30,489 nt of DNA from Rectinemataceae bacterium (GTDB lineage: Bacteria > Spirochaetota > Spirochaetia > Treponematales > Rectinemataceae). The notes under the pieces are model-generated. The model searched no databases and was not told where the DNA came from. It saw only the letters and a list, made by a program, of their open reading frames with translations. Made by a program: the position numbers and the translations under genes. Positions 1 to 30,489 of this stretch are shown here, one piece after another (position 1 is the first letter of the stretch; every line of letters begins with the position of its first letter). The stretch spans positions 1-30,489 of the forward strand of contig DATCUA010000306.1 in the NCBI GenBank assembly GCA_036567645.1, in the 5' to 3' direction.

Positions 1-1
1 A

Positions 2-793
2 TCCAGGCGAGCGGCCGAAGACTTCGCCCGCCTCTACGCTATCGTCGCCCGGCTCCGGGCTCCCGACGGCTGCCCATGGGATAGGGATCAGAGCCCCTCG
101 AGCATCAGGAACAACATAATCGAGGAAGCCTACGAGCTCGTCGAGGCGATAACCGAGAAGGATACGGAACACGTACGGGAGGAAGCCGGCGACCTTTTCA
201 TGCTGGCTACGATGACAGCCTACATGTACGAGGAAGAATCGGCCTTTTCCGTAGGAGACGCGCTCCGGGGAGTAGCGGAAAAGCTCTACAGGAGGCATCC
301 CCACGTGTTCGGGGAGCAGGAAGCCGGAAGCCCGGAAGCTGTCGTAGAACTCTGGAACAGGATAAAGGAGACGAAGGAAGGAAGGCGGAAGAAAGATTCC
401 ATCCTTGACGAAGTCCCTCGGCACCTGCCTCCCCTGGAGAAGGCTTACAAGCTCCAGAAGAAAGTGGCCAAGGCAGGATTCGACTGGAAGCGGAGAGAAG
501 ATGTCTGGGCCAAGGTCGAGGAGGAGTTCCGAGAGGCACGCCAAGCCCTGATGCGCGGCGATTCTTCGGAAGTCGAGGCCGAGATCGGCGACCTCATCTT
601 CTCAGTAGTCAATCTCGCCCGAGTCTACGGCGTGGATCCCGGTCTCGCCCTGGGTGGATGCAACGAAAAGTTCTCCCGTAGATTCAGGCACGTCGAGCGT
701 GGCATGCGGGAGAAGAGCCTCCCTCTCGCCGCCGAGCACATGGCGACCATGGACGAGCTCTGGAACGAGGCCAAGTTGAGGGAGGAAGGGTGA
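2..793 (+). CDS. mazG: Nucleoside triphosphate pyrophosphohydrolase MazG (5'-truncated by window edge)
   Basis: Frame is open from base 2 (SRRAAEDFARLYAIVARLRAPDGCPWDRDQ...IEEAYELVEAI...EEAGDL). LRxPxGCPWD, EEAYE, RRHPHVF and the second-domain EEFRE...EIGDL motifs match tandem-domain MazG. The ORF track shows only the part from 200. Confidence 0.92.
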   Translation, partial: SRRAAEDFARLYAIVARLRAPDGCPWDRDQSPSSIRNNIIEEAYELVEAITEKDTEHVREEAGDLFMLATMTAYMYEEESAFSVGDALRGVAEKLYRRHPHVFGEQEAGSPEAVVELWNRIKETKEGRRKKDSILDEVPRHLPPLEKAYKLQKKVAKAGFDWKRREDVWAKVEEEFREARQALMRGDSSEVEAEIGDLIFSVVNLARVYGVDPGLALGGCNEKFSRRFRHVERGMREKSLPLAAEHMATMDELWNEAKLREEG

Positions 794-2151
794 AAGACCT
801 GACAACGGGCGACGAAACGAGGGGTTTGATAGGATTCGCCCTGCCCATGCTCTTCGGCAATATTTTCCAGCAGTTCTACAACATGGTGGATTCCTTCGTC
901 GTGGGCAGGTTCGTGGGTACTGAAGCCTTGGCCGCCGTCGGCGTATCCTTTCCCGTGATCTTCCTCATGCTCTCGCTGATCATGGGCATCGCCTTGGGCT
1001 CCACTGTCCTCATCTCCCACAGCTACGGGGCCAAGGATCTGGACTCGCTTCGGAAGGTCATAGACACATCATACATCTTCATATTCGCAGCCGGCTCCCT
1101 GATCTCGATCGTCGGGATCCTGGCCACCGGCCCGATACTCTCTGCTCTCGCCGTGCCTCCGGAAATATCCCCGCAGGCAGGCGCCTACCTGCGGATCATC
1201 TTCTCCGGCATGCTGGCCACGTTCGGATACAACGGTATTTCAGCACTTCTCAGGGGTCTTGGGGATTCCAAGACACCTCTCTACATACTCATCAGCTCGA
1301 CCCTCCTCAATGTCGTCCTCGACCTCCTCTTCGTGGCGGGTTTCGGCTGGGGCGTGGAAGGAGCGGCCTGGGCTACCATTATCGCCCAGGCGATCTCCTT
1401 CGTCGGAGCCATGGTCGTTCTCAACAAGAAGAACCAATATCTCAAGTTCAGCCTGAAAACCCTGCGCTGGGACGCCCATATCTTCTCCCAGATGCTCAAG
1501 ATAGGCCTCCCCTCCGGCATCCAGCAGACCTTTGTATCTCTTGGCATGATGTTGCTCTCCAGGATAGTGAACGGCTACGGTCCAGCTACGATGGCAGCCT
1601 ATACCGCTGCGGGGAGGCTGGATTCCATAGCCTCCATGCCAGCCATGAACCTGAGCCAAGCCGTCACCACCTTCACGGGGCAGAACATGGGTGCCGGCAA
1701 GACCGACAGAGTGAAGCGGGGGCATCTTTCCGCCATCATCCTCAACACCTCCATATCCTTAGCTATAACCCTCGTCGTCCTCCTCTGGGGCGACAAGTTG
1801 ATGAGCATCTTCACCGAAGACGCCGAAGTGGTGCGTATCGGCGACCAATACCTGACCATCGTCGGCATCTTCTACGCCTTCTTCGGCATCATGTTCATCA
1901 ACAACGGGGTCATGCGCGGCGCGGGCGACGTCTTCATCCCCATGATCAATACGCTCCTGGCGCTCTGGGTGGTCAGGCTGCCCTGCGCAGTATTCTTCTC
2001 TAAATACCTGGGCATGGGCACGGCAGGGATATGGTGGTCCATACCCGCCGGCTGGGCGGTGGGGGTAGTGTTCTCCACCTGGTATTACAGAAGCGGGCGG
2101 TGGAAAAACAAGCGTGTTCTCAGACACCCCATCCCCGCGGCGGAAGACTGA
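790..2151 (+). CDS. MATE family efflux transporter
   Basis: 453 aa, about 12 hydrophobic segments; FQQFYNMVDSFVVGRFVG, LRGLGDSKTPL, NVVLDLLFV and G.EGAAWAT MATE motifs; GTG start overlaps the mazG stop (GTGA). Confidence 0.93.
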   Translation: MKDLTTGDETRGLIGFALPMLFGNIFQQFYNMVDSFVVGRFVGTEALAAVGVSFPVIFLMLSLIMGIALGSTVLISHSYGAKDLDSLRKVIDTSYIFIFAAGSLISIVGILATGPILSALAVPPEISPQAGAYLRIIFSGMLATFGYNGISALLRGLGDSKTPLYILISSTLLNVVLDLLFVAGFGWGVEGAAWATIIAQAISFVGAMVVLNKKNQYLKFSLKTLRWDAHIFSQMLKIGLPSGIQQTFVSLGMMLLSRIVNGYGPATMAAYTAAGRLDSIASMPAMNLSQAVTTFTGQNMGAGKTDRVKRGHLSAIILNTSISLAITLVVLLWGDKLMSIFTEDAEVVRIGDQYLTIVGIFYAFFGIMFINNGVMRGAGDVFIPMINTLLALWVVRLPCAVFFSKYLGMGTAGIWWSIPAGWAVGVVFSTWYYRSGRWKNKRVLRHPIPAAED

Positions 2152-2168
2152 AAAAGGCGCTCTCCCGA

Positions 2169-2197
2169 TTCCGCAGGAAGGCGCGCGCGGCTATACT
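2169..2197 (+). promoter_or_regulatory. Putative sigma70 promoter (leaderless layout) of the MFS-HEAT gene
   Basis: TTCCGC (2169-2174), 17-nt spacer, TATACT (2192-2197), 6 nt, then ATG at 2204; no SD. Confidence 0.55.
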
Positions 2198-2203
2198 CAT
2201 GCC

Positions 2204-4468
2204 ATGCCCGCCCCGCTTTCGCCCGCCAAGCTCGCCACGGCGCGCAAGGACTTCTATGTCTTCAACTTCCTCAACTCCTTTTCCTTCATATTCGTCTCGG
2301 GCTCCTTCCTCACCCTCTACGCGTTGAGGCTGGGAGCCTCCAATGCGATCGTGGGCGTCCTCAACGCCATAGCATACGCCAATTTCTTCCTCATGCCCCT
2401 CGGCAAGCACATCGTGCGCTCAAGGCCCATTGTCTGGACCTTCGGCTGGGGCTGGGTGGCGCGCTACGCCGCTCTCGTGCCCAGCATCTTCGCTCCCCTC
2501 TTCGCGTCCAGGGGCCAGACGGGAATCGCCCTCGGCCTCCTCGTGGCCAGCATAGCAGGATTCGCCATATTCAGGGGGCTCGCCCTCATAGGCAACAATC
2601 CCGTCGTCGACTATCTCGCTTCGGGAGGAGGAGACAAACCGAGGTCTGATCGCGGCCAGTTCATGACCAACAATTCCATCATAAATTCCATCGCCGGCAT
2701 GTCGAGCGGCTTTATCCTGGCCTTCTTCTTGGGGGAGAAGGCGACGCCCTGGACCTACGCCATAGGGGTTGGCATAGGCGTTCTCATAGGCTGGGCGGGA
2801 AGCTATTACCTCTTGAGGACGCCCGAACCGGAAGGCTACATGCCCTCGGGCTCCCGATCCCTCGTAGAGATAACGAGAGAAGCCTTGAAAGACCGGCATT
2901 TCAAACGCTTCATCCTCATTTTCATGGCCTTCGCCTTCATATCGGGCATGGGAAGGTCCTTCCTCCCCGTCTACGCCAAGGAAAGCTTTTCGCAGGGAGA
3001 CGACGCCGTCATGGTGTACTCCCTCATCTCAAGCCTGGGCGCCATAGCCATGGGTTTCCTCATGCGCCTGGTTGTGGACAGGCTGGGTTCCAAGCCCCTC
3101 CTCATCATCTTCGGAGGAATAGGGCTCATTGGCTTCTTACCGGTAGCAGTCTTTCCAGGCCCTTCGATTTTCGGTTCGGCTGCCTCGGCAGCCATCTTCT
3201 TGTCGACACTCCATTTCCTCTCGGCTTTCGGCTTTTCAGGGCAGGAGAACGCTTGCCAGACGTACTACTTCACCCTCGTGCCCAAGGAGAAGACCATGGA
3301 TCTCTCTGTGGTCTACTTCATCGCCTATGGTTTCGGAGGAGCCGTGGGCTCGGGCTTCGGAGGCATCCTTCTCGACATCCTCTCCTCGGCCGGCCTCTCT
3401 GTGCAAAGCGCCTACCGGGCGCTCTACGGCGTGCTCTGCGCCCTCGGAGGGATCGCCATCGCTTCCATGCGCAAGCTCAAGCCCCTGGGTTCGGCATCGG
3501 TATCGAGATCCCTCGGCGTCATGCTATCCGTGCGCGATCTGCGCGCCTTCGATCTCCTCACCCGGTTGGATCGGAGCGCTGACGCGAGCCAGGAAGTGAA
3601 GCTCATCCAGGAAATCGGCCGCTCGGCTTCGCCCCTGACCCAAGAAGAGCTCCTCGACTATCTCCGATCTCCGCGCTTCCAGGTGAGGATGGAAGCGCTC
3701 CTCGCCCTAGAGGAGTTGCCGGAACTCTCGCCCAAGGTCCTACGCTATCTCATCAGGGAAACCGAAACCCACACTTTCACAACCTCCTACCTGGCAGCCC
3801 GCATCCTGGGCAAGCACGGGACGAGCGAAGCCATACCTGCGCTGCGAAAGGCTCTGGAGGCCGAGGACTACATGCTCCAAGGAACGGCGGCCATAGCCCT
3901 GGCCAAGCTCGGCGATACCGAATCCCTGCCCCTTCTCGAGTCCATCCTGGTGCGTAGCCCCAACCCGCGCGTGAAAATTTCCATAGCCTACGCCTTGGAG
4001 ACTCTCGGGTCGGTCTCCTCCCTGCCAACCCTCGTAGCCAGCCTCAAGCGATCCGATCCTCCCGCCTTCGTGTCCGACGAGATAGTCCTAGCCATGGCGA
4101 GCATCATGGGAGTTCTGAAAGAGTTCTATCCCCTCTATTCGGCCTTCCTCCAAGACCAGGCCCAGGGATTGGCTCTCCTCTCCGCCTCGGCCCAGGACAT
4201 CATCGCTGATTCGCAGACCTTCCAAGACTGGAAGCAGGCTCTCGAGGCCCTCTTCGCCCATCAGGCAGAGCCGAAGCGAGGTTCGGCCATGGCGGCCTTC
4301 CTCCTCAGGACGGGAAGGAACACGCAGGTAGAGGTCGTATTGAGCGAAGCCCTCATCGATGCGAGCCTCTGCTACAGCGGAGTCGAATTTCTCGCCGCGG
4401 CCTACCCAATCCTGGGAAGGCAGGCTGAAGATACGGGGCCGGGAAGGATATCGGCTCTAGGGAAGTAG
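2204..4468 (+). CDS. MFS-type transporter fused to a C-terminal HEAT/PBS-lyase-like repeat domain
   Basis: N-terminal part has about 12 TM-like segments and an MFS-like loop (VDRLGSKP). The C-terminal part has tandem HEAT-like units (RMEALLALEEL; AARILGKHG..EAIPALRKAL; AAIALAKLGD..SLPLLESIL; IAYALETLG). Start placed at ATG 2204 rather than 2114, whose extension overlaps the MATE gene and the promoter. Confidence 0.8.
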   Translation: MPAPLSPAKLATARKDFYVFNFLNSFSFIFVSGSFLTLYALRLGASNAIVGVLNAIAYANFFLMPLGKHIVRSRPIVWTFGWGWVARYAALVPSIFAPLFASRGQTGIALGLLVASIAGFAIFRGLALIGNNPVVDYLASGGGDKPRSDRGQFMTNNSIINSIAGMSSGFILAFFLGEKATPWTYAIGVGIGVLIGWAGSYYLLRTPEPEGYMPSGSRSLVEITREALKDRHFKRFILIFMAFAFISGMGRSFLPVYAKESFSQGDDAVMVYSLISSLGAIAMGFLMRLVVDRLGSKPLLIIFGGIGLIGFLPVAVFPGPSIFGSAASAAIFLSTLHFLSAFGFSGQENACQTYYFTLVPKEKTMDLSVVYFIAYGFGGAVGSGFGGILLDILSSAGLSVQSAYRALYGVLCALGGIAIASMRKLKPLGSASVSRSLGVMLSVRDLRAFDLLTRLDRSADASQEVKLIQEIGRSASPLTQEELLDYLRSPRFQVRMEALLALEELPELSPKVLRYLIRETETHTFTTSYLAARILGKHGTSEAIPALRKALEAEDYMLQGTAAIALAKLGDTESLPLLESILVRSPNPRVKISIAYALETLGSVSSLPTLVASLKRSDPPAFVSDEIVLAMASIMGVLKEFYPLYSAFLQDQAQGLALLSASAQDIIADSQTFQDWKQALEALFAHQAEPKRGSAMAAFLLRTGRNTQVEVVLSEALIDASLCYSGVEFLAAAYPILGRQAEDTGPGRISALGK

Positions 4469-4747
4469 GATCTTCCGCTTTTCGGGATCGGGATTGCGCC
4501 GGTAGAAAATCGCCGTATGCCCAAGAATCCTCACCAGTTCAGATGATGTCTTTTCTGCCAGCGCCTCGGCGACTCCCATCTTCTCGTCCTTGAAATCGAC
4601 GAAGCGGAGCTTCACGAGCTCGTGGGTTTCGAGAAGGGATCCGAGCTGGGCAGCGAGAGCTTCGCTCGGACCGGCCTTTCCCAGGTGGAGGGTCACGGCG
4701 TCTTTGGCGCGGGAAGCGAGGGTGCTGCGTGTTGACGAATCGAGCAT
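4457..4747 (-). CDS. yhbY: YhbY-family (CRM domain) RNA-binding protein
   Basis: 96 aa; LHLGKAG, HELVKLRF and VRILGHTAIFYR match the CRM domain; SD AGGAGG upstream. Confidence 0.88.
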   Translation of the reverse strand: MLDSSTRSTLASRAKDAVTLHLGKAGPSEALAAQLGSLLETHELVKLRFVDFKDEKMGVAEALAEKTSSELVRILGHTAIFYRRNPDPEKRKILLP

Positions 4748-4762
4748 GAATTCCTCCTTGGA

Positions 4763-5356
4763 TCAGAAAGGGAGCCCTATGAGGAGCCTGCTCAGGAGCT
4801 TGACCGCGGTTCCCCCGATGGTGCGCGCCAGGATGAGGACAAGGAAGCCTGTTATCAGGCCCTGAAGGTAGTCTATGGCCTTGTTTTTATAGATAGCCGA
4901 GTTGATCCTACGGAGCACGGGATTGAGTATGGCGTCCAGAACCACCCAGATGGGATGGAGGCTATTCCATCGGGCCAAGTAAACCACTACACGCACGAGG
5001 GCGCAAGCCGAGAGGAAGGATAGAATGAATGCGAAAGCAGACCAAGCCGCGCCGAGGAGGAGGCTCAACAGGAAGCCCACCGAGATGCTACCGGTCAGGG
5101 CGAGCGTGGTGAACATGTTGTTGGCTACGGAGAGGATGGCCAAGGCCGCTATGGGGCTGAAGTCGAAACGTTCTGTCCTGAAGATCCTGAAGCGAGAGAA
5201 GAGATGCAGGTAAGGATCGGCCAGGGAGGCGAGTACGGCTCCGCCCTTGCCGATATCGAGTCCAGGCACCCAGGATGTGAGTACGCGAGCCGAGCAGATC
5301 AGCATGTACAATGAGCACAGGGCTCCGAGGATCCTGGCTAGGATTGCGAGTACCAT
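4763..5356 (-). CDS. YggT family membrane protein (two YGGT-like units)
   Basis: RVLTSWVP...LASLADPYLHLFSRF....FDFSPIAAL is the YGGT signature; second unit WNSLHPIWVVLDAILNPVLRRI. Start at ATG 5356, which has GGAGG upstream. Confidence 0.85.
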   Translation of the reverse strand: MVLAILARILGALCSLYMLICSARVLTSWVPGLDIGKGGAVLASLADPYLHLFSRFRIFRTERFDFSPIAALAILSVANNMFTTLALTGSISVGFLLSLLLGAAWSAFAFILSFLSACALVRVVVYLARWNSLHPIWVVLDAILNPVLRRINSAIYKNKAIDYLQGLITGFLVLILARTIGGTAVKLLSRLLIGLPF

Positions 5357-5390
5357 GCGAGTCGCCTCCAAAGAGCGGTATGCGACGAAT

Positions 5391-5419
5391 AGCATACCTT
5401 TTCAAGGCTTTTTCGGCAA
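5391..5419 (-). promoter_or_regulatory. Putative sigma70 promoter of yggT-yhbY
   Basis: Minus strand TTGCCG, 17-nt spacer, TATGCT. Confidence 0.6.
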
Positions 5420-5476
5420 CTCTCGCGCGGCATATCAAGCCTTAGGAAGCTGGCGCTCGCCCCTCGGGCCGAAACG

Positions 5477-5485
5477 TGTTAGACT
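5477..5485 (+). promoter_or_regulatory. Putative extended -10 promoter of the DUF72 gene
   Basis: TGtTAGACT, followed by SD GGGAGG and ATG 5504. Confidence 0.5.
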
Positions 5486-5503
5486 CTGGAAGGGAGGGCG
5501 GCT

Positions 5504-6301
5504 ATGGCAGGCCAATTCCTTGCGGGAACCTGCGGGTACTCCTATTCGGAATGGAGGGAGGTTTTCTACCCCAAAGATCTTCGCGCGCCCGATTACCTCA
5601 AGTACTATTCCCTCGTCTTCCCCTTCGTGGAGTTGGATTTTTCATGGTACAAGATGCCCAAACCCGAAACACTGGCCGCCATGGCCGACCAGACTCAACC
5701 CGGCTTCCTCTTCGCCCTCAAGGCGCACAAGAGCCTCACGCATGAGATAGGAGAGGATTGGGAGTTTCAGGCAGGCATGTTCGCAGATGCTGCCGAATCC
5801 CTCCTCGTCAGGGGAAAGCTGGCCGCCGTCCTCGTCCAGCTCCCCTATAGCTTCGCCTACACGGCGGAGAACAGAAGCTACCTTGCCAGCCTCCTCTCCT
5901 CCCTCTCGAGCTTCCCCCTCGTCGTCGAGTTCAGGAACGAGGCCTGGTATCAGGATCGGGTGTTCGCAGAGCTGGAGCGGAGGGATATAGCCCTGGCCCT
6001 TCTGGACAGGCCAGAGCTTCCCGGCCTTCCACCCGAAACAGATAGGCTCACGAACAGCCTGGCGTACCTGCGTTTCCACGGGAAGAACGCGGCTACGTGG
6101 TGGGGTGGGGATGCCGTCTCCCGCTACGACTACGATTACTCCACCGAAGAGCTCAAGTCGAGCGCGAGAAGGATCATCGGCTTGTCGCGTTCGGCTTCCA
6201 GGGTAATAGCCGCTTTCAACAACCACGCCAAGGCCAACGCCCCCAAGAACGCGAGAAGCCTCGTCGCCCTGGTGAAGGCACTGAGCCCCGACCCTGCCTA
6301 A
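5504..6301 (+). CDS. DUF72 family protein (YecE/YunF-like)
   Basis: GTCGYSYSEW..VFYP, YS..FPFVELDFSWY, LVQLPYSF, VEFRN..W, YLRFHG and YDYDYS.EEL are DUF72 motifs; SD present. Confidence 0.9.
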   Translation: MAGQFLAGTCGYSYSEWREVFYPKDLRAPDYLKYYSLVFPFVELDFSWYKMPKPETLAAMADQTQPGFLFALKAHKSLTHEIGEDWEFQAGMFADAAESLLVRGKLAAVLVQLPYSFAYTAENRSYLASLLSSLSSFPLVVEFRNEAWYQDRVFAELERRDIALALLDRPELPGLPPETDRLTNSLAYLRFHGKNAATWWGGDAVSRYDYDYSTEELKSSARRIIGLSRSASRVIAAFNNHAKANAPKNARSLVALVKALSPDPA

Positions 6302-6690
6302 TCTCGGGGCATGGCATCGGCGCGAGCTTCGAACTCATCGCGAGACAGCGCGCCCGGTTCGGGGATTTCGAGTACGCCCTCCCTTCCCAGGATCATGAGA
6401 ACGAGCTTGCGGATGAGATGAGAATTGGCTTGCACCATGTTCCAGAGGCAGTCTTTTTGACGTTGATCGTCAAGGGAGCGGATGATCACCTCGAGCCAGC
6501 CGCCCTCGTGGAGAACGGCTGAAACCCAGCCGGTGCGAGCCACGAATTCGGCCGTGTTGGAGGCCCCCGGGGCTATGGATGGATGGGAGGCTATCCAGGA
6601 GCTGTGGAAGCCGGGGATCTTGATTACCCTTCCGTCGGGGAGAACCCAGGCAGCTCCATGGGCGAGTGCGTAGGGAGAGGATATCGACAT
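6298..6690 (-). CDS. Hypothetical protein (130 aa)
   Basis: SD GGAGG upstream; ATG is 2 nt after the rluA-type stop; protein-like composition; fills the gap between flanking genes. Family not recognised. Confidence 0.7.
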   Translation of the reverse strand: MSISSPYALAHGAAWVLPDGRVIKIPGFHSSWIASHPSIAPGASNTAEFVARTGWVSAVLHEGGWLEVIIRSLDDQRQKDCLWNMVQANSHLIRKLVLMILGREGVLEIPEPGALSRDEFEARADAMPRD

Positions 6691-6691
6691 A

Positions 6692-7375
6692 TCAGTAGTC
6701 CTCCGGATTCGGGGCGTCAGGGAAACGGGAAAAGAAATCCTTGAAATGATCTGGAAGGGGAGAAACCGCCGAGAGGAATCCCGGCACCTCTAGCTTTTTC
6801 GCCCAGAGGAGGATGTGCCTGAGGGTGTATTCCTTCTTGAGGCTCCGGTTGAGGCGGAAGTCACCGTACTTGTCGTCCCCGAGGATGGGATGGCCGTGGA
6901 TGGAGCAATGCCTCCGGATCTGGTGCATCCGTCCGGTCCTGAGCCGGAAACAGAGGAGGGAAAAGCCTTCTGCCCAAGGAAGCTCGAGACGAGAGCGCCC
7001 GATACGGGCGCTTCCAAACTGGGCGAGGAGCCTGTACTCGGTCAGCGCCTCTTCGTCCCCGTTCCGGCCGAGAGGTTCGTCGTAGACGCCACCTGCCTTC
7101 CGGGGAGAGCCGGAGCAGATAGCGTAGTAGGTTTTCCCCGCCCGGGGATCCTGGAGGAGGGCGGAGAAGCGGGAAGCTGCCGCGGAGCTCTTGGCCAGGA
7201 GCATGCAGCCGCAGGTCTCCTTGTCCAGCCTATGGACGAGAAATGGGCGTATGCCCAGCTCCTTTTCCGTCACGGAAACGACGGAAGAAGTAACCCCCGC
7301 CCCTGGCTGGGCGGGAAGGCCCGCCGGTTTATCGATGACGAGGATTTCATCGTCTTCGTAGAGGATTTTGAGCAT
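6692..7375 (-). CDS. RluA family RNA pseudouridine synthase (no S4 domain)
   Basis: ILYEDDEILVIDKPAGL, catalytic HRLDKETCG, TGRMHQIRRH, ILGDDKYG. Start at ATG 7375; the ORF-track extension to 7489 runs through an AT-rich promoter region. Confidence 0.92.
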   Translation of the reverse strand: MLKILYEDDEILVIDKPAGLPAQPGAGVTSSVVSVTEKELGIRPFLVHRLDKETCGCMLLAKSSAAASRFSALLQDPRAGKTYYAICSGSPRKAGGVYDEPLGRNGDEEALTEYRLLAQFGSARIGRSRLELPWAEGFSLLCFRLRTGRMHQIRRHCSIHGHPILGDDKYGDFRLNRSLKKEYTLRHILLWAKKLEVPGFLSAVSPLPDHFKDFFSRFPDAPNPEDY

Positions 7376-7383
7376 GCAAAACC

Positions 7384-7412
7384 AGACTACTCGATGGGAA
7401 ATGGCGGCGCAA
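7384..7412 (-). promoter_or_regulatory. Putative sigma70 promoter (near-leaderless) of the rluA-type gene
   Basis: Minus strand TTGCGC, 17-nt spacer, TAGTCT, 8 nt, then ATG 7375; no SD. Confidence 0.55.
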
Positions 7413-7426
7413 GAGCTCGACGAGCC

Positions 7427-7456
7427 TGGAATATAATTCCATATTTCGTATATAAT
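7427..7456 (+). promoter_or_regulatory. AT-rich promoter/operator region of the CPA2-EIIA gene
   Basis: Perfect inverted repeat TGGAAT-ATA-ATTCCA (7427-7441); TATAAT at 7432-7437 and 7451-7456; SD GGAGG at 7479-7483. Confidence 0.5.
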
Positions 7457-7488
7457 GATATTTGCTTGAATAATATGCGGAGGCTTCA

Positions 7489-9630
7489 ATGGATAGAAAA
7501 CATGGAGCGATTCTGTTCTTCCTTTTCGCTGTCGTAGCGGGAACAGCCTGGGCAGAGGGATCAGACAGTTCCTTGACCGGGCAAATGACGCTCCTCGTGC
7601 TCCAACTGGCCATAGTCATCTTCATGGTGCGGGCGGGAGGAGCCCTGGCTGGGAAGCTCAAGCTCCCCTCCGTGGTTGGCGAGCTGCTTTCAGGGGTTCT
7701 CATAGGTCCCTACGCCCTCGGCGCGATCCCACTGCCAGGCTTTCCCCAGGGTCTCTTCCCTCTCTCAGAAGGCTTCGCCGTCAGCCCTGTCCTCTATGCG
7801 TTCTCCACCATAGCCTCTATCATCCTCCTTTTTTCTTCCGGCTTGGAAACGGACATAGACATGCTCCTCCACTACTCCGTGGCGGGCGGCGTCGTAGGTC
7901 TGGGAGGCGTGGCCGTCTCGTTCGGCTTCGGCTCCGGACTCGGAGCCCTCCTCACCGGGCAGTCGGTGTTCTCCCCGGCAGCCCTCTTCCTGGGCATCAT
8001 GAGCACTGCGACCTCGGTGGGTATCACTGCACGGATCCTCTCGGACCGGAAAAAGATGGACTCCCCAGAAGGCGTCACGATACTTGCCGCCGCCGTCTTC
8101 GACGACGTCCTCGGAATCGTATGCCTCGCCGTGGTCCTGGGCATCGTAGCCGTCATGACAGGCCAGAGCGCAGGAGGGCTTTCGGCATGGGGAATAGCCG
8201 GCATAGCCATGAAAGCCTTCGGCATCTGGCTAGGATTCACCGCCCTTGGGCTGGTCTTCGGCAAGAGACTCTCTGCCCTCCTCAAGAAACTCGGTGGGGA
8301 AGCATCCTATCCCGTCCTCGCTCTGGGGCTTGCCCTCCTCCTCGCGGGCGTATTCGAACTCCAGGGCTTGGCTATGATAATAGGAGCCTACATCATCGGC
8401 ATGAGCCTCTCGAAGACGGACATAGCCTTCGTCATCCAGGATAAGACCAAGCCTCTCTACGACTTCTTCGTGCCTATATTCTTCGCGGTGATGGGCATGC
8501 TCGTCGACGTCGGCAGGATACTCGAACCTCGAGTCCTCGCTTTCGGTCTCGTCTACACCCTCGGGGCCGTCCTGGCCAAGGCGCTCGGCTGCGGCCTGCC
8601 CTCGCTCTTCCTGGGCTTCAACCTGAGAGGAGCCGCGCGCATCGGCTTAGGCATGGTGCCGCGCGGCGAAGTGGCCCTGATCGTGGCGGGTATAGGGCTA
8701 GCCGGGGGCATTCTCGATCAGGGGGTTTTCGGCGTGGCCATACTTATGATCATGGCGACGAGCATCCTCGCCCCTCCCTTGCTGAACTCGGTTCTGGCAT
8801 CGGGGGGAGAAGGCACCAGGGAACCCGCCAAGGGCTCGCGGACCGAAAGCTTTTCCATCGAGTTCCCCAACCGCGAGATAGCTGACCTTGTCACCAGCAC
8901 CCTCCTGAGGGATCTGGAGAGGGAAGGCTTTTTCGTCCAGCTCATGAGCATTCGGGATTCCATCAGCCACATCCGCAAGGGAGACATTTCCATCTCCCTG
9001 AGCGTAGAGGGCCCGCGGCTCGAGGTAGAGACCGCCCCCGAGGACATACCATTCGCCAAGGCAAGCCTCCATGAGATTCTCGTAAAATTGGACGCGAGCT
9101 TCGACATGCTCAAGGAGCACTATGACGTGGGGGGATTGAGATCGGAAATCCATGCCGATTCCGGCAGGGCGGATGCCACCTACCGCGGACTTCTCGATCC
9201 TGCATGCGTAACCGCTGACCTCTCGGGCGCAACCAAGGAAGAAGTCATCGGCGAACTCGTACGGCTCCTCGTCGCGGCTGGCAAGGTGAAGGACGAAAAG
9301 CTTCTCCTATCCGACCTCCTGGCGCGCGAGGAGCGCATGAGTACGGGCATGGAGCATGGCATAGCCCTTCCGCATGCGCGCACCTATGGCGTGGACAAGC
9401 CGGCCCTCGCCCTGGGCGTGCATAAGGGAGGCCTCGATTTCGGCACGATAGACGGAACTCCGGGGAGGATAATCGCGCTCATAGCGAGCCCAGCCGAGGA
9501 CGAAGCCCCCCATATACAGGTTCTCGCCGGCCTGGGCGCCGTCCTCGGCAACGACGACGTGCGAAGGCGGCTCCTGGATGCGCGCGATTCGAGGGCTGTA
9601 TTCGAAATACTCCAGGGGAAGATAGCCTAG
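7489..9630 (+). CDS. CPA2-family cation:proton antiporter fused to a C-terminal PTS EIIA type-2 (PtsN/fructose-like) domain
   Basis: LPSVVGELLSGVLIGP, ATSVGITARIL, AAVFDDVLG and GMVPRGEVALI are CPA2/NapA-type motifs. C-terminal REERMSTGMEHGIALPHAR carries the EIIA phospho-His (codon 9373-9375). N-terminus looks like a signal peptide (AWA-E). Confidence 0.88.
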   Translation: MDRKHGAILFFLFAVVAGTAWAEGSDSSLTGQMTLLVLQLAIVIFMVRAGGALAGKLKLPSVVGELLSGVLIGPYALGAIPLPGFPQGLFPLSEGFAVSPVLYAFSTIASIILLFSSGLETDIDMLLHYSVAGGVVGLGGVAVSFGFGSGLGALLTGQSVFSPAALFLGIMSTATSVGITARILSDRKKMDSPEGVTILAAAVFDDVLGIVCLAVVLGIVAVMTGQSAGGLSAWGIAGIAMKAFGIWLGFTALGLVFGKRLSALLKKLGGEASYPVLALGLALLLAGVFELQGLAMIIGAYIIGMSLSKTDIAFVIQDKTKPLYDFFVPIFFAVMGMLVDVGRILEPRVLAFGLVYTLGAVLAKALGCGLPSLFLGFNLRGAARIGLGMVPRGEVALIVAGIGLAGGILDQGVFGVAILMIMATSILAPPLLNSVLASGGEGTREPAKGSRTESFSIEFPNREIADLVTSTLLRDLEREGFFVQLMSIRDSISHIRKGDISISLSVEGPRLEVETAPEDIPFAKASLHEILVKLDASFDMLKEHYDVGGLRSEIHADSGRADATYRGLLDPACVTADLSGATKEEVIGELVRLLVAAGKVKDEKLLLSDLLAREERMSTGMEHGIALPHARTYGVDKPALALGVHKGGLDFGTIDGTPGRIIALIASPAEDEAPHIQVLAGLGAVLGNDDVRRRLLDARDSRAVFEILQGKIA

Positions 9631-10490
9631 CCTGAAGTGGCGAGGTAGACTCCCGCGATAGCTACGACCCCTCCTGCCATCTGGAGGAGGCTGAGCCTCT
9701 CGCCGAGGATCAGGAAGGCTCCCACCACCGAGACGACAGGAATGAGGTTGATGAATACCGAGGACCGGCTCGGCCCCAGGCTATCCAGCACGACCACATA
9801 GAACCAGTACCCGAAGGCCGAGGCCAGGACGCCCAAGAAGACTACGTTGAGCCAAGCCTGGAGGCTGATGCCGCTCCATGCCTGGTTTTCGGCCAGGGCG
9901 AAGGGGATGCAGCCGATGGTCCCGAAGAATATCTGCCAGAACGTGACGCAGAGAAGGGAATATTTCCTGCCCAGTGGCTTGGTGAGAAAGGTGTAGACCA
10001 CCCAGGAGAGGGCCGCCCCGCCCATGGCGGCGTAGCCGAGCGCGCTGGATCGGGAGGATTCGGAGCGGATGACTATTCCGGCAACGCCGAGGAAGGAGAG
10101 GATGATTCCCAGCGCCACCTTCCTGCGCGCCCGAATCTTGTAGACCACAAGATCCGTTACAAGGGTGAGCACCGGTATCGTGCCCACGATGATCGAAGAT
10201 TCCGAGGCCGAGAGAAGCTTGATCCCATTGTTCTCGAAGAGGAAGTAGAGACTGATGCCAACGAAGCCGGCTCCGGCCAGCCGGGGCAGGTCCTGGAATT
10301 CCACTCGTATATCCGTCTTCGTGAAGAAGATTATAGGGAGAAGGGTGGCTACGGCTATGACGAACCGGGCCAGGGCCAGACTCATTGGACCCATTTCACC
10401 GACCACCACCTTTGTCGAGATGAACGTGAGCCCCCAGATGAGGGCAACTGCCACCCCGAGAAGAGGCACCGCTTTTTTCCCGCCGCGCAT
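9627..10490 (-). CDS. EamA/DMT family transporter
   Basis: LIWGLTFISTK, ALARFVIA and SSVFINLIPVVSVVGAFLILGE.L; about 10 TM in two repeats. Start at ATG 10490. Confidence 0.9.
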   Translation of the reverse strand: MRGGKKAVPLLGVAVALIWGLTFISTKVVVGEMGPMSLALARFVIAVATLLPIIFFTKTDIRVEFQDLPRLAGAGFVGISLYFLFENNGIKLLSASESSIIVGTIPVLTLVTDLVVYKIRARRKVALGIILSFLGVAGIVIRSESSRSSALGYAAMGGAALSWVVYTFLTKPLGRKYSLLCVTFWQIFFGTIGCIPFALAENQAWSGISLQAWLNVVFLGVLASAFGYWFYVVVLDSLGPSRSSVFINLIPVVSVVGAFLILGERLSLLQMAGGVVAIAGVYLATSG

Positions 10491-10495
10491 GGCCC

Positions 10496-10524
10496 ACTCT
10501 ATCCGGGCCGGACGGCCCTGTCCA
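10496..10524 (-). promoter_or_regulatory. Putative sigma70 promoter (leaderless layout) of the EamA gene
   Basis: Minus strand TGGACA, 17-nt spacer, TAGAGT, 5 nt, then ATG 10490. Confidence 0.6.
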
Positions 10525-10594
10525 GGCGGCAGGCGGCGCGACGGCCGGCCGCAGAGCATCCGCACTCCACAGAGTAGAGCCTGCCAGAGCTCCG

Positions 10595-10603
10595 TGGTAT
10601 ACT
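10595..10603 (+). promoter_or_regulatory. Putative extended -10 promoter (leaderless layout) of hutH
   Basis: TGgTATACT, 6 nt, then ATG 10610; no SD. Confidence 0.6.
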
Positions 10604-10609
10604 CGACTC

Positions 10610-12142
10610 ATGGCTGAAGTCATCCTGGACGGTTGTTCCTGCACCATCGACGATATAGTGGCCATCGCCCGCGACAAGGCCCCAGCCCGCCTGGACGAAG
10701 ACGCGGAAACCCGCATGCTCGACTCCCGCGCCATCGTGGAGCGATGCGTGGAGGAGGGTCTGGTCCGCTACGGGATAACAACGGGCTTCGGCAAGTTTTG
10801 CAATGTTGTCATCTCGGCCCGAGAGAATGCGACCCTCCAGCGCAATCTCGTCATGAGCCACGCCTGCGGTCAAGGGGATCCTTTCCCCGCCGAAGTGGTG
10901 CGGGCCATGATGGCGCTACGGGTCAACGCTCTCGCCGTGGGCAATTCGGGCATACGACCCAAGGCTGCCAGGCTCCTCGTCGACATGCTCAACGCCGACT
11001 GCGTGCCCATTGTGCCGGAAAAAGGCTCACTCGGAGCCTCGGGGGACCTCGCTCCCCTCGCACACATGGCCCTCGTGCTCATAGGCCTGGGAGAAGCCGA
11101 GATCGGTGGGAAGCGGCTTCCCGGGGCCGAAGCCCTAGCTGTGGCAGGCCTGCGGCCCTTGGTTCTCGAGGCGAAGGAGGGCCTGGCCCTCATCAACGGA
11201 ACCCAGGCCATGGCCGCCCTCGGGGCCCTCGCCTCGCGCGACGCGGAAATCCTCTACAAGACCGCCTGCATTGCTTCTGCCTTGAGCATCCAAGCCCTCA
11301 AGGGCATATGGGACGCCTTCGACCCCCGCATACACGAGCTCCGCCGCCAGGTGGGCCAAGTCCGATGCGCAGCCGACATGCGCCGCCTTCTCGAAGGATC
11401 ACGCCTTCTCAGCCGCCAGGGCGAGCTCCGGGTGCAGGACCCGTATGCGCTACGCTGTATACCGCAAGTGCATGGGGCAAGCCTCGACGCCATCGAGTAC
11501 GCCTCCACCATCGTAGGGCGGGAAATCAACGCCGTCACTGACAACCCACTCATCTTCCCCCAGGGAGAAGACATACTCTCGGGAGGCAACTTCCACGGCC
11601 AGCCCATTGCCCTCGCCATGGACTTCCTCGGCATAGCCTGCGCAGAGCTGGCGAACATTTCCGAAAGAAGAATAGAGCGCCTGGTGAACCCCGCACTCTC
11701 CGAGGGTCTGCCCCCCTTCCTCACCCTTTCCGGCGGACTCAACTCGGGTTTCATGATCGTGCAGTACAGCGCCGCTTCCCTCGTCTCCGAGAATAAAGTC
11801 CTCGCCCATCCGGCGAGCGTCGACTCCATACCTTCCAGCGCCAACCAGGAAGACCATGTATCCATGGGGACGACAGCCGCCCGCAAAGCCCGCACTATCC
11901 TGGACAACGCCCTCCGGGTAGTGTCCATGGAACTTGCAGCCGCCTGCCAAGCCCTCGACCTCAGGGCTATCCAGATGGGCCTTCAGGAGGTCGAGAGCCT
12001 CCTCTCGCCCAGGACAGCGGCAGCCTACTCCCTCGTGCGGTCGGCCGTGGATCGTCTGGACGGGGACAGGGTTCTCTACCCCGACCTGGATGCCGTGCAC
12101 CGCCTCGTCGCCCACGGGCTCGTCGCCGACTGCTTCGACTGA
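10610..12142 (+). CDS. hutH: Histidine ammonia-lyase
   Basis: YGITTGFGKF, GSLGASGDLAPLAH (Ala-Ser-Gly MIO triad at 11036-11044), KEGLALINGT, QDPYALRC.PQVHG, SGGNFHGQP, ANQEDHVSMG. Confidence 0.95.
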   Translation: MAEVILDGCSCTIDDIVAIARDKAPARLDEDAETRMLDSRAIVERCVEEGLVRYGITTGFGKFCNVVISARENATLQRNLVMSHACGQGDPFPAEVVRAMMALRVNALAVGNSGIRPKAARLLVDMLNADCVPIVPEKGSLGASGDLAPLAHMALVLIGLGEAEIGGKRLPGAEALAVAGLRPLVLEAKEGLALINGTQAMAALGALASRDAEILYKTACIASALSIQALKGIWDAFDPRIHELRRQVGQVRCAADMRRLLEGSRLLSRQGELRVQDPYALRCIPQVHGASLDAIEYASTIVGREINAVTDNPLIFPQGEDILSGGNFHGQPIALAMDFLGIACAELANISERRIERLVNPALSEGLPPFLTLSGGLNSGFMIVQYSAASLVSENKVLAHPASVDSIPSSANQEDHVSMGTTAARKARTILDNALRVVSMELAAACQALDLRAIQMGLQEVESLLSPRTAAAYSLVRSAVDRLDGDRVLYPDLDAVHRLVAHGLVADCFD

Positions 12143-12242
12143 AAGAAACCCCCGCCACTCCTCCGCCCCAGGCGATGGCCCGCGTCTCGGCCGGCTCCGC
12201 CTGAGGCCCGTGAGGGTGATCGCCCTACCTCGTTCTTCCCCA

Positions 12243-12271
12243 TAGCCATCCCGGGCGAGTTGGGATATTCT
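12243..12271 (+). promoter_or_regulatory. Putative promoter of the PEPCK-hutI unit
   Basis: TAGCCA, 17-nt spacer, TATTCT; SD GGAGG at 12285-12289. Confidence 0.45.
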
Positions 12272-12294
12272 TTTACCCCATCCCGGAGGTACCT

Positions 12295-15200
12295 ATGGCG
12301 GTAAAGCGCGATCTCGGGCTCAAGCTCGACAGACTCTCGCCCAAAGAACGGGCGCGGCTCATAGCCTATATCAATATAAAGCTAGCGAGCATGGGCCTTG
12401 CCGTATACTCCAAAGAAGGAACCGGCTTCGTGGAACTGGCCTCGGACATGCTCGAGAGCTTCAGGCAAAAGGACAAGCTCCTCTCCGGCTACCTTCCGCC
12501 CGCCGACAGGCGCATCCAGGACTTCCTGGACTCCTACCTCGGCGACCTGGGACTCGCCAAGACTCCGAGTCTTCCATCCTCCACCCTGGTGCTCGATCGG
12601 TTCGGGATGGCGCGGGAGATATCTCTTCCGCCCGACGGGCACAAGCATGTCTCGCCCACTCTCTCGTCATATAGGGTTCGCAATGGGGTCCTCCACAACC
12701 CCAGCAACGATAAGCGCACCACGGAAGGGGTATTCCACATAGCCGAAGGCGGCTTGCCCATCCCCCCCGACAAGAAAGCCGTACCCAAGCTCGTTTTCGC
12801 CCGCCTCCTCCAAGCCGCATTCTCGCCCCCTCCCGAAATGCTGGAACTGCCGTTCACGGCCAACGAGTCCCGCAAGGCTCAGGCCATGCTCTCCGCCCTC
12901 CTCCGCCCGGTTGTCAGGCCTGAGGTTCCAGGCTACTGCGACGAGCGATCCATGGAACTGCGCTTCTTCGCCCCAGGCTCGCTCGCCGCGAGCCTCGACT
13001 TCGTCGAGAGCATATTCGGCAATTCTGGCGATCCATTCATCCCCGAAAACGACGCCGGACTCGATCCCCTGCATTGGACGGGCACGACGGGCTGCATTGT
13101 CCTCGCGCCTCACCTGACCGGCATGACCAAGAAAGAGCTCGGCCTTCCCCATTTCGACGAAGCCACGGATCGGCAACGCAGGGACGGGATGTGCTGGAAG
13201 GAGCCCACAGAGAAGTACAACGAGGGAAAGCCCTTCAAGATCTGCGCCCGCGACGAGCGCGGCGTCATGGTCTCCGTCATAGCCGACAACTACTTCGGCT
13301 ATTCCAAGAAGGAGATCAAGGCCCACATCTCCTACTCGGCCAACCTCCTCGGCCTCGCAGAGGAAGAGCATGCTGGGGGGGCCCTCGTCTTCCCATCGTA
13401 CAATCACGGCACCCGCTTCGTTCCCGATACCAACCTGAACTCCAGGGGACACAATATCGAGGAAGTGTTCGAGCTCATGAAGGGGCGCATAGAGATACGA
13501 CCCGAGGGCTACGCGGTCGACCTCACCTATCCATCCATAGTCTACCTGCCGGAGAACGCCGTCATATCCCTCCAGGACCAGACAGCCCAGTGGGTTTGGG
13601 AAGGAAGGGAGCAGAGCCTCAGAATCCTGCCAGGAGAAACGTATGTCCTGCCCACAGGCTACCGCGTCCACATGGAGCGGCACCCCGGATCCGGAGCCTG
13701 GAGGCTCATAGGCACGGCAGCGGACGGCCTTCTGTGCCACAAGCCCTGCACAGTATCGGGAGGGGGAAAATCCGAAATAGCCAAATCCATATCCGACGCT
13801 ATCACCTATTCCCCCATTACCATCGCCGACCTCGCCCAGGATATGGAGGCCGTCCGCTCCATCATAGAAAAGGACTACGGAAGCCGCTTCAAAGATCAGG
13901 ACGAGAACCATGGCAAGGACGCCCGCCCCCTCCTCTCGCCCAAGCGCTCCCTCGGCTCAGTCATCAAGCTCCTATCCCCCTCCCCGCTCTATACGGACGA
14001 GTACAACGCCTGGCTCAAATCCCTGCCCGAGCGCATCAAGAGTCTGGTATTCCTCGTCAAGCGCTTCTACACGGCGTCATGGGGAGACGACTGGGCGAGC
14101 CATTTCTCGGTAGACATAGTCAACGGCACTACCGGCAATATCCTCAAGTTCGAGGACAGGCCCGTCCTGGGCTCGTACCTGCGTGTGGGAAGGGATCCTT
14201 CGGGCCTGCGAAGGACGTTCAAACTCCGCCAGGACTTCATGCCAGCGAGCAAGCTCCAGTGGGAAGACGACATCACAGCCTCCGTCATCGTCCCCGCGAA
14301 AAATCTCAAGAACCTGCCTGACTGGGTCGATCCCGCCACCAGCCTGAAGTTCTGCAAGAACGCGGAAGCCCGCTTCTTCCAGCGACCCGACGACGCCGTG
14401 CAACGCGGCTACGACAAACAGGCCGAAAAGGACCTGTCCAGGCAGGACAACTTCATATCCAACTTCGAGCCTCTTTCCCGGGGCCAGGCATCCAAACTCA
14501 TCGAAAAGACCGTGCAGTTCTCCGAATACACCGAAGCTATGCGATCTTTCATCGAGGCTGCCGAAGCCGACCCCCAGTTCGAGTACTTCGTGGCCTCGGA
14601 CAAGCCGAGGCTCGTTGGTGGAGCTCCGTCCAAGAATCCGCGATACCTCCAGCTCGATCCCAGCTACGCCGATCCCCGGTCGCGCTACCTGGCCGATCTC
14701 GGCCCCCGACTCTTCCGGAGAGTGCGTGCGGATGAGCCTCTCCTCCATCCGGTGGGGGCAGTGCTGCCCGGAAGGCGCAACAACCCCGCCGACCCGAAAG
14801 GTGGGATCAGACCCCTGGCGGTCTACGGCCCCATCCACTTCCAGGATTTGCCCGAGCTCTTCATGGACTTCGTCTGCTCCCTTACGGGAAAGAGCCCGTC
14901 GACTACGGGAGCAGGGAGCGAAGGAGCCCTCACCAAGGGTCCTTTCAACGCCCTCGTGCCCACCACAGACCTCAACAACGCCCTTCTCTCCTTCATTCTC
15001 ACAGGCTATGCGGGATTCACGACCGCAGCCGGCTACATCGGCAGCCGATACAGAGTGGATCACGACATCTCCCTCATGGTACCCGAGCTATGGTCGCGCC
15101 TGTCCCCCGAAGAAAGAGACCCTGAATTCCTCAAGAGCCATGGATACCTGGAGCGAGTGGAGGATTTTACCTACGAAGGTAGGCTCGTACCTGCTTCCCG

Positions 15201-15771
15201 CCTGGGATGGAGGATAACGCCCCTATTCGCCGCCACCTACCTGGGTAGGCTTTTCGACACGCCCTCTTCGGTTTTCCCCGAAGACATGCTCAGGCCCGAA
15301 CTCCAGTCCCTGCCCGAGTATGTGGACGGCATAGAGAATATCGCGGCGGCCATGAAGAAATCTGCGGAAGCCTATTTCGAGGACGGGTCGATAGATGCTG
15401 CCATCCCCCCCCTCAAGGCCATACTTTCGATCATGGCCAAGGGAGACTATGAAGGCAAATCCGTCCACGATCCAGATCTGCGAGCCCTTTTCGACAAGGA
15501 GAAGGTGCTCGCGTCGCCGTGGTACATGGAGAGGCTCGAAGCCTATCGAGGCAGGGAAATAGCCTACATGGACGCCTCGGTATCCTACCTGCGCCGCTTC
15601 CTCGCCCAGAGATCGGACCCGGACAGCCTTCAGGCCCGCAAGGCACAGGCCGAGCTTTCCAAGGTCAGGGACAGGCTCGCCGCACTCGCCGAGCCGGAGT
15701 ACAGGGACATGGTGATGGGCTCGATCGGCAAGGACATGCTCTTCCGAAAACCCCAGGTGCGCGGGGCATGA
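12295..15771 (+). CDS. Pyrophosphate-dependent phosphoenolpyruvate carboxykinase (PPi-PEPCK type)
   Basis: 1158 aa; HNPSNDKRTTEGVFHIAEGGLP, ADNYFGYSKKE, AEEEHAGGA, CHKPCTVSGGGKSE and GKSPSTTGAGSEGALTKGPFN. Size and motifs match the roughly 1150-aa PPi-PEPCK family known from Entamoeba and Propionibacterium. Recognised from memory, not by search. Confidence 0.85.
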   Translation: MAVKRDLGLKLDRLSPKERARLIAYINIKLASMGLAVYSKEGTGFVELASDMLESFRQKDKLLSGYLPPADRRIQDFLDSYLGDLGLAKTPSLPSSTLVLDRFGMAREISLPPDGHKHVSPTLSSYRVRNGVLHNPSNDKRTTEGVFHIAEGGLPIPPDKKAVPKLVFARLLQAAFSPPPEMLELPFTANESRKAQAMLSALLRPVVRPEVPGYCDERSMELRFFAPGSLAASLDFVESIFGNSGDPFIPENDAGLDPLHWTGTTGCIVLAPHLTGMTKKELGLPHFDEATDRQRRDGMCWKEPTEKYNEGKPFKICARDERGVMVSVIADNYFGYSKKEIKAHISYSANLLGLAEEEHAGGALVFPSYNHGTRFVPDTNLNSRGHNIEEVFELMKGRIEIRPEGYAVDLTYPSIVYLPENAVISLQDQTAQWVWEGREQSLRILPGETYVLPTGYRVHMERHPGSGAWRLIGTAADGLLCHKPCTVSGGGKSEIAKSISDAITYSPITIADLAQDMEAVRSIIEKDYGSRFKDQDENHGKDARPLLSPKRSLGSVIKLLSPSPLYTDEYNAWLKSLPERIKSLVFLVKRFYTASWGDDWASHFSVDIVNGTTGNILKFEDRPVLGSYLRVGRDPSGLRRTFKLRQDFMPASKLQWEDDITASVIVPAKNLKNLPDWVDPATSLKFCKNAEARFFQRPDDAVQRGYDKQAEKDLSRQDNFISNFEPLSRGQASKLIEKTVQFSEYTEAMRSFIEAAEADPQFEYFVASDKPRLVGGAPSKNPRYLQLDPSYADPRSRYLADLGPRLFRRVRADEPLLHPVGAVLPGRRNNPADPKGGIRPLAVYGPIHFQDLPELFMDFVCSLTGKSPSTTGAGSEGALTKGPFNALVPTTDLNNALLSFILTGYAGFTTAAGYIGSRYRVDHDISLMVPELWSRLSPEERDPEFLKSHGYLERVEDFTYEGRLVPASRLGWRITPLFAATYLGRLFDTPSSVFPEDMLRPELQSLPEYVDGIENIAAAMKKSAEAYFEDGSIDAAIPPLKAILSIMAKGDYEGKSVHDPDLRALFDKEKVLASPWYMERLEAYRGREIAYMDASVSYLRRFLAQRSDPDSLQARKAQAELSKVRDRLAALAEPEYRDMVMGSIGKDMLFRKPQVRGA

Positions 15772-17078
15772 GGCCGACAAGACAGCGGTCGGATCCCACG
15801 GAAACGGCGGCAGGCTCGATAGCCATCGTCGATATTGGCGAACTCGCGACCCCGATAGGGAAAGGGGCGCTCCGGGGAGCCGAGATGGGCAGGCTCAGGC
15901 GGGTCCGCGGCGCCGCCCTCGTCGCGCAGGCCGGCAGGATAATCTACGCCGGCCCTCAAGACACAGCAGAATGCAAGGCCGCCCTCGATGCAGCAAAAGC
16001 CCTGGGAGCCCCCATCCTCGACGCGGACGGCGCCGCCTGCGTCCCTGGATTCGTCGATTCCCACACCCATTTCCTCTTCGCCGGCTATCGCGCCGACGAG
16101 TTCTTCTGGCGGGCGAAAGGCCTTTCCTACATGGAAATCCACCACCGGGGCGGGGGCATTCGCCGCACCATGGAAGCCACGCGCTTAGCCAGCGCATCGG
16201 AATTGCTCGCCCTGGGACGCGCGAGGCTCGATTCCATGCTCGCCATGGGCGTCACGACCGTCGAGGGCAAATCTGGCTATGGCCTGAACAGGGATACTGA
16301 GATCCGGCAGCTCGAAGTGATGAGGGAGCTGGATTCCCTCTCGCCTGTCGACATCGTGTCCACCTTCATGGGGCCCCACTCCACCCCGCCCGAGTTCGAG
16401 GGAAGACCTTCCGCCTACATCGACTACCTCATCGGCGAGGTATTGCCGGAGGTGGCGAGGCTCAGGCTCGCGCGCTACGCCGACATATTCTGCGAAAAGG
16501 GCGTCTTCGGCATAGATGACTCGCGGCGCTACCTCGAAGCCGCCCGGAGCCTGGGCTTCGGCCTCAAGATCCACGCTGACGAGATTGAGCCCCTTGGAGG
16601 GGCAGGACTTGCCGCTGAGTTTGGAGCGGCTAGTGCGGAGCACCTTCTCAAGGCATCGAAAGCCGATCTGGCGGCCATGGCAGAGGCGGGAGTGCTGGCT
16701 GTCTGCCTTCCTCTCACGGCCTTCAACCTCAGGGAGCCCTATGCCGACGCCCGGTCTATGATCGATCTCGGGCTCGCGGTGGCCCTCGCCTCCGATCTCA
16801 ACCCGGGTTCCTGCCCCAGCCAGTCCATCCCCCTCATTTTCGCGCTGGGCGTCCTCTATATGGGCCTTAGTTTCGACGAATGCCTCTCCGCCCTCACCCT
16901 CAACGGGGCGGCGGCCCTCGGGCTCGCCGGCGACCGGGGCTCCCTGGAGTCAGGAAAACGCGCCGACCTGATCATACTGGACGCGCCCGAAGCCTCGCAC
17001 CTGGCCTATCGCTCGGGTATGGATCTCGTGCGAACCGTCGTCAAGGACGGAATCGTCGCTTTTAGTTCAGCCTCTTAA
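15768..17078 (+). CDS. hutI: Imidazolonepropionase
   Basis: PGFVDSHTH, GVTTVEGKSGYGL, DIFCEKGVF, KIHADEI, SAEHLL, ASDLNPGSCP and GKRADL. ATG 15768 overlaps the PEPCK stop (ATGA); the ORF-track extension from 15519 lies inside PEPCK. Confidence 0.93.
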   Translation: MRPTRQRSDPTETAAGSIAIVDIGELATPIGKGALRGAEMGRLRRVRGAALVAQAGRIIYAGPQDTAECKAALDAAKALGAPILDADGAACVPGFVDSHTHFLFAGYRADEFFWRAKGLSYMEIHHRGGGIRRTMEATRLASASELLALGRARLDSMLAMGVTTVEGKSGYGLNRDTEIRQLEVMRELDSLSPVDIVSTFMGPHSTPPEFEGRPSAYIDYLIGEVLPEVARLRLARYADIFCEKGVFGIDDSRRYLEAARSLGFGLKIHADEIEPLGGAGLAAEFGAASAEHLLKASKADLAAMAEAGVLAVCLPLTAFNLREPYADARSMIDLGLAVALASDLNPGSCPSQSIPLIFALGVLYMGLSFDECLSALTLNGAAALGLAGDRGSLESGKRADLIILDAPEASHLAYRSGMDLVRTVVKDGIVAFSSAS

Positions 17079-17995
17079 ACGCCGGCTTTCGGGCGCCCCG
17101 GCCCTTTCTCCGGTAGATTCCGCGTGGAAACGTAGATGACGACGGCGCCCAGGACTCCCGCGAAGGCGACGAGGAGGGCCGCAGTCGGCCTTTCTCCGAA
17201 GACCGCCATGCCCAGGATCAGCTGGCCCGTCGGGGAAACGTACTGGATGAATCCCATCTTCTGGAGGCTAATGGTGTTGGCCGCCGCCGCGAAGAGGATG
17301 AGGGGAATGGCCGTCACGGCACCGGAAAGCACGAGCAGCGCGGTTTGGGCAGGGCTTCCACGCAAGAAGGCTCCCGCCCCTGCGGCATGTCGGATAAAAA
17401 GGAAGGCCAAGGCCAGGGGAGCAGAAACCAGGGTTTCCACGGACAGGCCCAGGAGGGGCTCCACGGCCAGCCGCTTTTTAACAGCCCCGTACGCGGCGAA
17501 GGTGATGGCCAGAAGGAGGCTGATCCAGGGTACAGATCCATAGAACGCCGCGGCTCCCAGGATTCCCGCCGCCGCGAGGGCAACGGCCGCCCTGGTCCAC
17601 GCGTCCACTCTTTCTCGGAAGAAGACAGCACCAAAGGCTACGGAGAGCAAGGGGTTGATATAATACCCCAGGGCGGATTCCATCACCCTTCCAGAATTGA
17701 CTGCCCAGATGTAGAGACCCCAGTTCGAGGTGGCCAGGAGCGAAGCGAAGACGACCCAACCGATTTTCTTCGCGTTCCTGAAGAGGGCCCAGGCTTCACC
17801 GAGCCTGCGCGAAAGGGTCATGAGGATGAAACAGAACGCCGCCGCCCAGACTATCCGGTGGCTCAAGACCTGGAGGGATTCCACTGTCTTGAGCTGTTTC
17901 CAGTAGAGGGGGAATACTCCCCACATCGCGTACGCCCCGAAAGCGGCGGCGGTTCCCCATCCCCCGTTCTTTCGTCTCATGCCATCTAGCCACAT
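17075..17995 (-). CDS. rarD: RarD-type EamA family transporter
   Basis: AYAMWGVFPLYWKQL, NWGLYIWAVN, ALGYYINPL and GFIQYVSPTGQ are RarD motifs. Start could be 17995 or 17980. Confidence 0.92.
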   Translation of the reverse strand: MWLDGMRRKNGGWGTAAAFGAYAMWGVFPLYWKQLKTVESLQVLSHRIVWAAAFCFILMTLSRRLGEAWALFRNAKKIGWVVFASLLATSNWGLYIWAVNSGRVMESALGYYINPLLSVAFGAVFFRERVDAWTRAAVALAAAGILGAAAFYGSVPWISLLLAITFAAYGAVKKRLAVEPLLGLSVETLVSAPLALAFLFIRHAAGAGAFLRGSPAQTALLVLSGAVTAIPLILFAAAANTISLQKMGFIQYVSPTGQLILGMAVFGERPTAALLVAFAGVLGAVVIYVSTRNLPEKGPGRPKAGV

Positions 17996-18002
17996 GGCGG
18001 AG

Positions 18003-18032
18003 ATACTACTCTCGATCAGGGATGAGAGTCGA
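18003..18032 (-). promoter_or_regulatory. Putative proximal (leaderless layout) promoter of rarD
   Basis: Minus strand TCGACT, 18-nt spacer, TAGTAT, 7 nt, then ATG 17995. Confidence 0.45.
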
Positions 18033-18171
18033 GGCAGAAAGTTGGGCTGGGGCGAAACAATGGGAAAGCCTGAAGGAAGAGAGTTTCACGAAAATCGATA
18101 TAATATGCACCAATTGAGAAAATATTGAATAAATACGTAACTGGTTTCAAATATCGAAACATATTTATTGA

Positions 18172-18205
18172 TTTTTGAAACGTGATTGTATCATGGTTTC
18201 AAAAA
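18172..18205. promoter_or_regulatory. Inverted repeat, candidate operator
   Basis: TTTTTGAAAC-N14-GTTTCAAAAA, perfect 10-bp arms; a related GTTTC-N7-GAAAC lies at 18144-18160. Confidence 0.55.
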
Positions 18206-18213
18206 ACTGTCAA
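18185..18213 (-). promoter_or_regulatory. Near-consensus sigma70 promoter facing rarD
   Basis: Minus strand TTGACA-gttttttgaaaccatga(17)-TACAAT, with extended -10 TG. Confidence 0.7.
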
Positions 18214-18318
18214 TTTTTTTTAGGCCATTCTTGACTTGCTCATTCAAGTAGGTTTCTATCAATAAGTACTTAGGTTTGATACCGGCCTTTCAGGGCTGGC
18301 CAAAGTCAAGGAGGACTT

Positions 18319-19434
18319 ATGAAGAAACTCGCGCTCGTCCTGGTGCTCGCCATCGCCGCGGTATCGCTGGCCGCCGCACAGGACATCAAGCTCGGCGGCG
18401 TAGGCCCCGTCACGGGCGACGCCGCCACCTTCGGCGTTTCCACGAAGAACGGCATGACCATGGCGGTCGAGGAATGGAACGCCAAGGGCGGCGTGCTCGG
18501 CAAGAAAATCAAGCTCATCTTCGAAGACGACAAGGGAGACCCCGCCGAGGGCGCCACCGTCTATACGAAGCTCATCCAGCAGGATCAGGTAGCGGCAATC
18601 GTCGGCACGGTCATGTCCAAGGTAACCCTGGCCGGTGCCCCCATAGCCCAGGCCGCGGGCGTGCCCATGATCAGCCCCACCTCCACGAACGAAAAGGTGA
18701 CCCTCGTCGGCGACTACATCTACCGCGCATGCTTCATCGATCCCTTCCAGGGCACGGTGGGCGCCAACTTCGCCTTCAAGGATCTCAAGGCTAAAAAGGC
18801 CGCTGTCCTCTTCGATATCGGCAACGATTACACCAAGGGGCTCGCCGAAAATTTCAAGGCCACCTTCGAAAAGCTCGTCAAGGGCGGCGTCGTGGCCTAC
18901 GAAGGACACCCGTCCGGCGCCCTGGACTTCAAGGCCCAGCTCACCAAGATCCTCGCGGCCAAGCCCGATGTCCTCTACGTCCCCGACTACTACAATGACG
19001 TCGGCCTCATCGCCAAGCAGGCTCGGGAACTCGGCTTCAAGGGCCCGATGGTCGGCGGCGACGGCTGGGATTCCCCCGACCTCGTCAAGATCGGCGGCAC
19101 GGCGGTCGAGAACGGCTTCTTCACCAACCACTACTCCTCGGCCGACACCAGGCCCATAGTAAAGGACTTTGTGAAGAAGTACACCGCCAAGTTCGGCGCG
19201 GAGCCCGACGCCCTCGCAGCCCTCGCCTACGACGCCACCTACATCATGCTCGACGCGATCAAGCGCGCCGGCTCCACCAAGGGCGCGGCCATTCGCGACG
19301 CCCTGAAGGCTACCAAGCTCGATGTCGTCTCCGGCAAGGTGACCTTCGACGCCAACCGCAACCCGATCAAGGCGGCCGTCATCATCGAGATGAAGGACGG
19401 CAAACAGGTCTACAAGACCACTGTCAATCCCTGA
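18319..19434 (+). CDS. LIV-type (HAAT) ABC transporter substrate-binding protein (LivJ/LivK-like)
   Basis: Signal peptide MKKLALVLVLAIAAVSLAAA; PVTGDAATFG, DDKGDPAEG, MISPTST, YRACFIDPFQG, GGDGWD; SD AGGAGG. Confidence 0.93.
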   Translation: MKKLALVLVLAIAAVSLAAAQDIKLGGVGPVTGDAATFGVSTKNGMTMAVEEWNAKGGVLGKKIKLIFEDDKGDPAEGATVYTKLIQQDQVAAIVGTVMSKVTLAGAPIAQAAGVPMISPTSTNEKVTLVGDYIYRACFIDPFQGTVGANFAFKDLKAKKAAVLFDIGNDYTKGLAENFKATFEKLVKGGVVAYEGHPSGALDFKAQLTKILAAKPDVLYVPDYYNDVGLIAKQARELGFKGPMVGGDGWDSPDLVKIGGTAVENGFFTNHYSSADTRPIVKDFVKKYTAKFGAEPDALAALAYDATYIMLDAIKRAGSTKGAAIRDALKATKLDVVSGKVTFDANRNPIKAAVIIEMKDGKQVYKTTVNP

Positions 19435-19436
19435 TA

Positions 19437-19564
19437 GGAACTGAGCGAGATCCCGGGCTCGAACCCGGGGTTTCGCGTTCCATCTGCGGCCGCTCTTCGC
19501 CTGAAAGGCCGAAGGGCGGCCGTTCCATGCCGGAACATGCCACCGCGGCGCCTGCCCGGGCGCC
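19437..19564 (+). other. Tandem intergenic RNA hairpins between the binding-protein gene and livH
   Basis: Stem-loops at 19437-19481, 19486-19523, 19522-19536 and 19547-19564; no U-tract. Confidence 0.6.
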
Positions 19565-19596
19565 CATCCCGAGCCTCAAAGAAGGGCGGACATAGA

Positions 19597-20517
19597 ATGA
19601 TGAAATTCCTGAGCCTCATTTCACCCCAGCAGATAGTGAACGGCCTCCAGGTCGGCTCCATCTACGCTCTCATAGCCTTGGGCTACACCATGGTGTACGG
19701 CATCGTGCGCCTGATCAACTTCGCCCATGGCGATTTCTTCATGCTGGGGGCATACGCTGCCTACGGCGTGTTCTTCGCGTTCAACGCCCTCCTGGTCGGG
19801 AAGACGGGCATCATGGCCTTCCTGGTCCTCGTCGCTTCCATGTCGGCGGGAGGAGCCGTTGCCCTCCTCGCCAATAGGCTCGCCTACAAGCCCCTGCGCT
19901 ACAAGCCGAAACTCTCCTCCCTCATAACGGCTATCGGCGTATCGATGTTCCTCGAGTATTTCTTCTCGGCTCTGCCCGCCGTGGGCCCCTCGTACCGGGC
20001 ATTCCCCGAGATACTGCCCCGTGTGGACATACGCCTGGGGAGCGCCACCATATCGAACTACGTCATCATCGACATCCTCGTAGCCGCAGTCCTGATGATC
20101 GGGCTCACCTTGCTCGTGCGCAAGACTACCCTGGGCAAGGCCATGCGTGCCGTTTCCCAGGACAAAGACGCTGCCCGGCTCATGGGCATAGACATTGAGA
20201 AGGTAATCGCCTTCACCTTCCTGATCGGAGGCTCCTTCGCCGGGGCGGCCGGCTTGCTCGCGGGCATGACCTACCCGCGCATCTTTCCCTACATGGGTAT
20301 ACAGCCAGGCTTGAAAGCCTTCATTGCCGCTGTCCTGGGCGGTATAGGAAACATTCCCGGGGCGGTTCTCGGCGCCTATATCATGGGCATAGCCGAAACC
20401 CTCGCCTCGGCCTACAACTCCCTCATAGGCGAGGGCATAGCCTTCGCCATCCTCATCCTCGTCCTCTTGATAAGGCCCCGCGGCCTCCTCGGCGAAAAGT
20501 TCGCCGACAAGATATAG
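19597..20517 (+). CDS. livH: LIV-type ABC transporter permease LivH
   Basis: NGLQVGSIYALIALGYTMVYGIVRLINFAHG, GKAMRAVSQD and AAVLGGIG. Start at 19597 or 19600. Confidence 0.94.
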   Translation: MMKFLSLISPQQIVNGLQVGSIYALIALGYTMVYGIVRLINFAHGDFFMLGAYAAYGVFFAFNALLVGKTGIMAFLVLVASMSAGGAVALLANRLAYKPLRYKPKLSSLITAIGVSMFLEYFFSALPAVGPSYRAFPEILPRVDIRLGSATISNYVIIDILVAAVLMIGLTLLVRKTTLGKAMRAVSQDKDAARLMGIDIEKVIAFTFLIGGSFAGAAGLLAGMTYPRIFPYMGIQPGLKAFIAAVLGGIGNIPGAVLGAYIMGIAETLASAYNSLIGEGIAFAILILVLLIRPRGLLGEKFADKI

Positions 20518-20526
20518 GAGGCAGCC

Positions 20527-21522
20527 ATGGCGAAGAAACTCAAACTGCCCAAGCTACTCATCGCGGCGGCAGTACTGTATGGCCTGATCGAGCTCCTCTT
20601 CAGGCTCGAGATCCTCAATGGCTATTATATCCACATCATCAACCAGTCCCTCATCTACGTCATCCTGGCCGTGAGCCTCAATCTCATCAACGGCATCACG
20701 GGCCAGTTCTCCCTGGGGCACATGGCATTCGCGGGCGTGGGAGCCTACGCCTCGGGTACCATAACGACAATCGTCCTCAAGCTCAATCCGAGTTCGCCCA
20801 ACGGCATGCTCATATTCTTGCTGGCCATACTGGCAGGCGGAATCATCGCCGCCCTCGTGGGTTTTCTCATCGGCTTTCCCTCCCTGCGCCTCAAGGGCGA
20901 CTATCTCGCCATAGTCACCCTGGGCTTCGGGGAGATAATCAGGACGATCTTCAACAACATAGACGCGGTCGGCGGACCGCGCGGGCTATTGGGAATTCCC
21001 AAGTTCTCCAATTTCACGGTCATATTCATCGCCGCCTTTCTCACCATCGTGATCATCCGCAACCTCATACAGTCATCCCATGGCAGGGCCATGCTCTCCA
21101 TACGCGAGAACGAGCTGGCTTCGGAGCTGGTGGGCGTTGACACGACGCGCTACAAGGTCCTCGCCTTCATGGTGGGTGCCTTCTTCGCCGGGATAGCCGG
21201 GGGCTTGTTCGCCCACCTCCTCCAGCTCGCCCATCCCACTCAGTACAACTTCCTCAAGTCGGTGGAGGTGCTCATCATGATCTACGCGGGCGGCGTAGGC
21301 TCCTTGACCGGGTCGACGATAGCGGCCTTCGCCCTCACCTTCCTCTCCGAGGGCCTTCGGCTGGGCATCCGGGCCCTCGCCGACGCCACGGGCCTCCCCA
21401 TAGGCGGCGAGTGGCGAATGGTGGTATACGCCCTCCTCCTCATTTTCATCATGCTTTTCAGGACGGAAGGCCTCATGGGCACCAAGGAATCCCGCCTCGT
21501 GCGCCTCGAGGAGGTAGACTGA
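20527..21522 (+). CDS. livM: LIV-type ABC transporter permease LivM
   Basis: SLNLINGITGQFSLGH, RLKGDYLAIVTLGFGE and IRENELASELVG. Confidence 0.94.
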   Translation: MAKKLKLPKLLIAAAVLYGLIELLFRLEILNGYYIHIINQSLIYVILAVSLNLINGITGQFSLGHMAFAGVGAYASGTITTIVLKLNPSSPNGMLIFLLAILAGGIIAALVGFLIGFPSLRLKGDYLAIVTLGFGEIIRTIFNNIDAVGGPRGLLGIPKFSNFTVIFIAAFLTIVIIRNLIQSSHGRAMLSIRENELASELVGVDTTRYKVLAFMVGAFFAGIAGGLFAHLLQLAHPTQYNFLKSVEVLIMIYAGGVGSLTGSTIAAFALTFLSEGLRLGIRALADATGLPIGGEWRMVVYALLLIFIMLFRTEGLMGTKESRLVRLEEVD

Positions 21523-22292
21523 TGTCCGCTCTGCTGCGTATCGAGGGCATGACCCACTTCTTCGGCGGCCTCAAGGCTGTTTCCGATTTCAACTACGAGA
21601 TACCCAAGGGCGTGATTTACGGCCTCATCGGGCCGAACGGCTCGGGCAAAACCACAACCTTCAACCTCATAACGGGCATCTATAATCCCACCAAGGGCAA
21701 GGTATTCTTCGAGGACAAGGACATAACGGGGGCCAAGCCCTACAAGATCGTCCAGGCCGGCATAGCCCGCACCTTCCAGAACCTGAGGATATTCTCCAAC
21801 CTCACGGCCTTGGACAACATCAAGATAGCCAAGCATTTCGCCTCCAAATCGAGCCTGGCCTCCTCCATCCTGCGTCTGCCTTCCTACATGAAAGAAGAGC
21901 GGGCCATCGCGGACGAATCCAAGGCCCTCCTCGATCTCATGCATCTCCTTCCCCGGGCCAAGGAGCAGGCCAAGAACCTGCCATACGGAGAGCTGAGGCG
22001 CCTGGAGATAGCCCGCGCCCTTGCCACCAAGCCCCGCCTTCTCCTCTTGGACGAGCCGGCCGCTGGCATGAACCCCAAGGAAGTGGATGAACTCATGAAC
22101 CTGATCACGAGGATCAGAAAGGAATTCGGCGTCACCGTCTTCCTCATCGAGCACCACATGCAGGTGGTGATGGGGATCTGCGAGTACATCAAGGTTATCG
22201 ATTTCGGCGAGACCATCGCCGAGGGAATTCCAGAGGCCGTGGCCAAGGACCCCAAGGTCCTCGAAGCCTATCTAGGGAAGAGGGGGGCCTGA
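21522..22292 (+). CDS. livG: LIV-type ABC transporter ATP-binding protein LivG
   Basis: Walker A GPNGSGKTT, ARTFQN, LPYGELRRLEIARAL, LLLDEPAAG; start overlaps the livM stop (TGATG). Confidence 0.95.
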   Translation: MSALLRIEGMTHFFGGLKAVSDFNYEIPKGVIYGLIGPNGSGKTTTFNLITGIYNPTKGKVFFEDKDITGAKPYKIVQAGIARTFQNLRIFSNLTALDNIKIAKHFASKSSLASSILRLPSYMKEERAIADESKALLDLMHLLPRAKEQAKNLPYGELRRLEIARALATKPRLLLLDEPAAGMNPKEVDELMNLITRIRKEFGVTVFLIEHHMQVVMGICEYIKVIDFGETIAEGIPEAVAKDPKVLEAYLGKRGA

Positions 22293-22996
22293 TGCTGAGC
22301 GTCAAGAATCTCAAGGTGAGCTACGGCAAGATCGAGGCAATCAAGGACGTCTCCTTCGAGGTGCCCGACGGCAAGATCGTTACTCTCATCGGCGCGAACG
22401 GGGCGGGCAAGACGACAACCCTGCGCGCCATCTCCGGCCTGGAGAAATGCGCAGGCGGATCCATCATTCTCGACGGCCAGGAGATTTCGAATATCGAAGC
22501 CCACAAGCTCGTGCCCAGGGGCATCAGCCACGTGCCCGAGGGCAGGAAGATCTTCCCCACCCTGACGGTTCGGGAAAACCTAGAGCTCGCGGGCTGGACC
22601 ATCAAGGATAAGAAGGAAATGAAGCGGAGGATGGACGACGTCTTCGAGATCTTCCCCCGCATCAAGGAGAGGGCAAACCAGCTCGGAGGAACCCTTTCAG
22701 GCGGGGAACAGCAGATGCTCGCCGTGGGCAGGGCCATTGTCACCGGGGGGAAGCTCCTCTTGCTCGACGAGCCATCCATGGGCCTGGCCCCCGTTCTCGT
22801 GGACGAGATATTCGCCCAGATCCACCAGATCAATAAGCGCGGAACCACCATCCTCCTCGTGGAGCAGAATGCGGCCGAAGCTCTGGACATAGCGGATTTC
22901 GCTTATGTGCTCGAGGTCGGATACACCACGATCAGTGGCACTGCCAAGGAGATCGCGGCCGATCCCAGGGTGAGGGCGGCGTACTTGGGTGTGTGA
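22292..22996 (+). CDS. livF: LIV-type ABC transporter ATP-binding protein LivF
   Basis: GANGAGKTT, LSGGEQQMLAVGRA, LLLDEPSMGLAP and LLVEQNA. Confidence 0.95.
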   Translation: MLSVKNLKVSYGKIEAIKDVSFEVPDGKIVTLIGANGAGKTTTLRAISGLEKCAGGSIILDGQEISNIEAHKLVPRGISHVPEGRKIFPTLTVRENLELAGWTIKDKKEMKRRMDDVFEIFPRIKERANQLGGTLSGGEQQMLAVGRAIVTGGKLLLLDEPSMGLAPVLVDEIFAQIHQINKRGTTILLVEQNAAEALDIADFAYVLEVGYTTISGTAKEIAADPRVRAAYLGV

Positions 22997-23011
22997 TAGC
23001 AGATCGCGAGG

Positions 23012-23203
23012 AGATCAGGGGGACGGGATACCAGGATCTGCAGGATAGACGGAATGGCCCCTGGGGGTCAGCACCAAGCAAGAATGGCAGGTACAAGCGG
23101 TTCCCTCGCTAAAAAGAAAGGGCTTCCAGCCTTGCTGGAAGCCCTTTTCACATTTCCGGATCATGTGGATCCAGGAAATCGTGGTATCCTGTCCCCCTAG
23201 TCT
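23012..23203. repeat. Pair of 35-bp imperfect inverted repeats flanking the terminator
   Basis: 23012-23046 versus the reverse complement of 23169-23203: 28 of 35 positions match by manual alignment. Confidence 0.6.
23111..23148. terminator. Bidirectional intrinsic terminator between the liv operon and the alpha operon
   Basis: Perfect 14-bp stem AAAGGGCTTCCAGC-CTT-GCTGGAAGCCCTTT (23117-23147) with T-rich tails on both strands. Confidence 0.88.
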
Positions 23204-23213
23204 ATCGAGGGGC

Positions 23214-23384
23214 CTACTTCTTGTTCGCTATGGTAGCCTTGCAAACCTTGCAGATTTTGGTCTTCTTGCCTTCGATTTCCTGCTCGTACAAGACCTTCAC
23301 ACCATCCCGCTTGCAGACGGGGCAGATGCCGCGGCCACCAGCTGGGACTTCGGCCAGTCCTTTTCCTCTATGCGCTTTGGACAT
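23214..23384 (-). CDS. Small basic Cys4 zinc-ribbon protein (56 aa), last gene of the alpha operon; not in the ORF track
   Basis: MSKAHRGKGLAEVPAGGRGICPVCKRDGVKVLYEQEIEGKKTKICKVCKATIANKK; SD GGGAGG; ATG lies 16 nt after the rplQ stop; codons are mostly G/C-ending. Confidence 0.85.
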   Translation of the reverse strand: MSKAHRGKGLAEVPAGGRGICPVCKRDGVKVLYEQEIEGKKTKICKVCKATIANKK

Positions 23385-23400
23385 CGTTTCCTCCCGGCCT

Positions 23401-23832
23401 TCAGCTCGCCTTTTTCTCGGCTTTCGCTTTCTTTTCGGCCTTGCGCTTCTGGCGCTCCGCCTTCTGTTCGTTCACCTTCTGGTCCACGAGCTCGAGAATC
23501 ACCATGTCGGCGGCGTCGTGCGCCCTGGCTCCCACCCTGAGTATCCTGGTGTAGCCGCCAGCCCTGTCCTTGAATCGGGGGCCGATATCGGTATAGAGCT
23601 TGGCGACGATGGCTTCGTCGTAGAGCTTGCGGGCCGCGATCCTCCGGTTATGGACGGAATCTTCCTTGGCCCTCGTGATCATCTTTTCAGCCAGGCGCCT
23701 GGTTTCCACTGCCTTGGCCCTCGTGGTCACGATGCGCTCGTGCTTGAAGAGTACGCCGACCATGTTGCGGAGAAGAGCCTTGCGGTGGGCCGCAACCCTG
23801 TTCAGCTTGTTATACCCAATCTTATGCTTCAT
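23401..23832 (-). CDS. rplQ: 50S ribosomal protein L17
   Basis: [12 protein letters not shown]...[25 protein letters not shown]; Lys/Ala-rich C-terminal tail. Confidence 0.97.
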
Positions 23833-24877
23833 CGGTCTCTTCCTTCTTCATGGAGAGTTTCAGGTAATTCCTCAGGGGCGAATAGTCGGTCATGCCCAGG
23901 CCGAGGTTCCACTCGCCTAATTTCGCCTTGATCTCCAAGAGGGATTTCTTGCCGAAGTTTCTCGTCTTGGTGATCTCTTCTTCCGTCTTCCGGGTGAGGT
24001 CCCCGATGGTCTTGATGTTGGCGTTCTTGAGGCAGTTTGAGGAACGGACAGAAAGTTCCAATTCCTCGACAGGGGTGTTGAGTATCTGCCTGACGCGTTC
24101 TTCTATCTCGTCGCTCTGCTCGTCGCCGCCCAGTTCGTCTTCGTCGAAATTGATGAAGATGGAGAAGTGATCCTTCGCTATCTTGGCGGCCTCGCCCAGG
24201 GCGTCCTCCGGCCTCGTGGTCCCGTCTGTCCATATCTCCAGATTGAGCTTGTCATAGTCCGACCTCTGGCCGACGCGCGTAGGCTCGATGGAGTACTTGA
24301 CTTTTATGACGGGCGAGAAGATGGCGTCCATGGGTATGGTGCCGACAATCTCGATGTAACGCTCGTTGACCTCTGCGGGGACATAGCCCCTGCCGAGATC
24401 CACCTGCACTTCGAGGTCGAGATGCACATCCTTGGTGAGGGTGGCAATCTTGAGATCCGGGTTCAGCACTTCGAGCGACTTGCCTTCCGAAAGGAAGGAA
24501 GCCTTGAGCTCGTCCATGCCCTTGATCTCGTAGAGGAAGGTCGCCTGCTCCTGGTCGTTGGGCAAGCGGAGCCTCACTTGCTTGAGGGCGTTGAGGAACT
24601 CTATCGTATCCTCCACGACACCAGGGATGGTCTCGAACTCGCTCGTCACGATATGCTGGGCCCCGTCCTCATCGTAGCGGACTATCCGCACAGCCGTGAT
24701 GGCATATCCCTGGATGGACGAAAGAAGGATGCGGCGAAGGGTATTGCCCACGGTGGTTCCGTAGCCCGGCTCGAAGGGATAGGCGACGAACTTCCCGTAG
24801 GAAGGACCCGACTCGCTCTGCTCGTAGGTGATGCCCTTCGGCCTCTTGAAACCTTTGAGAAGGTTCTTTCGTGCCAT
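23822..24877 (-). CDS. rpoA: DNA-directed RNA polymerase subunit alpha
   Basis: [58 protein letters not shown]; overlaps rplQ by 11 nt. Confidence 0.98.
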
Positions 24878-24886
24878 TTCGGCTCC

Positions 24887-25522
24887 TTATTTCGAGTAAA
24901 GCTCGACGACGAGCTGCTCGCGGATGTCGGCCATGTCGGTGATATCCTGGCGATGAGGATAGGCGGCGAGGCGCCCGACCATCTCGTCGGGATTGATCTC
25001 GATCCAGGGCATGGTGCCCGATTTTCCCACTTCCTGCAGGGCGTTCTTGATGAGCTCGTACTTCTTGGCAGCGCCTATCACCGACACCTGGTCTCCAGCC
25101 TTGACGAGGTAGGAAGCTATATTGACCCGCTTGCCGTTTACGGCCACGTGGCCGTGGCTCACCAGCTGCCTAGCCTGGGCGCGAGAAGTGGCGAGATGCA
25201 TGCGGTACACCACGTTATCCAGCCTGCGCTCGAGGAGGATGAAGAGATTCTCGCCCGTTTTTCCGGGCATTATGAGGGCCTTTTCGAAGGCGTTGCGGAA
25301 CTGGGCTTCCATGAGGCCGTAAGCCCGCTTGAGGGTCTGCTTCTCCCTCAGCTGGACTGCGTACTCGGACTTCTTGCCCATCCGTGCCTTTGGCGCCTTG
25401 CCAGGGGGCAGGCGCTTCTTGTTCATAGGGCACTTGTCGCTTTTGCAGCGGTCGCCTTTGAGGAAAAGCTTCTTCTGTTCGGTGCGGCAGAGCCTGCACA
25501 CGGGTCCAATGTAACGTGCCAT
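24887..25522 (-). CDS. rpsD: 30S ribosomal protein S4 (Cys-containing form)
   Basis: ARYIGPVCRLCR, QLREKQ, LERRLDNVVYR, ARQLVSHGH, VELYSK. Confidence 0.98.
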   Translation of the reverse strand: MARYIGPVCRLCRTEQKKLFLKGDRCKSDKCPMNKKRLPPGKAPKARMGKKSEYAVQLREKQTLKRAYGLMEAQFRNAFEKALIMPGKTGENLFILLERRLDNVVYRMHLATSRAQARQLVSHGHVAVNGKRVNIASYLVKAGDQVSVIGAAKKYELIKNALQEVGKSGTMPWIEINPDEMVGRLAAYPHRQDITDMADIREQLVVELYSK

Positions 25523-25540
25523 GGTTTTCCTGACTCCCTA

Positions 25541-25924
25541 TCAGATGCGGCGGGCCTTGCGGGGCCTGCAGCCGTTGTGGGGAATGGGGGTGACGTCGTT
25601 GATGGTCTTGACCTTCAACCCGAGGGCCCCAAGCTGGCGGATAGCGGACTCGCGGCCGATGCCCGGTCCCTTGACGAACACATGCACTTCCCTGAGGCCG
25701 GAGTTCATGGCCTTCTGCACGACTGTCTCGGCCACGGTCTGGGCGGCGAAGGGGGTTGACTTCTTCGCTCCCCTGAACTGATGAGTCCCTGAGCTCGACC
25801 AGGCTATGGCGTTGCCGTTCAGGTCGGTTATGGTGATGATCGTGTTGTTGAAGGTAGCCTGTATGTAGACATTGCCTTCGTATACGCTCTTCTTCTCTTT
25901 TCTCTTCTTAGCTGTGGTTGCCAC
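25541..25924 (-). CDS. rpsK: 30S ribosomal protein S11
   Basis: [33 protein letters not shown]. Confidence 0.98.
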
Positions 25925-25939
25925 GTTCTGCCCCTTGCC

Positions 25940-26311
25940 TTAGACGGCTTTCTTCTTGTTGGCGACCGTCTTGCGCTTGCCCTTGCGGGTTCGAGCGTTG
26001 GTCCTGGTCCTCTGGCCGTTGACGGGCAAGCCCTTGCGGTGCCGGAGGCCCCTGTAGCAGCCGATGTCCATGAGCCGCTTGATGTTGAGGGCTATTTCGG
26101 TGCGAAGCCGGCCCTCGACTTTGTAGTCGTTCTCTATGACCTTGCGGAGCTCGTTGATCTCTTCGTTGGAGAGATCGTTGATCTGCTTGGCGGGGTCGAT
26201 GCCGGTAGCTTCGCAGATCTTCCTGGTGCTCGTCCTTCCCAACCCGTAGATATAGGTGAGAGCGATCTCCACATGCTTGTTCGGGAGATCCACTCCCGCG
26301 ATACGTGCCAT
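25940..26311 (-). CDS. rpsM: 30S ribosomal protein S13
   Basis: [33 protein letters not shown]. Confidence 0.98.
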
Positions 26312-26327
26312 GAGTCCCTCCTGCCCT

Positions 26328-26441
26328 TCAGCCTTGCTTCTGCTTGTGCTTAGGGTTATCGCACACGATCCGGACGATGCCGTTCCTTCGTATTACCTTG
26401 CACTTGTCGCATATCTTCTTGACGCTGGTCCTGACCTTCAT
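26328..26441 (-). CDS. rpmJ: 50S ribosomal protein L36 (zinc form); not in the ORF track
   Basis: Manual translation [37 protein letters not shown] (37 aa). Confidence 0.98.
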
Positions 26442-26509
26442 AGGTTCTTCCCCTTACTGGCGCACATAGTGCGCGAACACGCAATTAAATACCATATTGC
26501 AAAAAAGTT

Positions 26510-27832
26510 CTACAGGTTCCTCGCCCTGATATGGCCCTTTCGGACCAGGCCATCGTGATGGTGCATCTTCAGGAGGGCTTCCACCTGGGACATAGTGTCC
26601 AGGTCCACACCCACGAGGATGAGCAGGGATGTTCCGCCGAGGAGGTAGGCGAGCTGGCTCGGGAAGTTGAACAGGCGCTGCACGAGGCTGGGAATGAGCG
26701 CTATCAAAGCCAGGTAGAGGGCTCCGGGGAGCATTATCCTGTTGAGTATCCTGGTGAGGTACTCTTCCATCTTCTCGCTTCTGATGCCGGGGATGGATCC
26801 TCCGTTCTCCCTGATGTTCTTGGATATCTCCTGCGGATTCAGGGACACCTGAGTGTAGAAGTACGCAAAGAAAACGATGAAGAGGATATAGAGAAAGTTG
26901 TACCAGAATCCGTCGGGTCTGAGCCAGTAGGAGAAATCCCTGAGCCATTTGGCCTGGACGCCGAAGCTCTGGGCTATCTGGAGGGGGAAGGTGAGAAGGC
27001 TCGAGGCGAAGATGACGGGGATGACGCCGGAGGGGTTGATCTTGAAGGGGATATAGGTGTTCTGGGCTCCGTACATCTTCCTGCCCACAACGCGCTTGGC
27101 GTAGTTGACCGGTATCTTGCGCTGGCCCTGCTGCTCGAGGACCACGAGGGCCACGACACCGACGAACATCACGAGGACCACGATGGCGTAGACGGCGTTG
27201 ATCTCGCCCGCTTGGATCTTCTTTACGAGCTCGAAGCTGGCGTTGGGAAGCCTTGCCACGATTCCGGCGAAGATGAGCAGCGAGATGCCGTTGCCGATTC
27301 CGCGTTTGGTGATCTGCTCTCCAATCCAGACCAGGAACATCGTGCCCGTGGTTACGGTGAGGATGGATACTATGGTGTAGAGAAGGCGATTGGGCATGGC
27401 TATGGCATCAGGTATCCTGTCGGCCCAGATGGTGGTGGAGTAGCCCTGGATAACGCAGACAACCAGAGTGCCCATACGTGTCCAGCGCGCTATCTTCTTC
27501 CTTCCTCCGTCTTCCTCGGCGATCGATTTGAGCTTGGGGAAGACGATGAGGAGGAGCTGCACGATGATCTGGGTGCTGATGTACGGCATGACGCCCATCA
27601 TGAAGAGGGAAAAGTTCTTGAAGGCGCCGCCGGCGAAGAAGTCCAGATAGTCGGTGATGCCCGAGGTGCCCCCCGACTGCCCAGCGAAGTAGGATTGAAG
27701 GGCGCTGGCGTTGATGCCGGGTATGGGGAGATAGGCTCCGAGCCGGAACACGACAAGCCAGAATAGGGTGAAGAGAATTCTGTCCTTGAGCTCTTTTATG
27801 CGGAAAATATCGGTGAGGGAATTCCCAGCCAT
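26510..27832 (-). CDS. secY: Preprotein translocase subunit SecY
   Basis: RLGAYLPIPG, GVMPYISTQII, WIGEQITKRGIGNGISLLIFAGI, GGTSLLILVGV. Confidence 0.98.
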   Translation of the reverse strand: MAGNSLTDIFRIKELKDRILFTLFWLVVFRLGAYLPIPGINASALQSYFAGQSGGTSGITDYLDFFAGGAFKNFSLFMMGVMPYISTQIIVQLLLIVFPKLKSIAEEDGGRKKIARWTRMGTLVVCVIQGYSTTIWADRIPDAIAMPNRLLYTIVSILTVTTGTMFLVWIGEQITKRGIGNGISLLIFAGIVARLPNASFELVKKIQAGEINAVYAIVVLVMFVGVVALVVLEQQGQRKIPVNYAKRVVGRKMYGAQNTYIPFKINPSGVIPVIFASSLLTFPLQIAQSFGVQAKWLRDFSYWLRPDGFWYNFLYILFIVFFAYFYTQVSLNPQEISKNIRENGGSIPGIRSEKMEEYLTRILNRIMLPGALYLALIALIPSLVQRLFNFPSQLAYLLGGTSLLILVGVDLDTMSQVEALLKMHHHDGLVRKGHIRARNL

Positions 27833-27857
27833 TCCTGCCTTCCTTATGCCGAGGCCT

Positions 27858-28331
27858 TCAGGCCTTGGAGGACGAGGCCACGGCGGTGGGGGTTTCCACC
27901 TTTCCGCCTGCGGCTTCTATCTTGGCTTTCGCGCTCGCAGAAACCGCGTCCACGCTCACGGTGAGAGCAAAGGACACGCTACCGGTTCCAAGGAGCTTTA
28001 TGAGGCCTTCGGGTTTCTTGATGAGTCCCTTGAGAAGGAGGCTCGCTGCATCCACCTGATCGCCGGCGGCGAACTTCGAAGCGAGGTCGCGCACGTTGAC
28101 GATCTGCCATTCCTTGCGGAAGGGCTGGTTGGAGAAACCCCGCATGGGTAGGCGCCTATAGAGGGGCATCTGGCCGCCTTCGAATCCGGGATAGGTCTTG
28201 CCGCCGGAGCGCGACTGCTGGCCCTTGTTTCCGCGGCCTGCCGTGGTGCCCAAGCCGGAAGCCTGGCCGCGGCCGACGATCCTCTTCCTCCTGTTGGCGC
28301 CCTCGGGGGCGTGGAGCTGAAAATCGGACAT
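27858..28331 (-). CDS. rplO: 50S ribosomal protein L15
   Basis: [39 protein letters not shown]; ATG 28331 overlaps the rpmD stop. Confidence 0.97.
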
Positions 28332-28528
28332 CACTCGACCTCCTTGGCGGCAACCTCGGCGGTCGATACCAGATGCTGGACTGTAGCTACCATTCCCAAC
28401 ACGGCGGGCGTAGCTTCCTTGACCGTCGTCGATCCAATCTTCCTCAAGCCGAGGGAACGGATCGTGGCCCGCATGACGGGCTTCTGGTGTATCGTGCTGC
28501 GCACGAGCGTTATCTGAATCTTTGCCAT
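28331..28528 (-). CDS. rpmD: 50S ribosomal protein L30
   Basis: KIQITLVRSTI...TIRSLGLRKIG...GMVATVQHLV; position between rpsE and rplO. Confidence 0.96.
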   Translation of the reverse strand: MAKIQITLVRSTIHQKPVMRATIRSLGLRKIGSTTVKEATPAVLGMVATVQHLVSTAEVAAKEVE

Positions 28529-28529
28529 A

Positions 28530-29048
28530 TTAGCCCCACAGGTCCTTGATCGCCTTGCCGCGGTTCTTGGCCACGGTTTTGGCGTTCAGGAGTTTTTCCG
28601 CCCCGTTGAAGACGGCGCGGACGATGTTCATGGAGTTGCGGGAACCGATGCACTTGGAGATGACGTCCGTATAGCCCGCTGCTTCCATAATGGCGCGCAC
28701 CGGGCCTCCGGCGATGACACCGGAACCCGACACGGCCGGCTTTATCATGACCTGAGTAGCCTTGTACTGGCCCACGATCTCGTGCGGCAGGGTGCCGTTC
28801 TTCACCGGCACGTGGACGATGGCGCGCCTGGCCCGCTCGGTCGATTTCCTGATAGCCTCGGTCACGTCCTTGGCTTTTCCGAAACCGTATCCCACATTGC
28901 CCTGATGGTCGCCCACCACGGTCAGCGCCGAGAAGGAGAAACTGCGTCCTCCCTTGACGACTTTGGCCGTCCGGTTCAGCTGGACCAGCTTTTCGGTAAA
29001 GCTGTCGCGCGGCTGGGAGTCGTCCCTTCTATTCCTGTCTCTTTCCAC
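28530..29048 (-). CDS. rpsE: 30S ribosomal protein S5
   Basis: [31 protein letters not shown]; GTG start. Confidence 0.98.
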
Positions 29049-29057
29049 ACCAGCCCC

Positions 29058-29423
29058 CTAGAATATTATCCCGGCTTTGCGGGCGCCGTCGGCTATGGAT
29101 TTCACGATGCCGTGATACTTGTAGCCGTTCCTGTCGAAGACGACCGCCTTCACTCCCTTCTCGAGGAGCCTCTTGCCGATCTCCTCGCCCAGCTTTCCGG
29201 CGCCTTCCACGTTGCGGGCGAGATCCTTGAGGGACTTCTCCACGGTGGAGGCGGCCGCCAGAGTGTGGCCGACCGAATCGTCTATCACCTGCACGTAGAG
29301 GTGGACGTTGGACTTGTACACCGTCATCCTGGGCCTCTGCGCATCGCCGGATATGCTCTTCCTGACCGAGCCTTTGCGCTTCGCGCGCTTCCTCAGTTTA
29401 TCTTCAAGCTGTTTAACGCTCAT
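29058..29423 (-). CDS. rplR: 50S ribosomal protein L18
   Basis: [31 protein letters not shown]. Confidence 0.97.
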
Positions 29424-29432
29424 TCATGCGCC

Positions 29433-29975
29433 TCACTTCACGCCGGTCTTTCCGACCTTGCGGCGGATCTTCTCTTCCTCGTAGCGGATTCCCTTCCCCT
29501 TGTAGGGCTCGGGCGCGCGCAAGGATCTGACTTCGCTAGCGAACTTGCCCAGCGAGGCTCGATCGGCTCCAGTGAGGACCACCCTCTGGCCGTTCGCTTC
29601 TACTGTCGCCCCTATCCCCTGGGGAATGACGACGGCGAAGTCGGTAGAATATCCGAGGCTCATGACGAGGAGGTTGCCCTGCACTTCGGCACGGTAGCCG
29701 ACGCCGTTGATGATGAGGTTGCGCTTGAACCCCTGAGACACGCCGATGACCATGTTGTTGATGAGGTTGCGATAGAGGCCGTGACAGGCCTTCGCCTGCT
29801 TGCTGTCGCTCTTCCTCGACACGGTGACCGAGCCGTCCTTGACGACGATGTCGACTTCAGGAAGATAATCCTGGCTGAGTTTTCCCTTCGGCCCTTCCAC
29901 CGTCACGTTCGTGGGGGTCACGTGGACCTTCACGCCCTGCGGTACCAGGACCGGCCGTATTCCGATTCTCGACAT
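29433..29975 (-). CDS. rplF: 50S ribosomal protein L6
   Basis: [32 protein letters not shown]. Confidence 0.98.
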
Positions 29976-29990
29976 AGTATTCCCCTTGCC

Positions 29991-30389
29991 TTACCAGACC
30001 GTGCAGATGAGCTCGCCGCCCATCTGTTTCTCCACGGCTTTCTTGCCCGTGATGATGCCGCCGGAGGTGGAGATTATCAGGGTCCCGTATCCGTTGAAGA
30101 CTCTGGGGATCTCCTTGTATCCGGAGTACACCCTGCGCCCGGGCTTGGAGACCTTGTCCAGGCCGTGGAGCACGGGGTTGTTGGCCTCATCGTACTTCAG
30201 GAAGATGCGGATGACATTGGCGCCTTCCGCCTGGATCTTCTTGAAGTTCTTGATGTAGCCTTCGGTTTTGAGGATCTTCACGATCTCGAGCTTGAGCTTG
30301 GAGGCCATGATATCCACTTTCTCGTGACGAGCCGCGCTCGCGTTGCGCACCTTCGTCAGCATGTCAGCGATGGGATCAGAAACGCTCAT
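29991..30389 (-). CDS. rpsH: 30S ribosomal protein S8
   Basis: [35 protein letters not shown]. Confidence 0.98.
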
Positions 30390-30398
30390 CGCACCCTC

Positions 30399-30489
30399 CT
30401 ACCAGCTCGACTTCGTCACGCCGGGGATCTTGCCCTCGGAAGCGAGCTTCCGGAAGCAAATCCTGCACATGTCGAATTTTCTCATGTAG
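30399..30489 (-). CDS. rpsN: 30S ribosomal protein S14 type Z (5'-truncated by window edge)
   Basis: Manual translation ...YMRKFDMCRICFRKLASEGKIPGVTKSSW-stop. Confidence 0.96.
   Translation of the reverse strand, partial: YMRKFDMCRICFRKLASEGKIPGVTKSSW

Follow-up and report, generated by a model that had tools for sequence, protein, structure and literature searches.

Formiminotransferase-type histidine utilization clusters (hutH, hutU, hutI and ftcd) occur in Fusobacterium and other anaerobes. We know of no settled explanation for bacteria keeping both a pyrophosphate-dependent phosphoenolpyruvate carboxykinase (PPi-PEPCK) and a nucleotide PEPCK. Most PPi-PEPCKs co-occur with a nucleotide PEPCK (PMC8100219), and carboxylation has been reported as the preferred direction of the PPi-dependent enzyme (PMC12547629). 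Here, in a 30,489-nt stretch (the window) of a genome that groups with Rectinemataceae, we observed known enzymes in a conserved arrangement, with a PPi-PEPCK gene between hutH and hutI. Our literature searches found no description of a pepck–hut pairing.

Gene identities and layout

The first gene of the locus, on the forward strand, is hutH (10610..12142), whose 510-aa product scores 673 bits on the histidine ammonia-lyase profile TIGR01225 (cut-off 539) and carries the MIO motif GASGDL. After a 152-nt spacer (12143–12294) comes a gene for a 1158-aa protein (12295..15771, forward strand), preceded by the Shine–Dalgarno sequence GGAGG (12285..12289), of which GGAG(G) is found at the same position clade-wide. 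It is followed by hutI (15768..17078, forward strand), encoding a 436-aa imidazolonepropionase (424 bits on TIGR01224, cut-off 298). The coordinates and profile scores thus confirm the order, the spacer and the ATGA overlap between the last two genes that an earlier sequence-only reading had described. An EamA-family transporter gene (9627..10565, reverse strand, PF00892) diverges from hutH and is present in 20 of 32 clade loci, hut-less ones included, with no shown link. On the other side, rarD (17075..17995, reverse strand, EamA family; 206 bits on TIGR00688, cut-off 130) converges with hutI; it is kept in 24 of 35 clade loci and served as the control for background synteny. The region adjoins the ribosomal protein/rpoA operon, and rpoA or livK is nearby in 22/35 loci. 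Rfam gave no match anywhere in the window.

The 1158-aa protein matched the PPi-PEPCKs of Actinomyces israelii (6K31) and Propionibacterium freudenreichii (8E1U) in phmmer with E = 0 and scores of about 1170 and 1147 bits, the alignments covering residues 52–1146 and 16–1148, respectively; this is homology over the full length, as characterised PPi-PEPCKs have about 1130–1150 aa. Similarly, its AlphaFold model (pLDDT 81.6) superimposed on the same two structures in Foldseek with TM scores of 0.89–0.92 at 47–49% identity, against 0.14–0.15 for ATP-PEPCKs, indicating a PPi-PEPCK fold along the whole predicted chain. PF01293 and PF00821 did not match the protein, nor did any other model in Pfam and NCBIfam, which contain none for this type of PEPCK. 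Furthermore, 322 of the 340 columns conserved in non-hut homologues are kept, and the P-loop TVSGGGKSEI and the NPRYLQ, GRRNNP and GKSPSTTGAGSEGALTK segments are identical to those of 6K31. In the hut-linked clade, no more than three residue changes have become fixed (A365V, Y972W and V1017A), so a changed specificity is unsupported. These results bear out the identity proposed earlier: the protein is an ordinary PPi-PEPCK (PEP carboxytransphosphorylase, EC 4.1.1.38) in its predicted activity and PPi specificity.

At the pepck/hutI junction (15755..15771, forward strand), an SD-like AGGTG (15755–15759) precedes the hutI ATG (15768–15770), which overlaps the PEPCK stop TGA (15769–15771) and is the sole in-frame start between that stop and the conserved HutI core. 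In relatives, the gap between the genes is mostly −11 to +40 nt, with an overlap in a subset only, and some lineages carry insertions of 1–4 kb. The overlap on which translational coupling had been proposed is present in the window but not conserved among relatives, so the coupling is an inference.

Predicted transcription units and the rest of the hut pathway

Does the locus form one regulated hut operon? A canonical one would be a single cluster, transcribed as one histidine-inducible unit, with HutC or HutP; here the genes are split, and neither HutC above its cut-off nor HutP was found. As had been noted, hutU and hutG/ftcd are absent from the window, and no single cluster holds hutH, hutU and hutI together with the formiminoglutamate step. 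We located hutU on contig C358, and on contig C301 the C-terminal cyclodeaminase part of formiminotransferase-cyclodeaminase (FTCD) begins at base 2. A search of the window's genome gave no FtcD transferase domain, but 35 of 36 family genomes have one; because the cyclodeaminase half starts at the contig edge, the other half is probably missing through an assembly gap. Neither arginase-type HutG nor formylglutamate amidohydrolase was found in this genome. The hut pathway is complete or nearly so in the family.

The promoter predictions point to two units, hutH and pepck–hutI. A predicted leaderless promoter with an extended −10 element, TG-G-TATACT (10595..10603, forward strand), lies 6 nt upstream of the hutH ATG, and a count by eye gave the same layout in about 22 of the 33 relatives. 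A second predicted promoter, TAGCCA and TATTCT with a 17-nt spacer (12243..12271, forward strand), stands before the PEPCK gene. A −10-like hexamer ends 18–40 nt before the PEPCK start, mostly at 28–32 nt, in 28 of 34 family loci, compared with a mean of 8.7 and a maximum of 15 in shuffled controls and 0–3 of 34 in windows farther upstream; since the loci are related, these counts are not independent. Upstream of hutI, no promoter-like site was found in the window, and only 4/31 relatives have a −10-like hexamer there. With a promoter-like site for PEPCK, a separate one for hutH and none for hutI, pepck and hutI probably form a single transcript, and hutI is probably now driven by the predicted PEPCK promoter. 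A terminator-like hairpin at 12248–12266 was rejected, as such hairpins are no more frequent than chance predicts (6 found against 6.0 expected) and this one overlaps the predicted PEPCK promoter, its T-rich tail being the predicted −10 box.

No upstream motif shared by pepck and the hut genes was seen. In the subclade with hut-less loci, an operator-like inverted repeat, TGACA-N13-TGTCA, lies on the PEPCK promoter, one per locus; it is never found upstream of hutH or hutU and persists where the hut genes are gone. The best TIGR02018 (HutC) score in the genome, which is 92% complete, was 103 against a cut-off of 220, and HutP (PF09021) was found in none of 41 genomes.

Conservation of the pair and its origin

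The adjacency, which might have been unique to this genome, is conserved in two families, where hutI follows PEPCK in 45 of 47 clade loci and directly so in 39. The hut-linked PEPCKs form one clade (support 100), as do the linked HutIs (support 100), in FastTree, midpoint-rooted trees whose deep branching is poorly resolved; this monophyly indicates that the pepck–hut adjacency arose once. Outside the clade, none of 83 PPi-PEPCK loci (29 genome and 54 metagenome loci, drawn from the top 80 of 465 matches and the top 80 of 564) has a hut neighbour, and independent hut–pepck clusters were likewise not found in those sets. In 7 of the 29 outside-clade genomes, hutI is located elsewhere.

The order hutH–hutU–pepck–hutI occurs in two of three family subclades, the hutU-less order of the window forms a nested 23-row clade (support 99), and the nearest outgroup HutIs, from the spirochaete family f17, are encoded directly behind hutU in 6/7 loci. 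No PPi-PEPCK was found among the 9 genomes of that family searched. The ancestral order was likely hutH–hutU–pepck–hutI, with hutU relocated later, which would place the entry point of the PEPCK gene between hutU and hutI. Of the two explanations offered by the sequence-only reading, the insertion that put hutI under a central-metabolism promoter is thus the better supported one, but its ancestral hutH–hutI pair is not; most likely the pair was hutU–hutI within hutH–hutU–hutI.

The pair persists down to 62% PEPCK identity and is kept in 33 of 35 loci, compared with 24/35 for rarD, and this long survival makes selection for shared expression possible. Although it has a promoter-like site of its own, hutH is still found close by in 27 of 32 loci. 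Genus g7 lacks PEPCK, hutH, hutU and hutI, all jointly, and at several loci (L052, L054/G029, L211, L225 and L246), the hut genes are gone while PEPCK and its promoter are still in place.

We consider it probable that these patterns go back to a single event, before Rectinemataceae and a sister family diverged, in which an ordinary PPi-PEPCK gene was inserted together with a promoter of its own. The insertion would have separated hutI from the upstream hut promoter and made it the second gene of a pepck–hutI transcript, and this dependence would hold the pair together. hutH would use its own promoter, and hutU would have moved away later in the lineage of the window. PEPCK would serve central metabolism, most likely by carboxylating PEP (PEP + CO2 + Pi to oxaloacetate + PPi); genes for PPDK and a membrane pyrophosphatase (H+-PPase) are present in the same genome. 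Histidine would be degraded separately: HutH, HutU, HutI and the fused FTCD would yield glutamate and a C1 unit bound to THF, and PEPCK seems to have no role in this breakdown. The locus is no demonstration of a new pathway, but a well-sampled case of operon rewiring in which gain, relocation and loss are all visible.

Metabolic context and comparison with known systems

The SdhA/FrdA domain is absent from the window's genome (92% complete) and from 19 of 22 family genomes, and succinyl-CoA synthetase was not found in the former; the oxidative route from glutamate therefore appears broken. Fumarase is encoded. ATP-PEPCK was not found in the genome, and GTP-PEPCK is present there and in 34/36 family genomes.

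A close counterpart is in Rectinema cohabitans, where SPBIB_v1_310090–310092 have the same order of hutH, a large protein and hutI (PMC6052044 supplements) and the C-terminal sequence printed for the middle protein matches the window PEPCK. That gene was annotated as a 'conserved protein of unknown function' and omitted from the pathway reconstruction (PMC6052044). All three proteins were detected, with 301 MS/MS counts for the orthologue, 16 for HutI and 58 for HutH during growth on glucose and yeast extract (PMC6052044 Table S2), i.e., about 7-fold more PEPCK than HutI per residue under one condition, in another species and with yeast extract that contains histidine. Relatives live by fermenting protein and necromass, and glutamate dehydrogenase, malic enzyme and fumarase are among the enzymes they express (PMC6052044). 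The abundant 'unknown' protein of R. cohabitans can now be named a PPi-PEPCK, which provides a culturable system for the two-PEPCK question and alters the view of how necromass-fermenting spirochaetes run their metabolism.

Could the pairing instead be a selected link? PEPCK, carboxylating, would supply oxaloacetate as the amino acceptor or aspartate precursor for histidine-derived glutamate (glutamate + oxaloacetate to 2-oxoglutarate + aspartate), or the co-regulated genes would share a peptide-fermentation regulon. The long conservation of the pair with hutH nearby, the joint absences in g7, the enzymes expressed by the fermenting relatives and the preference for carboxylation are all consistent with it. 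However, the single origin with no parallel among the matches examined, the retention of PEPCK after hut loss, the lack of a shared motif, of HutC above cut-off and of HutP, and the fixation of only three residues in the linked clade make it unlikely. If true, such a link in spirochaetes whose citric acid cycle is broken would give PPi-PEPCK a physiological role not yet described.

Somewhat less likely still is slow rearrangement alone, which would preserve the order beside the ribosomal protein/rpoA operon with no meaningful co-transcription. It would explain why rarD and rpoA or livK also remain nearby, why insertions are tolerated between pepck and hutI, and why the two protein levels differ. 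It fits poorly with gaps that are mostly below 40 nt, a hutI with no promoter-like site and a pair better kept than its neighbours. The co-regulated module of the sequence-only reading, in which histidine carbon would reach oxaloacetate by way of glutamate and the citric acid cycle and be turned by PPi-PEPCK into PEP for gluconeogenesis, is very improbable: the hut pathway and fumarase agree with it, but the apparently broken cycle, the separate promoter-like sites, a GTP-PEPCK that prefers decarboxylation, the carboxylation preferred by PPi-PEPCK (PMC12547629), its abundance on glucose in R. cohabitans and its survival after hut loss all disfavour it.

Compared with the formiminotransferase-type clusters of Fusobacterium and family f17, the window's genome has the same enzymes, the long HutU (about 680 aa) and the glutamate formiminotransferase route. 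Its cluster, unlike theirs, is split, with a central-metabolism gene inside and hutU and ftcd elsewhere; its FTCD is fused (about 550 aa), and, as described above, neither HutC above cut-off nor HutP was found. The encoded PPi-PEPCK resembles those of A. israelii and P. freudenreichii over its full length and, like most of its kind, co-occurs with a nucleotide PEPCK (PMC8100219), whereas its gene belongs to a spirochaete clade and is placed within a hut cluster.

The PPi-PEPCK gene and its neighbours

We observed that hutH (10610–12142, +), the PEPCK gene and hutI (15768–17078, +) stand in the order read from the sequence, both hut genes scoring above their NCBIfam cut-offs. The 152-nt spacer between hutH and PEPCK is likewise present, as is the ATGA overlap between PEPCK and hutI, preceded at 8 nt by an SD-like AGGTG. 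The 1158-aa middle ORF matched no Pfam or NCBIfam profile; it aligned over its whole length with both solved PPi-PEPCKs (6K31 from Actinomyces israelii and 8E1U from Propionibacterium freudenreichii, E = 0). Its predicted structure superposed on these two with TM of 0.89–0.92 at 47–49% identity and only remotely on ATP-PEPCKs. Judged by sequence and modelled fold, the protein is a member of the PPi-PEPCK family, as proposed, and the sequences of the hut-linked PEPCKs carry no sign of altered specificity.

Elsewhere in the window, 7489–9630 (+) encodes a CPA2 cation:proton antiporter with a fused C-terminal PTS EIIA domain (70–76% conserved in close relatives), and 2114–4468 (+) encodes HEAT repeats fused to an MFS-like membrane domain. 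Furthermore, a conserved protein of ~190–210 aa with no Pfam match is encoded close to hutH or immediately ahead of pepck in a number of lineages, hut-less ones included (L053:548–1177, L062, L071, L073–L075, L052, L211, L225 and L246).

Conservation, origin and predicted promoters of the pepck–hutI pair

The possibility that the adjacency is unique to this genome is contradicted by synteny, the arrangement being conserved across the hut-linked clade of Rectinemataceae and its sister family (51 loci, one per species). There, hutI follows PEPCK in 45 of the 47 loci with enough downstream DNA, directly in 39. Spacings of −11 to +40 nt predominate, and only a subset of loci shows the ATGA overlap. 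The rarD gene, which converges on hutI, is retained in 24/35 loci and hutI in 33/35: synteny of the region is high in general, and the pair lies above that background. Outside the clade, the fetched flanks of 83 loci (29 from genomes, 54 from metagenomes) contained no hut neighbour, and 7 of those 29 genomes encode hutI elsewhere. In a sample of the phylum, PPi-PEPCK and hutI were found together in this family and the sister family and nowhere else.

In midpoint-rooted FastTree trees, the hut-linked PEPCKs form one clade, as do the HutIs of these loci (support 100 each). The nearest other HutIs come from another spirochaete family, directly behind hutU in 6/7 loci, and no PPi-PEPCK was found in those genomes. 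Two Rectinemataceae subclades have the order hutH–hutU–pepck–hutI, sometimes plus an extra gene, and the arrangement without hutU, shared by the window and Rectinema, forms a nested clade (support 99). The simplest reading, from trees whose deep branches are poorly resolved, is that the PEPCK gene would have entered once, between hutU and hutI, that hutU would have relocated later, and that the insertion probably left hutI dependent on the PEPCK promoter. The sequence-only reading had offered an insertion placing hutI under a central-metabolism promoter; that alternative is favoured, with the site read as hutU/hutI and not as a hutH–hutI pair.

A predicted extended −10 element lies 6 nt before the hutH ATG, a leaderless layout found in ~22/33 relatives, and PEPCK is preceded by a predicted −35/−10-like site (12243–12271, +) and by GGAGG. 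The −10-like hexamer occurs before PEPCK in 28/34 family loci versus 8.7 in shuffles, in 0–3 loci in windows further upstream and upstream of hutI in 4/31, counts whose independence is overstated, as the loci are related, the intergenic sequences being otherwise divergent. We predict two transcripts, hutH and pepck–hutI, with read-through from hutH also possible.

In one subclade, an operator-like inverted repeat, TGACA-N13-TGTCA, lies over the predicted −10 box of pepck, once per 10–15 kb locus; it is placed ~45 nt before the PEPCK start in L052, L054, L057 and L246, and variants occur in L055, L081, L211 and L225. In other subclades, a different repeat, ATATGCTA-N7-TAGCATAT with variants, begins at that box, ~38 nt before the start in L053, L175, L049 and L025 and ~76 nt in L065, L068 and L070.

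Candidate explanations of the pairing

Could the pairing reflect a selected link, for example one in which oxaloacetate accepts the amino group of glutamate derived from histidine? We consider this unlikely; it stays a candidate because the pepck–hutI pair is long-lasting, hutH has remained close, and one genus (g7) lacks PEPCK, hutH, hutU and hutI alike. We found no paper describing a hut/PPi-PEPCK pairing, in literature with few subscription journals.

The histidine/glutamate-to-PEP module suggested from the sequence is argued against on four lines. First, no succinate dehydrogenase/fumarate reductase flavoprotein was found in the source genome or in 19/22 family genomes, nor succinyl-CoA synthetase in the source genome. 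Second, GTP-PEPCK is already there (34/36 family genomes), and PMC12547629 reports a preference for decarboxylation in nucleotide PEPCKs and for carboxylation in the PPi enzyme. Third, in one subclade, several loci lack the hut genes and retain PEPCK, its predicted promoter and the flanking EamA gene; these loci are interleaved with hut-bearing ones, so up to four losses are needed. The genomes of L052 and L054 lack hutI, and for three metagenome contigs the absence is seen at the locus only. That subclade's PEPCK-promoter repeat does not occur ahead of hutH or hutU and is retained in hut-less loci. Fourth, the R. cohabitans orthologue, SPBIB_v1_310091 (annotated as unknown), was abundant during growth on glucose and yeast extract, with 64 peptides and 301 MS/MS counts, compared with 16 for HutI, 58 for HutH, 54 for HutU, 91 for FTCD, 120 for GTP-PEPCK and 557 for PPDK (PMC6052044 Table S2). 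Per 100 residues, using approximate lengths, this is ~26 for PEPCK versus ~4 for HutI. Genes for PPDK and for a membrane pyrophosphatase in the source genome are consistent with a central metabolism based on PPi.

The locus is a real, conserved, single-origin arrangement of known enzymes, best explained by an insertion after which hutI would rely on the promoter of the PEPCK gene.

The remaining histidine pathway and comparison with known hut systems

The hutU gene missing from the window was located on contig C358 of the source genome. There (L161:3462–7284), and in L159, the relocated hutU is transcribed divergently from a gene that carries the annotation 'malate dehydrogenase' in R. cohabitans, with serC- and serA-like genes alongside. 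One relative (G014, C188:30244–35693) has a second, divergent hut cluster beside its PEPCK-linked set, with hutH, hutI, a short hutU (33% identity) and a separate ftcd, possibly acquired by transfer. In the source genome, searches found no HutG-type enzyme and no HutC match above cut-off, and HutP was found in none of 41 genomes.

A fused formiminotransferase-cyclodeaminase of ~550 aa is present in 35/36 family genomes (encoded in L113–L122, among others); in the source assembly (92% complete), only its C-terminal part is seen, at the start of contig C301 (L112). The family's fused protein resembles the animal enzyme, whereas Treponema-like genomes encode the two halves as separate genes. Compared with a canonical hut operon, the locus in the window does not qualify as one.
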